Source: Eledone cirrhosa
Taxonomy: Eukaryota
Length of the DNA: 64,000 bases
Direction of reading: 5' to 3'
Assembly: GCA_964016885.1 (NCBI GenBank)
Contig: OZ024742.1
Location: forward strand, 330,150,001-330,214,000
Every line of letters starts with the position of its first letter. Position 1 is the stretch's first letter. The notes under the pieces are model-generated. The model had not been told where the DNA came from, searched no databases, and saw only the letters and a program-made list of their open reading frames with translations. The position numbers were made by a program, and so were the translations under genes. Shown here one piece after another: positions 1 through 64,000 of this stretch.

Positions 1-399
1 GCCGCTGTTGCTGTGGTTGTTGTTGGTGTTGCTGCTGCTAATGCTGTTGTTGTTTATGCTGCTGGTGATGCTGTTGCGGCTGCTACTGTTGTTTTCATTG
101 TCACTGTTGCTGTTGTTATTACGGCTGCTACTGCTATTATTCCTGACGTCAGACGAATGAACTGGGTTTTCGTATTTCCCGCACACCTGTTTCGTCGCTG
201 TCGTCGTCGTGGAGAAACCTTGCACGCTTTGCACGAGACTTTTCTTTTCTTTCGTCACTTGCGAAAGAGAAGGGAGGGAGAGAGACACATTTAAAGAAGG
301 GAGGGAGAGAGACAATCTTCTCTCTGCTGTAGTGATGATTGAGGAAGAAGAAGACGGAATGAGTGGGAGTGACGTATGAAATTTCTTTTTCGTAGCCAT
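1..399 (-). CDS. Probable first coding exon of an unidentified host gene (Ser/Asn-rich N-terminus), open at the window edge
   Basis: ATG at 399 in context AAAACAACATGG. 133 stop-free codons to position 1 (MATKKKFHTSLPLIPSSSSS...VRNNSSSRNNNSNSDNENN...HSNSG). Absent from the ORF track because there is no stop in the window. No recognisable domain. Confidence 0.5.
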   Translation of the reverse strand, partial: MATKKKFHTSLPLIPSSSSSIITTAERRLSLSLPSLNVSLSLPSLSQVTKEKKSLVQSVQGFSTTTTATKQVCGKYENPVHSSDVRNNSSSSRNNNSNSDNENNSSSRNSITSSINNNSISSSNTNNNHSNSG

Positions 400-614
400 G
401 TTGTTTTTTGTTTAAAATGAAATTTTGGGTACAAAACCCCAATAACTGGTTATTTAACCCCGAAGGGCCAAATAACAGACAGAAAGACCCCTCTCACGAG
501 GAGGAGGGTGTCTTTATCAACAATTTGGTTCAAGTTTTAAACAATTTACAATTGTTTTAACGGTTAAAAATTACTATACCTTACAGAGCCGAGCCTCCGT
601 CAACCATGGCATTC

Positions 615-658
<44 letters not shown>

Positions 659-1601
659 GGGAAGAAGACGCACGAGGTGGTAGAACGTCACGAAATTGCT
701 CCCGTAAGTTTTTTTGATTTTTAACATATTTAAATCAATTGTGAAAGAACAATTCTTAGCACAAATGTTGCATAAAGGCACCGAATGAGGTCCCATAAAG
801 TTTCGGATCCATATTATATTGTTGTATCGCTCAAATATTCAATTTTGTATTATATATTTTGTATTCAAAAAAAGAAAATGGTTATAAATGGAACAAAACA
901 CCCTCTGTCTACACTATATAGAACAGCGGCAATTTCAATTTCACCAACACCAGAAACTTGATACACTACCTATCCCATCACACTAAATATAACGGCACCT
1001 TCACCGGCATCATAATAATAATTACTATTATTATTGTCTCAAATTTAAAAAAATGTTTAATTCAAATTTTACGGGAATATGTCAACACAAAATATAATGA
1101 AAATATATATTAAACATACGAACACAAACTCATAGATACTATATCAGTAACCACAACACCACCGCTGCCACCACCCCACCACATCCAGCATCGCCGCCAC
1201 CACTCATTCAATGCTACTGACACTATTCCCCTGTTAACTTGAGAGAGAAAAGTGAAGGTGGCGGTATAACTAGACAAGAGAGAGGCTAGCAAAAGATATA
1301 AATAGATTGACTTGGTGACCTTGCCACGGACAAACGTCTACATCAACAATTATGGGACTGCTGGCTCACCCCTTCCTCACCAACAATATAAAAAGCCCCG
1401 GCACCACCACCGACATAGCCAGCAGCAATAACAGCCAACTACAACAAAAAGTATATTATATTATTGTAATGCACTGGGTGATTGCTGGCCTTGTGCCTGG
1501 AGTGGAGACAATTATAAATAATTTCATTCTTAAGCCACGCAATGCTCACATTAAGGAACCACTCATGATAATAACAATTTAAAAAAAACAACAAAAAGAA
1601 A

Positions 1602-4600
1602 ACCCCGTGACCAAGAAATACCGGGATGGCGGCCGGCGGGGAATAGCCATGTCTCTAGGGGAGAACGACCCCTCTAGTCTTGGTTGACACTCGTTCTAGA
1701 AGTGGTAACACGAAATGATTACCCCTTGGCGGATAAGGATAAAACGCGACAAAATAAAGTAGATGTCTAATGATGAAATCTCATACCGGATCGGCCGTCA
1801 CCCGGGTAAAAAAGGGCCGCGTCCCTCAGAGAGGAACCAGACTGGGGTCGAAAAATCAGCTAATGGTTCAAACCTTCCCATCACTTCGGAGCTGGAGACC
1901 TCCCATAACCGGAATACTCCTACTGTTGGCCCTCCATGCTCACCACCAAGAAATCCAAAGAAAAAGAGAGAAAAATGGTCAAGGGAAGATAATAAAGAAG
2001 TCCTTGAGGCTTTCTACACTGCCATGTACTACCCATCAAATACATCGAATACAGAACAAACATATATCAACTGGAAAAAGAAACATCCCGAAAACAGAGG
2101 CTATATTGATAGTAACAAACTAGCCAATATACGAAGAAATATTGTAAGAAAAAAGTTACTAACTGATATAGAAATTGATCAGATCAAGCTAGTAGCACAA
2201 AGTCAGCGAAGGGAAAATGAAGCATGTGTCAGTGAAAACGAGGTAAACTGTAACACTTCGAATCCCAGGGTTGGGGCGGAATCACTGGCAACAGAACAAA
2301 TTAAAGAAAGGAGCGAAAAAGTGGAGGGAGTGCATGCTCAGGATGAAACTCCAAATGAAAATAATGAGATCGTAAATGATAAAGAAATGAATGAGAATGA
2401 ACTTGCCAACTTGAAGGATGAAATTATGATCGAATGGATGAAAATGAAAGAATCTGACATGGGGGAACGAGACACCCTCCCTAAGATCCAGAACTCCAAA
2501 CAGAACCAAAAGATAATACACAAGACTAACATAATTCTCAAAAACATTATCATCACAAACAAACTAAACATTACAGACTTAAATTATCTCTATTATGCAT
2601 CGGCTAAAGTCACCACTCACTTATGTGGAGTGAAGATGAAAAAACAAAGGAATTCCCACAAGAAATCTACTTGGCAAGATAACATCAATCGCCAAATAAA
2701 CCTTCTCCGATCTGACATAGAAATTTTAACAAACTATAAAGTAGGTGAACATGTTAAACAAACTAAACTTAGAAAATTGAAAAAAAAGTACAGTATAAGA
2801 TCAACATGTGACATAGACATGCTGATAGAAACAATCAAGCAAAAAGTGTCGGCCAAAGCTGCTCGTATAAGGCGCTTTGAAAAACGATCTAGATTCTATA
2901 CGGACAATAATATGTTCAAAAACAACCAAAGAAACTTCTACAGAAAAATTGGTAAGTCAACAATAACTGCTAAATCAATACCACCCAAGGAGGAAGTGCA
3001 AGAATTCTGGGAAAAGATCTGGGCCGAAGAAAAAGTTCATAACATACATGCCCCATGGATAGACAGACAAATGAAAGAAACAGCTCACCTTGAAGAACAA
3101 ACATGGGAAAATATAACAGTTGAACAGCTGCGCTTGGCTCTAAGAAAAACCAGCAAATGGAAATCCCCAGGAAAAGACAAAATACAAAACTTTTGGATAA
3201 ATGCCTTCACAGAGTCTCATGAGCTGTTAGCCCAACTTTACAATGAAATAGTTAAGGAGCCAGAAAAGATACCATCATGGCTAGTTAACGGCATTACATT
3301 CCTGCTACCGAAGAATGATGAGACAAACAATCCCAAAAATTACAGACCGATAACCTGCTTGACCACAATCTATAAAATTTTAACATCAGTCCTAACTGAA
3401 TACACATATGACCACCTGATAACAAATGACTTATTTCCCATTGAGCAGAAAGGGTGTAAACGAGGCTCATATGGCTGTAAGGATCAGCTTCTGGTTAACA
3501 AAATGATACTGGAAGATTGTCATAATAGACACAAAAATCTATCGATTGCTTGGATAGATTATAAAAAAGCATTTGATAGTTTGCCACACAGTTGGATTGA
3601 AAAATGTTTAGAGATTTTCAAAATATCCCCCGTTCTCAGGAGGTTTTTGTCATTCAGTATGAGGACATGGAGAACGACACTCCTTTTGAATAGTGAAACA
3701 AAATCACTGGAAGCTGGAGAAGTTAACATTAATTGTGGAATTTTTCAGGGTGACTCTTTATCACCGCTTTTATTCTGCATCGCACTTATACCATTAAGTA
3801 AAATGCTCAATGAAACAAAACATGGATATAGAGTCTATGACAAAACCATTAATCACCTGTTCTACATGGATGACCTGAAACTATTTGCAAAAAATGGTGA
3901 ACAATTGCAAGGGCTATTATCCACTGTGAAGCAGTTCAGTGATGACATTAAAATGGAGTTTGGACTGGATAAATACGCCAAAGCAACGTTCACCAGAGGA
4001 AAGCTGCTGAAGAGTTCAGACATTAATCTTGATCGGGGGAACGTGATAAGAGAGCTTGATCAAGAACAAACTTACAAATATCTAGGTGTTTGTGAAGGAG
4101 ACGGAATCAAGCACTCGACAATGAGGGAAAGGATAAGGAAGGAATGTTACCGCAGAGTCAGAGCAATCTTAAGAACGGAATTGAATGCAAGGAATAGGAT
4201 CGATGCCATAAACACGCTTGCCATACCAGTAGTAACCTACAGTTACAATGTCATCAACTGGTCAAGCACAGAGATCCGTAGGCTCGATACAAAAATCCGA
4301 AAATCCTTAACCATGCACAGAATGCATCACCCTAAGGCAGACATAGATAGAATATATCTCCCTAGGAAAGAAGGAGGACGTGGGTTAATCCAGTTAGACA
4401 TTGCGTTGAAAACTGCAACAATTGGATTATCCACATATCTAAGGGAATCACATGATTGGATGATCAAACTCGTTTTGAAACACGAAAGCACCAAAAGATC
4501 ATATTCCATTACAAAAGATGCACAAAGATACAGTAATGGACTACAAATTTCAGAAGTCCCATTTACTGCTGAAATGGAAAACACAGAAAAAGCAAAGCAG

Positions 4601-5570
4601 GTAAAAGTAACTGCAAAGAAAGAACTGCTACAGAAACTGGCTAAGAAATGACAAGAAAAGCCTCTGTATGGAAAATACCCAGAGCGAGCTAACAATCCTG
4701 ATGTTGACAAAACTTTAACCCATCAGTGGTTGGCATCCTCTGGACTGAAATCGGAGACTGAAGGACTGATTATATCCGCACAAGATCAGTGTCTGCCAAC
4801 AAAAAATTACCAAGCCAACATAATAAAAAATGGGTGCAGCCCATTATGCCGTGTATGCAAAAAACAACCAGAGACCATTGACCATATAATTTCAATGTGC
4901 AGTGCTATAGCTCCAACCGAATACCTAAACAGGCATGACAGAGCTGCACAATACATACATTGGATAATGTGTAAGCATTTTGACCTGCCCCATCAAAAGA
5001 ATTGGTGGGAACATCAACCACCTCCCATACATGAAAAAGATCACATCTCAATCTTGTGGAACTTTAGCATCCAAACAGACCGAAAAATAGATGCAAATAG
5101 ACCTGATATAATATTGAAGGACTTTCAAAGGAGGGTATGCCTGCTAATTGATATGTCTGTTCCAATAGACAAGAATGTATCTATAAAAACATTTGAAAAA
5201 TTGAGCAAGTATAAGGACCTGGAGATAGAAATTGGAAAAATGTTGAAATTGAGAACTAAAACAATACCAGTGGTTGTAGGCGCTCTGGGAATGATATCTA
5301 AGGGGTCTAACGACTACTTATCGCAAATCCCAGGAAACCCCCGTATAGGAGAAATACAAAAGTTAGTACTAATGGGAACTGCCCATATACTAAGGAAGAT
5401 CCTGTCAATATAAGTACATCACAAGTCTAAACACTAAGGATGCATGTGTGAGTAAGTATGTTCTTTCTTGAACATGGCGGACCTTGTTGTCTCTTGAGGT
5501 CACTGGTTGTGACTTGGTGATAACTCGTATAAACATAAAGCAAGATAAATGCAAATAATAATAATAATAA
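1602..5570 (+). mobile_element. R4/Dong-clade non-LTR retrotransposon, near full length, (TAA)n tail
   Basis: Single long RT-RLE reading frame; 3' UTR ends GCAAA(TAA)n. 5' boundary approximate. Confidence 0.85.
1763..5413 (+). pseudogene. RT + CCHC knuckle + restriction-like endonuclease ORF with one in-frame TGA (4649-4651)
   Basis: Motifs KSPGKD, NYRPITCL, WIDYKKAFDS, GIFQGDSLSP, YMDDLK, YKYLG, GGRGL, then CRVC..ETIDHIISMC, RHD, RPDI..D, KLSKY. ORFs 1763-4651 and 4730-5413 are in the same frame with no other stop between them. Confidence 0.92.
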
Positions 5571-5800
5571 TGTTCAAGAAAGAACATACATACTCACACA
5601 TGCATCTTTAGTGTTTAGACTTACAAGTACATCACAAGTCTAAACACTAAAGATGCATGTGTGAGTATGTATGTTCTTTCTTGAACATGGCGGACCTTGT
5701 TGTCTCTTGAGGTCACTGGTTGTGACTTGGTGATAACTCGTATGAACATAAAGCAAGATAAATGCAACTGTAATAATAATAATAAGAATAATAATAATAA
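5570..5800 (+). mobile_element. Second, 5'-truncated Dong 3' UTR copy with an inverted 5' segment, inserted in the TAA tail of the first
   Basis: 5625-5766 repeats 5412-5554. 5570-5622 is the reverse complement of 5636-5688. It has its own (TAA)n/(GAA)n tail. Confidence 0.85.
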
Positions 5801-5860
5801 GAAGAAGATAAAGAAGAAGAAGAAGAAGATGACGACGGCGCTCTATTTGGGTGTTTCTAA

Positions 5861-7190
5861 TCTATATATATAAAACTGAGGTTGTCTGTCTGTCTACTAA
5901 AACCTTCGGCACACATCTCCTCTTAAACCGTACGTTCAAATTTCGGTGAAATTGCTACACTTATAGATGAAGGTCCGGCGGAACCATCGGTCAAATAAAT
6001 GTTCAAATAAGTTCTTGTTTTTTATTATGTCATCTATATATATAAAACTGAGGTTGTCTGTCTGTCTACTGGTTATCTGTCTGTCTACTGGTTGTCTGTC
6101 TGTCTACTAAAACCTTCGGCACACATCTCCTCTTAAACCGTACGTTCAAATTTCGGTGAAATTGCTACACTTATAGATGAAGGTCCGGCGAAACCATCGG
6201 TCAAATTAATTTTCAAATCGACCCACGCCAAGTGTAAAAATCGAATTTGTAATGTATTGATTTTTCAGTTCAAATGTATAAATAGAGATGAGAGACGAGT
6301 TATTTCCCTTTTATGGCGTAATTTGCTTATCTATTTATGTTACGCATAAATGACGCGGTGGACTGACAAGAACAATTTCATGCAAAGACAAGACCAAGTT
6401 TATGGTGTAAATGGAGTCGTTAGCCTAATATTCTATTTAAAATAACCGAATGATTTCCAGCCCCGGAGTTTAAGAATGATGTAAATAAAATTGTAAACGA
6501 AAATGACAGGTTATTAAAATAGTTGTTTCTACTTTTGGCACAAGGCCAGCAATTAAACAGTACATTACTGGTATTTTATTTTATCGACCCCGTAAGGATG
6601 AAAGGCAAAGTTAACCTCGAGGGATTTTAACTTTGCCTTAACATAGTAAAAATAAATAGTGAAGATTTAGGCCAGTACATATGTATGCACCGACGAACAT
6701 ACACATACTTATACATACGCACACACAAATACATACACACACACACACGTGCGCGTGCGCGCCTGTGTGTAAACCTTATGCATTTCTACAGTATTTTCAC
6801 CAAACTTAAGACATAGGTTACTCATGTACTCCGGATGGTCATGGACACTTTCATTTTTCCAGATATTGATTATAGGGCCTCCCGGCGGATAACGCCCTTT
6901 AACCACTTCCTTGGAGTCGACTGAAGCACTGCAGTGCAATGCAAAAAAAACGTCATAACTTCTGGAGTTCGCAACCGATTTTCACAAAACTTGACACATG
7001 GGATACGTTGAATGTGAACTCTCATAATTGGCACATATTGAGTAGGGGACCCCTGAGGGCAGGAACCCCCTTTTGGAAAAAGTCGATGAGTTTATAAAAG
7101 TATAGTTTCCGAAGCAGCACTGAAGTATTGACATAAATGGTATACATAACTGCTATTTAATACCCGAGCAACGCCGGGTACCTCTACTAG
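5861..7190 (+). mobile_element. Non-autonomous Helitron, unit 1
   Basis: Starts TCTATATATATAAAAC after an A, has subterminal (GTCT)n, 3' hairpin CCCGAGCAACGCCGGG, ends CTAG. 5' terminus is duplicated internally at 6033. Confidence 0.85.
6524..6632 (-). mobile_element. SINE fragment carried inside the Helitron (also 7814-7925)
   Basis: Matches the SINE body GCCTTTCATCCTTACGGGGTCGATAAAAT...GCCTTGTGCCAAAAGTAGAAACA. Confidence 0.8.
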
Positions 7191-8495
7191 TCTATATATA
7201 TAAAACTGAAGTTGTCTGTCTGTCTATTAAAACCTTCAGCCCACATCTCCTCTTAAACCGTACGTTCAAATTTCGGTGAAATTGCTACACTTATAGATGA
7301 AGGTCCGACGGAACCATCGGTCAAAGAAATTTTCAAATAAGTTCTTGTTTTTGATTATGTCATTTATATATATAAAACTGAGGTTGTCTGTCTGTCTACT
7401 AAAACCTTCGGCACACATCTCCTCTTAAACCGTACGTTCAAATTTCGGTGAAATTGCTACACTTATAGATGAAGGTCCGGCGGAACCATCGATCAAATAC
7501 ATTTTCAAATCGACCCACGCCAAGTGTTCAAATCGAATTTGTAATGTATTGATTTTTCAGTTCAAATGTATAAATAGAGATGAGATACGAGTTATTTCCC
7601 TTTTATGGCGTCATTTGCTTAGCTATTTATGTTACGTATAAACGACGCGGTGGACCGAGAAGAAAAATTTCATGCAAAGAGAAGACCAAGTTTATGGTGT
7701 AAATGGAGTCGTTAGCCTAATATTCTATTTAAAATAACCGAATGATTTCCAGCCCCGGAGTTTAAGAATGATGTAAATAAAATTGTAAACGAAAATGACA
7801 GGTTATTAAAATAGTTGTTTCTACTTTTGGCACAAGGCCAGCAATTAAACAGTACATTACTGGTACTTTATTTTATCGACCCCGTAAGGATGAAAGGCAA
7901 AGTTAACCTCGACGGGATTTTAACTTTGCCTTAACATAGTAAAAATAAATAGTGAAGATTTAGGCCAGTACATATGTATGCACCGACGAACATACACATA
8001 CTTATACATACGCACACACAAATACATACACACACACACACGTGCGCGTGCGCACCTGTGTGTAAACCTTATGCATTTCTACAGTATTTTCATCAAACTT
8101 AAGACATAGGTTACTCATGTACTGCGGATGGTCATGGACACTTTCATTTTTCCAGATATTGATTATAGGGCCTCCCGGCGGATAATGCCCTTTAACCACT
8201 TCCTTGGAGTCGACTGAAGCACTGCAGTGCAATGCAAAAAAAACGTCATAACTTCTGGAGTTCGCAACCGATTTTCACAAAACTTGACACATGGGATACG
8301 TTTGTTCTACAGATGAATGTGAACTCTCAGAATTGGCACATATTGAGTAGGGGAGCCCTGAGGGCAGGAACCCCCTTTTGGAAAAAGTCGATGAGTTTAT
8401 AAAAGTATAGTTTTCGAAGCAGCACTGAAGTATTGACATAAATGGTATACATAACTGCTATTTAATACCAGAGCAACGCCGGGTACCTCTGCTAG
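7191..8495 (+). mobile_element. Non-autonomous Helitron, unit 2 (head-to-tail)
   Basis: Near-identical to unit 1. Exact CTAG|TC junction; ends CTAG followed by T; second 5' terminus at 7363. Confidence 0.85.
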
Positions 8496-11316
8496 TCGAT
8501 CGCTAAAGGAGGAAAGATATAATTGACTTCGGCATGCCTTGAACTAAAATCGCAAAGATAAGGAAGAAATACTAATACATAAATCCGACGCGCTATCGAA
8601 CTTGCGAAATCGCTGCCTATTAATTATCTCATATATAGTAATGAAATTACGAAAAATATATTTTAAAAATTAAAACTCCAAAAAGTATTAACTAATCGAA
8701 AGATAAGCTTGGTAATGGAATTCATTACATCGTCTGTATATTTAACCGAAATAAATCTTGTTCTTTTATTGGATAACATATTTCATTTGAAGGATATCTA
8801 TAATCAAATGTAAATATTTCTTATCTCCTGGAAATATGAAAGATATAGATGAGCTCCCTAAAAGTAAAAAAGTCGCACCTAAACATATGACGCCATATTG
8901 TTCCTATGAATTATTGTTCCTCGCAACACTATGCCTTAAGCCGCCTACACGTATTCGAAATAACAAGAGATAAATTGGACTGAGGTTGATGTTTTGTTAA
9001 TAACTCACACATATTTGCAGAGCATCTCATCACTTGTATATTACTTTGGAACAACAAAACCAAAATAATATATATTTTATGTACGTAATGTTTTCGTACC
9101 CAGAAAACGTATAATCACGTGTAAAATCAGCCAAAGCATAGTTCATCGGTGTGCTCTCTGATTAAACGCTATTCGACCAGAGTTTCGCTCCTCAAAAAAC
9201 GACTACTTCTCTGCATCCAAATATCCGAGTTCCAGTACAAAGAACATCTAGTTAGAATGTTCAATATAAGATTCGGACAATGTCTACTAATAGGAGATGA
9301 TATAGCAAAATAGTTGTACATGCATACACTCGGATAGTCTCCCTTGATGTTTGCTTCTATTAGGACACTTTGGAAGACATATCTGAGGCATATTACCAAA
9401 ATAAACCTCTCACTAATAACGGGCTCAAGGAAAAATATAGTCCATATCCATAGTTTAGAGACATTTATCTGAACTATATATCTATTATTTGCTCGTCGAG
9501 TATGTAGATGTTTTGTACCCATATATTTTCCTTTATCAACTAAACAGTCTTGTATTCTATATTGCACATTTACAAACAGAAACGTTTTATCAAAATGTAG
9601 ACATGCTATTTTTTTGTGTCAGGAATTGTTGGCCCGTGACAGATATGTCGTAGACAGTTTTGAAATATATGAACCCAGTTTTGTTGTAATACTTTGAAAG
9701 AATTCAGAAGTTATGGGCGATAACCATGATTTATTGCATGCAGCACGCATACTGGGGATAAGATTCGTTTGCCCACTTCCAAATATAAACTCTAGCCGAT
9801 AATTGTGTTTCAGTCTATCCTTACTGACGTCACACACATAGTTCGGTTCATCAATGCCTAAAATGGTGACTAAATTAGAAACAGATATCAAATAGGTTAT
9901 AAGACTGGAAAAAGAAAGAAACTCCTTTGTTGGATTTGCTCGAAGAGTATAACCATTTCTTTTGTCATTCTCGTATCTTTTTTCAAAAATATATCCTCAA
10001 TTCTACTCCTTTATTATTCATACTCAACCAAGGAATTATTTTCAGAGAAACATCAATAATTATTTATCGCAGATGTTATATATACACTTGCCAAAAGGGT
10101 GTATTATGATAAATTGTTATATGAGTCTTCGAACTTGTGTATAGTAAATAAACGTTTCCTTGGAGATTTAGCTCTAAAAGAAAAAAATCTATTATTAGAA
10201 TATTCAGTTAGTTTACGGATATATTTGAGATCATACATTGGTTGCGGTTCCCAAAGGTGCTATTTTCTATTATTTTCATTTGTTTAACCACATCTCACGC
10301 TATGTTGAGTTCTGTCAAACTTTGACATTGCTCTTGCGTGAAATATGAAATGAAAATATGAAATTTCAACAAATAACTATTCATAATACATAACACAATG
10401 TGTGTTTTTTGTTTTATTCATTCATATTCTCTTTAATTCATATGGAAATTACTTTAAGACAAATACATAATAAAACAAAACGTGGAAAAACGAAAACAAA
10501 TGTGCGTTACATAGAAGTATTTTTATTTTATAGCAGTGTATACCATGACTCTTCTCAGCTATTGCATTTAATATGTGTGATTAAAGTGTTGGCGATAAGG
10601 TTATCATTGTGATTAGAACCTAAATAACATGTAAATATCCGTATTTTAAGTAAATACTCCTAATTTACACTCTCGGTGTATAATGAAAGCGAGGTTATCT
10701 TTCTAAATATTCTACGTTTTCAGAACTTTACATATTCACGTAAGTAACATTCTGAGCGTATACATAATTACACATTGGTGACTGGCAAGAAATTTTCAAA
10801 TAGCAAAATAGCTAAGTGGCTAGCGAGATGTTATAAGCAGAAATATTAAAATGGTGTCTGAATAGGCTATAACGAAGTAACACGCTGCCAATTAAGATAG
10901 GAACATGTGAAGTAGACATCAAATGGAAAACCTTACAACCTAATTAGGTTTCACTATGACGAGGTGAAGCAGATGATTGTTATATGCAAGTCACGTGGAA
11001 TGGATAATGGTTAGATTCACTGTCATCTAATAAATTCGAGAGCTATATTATGTTCTTACTTATGCGACATATCAAACTATCTATCTATATGTGTCACAAT
11101 CACATATTACGTATATATGCGTATAAGTATACATATATATAGAATGATTAAGTATCGAGAGAGAGAAGAAAGAAAAGATAGGCGATACATATATTAAGTT
11201 GCCAACACCCATAATATAAAAATGCTAAACACCATCATATGAACAGCTATAAAAACAAAATGGGACCAGTTGTCTGAACACCGGCCAGAGTTACTCCCCC
11301 TGCTCTTCGATAATGA

Positions 11317-11495
11317 CTGTTTCTACTTTAGGCACAAGGCCAGAAAATTATCCAGTACATTACTGGTACTTTATTTTATCGACCCCGTAAGGATGAAAGG
11401 CAAAGTTTACCTCAGCGGGATTTGACTCAAACCGTAAAGGGACGTAACTATGCTAGAAAGCATGGCGTCCAACCCTCTACCGATACTGCCAATTC
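11317..11495 (-). mobile_element. tRNA-derived SINE (resembles octopus SINE families)
   Basis: A-box TGGCAGTATCGG, B-box-like GAGTCAAATCC, conserved body shared with other copies. Confidence 0.8.
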
Positions 11496-11667
11496 AATAA
11501 CAACATATGCATGTACGTGAAGAATGAACTCTGATGTTAATTTAACAATGAAATCCCTCCTGGGTCCGGTATTGGTTTTTTTTTGTTTTCCATGCCCTTA
11601 ATTAGCCCATTCCGGTCGAAACGTACGTAAAACATGTTCTAACGGTCTTAAACTCCTTGTATTCATT

Positions 11668-11844
<177 letters not shown>

Positions 11845-12030
11845 GCCGGGTTCAATCGGGGGTAACCACAGTTGCTAAGGTACTCAATACATGGCAGAGT
11901 ATAGGTATTTAATATACAAATGGTTTCTACAAGACTAGAACTGATTCATTGAAGGAAATTATTTGGAAAGCAGCAGGAACGCCCAGGTTTTTCCTGGTAA
12001 AGCAGTTATAGTCATGTAGATGCCAATACT
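11845..12030 (-). mobile_element. Diverged copy of the repeat at 39903-40275
   Basis: Shared AATCGG.GGTAACCACAGT..TAAGGTACTCAATACAT.GCAGAGTATA; flanked by TA tracts. Confidence 0.7.
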
Positions 12031-12086
12031 ATACTAAATATATATATATATACAGACACACACACACTCACACACACACACATACA

Positions 12087-12176
<90 letters not shown>

Positions 12177-12178
<2 letters not shown>

Positions 12179-13226
12179 GTAAAAGAAACCAAAGAACGCT
12201 TACATACTCAAACTGTTTTTATTTGCTTACATTGTTTCATCCATATCGTTTGGTAGGGTCCTCAGAGCTTAATAAACACAGTGCTGAGTATAAGCTCCAC
12301 CAAGCTTAATCACACGAACAATCGGAATGCAATAGAGGGTAAAGATAGGGAGATAGGAGATGGTGAACAAGGAGGGGGTACATTTTGGGGTTGTTAAGCA
12401 CCACAGCTAAATGCTAGGGCACAAGCAGATTTTACAATTGATGGCACACACAAGCAAAAAATGCAAGCAATGGTTAAAACATAATAAAACAAAATATAAT
12501 AAAATAATAAAAAAAATAAAAGGATGATAATATAAAGACATAAAAAGTAAATAAAAGGTAAACATTTTTTTTTATTTTAAAAGGAAAAAAATTAAAACAA
12601 AGAAGAAAAATATTTTAAGCACATAAAAAAGCCAGAGGAATTTAAGCGCTTATCCCTAATAATACGAGTGAATAGAATCTCCAAAAACGTCTTAGCGCTT
12701 ATATAACTATAAGTTACGGAGATCCTATTCACTCGTTTTATCAGGGACCAGCGCTTAAATTCCTTTGGCTTTTGTATGTGCTTAAAACATTTTTCTTCTT
12801 TCTGTTTTAATTTCTTTCCTTTTAAACATTAAAAAAAAAGTATTTACATTTTATTTACTTTTTATCTCTTTATATTATTATCCTTTTATTTTTTTTTGTT
12901 TTATTATATTCTTTTATTATGTTTTAACCATTCCTTGCATTTTTTGCTTTTTTGTGCCATCAATTGTAAAATCCGCTTGTGCCCTAGCATTTAGCTGTGG
13001 TGTTTAACAACCCCAACACGTACCCCCTCCTTTTCGTCATCTCCTATCTCCCTATATTTGCCCTCTATTGTATTCCGATTGTTCGTGTGACTAAGCTTGG
13101 TGGAGCTTATACTCAGCACTGTGTTTATTAAGCTCTGAGGATATCTACAAATCGGTATTGATGAAACTATGTAAGCAAATAAAATCTGTTTGAGTATGTA
13201 AGCGTTATTTGTTTTCTTTTACATAT
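12177..13226. mobile_element. Fold-back (head-to-head) PLE pseudo-LTR-like dimer with arms of about 500 bp
   Basis: 12177-12681 is inverted relative to 12718-13226. TA flank on the left; an HHR motif in each arm. Confidence 0.8.
13132..13176 (+). ncRNA. Minimal type I hammerhead motif (mirror copy 12225-12268, minus)
   Basis: GCT-CTGAGGA-imperfect stem II-GAAAC-tat-GTA-AGC. Stem I is only 3 bp. Confidence 0.55.
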
Positions 13227-13305
13227 AACGGCTCTGTTCTTGTAGATTGAGCTAATACAATACTGTCATAATACAACACGGTGCATGTGTGTTTATGCAC
13301 ATATG

Positions 13306-13869
13306 AATCTTCTCCACGCTTGTTCTAAATAATCTTCTCGCTACCATTTTGGCCGAAAATCTTTTCCAGGATTCATAAAAATGGCTTCTCTCTCGGCCCT
13401 CTAAAATCGCTATCACCCCCACTCTCTCTATCTCTCCCTCACTCCCTCTCACCCCCTACTCGCACCAAATATAAATAAGCCTGTTACGAGAGACAAAACT
13501 CAGAATTTGTCAACTCTTATTAATGGTCAGTCCGCTTCTACGAAATGTAACGTATAAATAACATTTTCTTCTTGCCTCCCCAACCTTCAGTTCATTCCTC
13601 CATATATCTATAATCGCCCAGAGTCCAAATCCTACTTCATAATTGCTATTCTATAATTCTGTCTCACTGTTTTAAAAAATCTTCTCCACGCTTGTTCTAA
13701 ATAATCTTCTCGCTAACATTTTGGCCGAAATATTTTTCCAGGATTCATAAAAATGGCTTCTCTCTCTCTCGGTCCTCTAAAATCGATATCACCCCACTCT
13801 CTCTATCATATACGTCGCTCTCTCAATCTCTCTCTCACTCCCTACTCGCACCAAATATAAATAAGCCTG
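13306..13869 (+). repeat. Direct repeat of about 185 bp (13306-13483, 13678-13869) upstream of the RTE
   Basis: AATCTTCTCCACGCTTGTTC...GCACCAAATATAAATAAGCCTG occurs twice. Confidence 0.85.
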
Positions 13870-14042
13870 CTCCTCGCTAACTACCCCATACCCCTCCCTC
13901 CCTCCCCACTCTCCACTTTTATTATTTGGACCAATCACTCCTGGTTGCTTTTCGATATGATGGATGGACTAAGGAATTTCTGGAGAGTCTGAAGAATCTG
14001 GACACTCGAAGACAATGCCAAAGATAACGACAAATTTACCTC

Positions 14043-16700
14043 ATGCTGTCGGACGAAAGGGCAAAGCCCCCCGCGCCCCACCCACCAAACGCAATCCAAA
14101 ATTTCAGAGTTGGTAACAGGAATGTAGGCGCCTTAAAAGGCCGCTCTAACGAGGTTGTAGAAATGCTTGAACGTAAGGAGGTTGATGTTTGGTGTATCCA
14201 AGAGACCAGGTGGAGGGGCGGGTCTGCTAGATTCATTGTGGGTAAAAAACGATGTTATAAGCTTTTCTGAGTGGGAAATGACAATGGGCTGGGTGGGGTA
14301 GGAATCATGTTAGCAGAAAAATGGGTGGATAAGATGATAGACGTAAATAGAGTAAATGACAGAATAATTAAAATAAGACTTGTTCTAAATAGAACTACTG
14401 TGACGGTAATATCTGCGTACGCGCCCCAATCCGGACTGCCTGGCGCTATAAAAGACAGTTTCTATGAGACACTGATGCTCACTACTTCCCAAATAACCGA
14501 CAGTGACTATATAATTATTGCTTGCGACCTAAATGGTCACGTTGGACAACATTGTGACGGCTATGATGGAATCCACGGAGGCTATGGGTTTGGTACTAGA
14601 AATGAGGAAGGCTCTAGAATCCTGGAATTCTGTGACGCAAATAACCTAACTATCTGTAACACTAACTTAAAAAAAAACAAGACAATCACCTGATCACCTA
14701 CAGATCAAGGGAACATACCAGCCATGTAGATTTTATCCTTACCAGAAGACGTGACAGAGTGTCTGTTGTAAACACTAAATCCCTCCCCCATGAAGAATGC
14801 ACCTCCCAACATACACTGATAATTAGCGACCGCATAGTCAGGACGAGACGTATTCGACAGCAGAAAAGGATTATCCTCAGGAGAAAAATATGGAAGCTTA
14901 AGGACCCCACAGCCAGAAATAAATTTAAAAGCATATTACTTGATGCTTTCGACAGTAAGGAAGAGCATTTAGAGTCGTACAATATAGAGGTACAGTGGGA
15001 ATTCCTGAAAGCAAACCTGCTGATGGCGGCAGACGAAGTCTGTGGCTGGAGCAGGCCTATAGGCAGTAGGAGAGTAACATGGTGGTGGAACAGTAAGGTG
15101 AAGGAGTCAATTAAGGCCTAAAAGCAGGCTTGGAAAGTATGGCGGGATGGGGAAAGTAGAGAAGACTATCAAGTGGCCAGGAGGGAAGCTAGGAGACAAG
15201 TGTACTTCGCAAGAAGGTAAGCAGAGGAAAGAAAGTTCAAGCATGATCTACAACGCGAGGACCAAAAACGTGAGGTGTTCATGATTGTTAGGCAATGTGT
15301 CAAGGAAAACCGTGATATTGTTGGGGAGAAGTGTGTACTTAATGATGATGGTGTACTTGCCATCACTGACACTGATTAGAAGGTATCTTGGAAGTGTCAC
15401 TACGAAAGGCTACTAAATGAGGAGAATAAATGGGAGAAAGACAGTCTCCCCCACATCGACCCAATAGAGGCACCAGCAGTGTTAGTCAAAGGTAGTATAA
15501 TAAGTAAGGCAATCAAAGATATGAAGACGAGTAAGGCGGCTGGGCCTTCGGAAATAGTTGCTGAAATGTTGAAAGCTTCTGGAACGGTGGGACACACCAT
15601 GGTCACCCGCATAGTAAACAAAGTCATACAGAATGGGGATTCCGAAGGACTGGCGTAGCAGCATCATCATTAACTGCTACAAGGGTAAAGGAGATGCTCT
15701 AGATAGGAGTAACTATAGAGGCATTAAATTAATCGACCAGGTCATGAAGGTCACAGAAAAAGTAATAGCGCAACTAATCAGAGAGAGAATTGATCTAGAT
15801 GAAATGCAGTTCGGGTTTGTGTCAGGCAAAAGTACCACAGACGCTTTTTTCATTGTATGACAACTACAGGAGAAGTACCTATCTAAAAGTAAACCCCTAT
15901 ACTTAGCTTTTGTCGACTTGGAGAAAGCCTTCGACAGAGTCCCACATTCCATTATCTGGTGGGCTCTTAAAAAACTAGGTGTTGATGAATGGCTTGTGAG
16001 AGCTATACAAGCCATGTATAAAGAAACAGTCAGCAAGGTTAGAATTAACAACGGATATAGTGAAGAGTTTAGCGTAAAAGTTGGTGTTCATCAGGGCTCC
16101 GTTCTTAGCGCCCTACTGTTTATTATTGACCTTCAGGCTATAACAGTGGAGTTCAAGACCGGCTGCCCATGGGAACTCATATACGCAGATGATCTAACGC
16201 TCATATCTGAATCAATGGCCGAACTAGGGAAGAAATTGCAAACATGGAAGCATGGCCTAGAATCAAAAGGCCTTAGAATTAACCTGTCTAAGACTAAAGT
16301 CCTAGTTTGTAGGAAGGAAATTAGGGCGGCGGTCCCATCAGAGAAATGGCCATGCTCAGTGTGTAGGAAAGGAGTAGGTAGAAACTCCATTTTATGTCCC
16401 AAATTCAAAGTATGGGTGCATAAAAGATGTATTGGAATCACAGGTAAGCTAACTAAGAACATAGATTTTATATGTGGCCGGTGCTCTGGTGCAATAAGTA
16501 GCAGCAAGTGCACACAGAATACTAGCTCTTTCAATTGCACATATGGTTCTATAGAAATAGTGGCCAGCTTCCGTTACCTGGGTGACGAAATCAGCAGTGG
16601 GTGAGGGTGCTCTGAAAGTACAGTAGCTAGAGTCAGAACTGGATGGAAAAAGTTCAGAGAGCTTATACCGCTATTAGCCGCTAAAGGGTTCTCCCTAACA
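14043..16700 (+). pseudogene. Decayed RTE-clade LINE ORF (APE endonuclease + RT + PHD-like finger), 3'-truncated
   Basis: CIQETRW, GVGIML, SAYAPQ, DLNGHVG, DFIL, NYRGIKL, QFGF, EKAFDRV, GVHQGSVLS, YADD, FRYLG, spread over several frames with stops. Confidence 0.92.
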
Positions 16701-16859
16701 CTGGCTCATTAAATTGAGCTGACGAACCATAATTGAATTAACTCCTTGTCGCAATGAAAAACATTTTTTACTATGCCGGTAGTGGTCATTAGTTTGACAG
16801 CTAACTCTACATTGCACCGGTGATTACAATGACGCTTCCTCCATATTTTATACGTAATA

Positions 16860-17049
16860 CTTGTTTTTACTTTTGGCACAAGGCTAGCAATTAACCAGTA
16901 CATTACTGGTACTTTATTTTATCAACCCCGTAAGGATGAAAGGCAAAGTTAAACACGGCGGGATTTGAACTCAGAATGGTTTGTACCGTAACTCTATGCG
17001 TCAAAGCATGGTGTCCGGCCCTCTACCGATACTGCCAATCCACTGCCCT
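16860..17049 (-). mobile_element. tRNA-derived SINE, near full length
   Basis: A-box TGGCAGTATCGG, B-box GAGTTCAAATCC, conserved body. Confidence 0.85.
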
Positions 17050-17180
17050 TTCATGCGTAATAATGCATTCTGATGTTAAAATAGATTTCTACCCGTACAG
17101 GGTACTTTATTAAATACATTGCCTTTTTTAACTGCCTCAAAAGAGCGAAACATATGTAAGAGCATTATATATATATATAT

Positions 17181-17298
17181 GATCTGAGTTCAAATCCCGC
17201 CGAGGTTAACTTTGCCTTTCATGCTTACGAGGTCGATAAAAAAAAGTACAGGTAATACACTGATTTAAGTGCTGGCCTTGTGACAAAAGTAGAATCAA
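17181..17298 (+). mobile_element. 5'-truncated SINE copy
   Basis: CTGAGTTCAAATCCCGCCGAGGTTAACTTTGCCTTTCAT. Confidence 0.8.
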
Positions 17299-17355
17299 TT
17301 ATATAAATATGTTTTAACGGCTTCCAATACTTTCATTAATGTTTTCGTTTATATA

Positions 17356-17397
<42 letters not shown>

Positions 17398-17574
17398 CAT
17401 ATATGTATAATATATGACATATATATAAATATATATTTACATATATACATATATGTATTTATATTATATATAAATATGTGTATATATATATTTATATATA
17501 TATATGTATATATATATAAGATAAGATTACACAACTTCACCTATGGATGTGTGAGCATACACACAAACACGCAA

Positions 17575-17627
<53 letters not shown>

Positions 17628-18027
17628 CACACACATTTGTTATATCTTGACAAATTTTGAATGTTAGTTGATTTCCAGTGTTGTATATGATAACTGTAAT
17701 CGAAGAAACATTGTGTAATTAGATGTACGCATACCATATCAATTGTAACTATGAAGCTCTACGATTAATTAGGCAGGTACCCAATGATGTATTTGTATAT
17801 ATATATATATATGTACATATATAAATGACATGTGAGTATGTTTTTCAAATAGCGAGGGAGTTTCAAATTATAAGTAGAAGTTTTCGCCGTATTATTTTAC
17901 TAAAGAAATTTGAGCCCAGTATTAAGGTTTAGAACCCTCTAAAAAATTGAAAATAATGAGTTTTGATGCAGATGGGAATCGAAACCACATACTTTGGATA
18001 TTCAGACTAATGTGCTATCATTACACC

Positions 18028-18285
<258 letters not shown>

Positions 18286-18326
18286 GATATTAAATAAATG
18301 GAAACTATATTTATAAAACCATATTT

Positions 18327-18390
18327 ATTTCATCATATATATTTCAGGGATATCATATAAAAAATATGTTATGCCTTCTTCAGACAAAAT
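18327..18390 (-). ncRNA. Minimal HHR motif with a non-cleavable AUG triplet; more degenerate relative at 33545-33603
   Basis: ATTTTGT-CTGAAGA-AGG...CCT-GAAA-TATATA-TG-ATGAAAT. The terminus at 18286 is shared with 33501. Confidence 0.6.
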
Positions 18391-19641
18391 ACAATATAAA
18401 CAGTCTTATAAATACATAGATTCGACATACCTTTCAACTTCGACTTCCATTTGAAAAGTTGATTTGGTAGTGAAAAATTTTAGGGACAGTTATAAAAAGA
18501 AAGAAAGAAAAACGAAGAAAAAGAAGAAATGCATGCAACTAAATAGAGAGAGATAGATAGAGAGAAGAAATTCATGTAAAGAAACAGAGAGAGATATATA
18601 GAGAGAGGAAAAAACACAGAGGGAGATAGACAGAGAGAGAGAAGAGAGAGAGAGAGAAAATATAGAGAGATAGATATAGATAGAAATAGAGAGAAAGAAA
18701 ATAGGTAGTTGGGCACCAGTTGAATGACGTATCAATGATATATTTATTTATTTATTTATTTATTTAGCTCTAGTATTAATGTAGAGAGAGATATATGTGG
18801 TTAGGAGAGAAAACAGCCGTTACATAGAGAGAAAAGAAAAATATCCAGACATAAACGAGGCAGATTTAAAACACTATGTTTCATCAATGTAAAAATATCA
18901 ATTCGTATAAATCAGGCATTATAATGTAAATATCAGTATTCATGAATGAGACACGTATCAATAATGTGTGAAAAATGTTATCCCAGATTCGATACTATAG
19001 ACATCCATGTGAATTTACGTGATCAGCTCTGCAAATTCCTATTTCACACGAAAACATTCTCATTGTGCTATAAAAATTCTAGTATACATATATGTGTACA
19101 TACACACAAATATATATAGAGTCTACATTAATTTTAACAATACTATTCTTGTCTTTACTCTACATGATTATCGTTCAAGCATAGATAGAGAACAGATATC
19201 AATATATCAATAAAAATATCAGAAACAAAAAATAAATTTAAATTTAAAAAAAAATATTAAAAATAAAAATATTAAAAATATTAAAAATAAAAATAAAACA
19301 TAGTATGCCCCGCAAATCAACCACAGAGATCAACCCTTCAAAGTTAATTGACAATATATTGCCAAGTTCGTTATAAGCATCAGAATCAAAAGTAAACAAA
19401 ACCAAAAATTATTTACCAAATCTTGTCTAGCAGAAAACATTCCAAAAGTTTAGGATACCCATTTGATCTACAGATGGTCTTATATTTAATATAGAAGTTT
19501 ATCTAGTGTAACATTTATTCGATATATTTGGAGCATCAGCTTTTAGGGTAGTTTAATTATTCATGAAGAATTGTTTAAAAAAAAGAAATCGAAAGATTTA
19601 TCGGCGAGTTTCATAAATAATTATAAATCAAATTAAATATA

Positions 19642-21308
19642 CTACATTTTATTTTTATATTTATATTTAAAAGTTGAGTTTAATCTATGTCTGCAGCAAC
19701 TGAATAAATTTGTCCGTAAATTAAGGGAATTTTTAGATTTTAGTATAAAGAATATCTCCTCCGCGCAGAGGTCACATGTCTCAGAGGATGAATTAAAAGG
19801 AATCCCTCTTGAGACTATATTCCAAGCCGTCGAATATCCAACGTTATCATGCCTAAGTTGCCATAGTAAGCCTGATAGTGATGTTGAAGATTTTTTGCTT
19901 GGATCTGTGAAAGAATTCTTGTGGTTATTATAGCGAAGTTTAAATTCTGTCGAGGTGGAACCAACATAGTTAAAAGAATTTAAGTCCGTTTTAACATTAC
20001 AGTTGTATATTATATTTTTAACTAAGCAATTGTTATTTAACGGACATTTAGATCTATCTCTACAGTTACATTTGTTAACTTGGATATTATTTATGCTATT
20101 ATCGGTATTTTGGCTAGGTTTTAAATTCCTATTATTTATTCTATTAATATTTTGTGCTAAATTTTTGGTGGATGAGTAGGTTAATTTTATAGTATGTCTA
20201 TTGACAATTGAGTGATACCTATGTGTTCTAGGGAAGCGATTATCAAGAGCATTAAAAATAGTTTAGCGATGTGGGTTTTAATATTTAGTGAGAAAGGGGG
20301 GCAAACCATATTATATTCCTAGTTCTATTTCTTTTTTGGCTTTTGGAATTATTGTAATGCTTTCTATTATAGTTGTTACAGTTGTTGCCGTAATTGAAAT
20401 TGTTGTTATTTTGGTTAGTTTGTCTATTATTATCTATGTACATAATTTTATCACTATATCCTGCTCTAGCTAACGCTTCATTGTAATACTGGGCTTTTTC
20501 GTCGAAAATCTTTTTATTAGATGAGATTCTAGAGATACGTTTTTGAACAGAGTTTACTATAGTATTTTTAACAGATCTGGGGTGGTTAGAGTTAAAGCTG
20601 ACATAGTTTAAGTTTTCATTCAACTTGTGAAATGGATAGTGAAGACATGTGTTGAGATTTAATGTTACATCTAGGAAATTGACTATTCTATGGTTATTCT
20701 CAATTTCTATTTTTAGATTAAAGTAATAAAAAAATTGTGTAATTTGTTTTCTTTTTCTATTTAGTTCAGAGTTATTATTTTCAATAAGTAAAAGCATGTC
20801 ATCTCTATATAAACCTCCGGTAGCACCGGGTATTTTCCTATGCAGCGAATTGATTAAAAATAGGCCCACAAGGTCAGTTACCTGAGCTGAGTCGGATGAT
20901 CCCATAGTAATGTCGAAATTGTTATCTCTATCTGCTCTGGTCCATAGTTGGTCATTAAATTCTATCAATGTTTTCCCAGCCGATAATATAATGTGCATTT
21001 CATTGCTAGTTAGGTCTGTATGTTTGAATGCGTAATTTAGTGCCTTATTTAGTAGATTAGGGGTAATAGATGAATAATAGTTAGCAATATCTAGTTGAAT
21101 AAACTTATTATTATTGTTATATTTAATTTCTTTAAACCACTCAACAACCTCTCCAGTTCCCTTCCACAAGCTCAAGTTAGGTAAACAATTCAAGTTTTTA
21201 ATTTCCTGTATCACCCTGTCTAGAATGTTTTTGCTTAGTTTACCCAGGTCCGATTTTCATGGTGCAATCAATCTGACTGGCAGGTCATTTTCAAAATTTC
21301 TTTTGTGC
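19642..21308 (-). pseudogene. 5'-truncated PLE ORF (RT + GIY-YIG), Hydra-clade-like
   Basis: VRLIAP*KSDLGK, LDIANYYSSI, FDITMGS, GLYRDD, NFLDV, SNHP, then after frameshifts CNCR..CPL..CL..IIY..YVGST..FKLRYNNH, CDLC..E, CRH. Confidence 0.88.
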
Positions 21309-21346
21309 GTACTTAGTGCTCAGTGAAATATTTACCTCCTTTAAAA

Positions 21347-22515
<1,169 letters not shown>

Positions 22516-22535
22516 TTTATATATATATATACATA

Positions 22536-23131
<596 letters not shown>

Positions 23132-23217
23132 ATATATTTGCTAGCATAGGTATGCATCTGTATATATATGTTAGTAGATATACTAATTCTTTATATGTAT
23201 ATATATATATATATAGA

Positions 23218-23333
<116 letters not shown>

Positions 23334-24749
23334 TAAAAAAAATAATGAATAAAACAATGAAACAGTTCCTTATATTAAACAAAAAAAGTTCATTATTTAA
23401 CGATCGTTTCTAGGATATATATGTGTTAGAATTGGCATGCATATTCAACAGATCCATGTACAAAATTATACAAAATTATACAAACTATCAAAATTAAATA
23501 TACATACCCAACACATATATATGCCGTCTTCAGAAATAATGAAATATATTTATTGATAATAACAACAATTCAAAATTTCAGGTCCGTTTGGGAACAGAGT
23601 TCAAATTGACCAATGAAAATACAAAAAATTTTTTATGCAGTTTGGTGTGTGTATATACATGTAATTAACTTCATACACATATTTACATAAAGATATATGT
23701 TCACATGCATACGCATGCCAAAAAGATGTATGCAAATACAAAAATTCAAGGCTAATGTCTCTGTAAGTCTATAATCCACAGATAAAATGCGTATAGACAC
23801 ATAAATATGAAATAAATGTATACACACATTCATATACTCACACATATTCGTACACCCACATCCACACGCGCGTATATGCATAAACATACACATAACTACG
23901 AACATACATACACACACACACCCCCACACATATATACATTTTAGAAATATATTTATAATTTGGTTTTAAATTTGGTCAACCTAAAAATTTAATTTATTTG
24001 GCTTAAAATTAGTATCCTAATACAGACGGATTGCAGAGAGTCATGTAATCATAGAATGGGATGGGTTTTGGATGTATACCTAGTTAATATATTCTTTGTA
24101 ATTTTTGAAAAAATATGTATATGTATGTATATATGTGTATGTGTATGTATGTATATATATGTGTATATATATATATATGTATGTATATGTATATGTGTAT
24201 GTATTAATTTTAATTTCTGTTTACATATAATTATATTCTACTATTGATAAAATACAATATCTGTTTTATTTATTATATACCTAATTAACATATACTATAG
24301 AAATTAATATATAATTTTTAATTTAGTTAACCTATAATTTATAGTCTACTACCGACGTAATACTTTATTTGTTTTTTCCCTATTACTAAATTCATTTCCT
24401 AATATTGATACCATAACGTTAATAATTTTAATTTAGTTATACTATAATTAATACTCTACTACTATTTAACTTCAAAATTCTGCTTCAAATATTATAAACC
24501 TAAGTAATTTACACCTTAGAAATCAATATATTAACTATCTTTAGTTTAGTTAACCTATAATTATTGGTATACTTATATTGAAATGCATAATTTTGCCTTC
24601 TTTCTTGCATTTCCTAATACTGAAACTATGTAAACACATATTGAGATCCAAATACAGATTAATATTCTATGTTTCTTGAAACATATATTTACTATAATCC
24701 CCTTCTCCCCCCCCTTCCCCCCTACTATTATTATTTGTATTTGTAAGAG

Positions 24750-24860
24750 TGTATGTATGTATGTATATGTAGGTAGGTGTATATATGTTTGGGTGTTTAT
24801 TTGTAAGTATAAAAATACATATATGCGCATGCAAATAAGGGTGTATGATTGTGTTGTATA

Positions 24861-24904
<44 letters not shown>

Positions 24905-25122
24905 TGTGTATGTATATGTGTGTGTATATGTGTATGTATATATATGTATGTGAGTATGTATGCGTGTCTATATATGTGTATGTATATGTATGTCTCTCTA
25001 TATATATGTGTATCTTTATATCTATGTGGGTATATGTGTGTATGTACAAGTATGCACATGTATATGTCTATGTGTATATGTGTGTATGTGTATATGTGTA
25101 CGTATGTGCGCATATATATGTG

Positions 25123-25159
<37 letters not shown>

Positions 25160-25438
25160 TGTATATTTGTAGTTGATGTGTGTATATGTATGTATATATA
25201 TGTGTGTGTGTATGTATGTATGTATATATATGTATGTGTGTGTGTGTATGTGTGTGTGTGTATATATATATATACATATATGTATATGTATGTGTGTGCA
25301 TATTTGTCTGACTGTGTGTATTAATTTTTTTTTTTTTTTTTTTTTATATATATATGTATGTGTATGTGTATGTATGTATGTATGTATGTATGTGTGTGCA
25401 TGTCTATATATGTGTGAATGTATGTGTATGTATGTATA

Positions 25439-25482
<44 letters not shown>

Positions 25483-25584
25483 GATATATACATGTATGTG
25501 TGTCTTTGTGTGTGTGTATATATATGTATGTATGTGTGTATGTATGTGTTTGTATGTGTGTTTATGGTTCTACGTGTGTGTGGG

Positions 25585-25620
<36 letters not shown>

Positions 25621-26084
25621 TATGTGTATATGTATCTCTATTTATATGTGTATATATGTATATGTATATACCTTTTTCTTTGTATGTCTGAGTTGTGTGA
25701 GCGTGTAGTGGTGTTTGTATGTATATACGCATATATGGATGTGTATGTATTTATATATATGCGTATATGTAAGTGCGTATGTGTGTGTGAGTATATATAT
25801 ATGTCTATGTATGAGTATGTATGTGTGTGTATGTATGTGTGTGTGTATGTATGTATGAGTGTATGTGTGTATGTATACGTGTGTATATATATGTATGTAT
25901 ATGTATGTATGTATGTATATATGTATGTATATGTATATATATGTATATGTATATATATATATTTATTATATATGTGTGTGTGTGTGTGTGTATATATATC
26001 TTTATATATGTGTATGTGTATGTATGTGTAGGTGTGTGTGTGTGAGTATATATGTATGTGTGTATATGTGTATGTATGTGTATG

Positions 26085-26173
<89 letters not shown>

Positions 26174-26314
26174 ATGTGTATGTGTGTATGTGTGTATATA
26201 TATATATATTTATGTATATATATATATTTATATGTGGGTATGTATGTGTATGTGTGTATATATATGAGTGTATTTATATATATATATGTATGTAGGTGTG
26301 ACTGTATATATATG

Positions 26315-26367
<53 letters not shown>

Positions 26368-26435
26368 GTATGTATATGTATACGTGTGTATATGTATGAG
26401 TGTGTATATATATACGAGTGTTGTGAGTGTATATA

Positions 26436-26530
<95 letters not shown>

Positions 26531-27010
26531 ATATATATATATATATGTATGCGTGTATGTGTATATGTGGATAAAAAAAAAAATATATATATATATATGT
26601 GTTTATGTGTGTATGTGTCTATGTATTTATATGTGTATATGTATGTGTCTCTATATGTATGCGTCTATGTATGTGTATGTGTATTTATATGGTATGTGTA
26701 TGTATATGTATGTGTATGTATGTGTTTATATATATGTGTATGTATATGTATGTATATGTATGTGTGTGTATGCGTGTGTATTTATTTATATGTCTATATG
26801 TATGTATATCGATGTATACTTTATATTTTACTTGTTTGTATATATATGTGTGTGTATATATATGTGTGTATATATATATACATGTGTGTGTATATATGTG
26901 TGTGTATATATGTGTATATGTATGTGTATGTATATATATATGAGTGTATATATGTGTATATATATATATGTATATGTATATATATGTGTGTGTGTGTGTG
27001 TGTATGTGTG

Positions 27011-27048
<38 letters not shown>
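24750..27048. repeat. Complex degenerate (TA/TG/TATG)n region
   Basis: Seen directly. Confidence 0.95.
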
Positions 27049-27052
<4 letters not shown>

Positions 27053-27652
27053 CTTGATATATTTCTTTTTTCTTTTTTCTTTTTCTTTTTATTTCTAAGT
27101 TTATAGATACATCTATAAATAGGCAGCCTGCCGAAACCGTTGAATACTGACCTCTCCCCCCCTCCCACCTAATTTCTGTATCCTGATCTAAATATGTGTG
27201 GCAGTGTTTATGTGCGTGCATTAATGTCCATATGCTTATGATAATACTATATGCACATATATATGTGTGTGGGGGTGTGTGTGTGTATGTATGTTCGTAG
27301 TTATGTGTATGTTTATGCATATACGCGCGTGTGGATGTGGGTGTACGAATATGTGTGAGTATATGAATGTGTGTATACATTTATTTCATATTTATGTGTC
27401 TATACGCATTTTATCTGTGGATTATAGACTTACAGAGACATTAGCCTTGAATTTTTGTATTTGCATACATCTTTTTGGCATGCGTATGCATGTGAACATA
27501 TATCTTTATGTAAATATGTGTATGAAGTTAATTACATGTATATACACACACCAAACTGCATAAAAAATTTTTTGTATTTTCATTGGTCAATTTGAACTCT
27601 GTTCCCAAACGGACCTGAAATTTTGAATTGTTGTTATTATCAATAAATATAT

Positions 27653-27807
27653 TTCATTATTTCTGAAGACGGCATATATATGTGTTGGGTATGTATATTT
27701 AATTTTGATAGTTTGTATAATTTTGTATAATTTTGTACATAGATCTGTTGAATATGCATGCCAATTCTAACACATATATATCCTAGAAACGATCGTTAAA
27801 TAATGAA
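27653..27807 (+). ncRNA. Type I HHR with a 116-nt stem II domain (other copies 23389-23543 -, 29493-29632 -, 29633-29769 +)
   Basis: Perfect 10-bp stem I TTCATTATTT/AAATAATGAA, CTGAAGA, GAAAC-GATC-GTT. Confidence 0.8.
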
Positions 27808-28004
27808 CTTTTTTTGTTTAATATAAGGAACTGTTTCATTGTTTTATTCATTATTTTTTTAATATTTTATCTTGACTCTGTATTCCGTTTATCTTTCACC
27901 GGAAGTGATTTTTCATTGCATCTCTTCTTTCCATGATATCCGGATTACATTGAGTTCTTCATACGGATTGGACACTACCGTAAACTCTTGGTAGATTTAT
28001 CTAC

Positions 28005-29294
<1,290 letters not shown>

Positions 29295-29830
29295 TGTAGA
29301 TAAATCTACCAAAAGTTTACGGTAGTGTCCAATCCGTATGAAGAACTCAATGTAATCTGGATATCATGGAATGAAGAGATGCATTCAAAAATCACTTTCG
29401 GTGAAAGATAAACGGAATACAGAGTCAAGATAAAATATAAAAAAAATAATGAATAAAACAATGAAACAGTTACTTATATTAAACAAAAAAAGTTCATTAT
29501 TTAACGATCGTTTCTAGGACATATATGTGTTAGAATTGGCATGCGTATTCAAAAGATCTATGTACAAAATTATACAAGCTATCAAAGAGAATATACATAC
29601 CAACACATATATATGCTGTCTTCAGGAATAATATTTCTGAAGACAGCATATATATGTGTTGGTATGTATATTCTCTTTGATAGTTTGTATAATTTTGTAC
29701 ATAGATCTTTTGAATATGCATGCCAATTCTAACACATACATGTCCTAGAAACGATCGTTAAATAATGAACTTTTTTAGTTTAATATAAGGAACTGTTTCA
29801 TTGTTTTATTCATTATTTTTTTAATACTTT
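29295..29830. mobile_element. Hairpin insertion of the same family as 27650-28005
   Basis: Arms about 29435-29625 and 29637-29828 with a loop of about 10 nt; TA on both sides. Confidence 0.85.
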
Positions 29831-29845
29831 TCATATATATATATA

Positions 29846-29984
<139 letters not shown>

Positions 29985-29986
29985 GC

Positions 29987-30041
<55 letters not shown>

Positions 30042-30050
30042 CAGATATAT

Positions 30051-30287
30051 ATCAGAGCAAACAGCACGGACACTCTATCTCAAAATTATTTTTGAAAAGC
30101 ATTTAGAAATGCGCAACCGGTAAAAACTTAAAAACTTAGAACCACAACTGAATACTAACCCATACAATCACTAATACTCTTTTATTCCTAATTAAACCAT
30201 TTTTCAACTGTGAACAATTTGTCAGCATTTTCTATTCCGTTTACCAATATATAATAACTTGTGTGTTACACCTCTATTCTTTTAACT
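30051..30287 (+). mobile_element. 5'-truncated copy of the 50074-51743 family in (TA)n
   Basis: Nearly identical to 51507-51743, with the same 3' end. Confidence 0.85.
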
Positions 30288-30305
30288 ATATATATATATA
30301 TATAC

Positions 30306-31083
<778 letters not shown>

Positions 31084-31148
31084 CTCGTATATATATATAA
31101 CGGTCAGTTATATACTTCTAATCACTTGAATTTTTATTTCATTGTTTT

Positions 31149-31184
<36 letters not shown>

Positions 31185-31216
31185 TAACAGATTAAAGTTT
31201 AAGCAAAGAATCGCTG

Positions 31217-31297
<81 letters not shown>

Positions 31298-31356
31298 ATA
31301 TATATATATATATAATATATATATATATATAAATATATATATATACATTTATATAT

Positions 31357-31446
<90 letters not shown>

Positions 31447-31454
31447 TCATGTGC

Positions 31455-31503
31455 CATATACCCTACGACGCTATGATAAGCAGGTGAAACGTCAGGGTAT
31501 ATG
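31455..31503 (+). ncRNA. Degenerate HHR (CTG of the core apparently deleted)
   Basis: 10-bp stem I CATATACCCT/AGGGTATATG enclosing ACGA..GCT atgata AGC..GAAAC-GTC. Confidence 0.55.
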
Positions 31504-32826
31504 TTTAAACTCTACTTCGGTATGGAGTATTCTTTTCTCTGTGCTGTCAAATGCATACGGATATATATGTATATATGCAATAGGTAAATGAAAGCATGCA
31601 ATTAAACACCAACGTACAGTGTAGAAATATACTCTTAGGTTGCATCCAAATTTCTGTCATACTCTAGATGAGGAAAGGATAAGAAGTTGAATTGGTCATG
31701 ATGGATATATTATTTCAAGAGAAACATGTCCTTCGTTTTTATTAACGTAATCCCATCTGTCTGCCATGCTGTCGATTCCTCTAGCATAACCTTCACCTGT
31801 CTACGAAGCAAATTAGTATCCAATGTACATTTTAAACTCTTTTCGATTTCTGAACTGTTTTGCATTTAGAATATGCTCCAATAATCTGAAATTCCGCGAT
31901 GGGGAAATGTAAGTTGAATAAGGAGGATGAGGCAAAACGTCCATATATATTTCGAAAACATTGGATGCCCTTATAATTTACATGTTGACTGCAATTTCAG
32001 CAATGGTCAAATCCTAAAACAATAATTCCAACATTTGACATATAAAAGAAATGATGGTGTATGGTCGAGTTTTTAAATTGTTTGTCCAGATTTAAAATTC
32101 ATAAGATCGTGTGTTTGACATCTGGAAATGTAGGAGCGTTGAGTCCTTGAGTAAAACATTTATTTCACTCAAATGAAATCGAGATGAAGTTGCACTGCAG
32201 CTGGGGTTAACTCCTGCAACGAATGGTGTCAAATCCAGGAAACACTATGAGATACAACTCCGTGGAGGCAAGATAAATCTTCATGGTTGTGATCAGTAAA
32301 GACATAAAAAACAACTATAAAAATAACTATTATGCTGATGGTTTCTCACAAAAGAAAGACAAAATCCCTACGCATTGATAAGCGTATCGCCACAAGCATC
32401 TCTATAACAATTCTGATAAGAAAAATAAACAGAAGACCAGTGCTATCTAATTTCAGAATTCAGCAATAAACTATGTTATTGAATTACCAATGATAACCTG
32501 TTAGGCAATTTTACAAATAAGCAATAAGTTATCGGCATCAATGTCATTATATCGTAAATTATTCAGGTGTGGGGTGGAGGTCTGTGAACCTAACTGATTA
32601 AAAACACAATTTTGTTTTAATCAACATCATTCCTGGAGAAAGAAAGTAACTGCGAAAATGTTTTTTTCTCAGCATTTGAGAAAATTAAAAAGATTGCCAC
32701 AAATAAAAACTAGACGCTCTGAAAATGTCATCAATATAAGGCGTGATAAATAAAGGTGAGTTAATTGAAGTTATAAAAAAACATATCCGCCCATACTCAC
32801 TCACACTTAAATACACATTGCATGTG

Positions 32827-32887
<61 letters not shown>

Positions 32888-33126
32888 ATATAATTAGAAA
32901 CACACAGATACATGCGGACACACACATATATACATGAATGCATCCGCACCCAACTGTGAGTTAAGGGTGCCAACTTCACCGATGTTGCTCAATGAATGAC
33001 TGGGACAGACCAATTCAGTTGAATTAGACTGAACCAGTATCAGAGTTAAAAATACATTATGAAGAGAGAAGAAACATTTAGATATAATTAGTAATAAAAT
33101 GTATCATACCTAAACTGCTCCTAAAT

Positions 33127-33216
33127 TCCTCGACTACGTAGTTTCGTGGCATAAAGAAAAACAATATATCATAAAGATATAGAGTCCTTGCGAGGTCTGC
33201 CGACTTATCAAGAGGA
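33127..33216 (-). ncRNA. Type I HHR with a compensatory U3-A8 core
   Basis: TCCTC-TTGATAA-GTcGGCA..TGCCAC-GAAAC-TACGTA-GTC-GAGGA. Confidence 0.75.
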
Positions 33217-34283
33217 TACCTCATTTTACTAGTCTCAAGAACGCGTCTACACGACGTGAGAAAGAATCCCAAAAGGCGGAGGGAGAGATAGTCACGCGAT
33301 ATAACGGTCGAGAAACAGAGCTAAGCCTCTTATAACCCCGAAGAAAATACCACGGAGGCGGAGGGGGTATTTATATCGAGGCCGTAGAAGAGGTGGTGAA
33401 GAAGGCGAGAAGTATGAGTAATGGAAGCCTTCCAGCTGTCCCCACACTTCAAAGATTGCTCGACCAGAGGGAGTTATTAACAATATAATATAGATACAAT
33501 GATATTAAATAAATGGAAACTATATTTATAAAACCATATTTATTAAATTATATATATATGTCAAGGGTACCAAACACTTTGGTACGATTTCAACAGATAA
33601 AATAGAAAGTGTGTTTTATAAATTTTGACATAGCCAAGGAACATAACTCAACGGTTGAAGTTTGCCTTGGATAGTGGACTTAAAAACAGATTTTTCAAAA
33701 TTGTTAACATGAGTATGCAAATTAATATGTAAATGAGGTTGAGGTATATGTTTGAAAACACGTTATTTTAGACGCTATGGAGAATTTAGATATGTGTTTG
33801 TATTAGTAGGAAAGAGAGAAAAGGAAGAAAAAGAAAAAAAGAAAACAAGAAAAAAGAAAAAAAGAAAAGAAGATCTTATATTTACGTTAATTTGGGGGAA
33901 AACATTTGAATATTTACCTATATTATGTATATGCTTATATGGAGTATTATGTTTGTAAGTATTTATCTTATTACAATATTGTAGTAGATTATGTAAATAA
34001 ATAGGTATTTCAAGTCATGAGGGGAGAACAATTTATAGATTTGAATATAATGTACAGCATTGAAAATGTTTTCATAATATGGTTAATTTAGCGAAGTTAC
34101 GTATATAATAAGTTTACACGGTTGAGAAAGCAAAGATAACTCCAATTCTGTTTGTTAATCGATAAATTTGAAGAGTTAGTGTGAATATTATATTCCAGAA
34201 GACTGTCGAGTACTCTGAATCAGTTATAAACATTTATATTTGTTGAATTAAGAATTACCAACAAATTGAATATCCCTTCTGCT

Positions 34284-34360
<77 letters not shown>

Positions 34361-34370
34361 CATACAATAT

Positions 34371-35424
34371 GAGAGATATATATAGTGCGTTATCAATAAT
34401 ACAGGGAAAAAACACCAGTGTATGGAATCTATAACCTATGAAAGGCAGACTATAGACACGATATTAAAAATATAAATTAAAGCGTAAATAAATACCTCTA
34501 TAACTATATAACACACGTACAAATCCAAAGATATGTTTCACCAAACATCTGTTGAAAGAAATGGTCTAGTCTCGGTTCATCAGCATGTGTAAGGCCATAC
34601 ATTTCAGACAACACTAAGAGAATTTTAAAATTGACTGTCCAGCTACACGTGGGAGAGAGAAGTTACAGCGTGTTTAAGGGCAGTGTAGCAGTGGCTTCTA
34701 AGGGACGAACTGCTAGAAAGAGCAGCCCAAAGCCATTCAGAGAAGTGTGCTCAACCAAACAGAGATAGGAAATACTGTTATTAGGAGCGAAATATCACGA
34801 TAAATTAACGGAGGCATAGGCCCTCGCTATTCCCTGTAAATAATGTGCTCAAAGGAGAAGAGATCCTGAGCTCTTTAAAATACAATATGTTGAAAAGATA
34901 ACACACCAGAGAGAGATATATAGTGCGTTATCAATAATACAGGGAAAAAACCACCAGTGTATGGAATCTATAACCTATGAAAGGCAGACTATAGACATGA
35001 TAATTACAAATATAAATTAAAGCGTAAATAAATACCTCTAACTATATAACACACGTACAAATCCAAAGATACGTTTCACCAAAAATGTTCAACATATTGT
35101 ATTTTAAAGAGCTCAGGATCTCTTCTCCTTTGAGCACATTATTTACAGGGAATAGCGAGGGCCTATGCCTCCGTTAATTTATCGTGATATTTCGCTCCTA
35201 ATAACAGTCTTTCCTGTCTCTGTTTGGTTGAGCACACTTCTCTGAATGGCTTTGGGCTGCTCTTTCTAGCAGTTCGTCCCTCAGAGGCCACTGCTACAGT
35301 GCCCTTAAACACGCTGTAACTTCTCTCTCCTACGTGTAGCTGGACAGTCAATTTTAAAATTCTCTTAGTGTTGTCTGAAATGTATTGCCTTACACATGCT
35401 GATGAACCGGGACTAGACCATTTC
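34371..35424 (-). mobile_element. Non-coding 540-bp HHR unit, partial tandem plus inverted copy
   Basis: 34371 restarts at 34911. About 35088-35424 is inverted to about 34558-34893. TA flank on the left. Confidence 0.8.
34511..34590 (-). ncRNA. Type I HHR, GUA site
   Basis: ACACATG-CTGATGA-ACCGA..TTGGT-GAAAC-ATATC tttg GATTT-GTA-CGTGTGT. Confidence 0.8.
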
Positions 35425-35544
35425 TACCCATGCGCGTTCATATGGTTGTCCTTCCTGTTCCGTATAACCATGACCAGTCCGAGCTGAAGATCCGCTAAGG
35501 TGAGATAATTGTTCTCGGTATGGTGAACTAACGGTTGCGTTACT

Positions 35545-35604
<60 letters not shown>

Positions 35605-35609
<5 letters not shown>

Positions 35610-36033
35610 GCAGATGAGTTTTATTGTAGTACAATAAAGCAATGCAAATATCGGATAAGTAGCACTCTACAGTTTGTAAGACTGGAGTATGAATAATAAT
35701 ATATAGGATGAAAAGATGGTTAAAAGAGTTCCATGTATTTTATTATGCGCATTTCAAAAATAAATATCATCATGCAATAACATTTGCGTTTTCGTCAGAT
35801 AAAATAGGGAGACATGATATGAAGGTTAAACCACACTTGTGAATAGTGCAGTTTTAAATCAACATATCAATATGTTGATTTAAAAATGCACTATTCACAA
35901 GTGTGTTTTAACCTTCATATCATGTCTCCCTATTTTATCTGACGAAAACGTAAATGTTATTGCATGATGATATTTGGTTTTTTGAAATGCGCATAATAAA
36001 GTACATGGAACTCTTGTAAGCATCTTTTGATCT

Positions 36034-36040
<7 letters not shown>
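35605..36040. mobile_element. Hairpin insertion in (TA)n with an HHR in each arm (35738-35804 -, 35933-36001 +)
   Basis: Arms about 35700-35867 and 35871-36040. TTTTAT-CTGACGA-stem II-GAAA-TGCGCA-TA-ATAAAG. Confidence 0.85.
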
Positions 36041-36085
<45 letters not shown>

Positions 36086-36873
36086 TCATAAACGGAGAAA
36101 GCTAATAGCGATACTCCGGCCAAATTCCAACTCACTCAATAAACATTAGGAAATATCTGAGTATATTCCTAATTAAGAGTTCGGGTGCTAACTATATTAT
36201 ATTGTGTGGAGAATTGGCTGTATCATTTCATATGAGATATATCAAATATATCACTTCCCAGACGACTCGTTTCATTATAATATTTCTACAAGTTGGATGA
36301 AATTATACCAAATTATGTAGAAGCTTGTATAAGATCAACAGATACTTATACAATATATATATATATCATGTTTCTAGCTATTATATATGGAAATAGTATA
36401 TATAGTAGGGACGTGAATAAAGAAAAATTACTGAAGGTATTCATAATAGTCCAAGTAATGTATATTATCATAAGAGAGCTCTTTGTCCGTCAGCCTAACT
36501 GGCATCATCTTTCCCACATGATCGCCGCCTAGTAAAACATATTTTTTCTCACCTCCTTCTTCTTATATAGAATGTGTTTACCATCATCCCTTTCTTATAT
36601 AACTACTATAAAACATACACCTGATGATGTCATAAGGAAACTACGTAAACTGGACATTGAAATGCACAAAGTATGTGCATAAAAAAAAAAAATTGAAGAA
36701 ATTTCCCCTGTATTTTAATCAATAATAATGAACTCCGTTCCCGCACCAGCAACAGTATTCAACACCAAAGATGGACGGGTTGCGTAGCATCGAGTGCTAT
36801 TTCCTTCTAACACATCATGGTTAAATATACGGAATGACCATTTCTATCCAATGGAGAACCTCCAAACATAAAC

Positions 36874-36975
<102 letters not shown>

Positions 36976-37915
36976 ACATAGGTATCCACAGTAAGTTGTG
37001 GGGTCTATTCTGCATGAAGAACTCGATGTAATCCATGTTGAAAATGTTTTAATTAAGGTAAATCTCGGAAAACAATAAAACATTAAAAGGAAAAGCGTCA
37101 TGATATAAGTTATTCGTTGTTTTAACTTACATATATATATATATATATATAACAGCCAAAACGGCTTAGCACTGCTGTATATGTACATATATATGCGTGT
37201 TAGTGTATGCTTCTCCGGAAATATTATGCACATTGTCTCTTTCTTAGCGACATCAGATGTATTTATATTGTAAAACATAAACGAAAAAGAAAAGAACACT
37301 GTTTATCTAGACATCTTTATTAATTAATTTGAGTAGCAGGATATAGAGGGGCACATAATAAGCCACATATATTTAGAGAAACAAGATAACGTGTGGGTGA
37401 GTGTAAATATTTATGTAAATGACAAAATAGCTTCAAGATTCTCTCAATAGAAATTATTTTTTGAGAAAATAGTTTTCGTTCTGTTTGATGTAGTAAAATT
37501 TGTTTTTAATAATCAATAAATCGCCAACCCCAAAACATTAAATATAAAAAATAAATAAATAAAAAAGTTTAATTAAATTCCTCTATCTCTTTTGGTTTTC
37601 GTTTTGTATATGTTATCTAGATTTTTCCTCATAAATCAAGTTTATATTTTATAATCGTGCTAATTTGGTTATTGTGTGAACTCTAACCAGCAAAGCAAAT
37701 ATATAATAAATAGAAAAACATAAAAATGATCACTTATATAAAAGCAAATAATGAAAGCAATATAAAAATACAAACAAAACATATCCAAATATTCATATAA
37801 AATACTGTTTGTGTATGATGGACATTGATGTGTAATGATTTGGAATTTAATAACGCAGTCCTTTATTTCTGTTTTAATCATTTTTGGTACTTAGTACCAT
37901 CTTAGTGTGACGGTA

Positions 37916-37960
<45 letters not shown>

Positions 37961-39415
37961 TGTATGTCTGAGAGAGAGCATATGATTATATGTTTGTTTG
38001 TGTCTGTGATTGGGTATGTGTATGTGTTTGTGAAAGTGTGTGATTTTGACTTGTATTCTTCTATGAATAGCGTGTGTTTAAGTGTCTTTCTGAATGTTTG
38101 TGTCATTATTTCATTTTGTAATGTAGACGAAATTGATTAAATATTGATAGCTACTTTGTAATCCAATCAATAAGATTAAAGAATCATACCACGTGACACC
38201 AGAGTGGATTAATATTTTGTTAGAAAAACAAACACTAAGAACAAAGAACACATCACCATCAAATATAAATATGAAATAAAATAGGAACAACATTAGAATA
38301 TTTTTCATTGATTGATTGATCAGTCGGACCTTCATGATAGATTTCTATTTCTCATTTCATAATATTCTTATTATTTCTGACATTAAAATATTTTTTAATG
38401 TTTTCATTTGCAGTTCATAATCTTTGCTTCGCAATGGGTGTGAACCATATATTATAAACTTTTCTCTATAACACGCCCAGTAATTACATTAAAAGTTAAA
38501 ACTACGGAGCAGCAACAACAACAGTAACAATTTTAATGTTATTAAGCATTTGTTTAGACTAAAAATCAAATTAATTTTCTGTGATTATATTTGTTAGGAG
38601 GTCTTATTTGATCTTAACGTGAGAATAGCTTTAAATACTAAAATTATTGATGAAAGACACGATTTCGACTTCAGCGCTGTTTGAATAAGATCAGAAAATG
38701 AAACTAAATTTCATAACAAACAAGAGAGAAGGTATTCAATGCCATCTCTGTCTCCATCCTCCTCATATGAGTACATGATATCCCATACCCTTGGGTTGTG
38801 CGAGATTTCAAATGGCCTTAGGTCAGATAAATGGACAAAATTAGAAACGCAAACCACATGCACACACACACAAATGCACTATATACAAAACCCGAATACA
38901 TGCAGAGCACACGCGTATCCCTTAAAAATATGCAATAAATACTTCTGTTTCTAAACATCTCTAATTCATAAGATAGCCACGTGCTTTTCCTAAAGAAACA
39001 TGTTCTGTCCCATCTACTCATTTTTTATTATTATTTCATCTTTTCTTTCTTATTCTATCTTTTGATGAAGGACTAGTGTCCCCGATGCACATTCACATTT
39101 CCTATTACATTAAGCGTGAAACTAATTTATTTCCATATCGTTCTGGGTTGTCTTCTTTGGTGTTTTCGTTTACTGATATTGAAGAAGCTCTAAAATCATC
39201 AACTGAATAATTTGTCTCATTTCACTAACTATTACACACGCACACATACGTACACGAACGTACACACACATATATATATATTTTTAGGAACGATCGACTT
39301 TCGTCAAATCGGACCGAGGGAACAATGTTTCCGTTGGTCTTTCCAATTGCTAATACTATCTATCGGTCGCAACTCCAGGTAGAATATATATAGATATACT
39401 TATATAATATAATAT

Positions 39416-39482
<67 letters not shown>

Positions 39483-39869
39483 AATTTTTAAATATAAGGA
39501 ACCTGTTCTTTGTTTTTATTTCATTGTGTTTATTAATGTATATATAGATGTGGTGCTGCTATTGTTGATATTGTTGCTATTGTTGGTGGTGCTGGAAAGT
39601 AATTTGAACGAACATTGCAGCGACATCCTTCCCTTAAACTTTTGCTTTTAAAACTGCATAAACGGTAATTAGTAAGTCCACTTGCTTTAATTGGCTTCGC
39701 TATGTATATATCATAAGTGAAAAATGATTATGAGGTGTTCGTTTAGATTACTATACTGTCATCCACCCCTCACTGAATTTGTATAATATGTTCTATACGT
39801 AGGTGCTCCTCTGAATGAGATTATATTAACGATTCCTTTTCTTTGAAAAGTAATGTATATTCGTGCCTA

Positions 39870-39902
<33 letters not shown>

Positions 39903-39903
<1 letters not shown>

Positions 39904-40275
39904 GTTATTCCGGATTTAATCGGAGGTAACCACAGTAAGTAAGGTACTCAATACATAGCAGAGTATAAACGTATCAATATAGCTGAGATTCTACAGGACT
40001 AGAACTGTTTCATTCTTTAGAAATCATCAGGATTCTGGCTTTCCAAAAATAGATGTTGTGGTATTTATATCTTTTGAGGTGGTAGGAGAGGGCGGGGAGT
40101 GGGGTGGGTTGAGGTCATTTCTTTCAAACAATGACCTCCACCCATCCCACTCCCCACCCTCTCCTACCACCTGAAAAGATATAAATGCCACAGCATTTAT
40201 TTTTGGAAAGCCAGATTCCTGATGATTTCTAAAGAATAAAACAGTTCTAGTCCCATAGAATCTCAGGTATATTAA
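39903..40275. mobile_element. Fold-back insertion with HHR motifs (39986-40036 -, 40213-40263 +)
   Basis: Consensus AGATTC-CTGATGA-tTTCT aa AGAAt-GAAA-CAG..CTG-TA-GAATCT. Each arm carries different mutations. Confidence 0.75.
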
Positions 40276-40282
40276 AATTATG

Positions 40283-40328
<46 letters not shown>

Positions 40329-40392
40329 TATATATATATTGGGAGAGGAAATAATGTATATATTTTATCAAATTATTCAATGGAGATACTTT

Positions 40393-40427
<35 letters not shown>

Positions 40428-40514
40428 ATAATAATAAATGTGTAGACTAAAATCCAAAGAGGACTCGATAAGGATATTTATATATCAAATCTATAAGAAC
40501 TGTAGAGCAAATAT

Positions 40515-41205
40515 TTATTAAAATAACAGATTAAATTTAAGCAAATAATCGCAGCATTCACACTTAAGGGGATCTTCTGAAACTAACAAATTGAATCTGT
40601 GAACGCAGAAATGAATATTTCAAAACCGTTGCAACCGGAGGAAGACAAGAAGACGATACTTTGGTTCGTGGAAACGTTCCCTGGCAAAGAACGGGAAATA
40701 ACGAATATAATACGTCATTATTTGGATCGGTGAAAAACAATTACACGCAAAGACAAAACCACGTTTATGGTATAAAAGAAGTCGTAGACTAATATTCTCT
40801 TAGGTGGTTCATAGAGACGTTCTCTGGCAATGAACGGAAAAAACGAAGATAATACGTCTTATGTGGTGCGTAGAGAACAATTGCACGCAAAGACAAAACC
40901 ACGTAAATGGTATAACTGAAGTCGTACACTAACATTCTAACTAGAAACCGAATGATTCTCCGCTTCAGAGTCAAGAATAAAGTAAATAAAATATAGAGAT
41001 AATTGAAATTAAATAAATACATACACGCATCCATATACGTACATACACAAGCATACGCGAAAATACTCGCCATAGGTATACAAATACATGCACATCTTCA
41101 TATGTGTGTGTGTGTGTGCGTGTATACAAATAATTAAATAAGCGTATATAAATAAATAAATACGTATATAACAAGCGCACACACATACCTACATTTAAAT
41201 ACACA
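40515..41205 (-). mobile_element. PLE 3' UTR/pLTR copy (family of 62032-63578) with an internal tandem repeat of about 135 bp
   Basis: Inverted match to about 62890-63578. A 40-bp terminal stub of the same family sits at 31178-31217. Confidence 0.85.
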
Positions 41206-41224
41206 GATATATATATATATATAT

Positions 41225-41503
41225 ATTAAAGTGTTAAACGATATTCAATGAATGAATTTTACAGTAGATTGGAATCAACTCTACGGAAAAATATATTATA
41301 CATATTTCGGATGTACAGCAGTACGTCCTCATCAGACAAAATATAATGATACATGATTAAATATTAACCATTTGACATCTCTGGGTATGTCATGTATCAT
41401 TATATTTTGTCTGATGTGGACGTACTGTTGTACATCCGAAATATGTATAATAAAAAGTAATTGATCAAAAGAACATCTATTTTATTAATATTTATGTTTT
41501 AAT
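41225..41503. mobile_element. Small fold-back with a minimal HHR in each arm (41294-41341 -, 41405-41455 +)
   Basis: TTTTGT-CTGATGA-GGAcGTAC tgct GTACaTCC-GAAA-TATGTA-TA-ATA. The plus copy has A9 mutated. Confidence 0.8.
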
Positions 41504-41509
41504 ATATAT

Positions 41510-41573
<64 letters not shown>

Positions 41574-42914
41574 ATCATGAACACAGGCAGTTCTGTGTGA
41601 CATATAAGGATTAAAATCAAATTATACACTCATTTATTATGGGTGATAATTGACACGACGATTTCTCAAGATGCACGTTCAGTTCACGCACAAACAGGTG
41701 ATCTCACTTTTGTGGCCCAAATTTCATTATACATAGCACCGTTTTCATGAAACTCACTCTTACATAAACAGGAAAGTTCGCTCCAAATTAGGAATAAAGG
41801 ACCTATCGACAATGTTCCTTTTATTACTGCCATTCACCTCACTGGATACATACATCATGTAGCCAAACGCTGACCTAGTTCTCTCTGCCCAACACCCTTT
41901 ACGACTCTTTGCTTCAACCTGTCAAATTTCATGGAAATAATAGGACACGCATGAACGTAGCAAAACATGACCGTCCATTCATCATTATATCTGGTAAATT
42001 CGATACATTATATTTTCGAGTTAATTTATAGGAAGGTTTATGCGTGCTGTGACCGTGCGAATGTGCAACCACCTATGCCAGTTCTCTTGAACTCTTGTAT
42101 GTGAACGATACAATTATAACCTCAGTATGGACAGAATTCCAGCAGAATTTGACTTTGATTGAGGTGATTGGGGACAACTCATTAGATATTACATGCACAG
42201 AATGGATAATAGAGATTCGGTATTGAACTGGATCAACCCCCACCGAGAAGCAGAAAATAATCCAATATTTGAAGTGGAGGCAACAGACTATAGTATAAAT
42301 ATTAATGTGTAATAGTTCCTGAAATGAAACAAGTTACTCAGTTGATGATTTTAGAGCTTTTCCTTCAATTGATTTTAGAGCTTTTCCTTCAATATCAGTG
42401 AAGTACTCCAAATAAATTATGAACCGATGATTAGTCGGGAATCGAAATATTTTCTGGTGGTAAAGAGAAAACCAAATGATATTGGTGAACCCTTTCCGTT
42501 GTGTTAATAATTAATTTATTCTTGACATCCAGTCAAATCACTCTGGTTTCTTAGAGGCAAATGTCCATTTATGTAACCCACCAGCTGTTTCTTGCTAGTA
42601 GCATATAACATGGAAATAATGTATCTGTAATTTGCAAGCGGAAATACTCCAGTCATGAGAGTATTGTGACAAAAGTACTCAGTTGTACATTTACTTTACT
42701 AATGGGAAGCTATTGTAGCGTTTATTGTCAGCACTACATCATAATTTCATTCACTGTAACGTGGGCATGCCATCGTTCGGTAAAAACACATCTGCTCCAT
42801 GTTAGCTCTAAGTTAACCCAAACTTTGTAAGTAGATATCACCATTTTGCAGCTTTACGAACATTCTACACTATGTTATCATCCAGGTATAATTATGATAT
42901 CATAGATATATTAA

Positions 42915-43085
42915 CTGAGAGAGTCATAAAGGCAGAGTCCTCAACACTCCTTCTAGCGGGGCCTGTCAGAAGCAACCGTCTCCAACTGACTCGGCTGGAT
43001 GCCCAAGCATGTCCAGCCAAGCCCGTGGGTGTTATCCAACCATCTTGCTCGGCGCCTAACCCTGGGTTTTATGCCAATTGGTTTT
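42915..43085 (-). mobile_element. Decayed RTE 3'-end fragment
   Basis: Translates PIGIKPRVRRRARWLDN...W..LGIQP..L..VASDR, resembling the RTE C-terminal GRP..RW.D / A.DR..W motifs. Confidence 0.55.
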
Positions 43086-43181
43086 GCCGTTAACATCGTT
43101 GCAGCGACATTTTCCTGCGATATTCTAAGCACATGCCTATAATATCGCAGATGAGACCTCTCAATTCCACGTATTATATAA

Positions 43182-43260
43182 TTGTTTCTACTTTTGGCAC
43201 AAGGCCATTAATTACAGTATTACTGGTACTTTATTTATCGACCCCGTAAGGATAAAAGGT
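43182..43260 (-). mobile_element. SINE 3' fragment
   Basis: Same body as the other SINE copies. Confidence 0.75.
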
Positions 43261-43417
43261 ATCATATAATGTACGTTCAAAATCTGCGACAGCGTTAGTG
43301 TGGGCGTATTTCAGAACTTTCTCGACACAGATACCTCGAGTCATATATTTGAATAGAGATGAACGACAATAATAATATATATTATAGTGTTGAAATCTCG
43401 AGGACCCATGAGACAAT

Positions 43418-43433
43418 AGTAGTAGTAGTAGTC

Positions 43434-43511
<78 letters not shown>

Positions 43512-43735
43512 AAGTCGGTGGCAGTGGAGCTAGCAGCAGCAGCAGCAGCAGCAGAAGAAGAAGAAGAAGAAGAAGAAGAAGAAGAAGAAGAAAGAAGAAG
43601 AAGAAGAAGAAGAAGAAGAAGAAGAAGAAGAAGAAGAAGAAGAAGAAGAAGAAGAAGAAGAAGAAGAAGAAGAAGAAGAAGAAGAAGAAGAAGAAGAAGA
43701 AGAAGAAGAAGAGAGAAGAAGAAGAAGAAGAAGAA
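43418..43735. repeat. Compound (TAG)n (GCA)n (GAA)n microsatellite
   Basis: Seen directly. Confidence 0.95.
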
Positions 43736-44031
43736 ATGTAACCAAACTCTTCTATAATCAAAACACATGGGAAGTGATATTCTCTATTCGTAAAACAAGA
43801 AATGCCCAGCAAAACAAGTAGATGTAATGAGAGAAATGGAAGATAGTATTTCCATTATGTTTATTAATTAATAAGCATTGTTATGTTTCCATTTCGACCA
43901 ATATCTTGCCGCTTGGCCCACAAAATATTTTTCATAACAGACAATTGAATTTGTGTAGATAATATATCACACCTAATAAAAACCAACCTGACGTCTATCT
44001 CAGAATGTATGTATGTATGTATGTATGTATG

Positions 44032-44062
<31 letters not shown>

Positions 44063-44088
44063 TTATGTAGGTAGGAACTAGGTAGGTA

Positions 44089-44288
44089 NNNNNNNNNNNN
44101 NNNNNNNNNNNNNNNNNNNNNNNNNNNNNNNNNNNNNNNNNNNNNNNNNNNNNNNNNNNNNNNNNNNNNNNNNNNNNNNNNNNNNNNNNNNNNNNNNNNN
44201 NNNNNNNNNNNNNNNNNNNNNNNNNNNNNNNNNNNNNNNNNNNNNNNNNNNNNNNNNNNNNNNNNNNNNNNNNNNNNNNNNNNNNNNN
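44089..44288. other. Assembly gap (200 N)
   Basis: Run of N. Confidence 1.
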
Positions 44289-46143
44289 CATTGTTATTAT
44301 CTCTTAAGACACCATGTGGTCGTCCTCTACCTACTCAGATATCACGCAGCTTGCAAAAGCACATTCCCTGGTCACATTTCTCGAAACATCTGTACATTTG
44401 AGATATGTCACCTCCACGTTTGAGCTGTCGAAATATGTTTTTCAAAGCCTTGTCAGTGTATGACAGTTTATTAGCTGAGTCTCAGTTAATATAATGTTTT
44501 CTTCCAGCAACCTGACCAACTACGTTCTAATAATTCTTACAATGATTCCCTTATATACAAGGCCAGAGAGAGAGATGCATACTATGTTAAACAACGTATG
44601 TTCTTTGCCCGTATGGGTTGGTCATGTTATGCCTCTTTTTTATATTTTTCGAAGACATTGCATTTTCGCTAAAGAATTAACTGAGCAGATCAATAATAAA
44701 AGCAATCGTAGTAGGCTTCGTTCGACTAAATCACAAGACTAAATCTACTGCACATGTCAGATTTACTGTGCAACTTTCAGTTATAACTTAGGCACCAAGC
44801 CAGATATATATGAAACTGAAATGTGTCTATTGTTGAGAGTTTCCCTTTTCAATACTTTGCATTTTGTAATATCTGAAATTTGTTGAAGTGAGTAAAGCAA
44901 ATAATATATAGCAATTTCAAATGTTGATTAGCCAAGGGTTAACATATCTCTAAAATCATATATTCTTTATTTCTTACACTTGCTAGTGTGTTCACTAATT
45001 ATAGATAAAGGTGAGTAGTTGAGTGGCGTTAGAACATCATATAAAATGTTGTACGCTCTTTCGTCAGGGCTATGCATGATGTACCTGATAAGATATGAAG
45101 TAAACCCATTCTTCCATATAATTCCCACTTTCTTTCATTCCATCTAAAAACATTCACAATGATTCTCTCTCTTAATTTAAAATAAATCGGCTATTTTCAG
45201 AATTGAATGGGAATGTGCTGGAAAAGATTATGAAACCAAGACACGTATGTCGTGACAGCTCCCGTGGGAGTCTACGAGAAATTAATTTATAGACCACACC
45301 ATTATCACAGATGTTGACACTTCACTAATTATGATTATATCAAATTATACTAGAAACTTATGTTTGAGAACATTGTTTATCTCTTCAGTGGTGAGAAATT
45401 TACAGTCTTACATATAGCATTGGACCTATTCAAGTTGGCAGTTAGAAGAGTCTTTAGAGCGTCATATATTTTCACGCTCTCTCCTCTCTGTTTTTAAATC
45501 CTGCACTGACCAACTTTGCATTTCATCCGTTGGGAACCGATCAACAAGTTGTCAATCAAAGTGTATTGGCTCAATGGTTAAAGAGCGCTTTCTGGTATCC
45601 GATCCGGCTTTGTATATTCTGTTTTACCATCCAGGTGTAGCGGCCAGGTGTTGTGTTCGATATCAGTATTATATCAGTATTATATCAGTGTTATAAAAAA
45701 GACCGAGGACGATTGGTACATTTCATACTTATTCGACGAGGAGATCGAAGGATAATTCTACTTTTCTAGACATGTTCCGGAATTAAGGCGAATTATACAA
45801 CATTTAAGTTAAATTCTAACACAAAGCATAAAGCAATAATCTGTGACAATACATTGTTGATATACCTTGGAGGCTAGACGTATATACATTAGTTTAATAG
45901 ATATTTCTCTTGATAACTGGAAACCTAAATACAAATACATCCTTCTAAATTCCCCAGGTTTTTATGAATATTCAGGTCGTTAGACATTGTTTAACCATAA
46001 TAAAACTATAGTTTATTAACCTCATAAGAAGACACATATAATTGTATTGGAAAAAACTCACATATACATATTCATGCTTATGTATAAATATGCATATCAA
46101 CACACGGATACAGAAATATATCCGTGTGGTGTAATGTGCGCGC

Positions 46144-46221
<78 letters not shown>

Positions 46222-46225
<4 letters not shown>

Positions 46226-46845
46226 ACTATACATTGATTGATATATGTATATATTTAAAATAAACACATGAAACAATCACAGGGGATAATGTGTAAAGTG
46301 TGTAAGCACACATAGCTATCTAGGTAACTAATTAACCTTTAACTAGAACTTCAAATATTACCTTTTAAAAAGATTAATCTTCCTTGTATATATTTCATTA
46401 AAGAAATATATTTCACCATTAATCCGTAAACTCACAGTAGTCAAAACGGATCTTCAGCAAGAGAGGATGTAACTATCTGTGTTTACACATCCAATGCAAA
46501 TCTGCGAATGATCTGTCGCAAGTGTTGCATTTTTAAAACTACACACATCGTGCCAGCCTCATCCCAGTTACGTGGATAGGGTTATCGACGGATGTGTAAG
46601 CACAAATAGTTAAATTTCCTCCCTTGCTGAAGATCCATTTTAGTACTGTGACTTTACGGATTAATGGTGAAATATATTTCTTAATGAAATATATAGAAGG
46701 AAGATTAATCATTTTTAAAAGGTAATATTTGAAGTTCTAGTTAAACTTTAATTAGTTACCTACCTAGCTGTTTACAAATGATCCCCTGTGATTGTTTCAT
46801 GTGTTTATTTTAAATATATATGTCAATCAATTTCTAGTTCATATA
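46222..46845. mobile_element. Fold-back insertion with HHR-like motifs (46382-46462 -, 46622-46700 +)
   Basis: Arms about 46225-46492 and 46589-46845. CCTTG-CTGAAGA...GAAA-TATA-TA-CAAGG. Confidence 0.7.
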
Positions 46846-46956
46846 AAATGCTCGGATCTATTCATTGGAATCGTTGAGCTTATTCTACGGTGGATATGGC
46901 GCATGTCTCGGACATGACCCTTAATTTAATTTAATTTTGGATATATATATATTTAT

Positions 46957-48064
46957 TTATTAAAATAACATATTAAAGTTTAAGCAAAGAATCGCTGCTT
47001 TCACCCTTAACGGGATCTTCTGAAACTAAAAAAATCGGTGAAAACAGAAGTAAATATTTCGAAAAACCTTGCAACCGAAGGAAGACAAGAGCACCGTACT
47101 TTGGTTCGTGGATACGTTCCCTGGAAAAAACGAAGATAATATGTCATTATTTGGAGCGCTGAGAACACCGAAAGACAAAACCACGTTTATGGTATTGATG
47201 AAGTCCTAAACTAATATTGTATTAGGTGGTTCGTGGAGAGAGTCCCTGGCAATGAACGAAAAAAAGCGAAAATAACACGTCATTATGCAAAAACATTACG
47301 CAAAAACAAAACCACCATTATGGCATAACTGAAGTCGTAGACTAAAATTCTATTTAGGAAACCGAATGATTCTCGGCTTCAGAGTTAAGAATAATGTAAA
47401 TAAATTACAGAGATTATAGAAATCAGCAATAATTAAATATATACATGCACGCATCCATATACGTACAAACACATGCATACACGAAAACACCCGCATTGGG
47501 TATGCAAATACAGACACGTGCAAAAAAACACACGCACACATACAGAAAACCATGCATCGCTTGTACCTCACACATGCGAACGTATACACTAAATATACAT
47601 AAAACATATGTAACAAAAATATATATATGCGTAAGTGTGTGTGTGTGCACGCGTATACATGTAATTATATAAACCTATATAAATATACACACATAAATAT
47701 GCATATAACGCGCGCACACACATACCTACATGTAAATACACATATGTTCGCTAAACTACGTCAACCAAAACACAAAGTACACATATACACCCACCCTACA
47801 TAGTACACACCCGCATCACACACAAAACCCACGTATACACATGACCATATACATATGTACCAGTATATATAATATAATATATACGCATATAACAAATACA
47901 AGCAAATATACGTACGAGAAAGTATACGTACCTTTACAAAACATACAGGTAATATATACTTACCTATACAAATAAGTAATGGTATAAACATAAACTATAC
48001 TTAGCTACCATATCAAGACGTAAATTATCCGCGTATAGCTCGTACTATCCGTTAGGGTATAATG
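46957..48064 (-). mobile_element. 5'-truncated PLE copy (last codons + entire 3' UTR)
   Basis: 48041-48064 is the reverse complement of the ORF end at about 62568-62590; the rest matches 62590-63578. Confidence 0.85.
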
Positions 48065-48799
48065 CAGGAAGGTTATATATATGATATTTGTAACGTCCGA
48101 TTACTGTAGCTTCACCAGAGTGAGAACTCGAAGCGTAGTTTCCACTAATTATAGAGCTGTAGTATTAAGCAGAGTTTAATATTACTAATAATAAGGACAA
48201 TTTGATTGGTCTTCATTACGTTTATTGAGTAGTGGCGCGTGTTTCCTTATTGATCAGCTTAAGATTCGATCTGTATCGAGCTGGCCCAACTCTGGATCAA
48301 TAGGTCTTCTGACATATGTTATGATATATGTTATGATAATGGCAGAATGAACCTCTTAGTGATTTGAAACACTATATAACGATTCACACTCATTTTGAGA
48401 TGTGGTGAGCCTTCCAATGACACCCAATGTTGCTGGATATTTATTGGATAATTATACAGAACTTACAAAGATATTCTGCTCATATAATTGAAATTGATAC
48501 TGCAGTTTCGTAAGTGTATTGCTACATCATGAAATATTGAAGAGAGACACTGGATATGTACACATATATGAAATTTAGCTGAAACGCAAAGAAAAACTAG
48601 ATTCCTTGCAGGATGTAATAATCCCGTTATATTCAGCACTAAATGAAACTTGTGAGCAGAAAATTGTAAATAATGTATCTATATTTTCAGTGCATATAAA
48701 ACCTGAAAGTTAATATGCGACCCATGGCGTCAGATATACCACACCTAGGCTTATTACAGGTGTCATTTTTGACTAGCCATAAGTATTGGATAGTATATA

Positions 48800-48950
48800 A
48801 CTCACCTCATGACAGGCTGCCAATCCATCGCAGGATTAGATGTACCTACTGATAATTTCCTATTAGTGCACCGAAACAAAGTGAAATGGAGTGTCTTGCC
48901 AAAGAATACAACACGTTGCATAGTTCTAAAATTGAAGCCACGACATTCTG
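48800..48950 (-). mobile_element. Degenerate SINE of a second family
   Basis: GAGTGTCTTGCCAAAGAATACAACAC..TTGAAGCCACGAC resembles the reverse complement of a tRNA-SINE head/core. Confidence 0.45.
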
Positions 48951-48979
48951 TATGTATCTATCTATCTTGCTATTTTTAT

Positions 48980-49999
48980 ATATAAGTATGTATACGTACA
49001 TACACATATGTATACAGACGTACAGTAGTATGTATATATATACACATACATGCAAACATATATACATGTACGTATGGATTCACCAAACATTTATTATAAT
49101 GCTCGGTGTTTTTGTAAACAAACATCCCGTATTAAGCCGTAGTGTCTAGCAACCACCGTTGCTCTTCTGTTCAACACTGACAAAGGAACGCTGTACTAGT
49201 TTCAAGCTTGTTAGCTATCGTCAGCAACGTATACCTTCCTGCCAGATAGTTGAACGTCCGAACTTATATACTTTCCTTATGCATATTAACGGCTGAGTAG
49301 CCCAATTTGCATATCGAGTGGGTTAATCGGCTGAGTGCACCGAAAACGATAAACGGAAATAATGAAACGAAATTTCATTTTCCACTCTTAGTATGGCTGT
49401 TACTTAAATATAAGTATGTTTACGTACATACACATATGTATACAGACATACAGTAGTATGTATATATATACACATACATGCACACATATATACATGTACG
49501 TATGGATTCACCAAACATTATATTTAAATAACAGCCGTACTAAGAGTGGGAAATGAAGTTTCGTTTCATTTTTTTCCGTTTATCGTTTTCGGTGCACCCA
49601 GCCGATTAACCCACTCGATATGAACATTGGGCTCCTCAGCCGTTAATATGCATAAGGAAAGTATATACTTTCGGATGTTCAACCATCTGGCAGGAAGGTA
49701 TACGTTACTGACGATAGCTAACAAGCTTTAAACTAGTGTCAGTGTTGAACAAAAGGGCAATGATGGTTGCTAAACACTCTACGGTTTAATTCGGGATGTT
49801 TGTTTACAAACACACCGAGCATTATAATAAATATTTGGTGAATCCATACGTACATGTATATATGTGTGCATGTATGTGTATATATATACATACTACTGTA
49901 CGTCTGTATACATATGTATATGTACGTATACATACTTATATTTAAGTAACAGCCGTACTAAAAGTGGGAAATGAAAACTCGTTTCATTTTTTCCGTTTA
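48980..49999. mobile_element. Retrozyme-like unit of about 428 bp: 1.25 copies minus + 1.1 copies plus
   Basis: 48981 restarts at about 49408. The inverted copy 49520-49999 reads through the same junction. Confidence 0.85.
49188..49230 (-). ncRNA. Minimal type I HHR, GUA site
   Basis: ACGTTG-CTGACGA-tAGCT aaca AGCTt-GAAACTAGTA-CAGCGT, with palindromic ACTAGT stem III. The mirror copy at about 49703-49737 is damaged. Confidence 0.88.
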
Positions 50000-50044
50000 T
50001 ATATATATATATATATACGCACACACAAACATATATTATATATA

Positions 50045-50073
<29 letters not shown>

Positions 50074-50075
<2 letters not shown>

Positions 50076-50554
50076 TGGTAAACGGAATAGAAAATGCTGA
50101 CAAATTGTTCACAGTTGAAAAATGGTTTAATTAGGAATAAAAGAGTATTAGTGATTGTATGGGTTAGTATTCAGTTGTGGTTTTAAGTTTTTAAGTTTTT
50201 ACCGGTTGCGCATTTCTAAATGCTTTTCAAAAATAATTTTGAGATAGAGTGTCCGTGCTGTTTGCTCTGATCTGATTAGTTTTGGGAATTCTACCTGTTT
50301 TTATGTTAAAAAAATGGCTCCAGCGTTATTTTTGTGTTGTAAAAATGCTTGTGGTCAAAACAATTTTGAGTGGTCGGTAGAGGTCATGTGAATGTAAAAA
50401 GTTGATTTTGCGCCAAGACTGTTTTTATGTTAAAATGTTAGAAAAGTGGCTCCAGCAAAGATTATGGTCAAAACAATTTTGATTGGTCGGTAGAGGTCAT
50501 GTGGATAAAAAATTGGTTTTGCGCCAAGATTGAGAAATGACTCTTTCACAACAA

Positions 50555-50610
<56 letters not shown>

Positions 50611-50719
50611 TAGTAGTAGTAGTAAGGTATTCGATGCTCTATGGTGCAATACAAAAAAATATATGTGCATATATATGCATGTATATATGTATATATATAT
50701 ATATATGTATGTAGTGAAA

Positions 50720-50755
<36 letters not shown>

Positions 50756-51167
50756 ATATATGTGTATATAGTGAATATCATTTCACACCTTTTATTGTTA
50801 AGATTGTTGATGTTCTATTAAGAGAACCGATTTTACTGAAAAAATCGAATAATGTACACCATTTTACCAAGGGGGGAAAAAAATACTGGTCCACCCACAC
50901 ACGCACACACACACACACACACATATATACACAGACACATACACACGCGTACATCAACATACAAAGAGACTTATACACACACACACACACACACACGCAC
51001 TTCTCCGTATAAGACAAAAGCTGAAAAATATCTTTTGACCTTCGAATGACTCTGCTGTGTGTATGTACGCACACACACACACACACACACACACACTTAT
51101 CTTAATAGCCATTTGACACACATCGCTGGTGGCTATTGTCGCAGCATCGAATACCTTACTACTACTA

Positions 51168-51223
<56 letters not shown>

Positions 51224-51738
51224 TTGTTGTGAAAGAGTCATTTCTCAATCTTGGCGCAAAACCAATTTTTTATCCACATGACCTCTACCGACCAATCAAA
51301 ATTGTTTTGACCATAATCTTTGCTGGAGCCACTTTTCTAACATTTTAACATAAAAACAGTCTTGGCGCAAAATCAACTTTTTACATTCACATGACCTCTA
51401 CCGACCACTCAAAATTGTTTTGACCACAAGCATTTTTACAACACAAAAATAACGCTGGAGCCATTTTTTTAACATAAAAACAGGTAGAATTCCCAAAACT
51501 AATCAGATCAGAGCAAACAGCACGGACACTCTATCTCAAAATTATTTTTGAAAAGCATTTAGAAATGCGCAACCGGTAAAAACTTAAAAACTTAAAACCA
51601 CAACTGAATACTAACCCATACAATCACTAATACTCTTTTATTCCTAATTAAACCATTTTTCAACTGTGAACAATTTGTCAGCATTTTCTATTCTGTTTAC
51701 CAATATATAATAACTTGTGTGTTACACCTCTATTCTTT

Positions 51739-51743
<5 letters not shown>
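50074..51743. mobile_element. Young fold-back insertion with near-identical arms of about 565 bp in (TA)n
   Basis: About 50074-50637 is inverted to about 51144-51707; the right arm is about 35 bp longer; internal tandem repeat of about 100 bp. Confidence 0.85.
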
Positions 51744-51829
<86 letters not shown>

Positions 51830-51835
51830 ATAACA

Positions 51836-53350
51836 GTGTTGAACACCCCAACGACGACGGGTCACTTGCCCTCCTTGACTTCCGAATCAACATCACGGAA
51901 CAGGGAGGGATCCACTTCAAATTCTACCGAAAGGCAGCCTACAGGGATCTGTTTGTCCACTACAAGTCCGCCCTCACTAACAGTGCCAAAAGAGGATACA
52001 TCACGAACGAGATCGCGCGAATCAAAAACAGATGCTCCGATCCCGCGAGTGGTGTCACTCATACCAAGCGATTACTCGAGGTGCTGGAGACGAAGGTTAC
52101 CCTACCTCGCCCACAGACAGAGTAGCAGACACCAGATAGAAGAGACAGAGAGGCACACAAGGCAAGTGTTTCCTAAAAATACCACACCTGGGCGAGAATA
52201 CCCCCAACGCTATCCGCAAGGCTATACGGAGCGAAGGCCTCGACATCCACCTGGCCCACTCGGGCCCCTCCCTGCGAAGATGCCTCTCCAGGAAACCCGG
52301 GAAATCAACTGACGCGTGCTCCCTCAGAGACTGCCCGATGTGCCATGCGAACTGTTGCCCACGCACATACGTCGTGTATAAGATCGAATATAACAAGTGC
52401 AACCAATACTATATAGGTAGCACAATCCGGCTGCTGCACATCCGGATCATGGAGCACACTAACACCAGGGCCTTGTCTTTCCGGAAACACATAGCCAAAT
52501 GCGGAAACAAATACGGAAGGCCCATTGTCACAATTCTAGCGACAGAAAGAAACGTCGGCACATTACGTATCAAGGAAGCACTTTGGATCAAACGCCTAGG
52601 GCCACAATTAAACAACCGAACCGAGAGAAGCAAAATGAGGTGGTTGGTTTAAGTAAACAAACGATGCAGCAACACACGCACAAACAAACAAGCGAGACAG
52701 CAACACACGCTCAAACATGCACACACACAGTAGCATTCCACCATTCGAACATACTACACTGCCAATACAGAGGAACAAGGCAACAACACACGCACACACA
52801 CTCAAGCGAGACAACAACCCACGCACACACACACACACAGTAACATTCACCAAACAGGCAAAGAAAACTATGCTCTTACAGTTAGCGCCACCCCACTCCC
52901 ACAATAGAAAGAACTATTTCGGCCGCCAACCTCTGCTTGACCGACCCCATTTCACGCGCACGCGCGATCTGCTGAATACCTCAGATATTCAAAACAACGA
53001 ACAGCGGAGGACACGTTTCGGACCTTTCCGGCAGACAACCCACCCCCCGGAAAAAAACCAATTTGATGGATGTCAATCCGAAATATATAGGGACAATTAA
53101 ATCCCACCCAAGGTGACTCTATCTCGTGTTATTATTTTTATTTTTATCCTTTACGCTCTTTCGTACATACTTCTACACGCTACAGTCTTCTACAGGTCAC
53201 GCATCTCAACGTACACCCACTTACATCTCTCTCTCCACCACCGGAACTTGTTACCCGGAGATTTAGCCATCTGCATTGTCGAGGCTTCCAAACGACTTAA
53301 AGAAATTTACCTTATTATTCCACAATGCTTCAAGCAAACTTCAATACTCT

Positions 53351-53353
<3 letters not shown>
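51836..53353 (+). mobile_element. 5'-truncated, frameshifted PLE (RT thumb + GIY-YIG + pLTR), relative of the 53-58 kb element
   Basis: SVEHPNDDGSLALLDF, FYRK..DLFVHYKSAL, YVVYKIE..YYIGST.R.LH.RI.EH, LRIKEAL..P.LN. Degenerate HHR at 53043-53092. TA on both sides. Confidence 0.9.
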
Positions 53354-53383
<30 letters not shown>

Positions 53384-53960
53384 GAGGAGGTTATAGTTCA
53401 CTTGAAGCATTGTGTAATGAGGTATAAACGTTAGAATATGTGTAATAAGGCCAAGACAATGCAGATATGGACATAGACAAAAAAATGCAATAGTGAGAGA
53501 TATTGATGAGAATTCGTCTTTCACCTTGAATTTATTTAAATGTCCTTAATTTTCGAGATAATATCTCTTCTTCGGAGGGAAGTAAAAGTCTCAGACCAGC
53601 GTCTAAATTTCCAATGAAGCCATGCTGACCGGAAATAGTATAGAGTTCTAACTTTAATATCAAAGAATTAAAATTAGGTGGGTAAAGAGTAGTCTCCCTT
53701 TAAGAGGGGTTTGTTTATGTTTTTGTTGTGTTTTTTTAAATGTTATATGCGTGCCTGTATATGTGTGTGGGAGAAAGCATGAAGGTGTAGGTATGTGGGT
53801 GTGTGTGTGTGAGTGTGGGAAGATAGGTCTAATCGTAAAAGTGGGGGGTAGGTGTTATCTGGTGTTAGAACTGGTTTTGTGTGTGTATGTGTGAGAGAGA
53901 ATAAGTGGAGGTGTGCGCGTGCGTGTGTGTGGGGTGTATAAAGTGGGGCTAGAGGCCCTA

Positions 53961-56543
53961 TCAGGTTATAAATTGGGTGTTGAGCTCTAGTCTATTATTG
54001 ATTGGTGGATGTGTTCTATCTATAATGAGTGCTTCCTTGATTCTAAGATTGCCGAGGTTTCTTTCCTTAGTTTCTATCCTAACTGTTATCTTTTTATCAG
54101 TGTTTTTGCATTTAACTAGGTGTTTCTTAAATGAGGAAGCGTTAGTATTGAGGTGTTCTTTTATTCTTATGTGGAGTGGTCTGGTGGTGCTACCTACGTA
54201 GAAGTTGTTGTATTTGTCACACTCTAGTCTGTAAACTACGTAAGCCTGGTGGCATAGGTCTGTGTCGTTGATGGGGCAGTTGGCTAGTCTGCAGCAGTTG
54301 TCATGTCTGGTGGAGCGTCTCTTAGCTAGCCGTCCACGCAAAGAAGGACCCGAATGGGCCAGTTGAATATCCAGACCTTCTCGTCTAATGGCTCTGCGGA
54401 TGGCTGTTGTTGTTTCTTCACTGAAGTGTGGGAGCTTCAGGAAGCAAGTGTTAGTGCCTCGGGTGTGGTGTCCTCTGTTCTTTCTGGCACGGTTTGTGGT
54501 GGATGTCGTGTATCCGTTCAGTTTGAGTACTTCCAGGAAATGTGTGGTGTGTGTGTCTCGGTCTCTGGCGTCGGTGCATTTGTTCTTGATACGTGCCAGT
54601 TCGTTCTTTATGTATCCGAACTTGGCACCGAGTGGGAGGGCCGATCTGAAATGTACGAACAGGTCCCTGCTGGCGGATTTTTTATAGAAGCAGGTGTGGA
54701 TGTTGCCTTCCTCTGTTACCCTGAGTTGGAAGTCCAGCAGGGATAGGGATCCGCGGTCATCGGGGTGTTCTATGCTGAACTTTATACTGGCGTCCATGCT
54801 GGAGAATGTTGTGTATATTTTCTCTGCCTCCTCACGGGATGATGTAAGGATGAGTATGTCATCTACATATCGGGTGAAGAAGGCATGGGAATGGCAGGTG
54901 TTGAGGGCTCGGCATTCTAGCTGGTTCATGTAAGTGATGGCCAGCAGGCCAGAGAGGCTGGATCCCATGGGTAATCCTGTTGTCTGTCTGTATGTGTGGT
55001 GGTGGAAGGTGAAGTACGTGTTGTCTACTGTGAAGGACAAAAGTTGGTGTATGTCCGTCGGGTGGAGGCCGTAGCAGTGGATGTTCTCTGCGACCACGCA
55101 GTCCGTCAATAAATCGACAGCTGGGTGAGCGGGGACTGTAGTGTAGAGGGAGACAACGTCGAGGCTAAAAGCGTATTTATTAAGTTTAAGTTGTTCTGGC
55201 TGGAGTTGGTGTAATCTACGTATAACTTCGTCGAAGCTACTGACATGTCCGGGGAAGGTGGAGAGTAGAGGCTTGAGGACCTGGGAGAGAAGCCAGGAAA
55301 TTTTGTATAGGGGTCCTTCTATGCTAGAGACGATGGGTCTTATATGCGTCTTAGTGCTATTCTTGTGGGTCTTGATGAGGTGGTAGAAAGTGGGCAGTCT
55401 GCTATTTCTAGTGGTGTAGTTGAGTTTAATTTTATTCGGGAGTTGTCTTCTCCTACAGATATCGAACCAAATGGAGTTGGTCTGTTTTTCGATTTGGGCT
55501 GCGGTCATGTCCGGGATCACTGTGTACAGTTCACTGTCGCTTAGGTGTTCGAAGGCTAGGTTATTGTATGTGGCTTGAGAGATGACGCAGAACTCTTTAC
55601 CTTTGTCGGATGGTAAGTAAATAAGTTCCTTATTCCGTAGGTTCTTCAGGGCGAGTTGTTGTGTCCTGGAGAGGTTAGGGGCCATCTTCTTCTGTTTCCG
55701 TAAGATGTTAAATACGGAATGTTTTAGTCTCGAGAGTTTTTCTTCCAGCTCGCGGTTGGCGGGCGGTGGATATAGTGGGCTATCTAGTTGGTATATCGGG
55801 AATCTGGGTGTGGTGGATTCCGTGGTGTTGTTGTCGAGAGTCGATATCCATTTCAGTTGGTAGGCAGTCCGACAGAAATTCGTTTCTATGTCGAGCCATA
55901 GTCTGTCGTCCAGTCTCTGTTTCAATATGAACTTGGGACCCAGGCTGAGGAGGTCTAATTCCTCTCGGGAGAGGGATCCTGTCAAGTCTGTGACGAGGTG
56001 TTTTGCGTCAGGTGTGTTGTTGGTCGGGGTGCCGCTAGGTTCGGTGTTGGTAATGTATTGTTCGCCTCTGTTGGTGTTTGGCGTTGGGATGTTGTTAAGA
56101 CAGTTGGCTGTCCTGAGTTTGAGAAATTTTTGTTTTATGCGTATTTTCTCGTAGTCTCGGCGGTGGTGGTATGACCTGTCTATAGTGGCGGAGATGACCT
56201 TGGACAGAGGTTCTGGGGTTTCAGCGAGTTGTGGTACAAGGCTGGAGATAGTCCGTATGTGATGTTGTAGCGTGCGGTGTAGGTGTTGTATGAGTTTTCT
56301 TAGGCAGAATTTTTGTATGTAACTGAGTGATCGTTTGAGGCCTGGTGAATTGAAGCATGTTGGTAGGTGTAAATTTTTGATGGTTTTGGGAATGATGTTG
56401 TTATTCAGGCATCGTTTTAGTAAATTTATTTGGCAGCCGGCTTTGGCGCGCTTTTCAGATAGCTGGAAGAGTTTCTTTACAGTTGTGAACTGGGCCTGGC
56501 TCAGGCGTAATGAAAGGAGGAGGTTATAGTTCACTTGAAGCAT
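53961..56543 (-). CDS. PLE RT + C-terminal GIY-YIG endonuclease, uninterrupted (about 860 aa from the first ATG); Nematis/Neptune-like
   Basis: LSLGPKF, PSDKG, FYHLIKTHK, IRPIVS, SLDVVSLYT, QTTGLPMGSSLS, RYVDD, LSLLDF, Cys-rich linker, VVYRLEC..FYVGST.R..RIKEH, KEAL..P.IN. The track start at 56657 is a GTG codon. Confidence 0.95.
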   Translation of the reverse strand: MLQVNYNLLLSLRLSQAQFTTVKKLFQLSEKRAKAGCQINLLKRCLNNNIIPKTIKNLHLPTCFNSPGLKRSLSYIQKFCLRKLIQHLHRTLQHHIRTISSLVPQLAETPEPLSKVISATIDRSYHHRRDYEKIRIKQKFLKLRTANCLNNIPTPNTNRGEQYITNTEPSGTPTNNTPDAKHLVTDLTGSLSREELDLLSLGPKFILKQRLDDRLWLDIETNFCRTAYQLKWISTLDNNTTESTTPRFPIYQLDSPLYPPPANRELEEKLSRLKHSVFNILRKQKKMAPNLSRTQQLALKNLRNKELIYLPSDKGKEFCVISQATYNNLAFEHLSDSELYTVIPDMTAAQIEKQTNSIWFDICRRRQLPNKIKLNYTTRNSRLPTFYHLIKTHKNSTKTHIRPIVSSIEGPLYKISWLLSQVLKPLLSTFPGHVSSFDEVIRRLHQLQPEQLKLNKYAFSLDVVSLYTTVPAHPAVDLLTDCVVAENIHCYGLHPTDIHQLLSFTVDNTYFTFHHHTYRQTTGLPMGSSLSGLLAITYMNQLECRALNTCHSHAFFTRYVDDILILTSSREEAEKIYTTFSSMDASIKFSIEHPDDRGSLSLLDFQLRVTEEGNIHTCFYKKSASRDLFVHFRSALPLGAKFGYIKNELARIKNKCTDARDRDTHTTHFLEVLKLNGYTTSTTNRARKNRGHHTRGTNTCFLKLPHFSEETTTAIRRAIRREGLDIQLAHSGPSLRGRLAKRRSTRHDNCCRLANCPINDTDLCHQAYVVYRLECDKYNNFYVGSTTRPLHIRIKEHLNTNASSFKKHLVKCKNTDKKITVRIETKERNLGNLRIKEALIIDRTHPPINNRLELNTQFIT

Positions 56544-58095
56544 TGTGTAATGAGGTATAAACGTTAGAATATGTGTAACAAGGCCAAGACAATGCAGATA
56601 TGGACATAGAAAAAAGAATGCAATAGTGAGAGATATTGATGAGAATTCGTCTTTCACCTTGAATTTATTTAAATGTCCTTAATTTTCGAGATAATATCTC
56701 TTCTTCGGAGGGAAGTAAAAGTCTCAGACCAGCGTCTAAATTTCCAATGAAGCCATGCTGACCGGAAATAGTATAGAGTTCTAACTTTAATATCAAAGAA
56801 TTAAAATTAGGTGGGTAAAGAGTAGTCTCCCTTTAAGAGGGGTTTGTTTATGTTTTTGTTGTGTTTTTTTAAATGTTATATGCGTGCCTGTATATGTGTG
56901 TGGGAGAAAGCATGAAGGTGTAGGTATGTGGGTGTGTGTGTGTGAGTGTGGGAAGATAGGTCTAATCGTAAAAGTGGGGGGTAGGTGTTATCTGGTGTTA
57001 GAACTGGTTTTGTGTGTGTATGTGTGAGAGAGAATAAGTGGAGGTGTGCGCGTGCGTGTGTGTGGGGTGTGTAAAGTGGGGCTAGAGGCCCTATCAGGTT
57101 ATAAATTGGGTGTTGAGCTCTAGTCTATTATTGATTGGTGGATGTACTCAAACTGAACGGATACACGACATCCACCACAAACCGTGCCAGAAAGAACAGA
57201 GGACACCACACCCGAGGCACTAACACTTTCTTCCTGAAGCTCCCACACTTCAGTGAAGAAACAACAACAGCCATCCGCAGAGCCATCTGACGAGAAGGTC
57301 TGGATATTCAACTGGCCCATTCGGGTCCTTCTTTGCGTGGACGGCTAGCTAAGAGACACTCTACCAGACATGACAACTTCTGCAGACTAGCCAACTGCCC
57401 CATCAACGACACAGACCTATGCCACCAGGCTTACGTAGTTTACAGACTAGAGTGTGACAAATGCAACAACTTCTACGTAGGTAGCACCACCAGACCACTC
57501 CACATAAGAATAAAAGAACACCTCAATACTAACGCTTCCTCATTTAAGAAACACCTAGTTAAATGCAAAAACACTGATAAAAACATAACAGTTAGGATAG
57601 AAACTAAGGAAAGAAACCTCGGCAATCTTAGAATCAAGGAAGCACTCATTATAGATAGAACACATCCACCAATCAATAATAGACTAGAGCTCAACACCCA
57701 ATTTATAACCTGATAGGGCCTCTAGCCCCACTTTACACACCCCACACACACGCACGCGCACACCTCCACTTATTCTCTCTCACACATACACACACAAAAC
57801 CAGTTCTAACACCAGATAACACCTACCCCCCACTTTTACGATTAGACCTATCTTCCCACACTCACACACACACACCCACATACCTACACCTTCATGCTTT
57901 CTCCCACACACATATACAGGCACGCATATAACATTAAAAAAAACACAACAAAAACATAAACAAACCCCTCTTAAAGGGAGACTACTCTTTACCCACCTAA
58001 TTTTAATTCTTTGATATTAAAGTTAGAACTCTATACTATTTCCGGTCAGCATGGCTTCATTGGAAATTTAGACGCTGGTCTGAGACTTTTACTTC

Positions 58096-58130
58096 CCTCC
58101 GAAGAAGAGATATTATCTCGAAAATTAAGG
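58096..58130 (+). ncRNA. Ultra-minimal HHR-like motif with a U4C core in the pLTR (also 53544-53578 -, 56677-56711 -)
   Basis: CCT-CCGAAGA-aGAGAT att ATCTC-GAAAATTA-AGG. Confidence 0.6.
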
Positions 58131-58244
58131 ACATTTAAATAAATTCAAGGTGAAAGACGAATTCTCATCAATATCTCTCACTATTGCATTCTTTTGTCTA
58201 TGTCCATATCTGCATTGTCTTGGCCTTATTACACATATTCTAAC

Positions 58245-58283
<39 letters not shown>

Positions 58284-59799
58284 TGTGTGTGTGTGTGTGT
58301 GTGTGCGTGTGTGTGTGTGTGTGTGTGTATGTACGTATATATATAAATATATGGATGTGAGCGTGTGTATATAAGGAAACAACAATGAATATCTAAAACA
58401 TTCTATTACTCAAGCATATATATCTACAAGGATTGTATGACATATGGCAAACAACAGTTATCTATTATAATTCGTGAAAATACCTGTTACGTTTTAAATG
58501 ACAAACACCGTCAATATATTTATGTAAGTGGATGCGAAAAACAAATTCAAAGAGAAAACGATAGACAATAGTTTATTGTGAAAGCGTCTAAACAACAACT
58601 TCCGAATAAGACATCTGTTAAGTAGACCTGAACGTAAAAATGAAATGTGATAATAGAATTTATGTTGAGTTACAATCAGTATCATAATAGAGAATTAAAA
58701 TATGAAGTATTATTTGTTTACAAATTATATATTAATAATACGTTTAAGCAATATATGAAATTGGTTTTATTAAATGTTTCAGACGTAAGTAAAGAATACT
58801 ACTTAGTGAATTAATTGTTAACTAATTTATTATAATAAATTAATATCTAATCTATAAATGAAACAATATAATCTCTAATTTGTTATTAAAACTTAAAACA
58901 TTGAAATTAGATATGTTCTATTAAACTCATTTTTTTAAACGTATACATTTATTAACAAAATAATACTATACTGAGCCATTCTTATACCATTCGTTTATAT
59001 AGTATGTTACTTGCAATATAAACTTAATATATACCTAATAATGAATTACAATTTAGATTCTATTTAATAGACATTTAATAGCAAAAATTTATTTTGTGTT
59101 ATAAATATAAAAATAAACATGACAAAAATAGGAGGAATAGAGGAGAAGAGAAACATAAGTAGTTGTGAGGGAATGAAAATCTTTTTTTTTTTTTTTATTA
59201 TTTCGTAAAATTACCAATGGAAATTACATGCAGATATTCACAATGTAATTATTCATTTCACATGACAAACATACATACTGATAATGTGTGGGAAGGTAAA
59301 ATCATGCCCTTTAATGTTTGAAGGTATAAGTGATATCTTACATTATTTTAGAAATTCTATATGACAAAACCATATTGTAAGTGTTTGTATTTACAAACAT
59401 ACTTTGTAATATATAAATTATTTTTTTAATTTACAAAATTATTATTAAGAAAATAACCAAGCACTGTTATTATTGTATAATATCAATACTAAAAAAAAAT
59501 ATTAAAATAAAACGTCATTATGGCAATATTAATTATAATTCAAAATTAAAGAAATAACAAGGTATTTGATATTCACCAAAAAAAATATTTACTCACAATT
59601 TGAAGGTACGTTTCAAAATATAACTACTCAAGACTGAAGAAACCATAATTATGAGAATAGAGATATAGAATATATGTATATAATGTTGATAACTTCTTAA
59701 AATAAGAAACCTACTAATATGTATATAGGATCATCAATCAATCTTGAAAAAATCAAGGAAGTGTAGGAAACAAAGCCGTGGAATATTATTGTAAACAAA

Positions 59800-60530
59800 T
59801 GTGTTGCTTGGTTTTTCATCGTAAACGATGATCACATCTCCTTTATTGTTGTTGCCGTCTACCGTGGGCACGAAGGTGGCTGTGGAGGCGGATTCTTGAC
59901 TTGCAGGTCCGGGGACAGTGGGGGCAGAGGAATAGACCTGAGTCAGACTGGCAACTCCCAGAGGTTAGCTCCACTTGTTACCTCCGCATCGTCCCTATCG
60001 CTGCAGGGCTTTGGAAGTTCACGTTAAAGAAGAAACCTGTGCGGGAAAGGTTTAGAGTGGGAGGGCCAGTGCACAATGACGGCCCCACCCACTCGGCCGC
60101 AGAAGCCAGAATCCGCTGGTACGGCGGACCGTCACGACCAGGGACTCCCTTGGCTGCAGTGTATGGCCACGACGTCTGTACTGCCTTGCCGTGCCCTTGC
60201 GCTCCACACCGCTTTACTGTCCCCGCCATCGTGACTGTTGGGACGATGTTGTCCTCCACCACTCACTCTGCCGGGCCCAGTCTTCGTATGCAAGGGCAGG
60301 CATCCCCTATCTTACTCAACGGGGGGTTTCAGACCCGTCCGGCTACCCTCAACCTGGTTCAACCCGCCAGCCAAGGCCGTTTACCGGTGTGTGGCCGCTG
60401 TCACATGCTACAGCTTCTTGGGGCGACAGGTGAGAGCTGAGTACAGGTGGGACGCACTGCAGGACGAGCTGTCCTGAAAAGGGCATGGCTAGCCAAAACA
60501 GAGGTACATGCCCCTCCCTGACACCCCAGG
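59800..60530 (-). mobile_element. Bipartite non-autonomous RTE derivative (GC-rich 5' region + zinc-finger 3' end)
   Basis: 59843-59941 encodes LFLCPHCPRTCKSRIRLHSHLRAHGRRQQQ*. The upstream ~570 bp is GC-rich with no RT or endonuclease. Confidence 0.7.
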
Positions 60531-60552
60531 CATACACGCATACACATACACA

Positions 60553-61357
60553 TCTATCTATCTGTATCTAAGGCGGGTAAAATTCCCGAGATCCATGGAC
60601 GAGTTCTCTCCAGCGTTCTCTGTCCCTCATTATCGCTGCCATATCCTGCATCTCCAACAGACCAGTGTCTGTCCTTAGGGCATCAACATATGTTAACCTT
60701 GGTCTTCCTCTTCTAGTGTGTCCATGTAGGGGCTCCCAAAGGAGCACTGAGTGCAATGTCAACTCTGGATGTCGGTGAGCATGTCCAGCCAACCTCAGTC
60801 TCCTCTGTGTCACTTTTGAGCTGACTTTTGGGATGCTCCCATACAGCTCTGAGTTTTTCATCATCAGTGTATACTGATTCATGTTCAGAGCCATCCTCAG
60901 CATTCTCGTGTAGCACCCATCCACCATCTGAGTGAGTCTCTTGGTCAGTGTCCAAGTCTCAGACCCATACAGCAGCACAGACTCCACTACAGCAATGAAG
61001 AGGCGGATTTTCAGGTCTCTACGAAGGTCCGACTTCCACACCGATATCAAGCTGTGACACGCCGCCCAGGCCTTGCTCTTCCTCTCAACCACATCATCTT
61101 CCGTATTCCCAATATTTGGGAACACATACACATGTACATGTTTATATACATATATACACACTTTTGGATAGCCGTTGACTCTTATGAGTTCTTCTGGCCT
61201 TTGTCAGGTTTTGATTTTTGTCCTGCAGTGTGTCCAAAATCACCCTCCTCACCAAGTAACCTTGGTGGGGTTGGCAGTTTGGTCGCTGACGACCCGACCA
61301 TGCGACAGGTTGTACTGGTTTACATGTTACCAGCAGCATTCAAGAGTGACCTGACAT
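60553..61357 (-). mobile_element. Bipartite RTE derivative (190-bp head + ORF2 C-terminus + TAGA tail)
   Basis: KAWAAC..VWKS..LKIRLF..VESVLLYGSETW..RLRLAGH..RRGRP..DR..W. Head shared with 30438. Confidence 0.8.
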
Positions 61358-61553
61358 AATGCTATGAATACTAGCAGTGGAAATGGGGAGGAGTAATGCA
61401 GTCATAGTCTGCAACGAGGACACGGACTTCGTATCATTCAAATAGCCGCTTACGTCCCTAAACTTACCAACAGTTATCTGAAAAATAGGAAGTTCAATCG
61501 CTTATAATGGATGCCGGTAGCACTTTCCTGTCTCTCGGTGGTTTTTGTCGATA

Positions 61554-61590
<37 letters not shown>

Positions 61591-62031
61591 TAAAATATGT
61601 TACCAAACTCTATTATTTATATCATAATTTAATTTCACCTATTAAACATATTTCCAGTCTTTATTTTTGAAAACGAATTTATTTATATGTTTATGTTTCA
61701 CCTTTCTAAAAGTTTAGCTCAAGCGGACAACTGTTAGGTGATCCTCATCGACCGTGAAATTTTGAAGTTTTCCCCCGGAAAGTCGTTTTTCCGATAAACA
61801 TTTGATATCTCTATATAATTTTCTCTTAAAGTAAAAGCTGGTTCAGACTTATTCTTGGTATTAGAAGGATAAGTGACAATAAGTATAGTGGGGAATGCAA
61901 TTTGCAAAGCTGGGAACAGGGCGCAGATAGAGGGAAAACACCTATTTTTCGCGGTGGGAGCAGAACTTTAACTTTCGGAAAATTACTAAGGGAAACCGTA
62001 CATGGTTGACAGCTGAGAGATATGTGTACTT

Positions 62032-63571
62032 ACTATTAAAGTTTCTTACTCTACGAATCCTAACCTTGCACATTACATCACAGCTTCAAATTTAGCTAAA
62101 CTACATAGCCGTAGGTACACGTGCAACCCTGTAGTTAGTACTAACTGTAATTGTAGGAATCGGGTTTATTGCCCCCTATCCGGGAAATGCCTCTCTAGCA
62201 ACATTGTCTACAAATGTAAGGTTGTACCACCCACGTCCCGTAGGGCCTACATAGGGTTAACCGCCAACAGTTTCAAGCAGCGTCTTTACATGCATACCCA
62301 TTCTTTTCGTTACCCTCTAAGAAGGAATATGACGTCACTTTCAGCTTATATCTGGAGTCTAAAAGACAACCACACCCAATATAAGTTACACTGGGAGATC
62401 CTAGCTAGGGCTAGATCGTATAACGGAAATAAAAGACCATGTGACTTCTGCGCCGCTGAAGACCTGGAAATACTCTACGCCACAGACCACATCTTAAACA
62501 AAAAATCTGAGGCAATTTCGGCTTGTAAACATAAATTGCACAAAACTTTCCTGTATTACAGCCCCACATTATACCCTAACGGATAGTACGATCTATACGT
62601 GGATATTTTACGTCTTGATGTGGGAGCTAAGTATATGTTTTGTTTATACCATTACTTATTTGCATAGGTAAGTATATATTACCCGTATGTTTTGTTAAGG
62701 TACGTATACCTTCTCGTACGTATATTTGATTGTTTATGTTACGGCGTATAATTTTATATATTCTGGTACATATGGTTTGGCTTTGTGTATACGGGAGTTT
62801 TGCGTCTGTGTGAGTATGCTGGTTCGTATGCATGTAGGGTGTGTGTATTTGTGTACTTCATGTTTTGGTTGACATACGTCTCCGAAGATTCGTGTATTTA
62901 CATGTAGGTATGTGTGTGCGCTTGTTATATACGTATTTATTTATTTATACACGTTTATATAATTATTTATATGTATACACGCATACACACGCACATATTT
63001 ATATGTGCGTGGTTTTGTATACCTATGGTAGGTGTTTTGCGTATGCTTGTGTATGTATGTATTTGTTTGCGTGTATGTATTTATTTATTTCTATTACTTC
63101 CGTATTGTATTTATTTACTTTGTTCTTAACTCTGTGGCGGAGATTCATTCGGTCTGCTAGTTAGCATTTTAGTCTACGACTTCTGCTATACCATTTACGT
63201 GGTTTTGTCTTTGCGTGCTATTGTTCTCCACGCTCCACATATGACGTATTATCTTCGTTCATTGCCAGAGAACGTCTCTATGAACCACCTAAGAGAACAT
63301 TAGTCTACGACCTCTTTTATACCATTAACATGGTTCTGTCTTTGCGCGTAATTGTTTTTCACAGCTCCCATTAATGACGTATTATATTCGTTTTTTCCCG
63401 TTCTTTGCCAGCGTACGTTTCCACGAACCAAAGTATCGTCTTCCTGTCTTCCTCCGGTTGCAACGTTTTTTGAAATATCCACTTCTGCGTTTACAGATTG
63501 ACTTTGTTAGTTTCAGAAGATCCCGCCAAGGGTGAAAGCAGCGATTATTTGCTTAAACTTTAATCTGTTAC

Positions 63572-63578
<7 letters not shown>
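62032..63578 (+). mobile_element. 5'-truncated Hydra-like PLE: GIY-YIG (62032-62586) + about 1-kb 3' UTR ending in (TA)n
   Basis: TIKVSYST..CNCR..CPLSGKCL..IVY..YIGLT..FKQR..H..SF..TSLSAYIW..W..CDFC..E..LNKKSE..CKH in one frame. Confidence 0.9.
63509..63559 (+). ncRNA. HHR-like motif with a U4A core (also 46977-47027 -, 40534-40584 -)
   Basis: AGTTT-CAGAAGA-tCCC gccaa GGGt-GAAA-GCAG..TTGC-TT-AAACT. Confidence 0.65.
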
Positions 63579-63631
<53 letters not shown>

Positions 63632-63637
<6 letters not shown>

Positions 63638-63865
63638 AGATCAAAAGATGGTTAAAGAAGTTCCATGTATTTTATTATGCGCATTTCAAAAACAAACATC
63701 ATCATGCAATAATATTTGTGTTTTCATCAGATAAAACAGGAGAACATGATATGAAGGCTAAAAAACACTTGTGGATAGTGCAGTTTTAAATCAACATACA
63801 AACTTTAGAGTGCTTCTTATCCAATATCTGCATTGCTTTATTGTACTACAATAAAACTCACCTCC

Positions 63866-63870
<5 letters not shown>
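63632..63870. mobile_element. Third copy of the 35.6-kb family, HHR at 63670-63736 (-), with an inverted 3'-terminal piece at 63808-63870
   Basis: Matches 35700-35867 directly and 35605-35670 inverted; TA on both sides. Confidence 0.85.
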
Positions 63871-63912
<42 letters not shown>

Positions 63913-64000
63913 AAATATATGTACATATATGATATGTGTATATATATATAGTTCTCCTTGCTTCCCTTTTATCATTGTATCTGTATATAAACAAGTACAT

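What the first reader, a model, noticed from the sequence alone, without database searches (positions are those of the whole stretch)
48980..49999. 428-bp retrozyme-like unit apparently copied from a circular or concatemeric RNA
Seen: a non-coding unit with one textbook minimal HHR. The minus arm holds 1.25 monomers and the plus arm 1.1 monomers. Both arms cross the same monomer junction but end at different points of the unit (CATACTTATA| and CCGTTTAT|), each continuing into TA repeats. Inference: circular permutation implies a circRNA or multimer template reverse-transcribed in trans by a PLE RT.
Basis: partly seen in the sequence, partly recalled or inferred. Interest (0 to 1): 0.85.

Follow-up and report, generated by a model that had tools for sequence, protein, structure and literature searches.

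The report
Penelope-hitchhiking retrozyme copied from both ends
This is one aged copy of an abundant non-coding jumping repeat that carries a predicted self-cutting RNA motif, and its fixed ends show it was likely pasted in by a Penelope-type retrotransposon enzyme, probably while copying a small circular RNA, a route already proposed for such repeats but not tested here.

Summary
In detail: a 428-bp non-coding unit, minus arm 1.26 and plus arm 1.15 units, head-to-head. Only the minus arm keeps an intact type I hammerhead. The element is one of about 24,000 hammerhead copies in this genome, with three sister families. 3' ends fall at two fixed sites 60 nt apart (71 of 89 arms), the known Penelope-like (PLE) 'tail'. 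Head-to-head insertions carry one of each (54 of 55 assignable pairs, 86 in all). The conclusion partly survives: no ORF is attached, arms read through the cleavage site, and young sister insertions hold up to about 20 identical units sharing one haplotype across both arms (0.4% within, 3.2% between loci). That favours a monomer template copied repeatedly, likely a circle, but local duplication also occurs, no RNA data were available, and the partner PLE was not found. Verdict: new member of the animal non-LTR retrozymes / non-autonomous PLEs. The scan earlier noted similar tandem-plus-inverted PLE-type insertions in other genomes.

The parts
48981..49519 (-). Minus arm: 5'-truncated at unit position 323, crosses the unit junction, one full 428-bp unit, ends at the proximal fixed 3' end
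49184..49236 (-). Intact type I hammerhead (core starts 49224; predicted cleavage after 49194, unit position 220); palindromic 2-bp helix III, likely active only as a dimer
   Evidence: PMC4209133 passages for the dimer rule
49349..49413 (-). Internal copy of the 65-nt tail segment with its conserved hairpin
49518..49519 (.). Head-to-head junction of the two 5'-truncated arms, 2-nt overlap
   Evidence: junction offsets of 86 pairs
49518..49935 (+). Plus arm, one full unit (418 bp)
49702..49740 (+). Broken hammerhead of the plus arm (core substitution and 13-nt deletion over the cleavage site)
49936..50000 (+). 65-nt tail ending at the distal fixed 3' end
49998..50075 (.). TA microsatellite target tract on the right

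Best explanation
This is a copy of a high-copy, non-coding 428-bp tandem element with a hammerhead motif and two fixed 3' ends, likely inserted by a borrowed Penelope-like (Neptune-type) reverse transcriptase/endonuclease that likely copied a monomeric circular RNA from both sides of a cut in a TA repeat. Steps: (1) tandem copies are transcribed (inferred); (2) paired hammerheads cut the RNA to monomers, and the long helix I holds the ends together for ligation into a circle of about 428 nt (predicted; shown for other animal retrozymes); (3) the PLE protein, probably a dimer, cuts both strands of TA-rich DNA and primes at two internal sites 60 nt apart, one per DNA end (two fixed ends and the one-of-each rule are shown; the enzyme is inferred); (4) each cDNA runs through the cleavage site for 0.1 to about 13 units and stops at random (shown); (5) the two cDNAs are joined head-to-head with short overlaps or fillers (shown); (6) some arms later grow by local duplication (shown by higher-order repeats). 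About 0.9 for PLE-driven non-autonomous mobilisation, about 0.5 for the full chain with the circle.
For: Fixed 3' ends: 36 proximal + 35 distal of 89 arms; 22 + 18 of 61 in a position-ordered sample; 35 of 36 and 43 of 45 in sister families F3 and F4. One proximal plus one distal end in 54 of 55 assignable head-to-head pairs (86 pairs, 31 unassigned). Autonomous RT + GIY-YIG elements of this genome also end at two sites into TA, and L096 has the same one-of-each inverted form. PMC11167929: two internal RT start sites make the tail, both strands are cut and extended, dimer predicted. No attached ORF (longest ATG ORF 53 aa). 5' ends avoid no region and do not pile up at the cut (3 of 172 within 8 nt, 6.5 expected), so the template spans the cut. 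Monomer bottleneck: in F4, units differ 0.41% within an arm, 0.40% between arms, 3.2% between loci; in 18 multi-unit regions 130 variants are fixed, 6 partial, none partial in both arms. L228 has 6.9 + 12.9 identical units, L237 11.3 + 11.6. In the query family, rare variants are shared by the two arms at 0.60 vs 0.056 per 100 nt across loci. Hammerhead fold covaries (95.8% of 96 cells paired, 6 of 16 pairs with double changes); 19 of 53 pairs over the unit.
Against: No RNA evidence of expression, cleavage or circle. PMC11167929 found hammerhead cleavage unnecessary for insertion in vitro, with unprocessed RNA the main substrate. In the bioRxiv study 8 of 9 retrozyme dimers did not cleave. Higher-order repeats (5-unit in L178, 3-unit in L237 and contig C602, 2-unit in L233, L250, L148) show that arrays also grow locally, so long arms need not be born long. 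Variant 264C is partial in both arms of L178, and 74C sits in 6 of 7 plus-arm units but no minus-arm unit of L248. Length does not track age (rho -0.07, 44 pairs). No partner PLE found (1 of 48 comparisons at p<0.02). U.U at 10.1-11.1 is atypical.
Confidence: 0.5

Rival explanations
1. Same PLE-driven insertion, but the template is an uncleaved linear read-through transcript of a tandem locus; long arms come from long transcripts and later local duplication. No circle is needed.
For: [quoted passage not shown] Higher-order repeats. Most arms are 1-2 units. Variant 264C partial in both arms of L178. Autonomous PLEs make partial tandems too (PMC2377424 passages). An earlier scan note describes ribozyme-free tandem arrays with PLE-type ends (e1-7881736, unchecked).
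Against: Haplotypes differ 3.2% between loci yet are fixed within insertions and across both arms (121 multi-locus variants fixed, 1 partial, 7 single). A 6-kb transcript with 13 intact hammerheads would have to stay uncut. The hammerhead fold is conserved by covariation across families at about 70% identity.
Confidence: 0.3
2. The template is a hammerhead-cut linear monomer whose ends are clamped by helix I; the RT jumps from the 5' end to the 3' end of the same or another monomer at each lap.
For: Explains haplotype homogeneity without ligation. The query's plus arm has a 13-nt deletion at the cleavage site. Template jumping by R2-type RTs is recalled, not from a call.
Against: Cleavage-site junctions are clean in nearly all copies (the deletion is in 1 of 56 regions), and 5' ends do not pile up at the cut.
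Confidence: 0.12
3. The unit is the pseudo-LTR / tail end of a longer coding PLE, and these are ordinary truncated copies.
For: Ends, tail and inversion are those of coding PLEs; the window neighbour is such a case. An earlier scan note reached this verdict for a look-alike in another genome (e1-7908855). A rare master among 24,000 copies cannot be excluded.
Against: Pure head-to-tail arrays up to about 58 units. 4 of 67 loci have PLE protein hits, from four different families and none joined to the unit; 23 non-inverted 5' flanks share nothing adjacent. Four families align over the unit without ORF remnants.
Confidence: 0.05
4. Satellite DNA spread at DNA level, or a fold-back assembly artefact.
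For: TA-rich surroundings; arrays show local duplication; a 553-nt near-perfect inverted repeat lies next door.
Against: Arms differ by 6% and end at different fixed sites; the same anatomy recurs at dozens of unlinked loci; RNA structure covaries.
Confidence: 0.03

Closest known systems
Animal non-LTR retrozymes (Cervera and de la Pena 2020, PMC7229834; Li, Clavereau and Pollet, bioRxiv 10.64898/2026.07.22.740005)
   Same: Non-coding tandem repeats with one type I hammerhead per unit, low GC, dimers to long multimers, co-occurring with PLEs; proposed circRNA template and PLE mobilisation.
   Different: Unit 428-468 nt, slightly above the 170-400 nt quoted for invertebrates. In the parts I read, those papers do not describe two fixed 3' ends, head-to-head arms or a one-of-each rule. 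Circles are shown there and untested here. Xenopus retrozymes often resemble pLTRs of known PLEs; here no matching PLE was found.
Endonuclease-positive Penelope-like elements, Neptune-type (PMC8557442; PMC11167929; PMC2377424)
   Same: Partial tandems, inverted 5'-truncated copy, tail at one end only, microsatellite targeting, hammerhead in the repeat.
   Different: No ORF; the whole element is the repeat; tail 60-70 nt rather than 30-40 nt (this genome's own PLEs have roughly 40-65 nt); arms can reach 13 units.
Non-autonomous Chlamys elements such as MRC1 (PMC8557442 passages)
   Same: [quoted passage not shown]
   Different: Those generally resemble an autonomous family at the 3' end and mostly lack canonical hammerheads; algal.

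Membership tests
Non-LTR retrozyme | Short non-coding tandem repeat unit | tested here: met
   428-bp unit, longest ATG ORF 53 aa; arrays of 2 to about 58 units
Non-LTR retrozyme | Type I hammerhead in each unit | tested here: met
   Intact in 71 of 106 dispersed and 55 of 63 array windows (sample biased to good matches); covariation. This locus has one intact and one broken copy.
Non-LTR retrozyme | [quoted passage not shown] | tested here: met
   Met by the family, not by this locus itself
Non-LTR retrozyme | Self-cleavage of the transcript | not testable with these tools
   Isolated 47-nt monomer does not fold into the active form (z -0.43); dimer needed by the rule in PMC4209133
Non-LTR retrozyme | Expressed as circular RNA | not testable with these tools
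   No RNA run was available; circular fold is stable but that is a prediction
PLE-type insertion | Fixed 3' ends with optional tail | tested here: met
PLE-type insertion | 5' truncation, partial tandems and inverted copy | tested here: met
   33 head-to-head pairs in 32 of 56 regions; 18 pairs in 16 of 40
PLE-type insertion | AT-rich / TA microsatellite target | tested here: met
   26 of 35 distal ends are followed by ATATAT; no target-site duplication can be read in TA tracts
Autonomous PLE | RT plus GIY-YIG ORF in the element | tested here: not met
Non-autonomous derivative of a named PLE family | Sequence similarity to the 3' end or pLTR of an autonomous family | tested here: inconclusive
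   1 of 48 comparisons at p<0.02 against 8 families; these came from 50 of 150 listed GIY-YIG hits among 10,596 candidates
Minimal PLE hammerhead (min-HHR, PMC4209133) | Short helix I with poor loop 1, long helix II, no helix III | tested here: not met
   6-bp helix I plus extension, 4-bp helix II, 2-bp palindromic helix III: the canonical metazoan type I layout

The most novel reading that the evidence does not exclude
These families are a genomic record of rolling-circle target-primed reverse transcription: one PLE RT dimer binds one ribozyme-made circular RNA at two sites 60-70 nt apart, primes from both ends of a double-strand cut and rolls up to 13 laps per side, laying down a 9-kb satellite seed in a single step. 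This would tie together the PLE tail, PLE inversions, PLE tandems and retrozyme circles in one mechanism.
Probability: 0.35. Interest if true: 0.78.

Novelty: new member of a known kind. Interest (0 to 1): 0.5.

Why it matters
Two open questions meet here: whether retrozyme circular RNAs are really the templates for new genomic copies, and how PLEs make their tandem and inverted insertions (both left open in PMC7229834, PMC8557442 and PMC2377424). This genome holds about 30,000 exact hammerhead cores in related families, some with brand-new insertions. The one-proximal-plus-one-distal rule and the single haplotype across both arms are sharp constraints on any PLE mechanism, and the short ORF-free unit is a ready substrate for the existing in vitro PLE assay. 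The locus itself is an ordinary, aged copy.

Tried and rejected
Random circular permutation of ends: rejected. L1-style twin priming, suggested by the plus arm starting where the minus arm ends: rejected, since both outer ends are fixed and inner ends scatter. Pile-up of 5' ends at the proximal site after a full lap, a hoped-for circle signature: not found (4 of 64 distal arms, 1 of them longer than half a unit, p 0.22). Pile-up at the hammerhead cut: not found (3 of 172). Youngest insertions longest: no correlation; 8 or more units in 4 of 12 young vs 2 of 32 older pairs, but loci were partly chosen for being multi-copy. Partner PLE by sequence: not found. Rfam at gathering thresholds: no hit. 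Public runs: no RNA holder listed; no reads were laid, so expression and RNA ends stay open. Searches used structure strings that I had mis-indexed; only one search counts. An snRNA-type promoter (octamer motif upstream of the hammerhead, as recalled for newt satellite 2) could not be backed by a paper, and the motif is altered in one F4 haplotype. Earlier notes on this genome or sequence: none.

Full report
Observation. The region holds two head-to-head arms of one 428-bp unit. Numbering the unit from window 49413 downwards, the minus arm runs 323 to 428, then 1 to 428, then five more bases (48981-49519, 1.26 units). The plus arm runs 1 to 428 (418 bp) and 1 to 65 (49518-50000, 1.15 units). 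The arms overlap by 2 nt and are 93.7% identical. The minus arm has an intact type I hammerhead with predicted cleavage after unit position 220. The plus-arm copy is broken. Rfam gave no hit, and the isolated 47-nt motif does not fold into the active form, as expected for a motif with a 2-bp palindromic helix III that needs a dimer (PMC4209133, passages).

Copy number and relatives. The genome is 3.0 Gb. Named relatives of one of its PLE proteins are mostly molluscan; I did not identify the organism. The 31-nt core shared by the query family F1 and its young sister F2 matches 24,001 times exactly, control 0. A second pattern gives 5,691 matches, control 3; 96 of the first 100 listed are family F4. 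F2 is 85% identical to F1 over the unique part, F3 and F4 69%, and F3 and F4 are 96% identical to each other. The hammerhead fold holds across them: 95.8% of 96 cells paired, 6 of 16 pairs with changes on both sides, slid controls 30-50% (6 sequences). Over the unique 300 nt, 19 of 53 predicted pairs show a double change, including a long-range helix from the tail start to about position 275 (8 related sequences). The F1 circle folds at -121 kcal/mol against -92 +/- 6 for 30 crude shuffles. Helix I extends well beyond the core in these folds, which would clamp the two ends of a cut monomer (inference).

Ends. In 56 merged F1 regions, 89 arms of 100 nt or more had their 3' end in view: 36 at the proximal site, 35 at the distal site 60 nt further, 18 elsewhere, many of these being alignment breaks in an expanded TA tract or near misses (loci were the best-scoring hits). 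A second sample of 40 regions picked from the first 100 hits in genome order gave 22, 18 and 21 of 61. F3 gave 35 of 36 and F4 43 of 45 at the two sites. 5' ends scatter over the unit, with 3 of 172 within 8 nt of the cut against 6.5 expected. Two fixed ends with an optional tail are the PLE signature: PMC11167929 (main text read) showed two internal RT start sites that match the genomic tail, cutting and extension on both strands, and a predicted dimer. PMC8557442 (passages) describes partial tandems, an inverted 5'-truncated copy, a tail often at one end only, and TA targeting.

One of each. In head-to-head pairs with both outer ends assignable, one is proximal and one distal: 16 of 19 in F1, 9 of 9 in the second F1 sample, 30 of 30 in F3 and F4, and 54 of 55 in the pooled recount (86 pairs, 31 with an unassigned end, two rows being one duplicated locus). 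Junction offsets cluster near zero, from 42-nt overlap to 31-nt filler. The two arms share rare variants at 0.60 per 100 nt (10 of 22 pairs) against 0.056 across loci (69 of 720). I infer one event in which both DNA ends prime on one RNA or on sister RNAs.

Not a coding element. Units form pure arrays, up to about 58 units over 25 kb on contig C4, again ending at the distal site. PLE proteins hit 4 of 67 F1 loci and 7 of 130 sister-family loci; the four F1 cases belong to four families and are not joined to the unit; 23 non-inverted 5' flanks share no adjacent sequence. The genome has autonomous candidates: RT plus GIY-YIG ORFs (Pfam finds both in 4 of 5 tested) with the cysteine linker of Neptune/Nematis elements, variant hammerheads in most, and two 3' ends into TA. 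L096 and the window neighbour at 50069-51742 show the same one-of-each inverted form. None of 8 sampled families resembles the unit beyond chance (1 of 48 comparisons at p<0.02), so the partner is unnamed and Neptune-type is an inference.

Circle or linear template. A cut linear monomer offers only 213 or 273 nt from the start sites, and most arms are longer, so the template spans the cut. In F4 (27 regions, 113 units; 20 stretches were fetched mainly for holding several hits), units differ 0.41% within an arm, 0.40% between arms and 3.2% between loci. In 18 multi-unit regions 130 variants are fixed, 6 partial and 54 single, none partial in both arms. Caveats: the mask hid a 3-unit periodic variant in the minus arm of L237 (visible), and L239 holds two insertions. 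L228 has 6.9 + 12.9 identical units; L237 11.3 + 11.6. In genome order, 8 of 28 F4 insertions hold three or more hammerheads. In F1, L248 has 2.3 + 7.4 units of one haplotype. A monomer bottleneck at each insertion explains this directly. Against it: higher-order repeats show local duplication; one variant is partial in both arms of L178; one is confined to the plus arm of L248; length does not track age; no lap-related stop signature was found; and cleavage was dispensable in PMC11167929. Assembly smoothing of long identical arrays was not checked. No RNA run holds the sequence in the index, so nothing can be said about expression.

Comparison and novelty. PMC7229834 (passages and sections 14 and 17) shows circles for coral, mussel and axolotl retrozymes and proposes target-primed copying of the circle by PLE RTs; its supplement could not be read and may list this family or draw this model. 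The bioRxiv preprint 10.64898/2026.07.22.740005 (parts 1-3 of 5; supplements not seen) links vertebrate retrozymes to PLE pLTRs, favours local amplification for tandems, and found cleavage in 1 of 9 dimers. PMC2377424 (passages) leaves tandem formation unexplained. Seven searches (listings only unless named above) found no description of this family or of the one-of-each count; two of them used octopus or cephalopod as terms, a guess of mine from genome size and makeup. The library lacks most subscription papers and Repbase, so absence is weak. The element works like a PLE passenger and meets the sequence tests for a non-LTR retrozyme; cleavage and circle are untested.

Verdict. Observation confirmed, interpretation partly supported, new member of a known kind, interest 0.5. 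The locus is an ordinary aged copy; the value lies in the family-wide anatomy, which makes the retrozyme-circle and PLE-tandem questions testable.

Noticed in passing
window 50069-51742: Young inverted insertion of the pLTR region of an autonomous Neptune-type family (family D, as in L071): arms 552 of 553 identical, one proximal and one distal end, degenerate hammerhead-like motif near 51547-51583. It sits in the same TA tract as the finding.
   Followed up: partly
window 53964-55772, 57135-57710, 51835-52625: Fragments of RT + GIY-YIG PLE ORFs (94%, 92% and 53-56% identical to the L101 protein).
   Followed up: no
L092:4519-5800 and L061-L110: Autonomous PLE families carry hammerhead variants with UUGA in place of CUGA (families A, E, L109) and U.U closing helix II (families C, E), as in the query unit.
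   Followed up: partly
L112-L114 (G000:C4:375754237-375779382): 25-kb satellite-like array of about 58 F1 units that still ends at the distal PLE-type end.
   Followed up: partly
L228:2617-11869: 9.25-kb head-to-head F4 insertion of about 20 units without a single difference; likely very recent.
   Followed up: yes
window 49301-49308 (minus strand) and homologous places in F2-F4: Octamer-like motif and a TATA-like stretch upstream of the hammerhead, kept across families; possible internal promoter. The parallel to newt satellite 2 is recalled only.
   Followed up: partly
L252:1293-5058; L151/L152 region (G000:C2:362.23 and 362.47 Mb): Whole insertions duplicated with their junctions by segmental duplication.
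   Followed up: no
L097:103 (-), L098:7986 (+): An unrelated canonical-looking hammerhead family with a longer helix II and G-C closure.
   Followed up: no
window 13135 (+), 12265 (-), 35798-35939, 63730, 21755-22233: Other repeated hammerhead-like cores in inverted or tandem pairs, probably further PLE ends.
   Followed up: no
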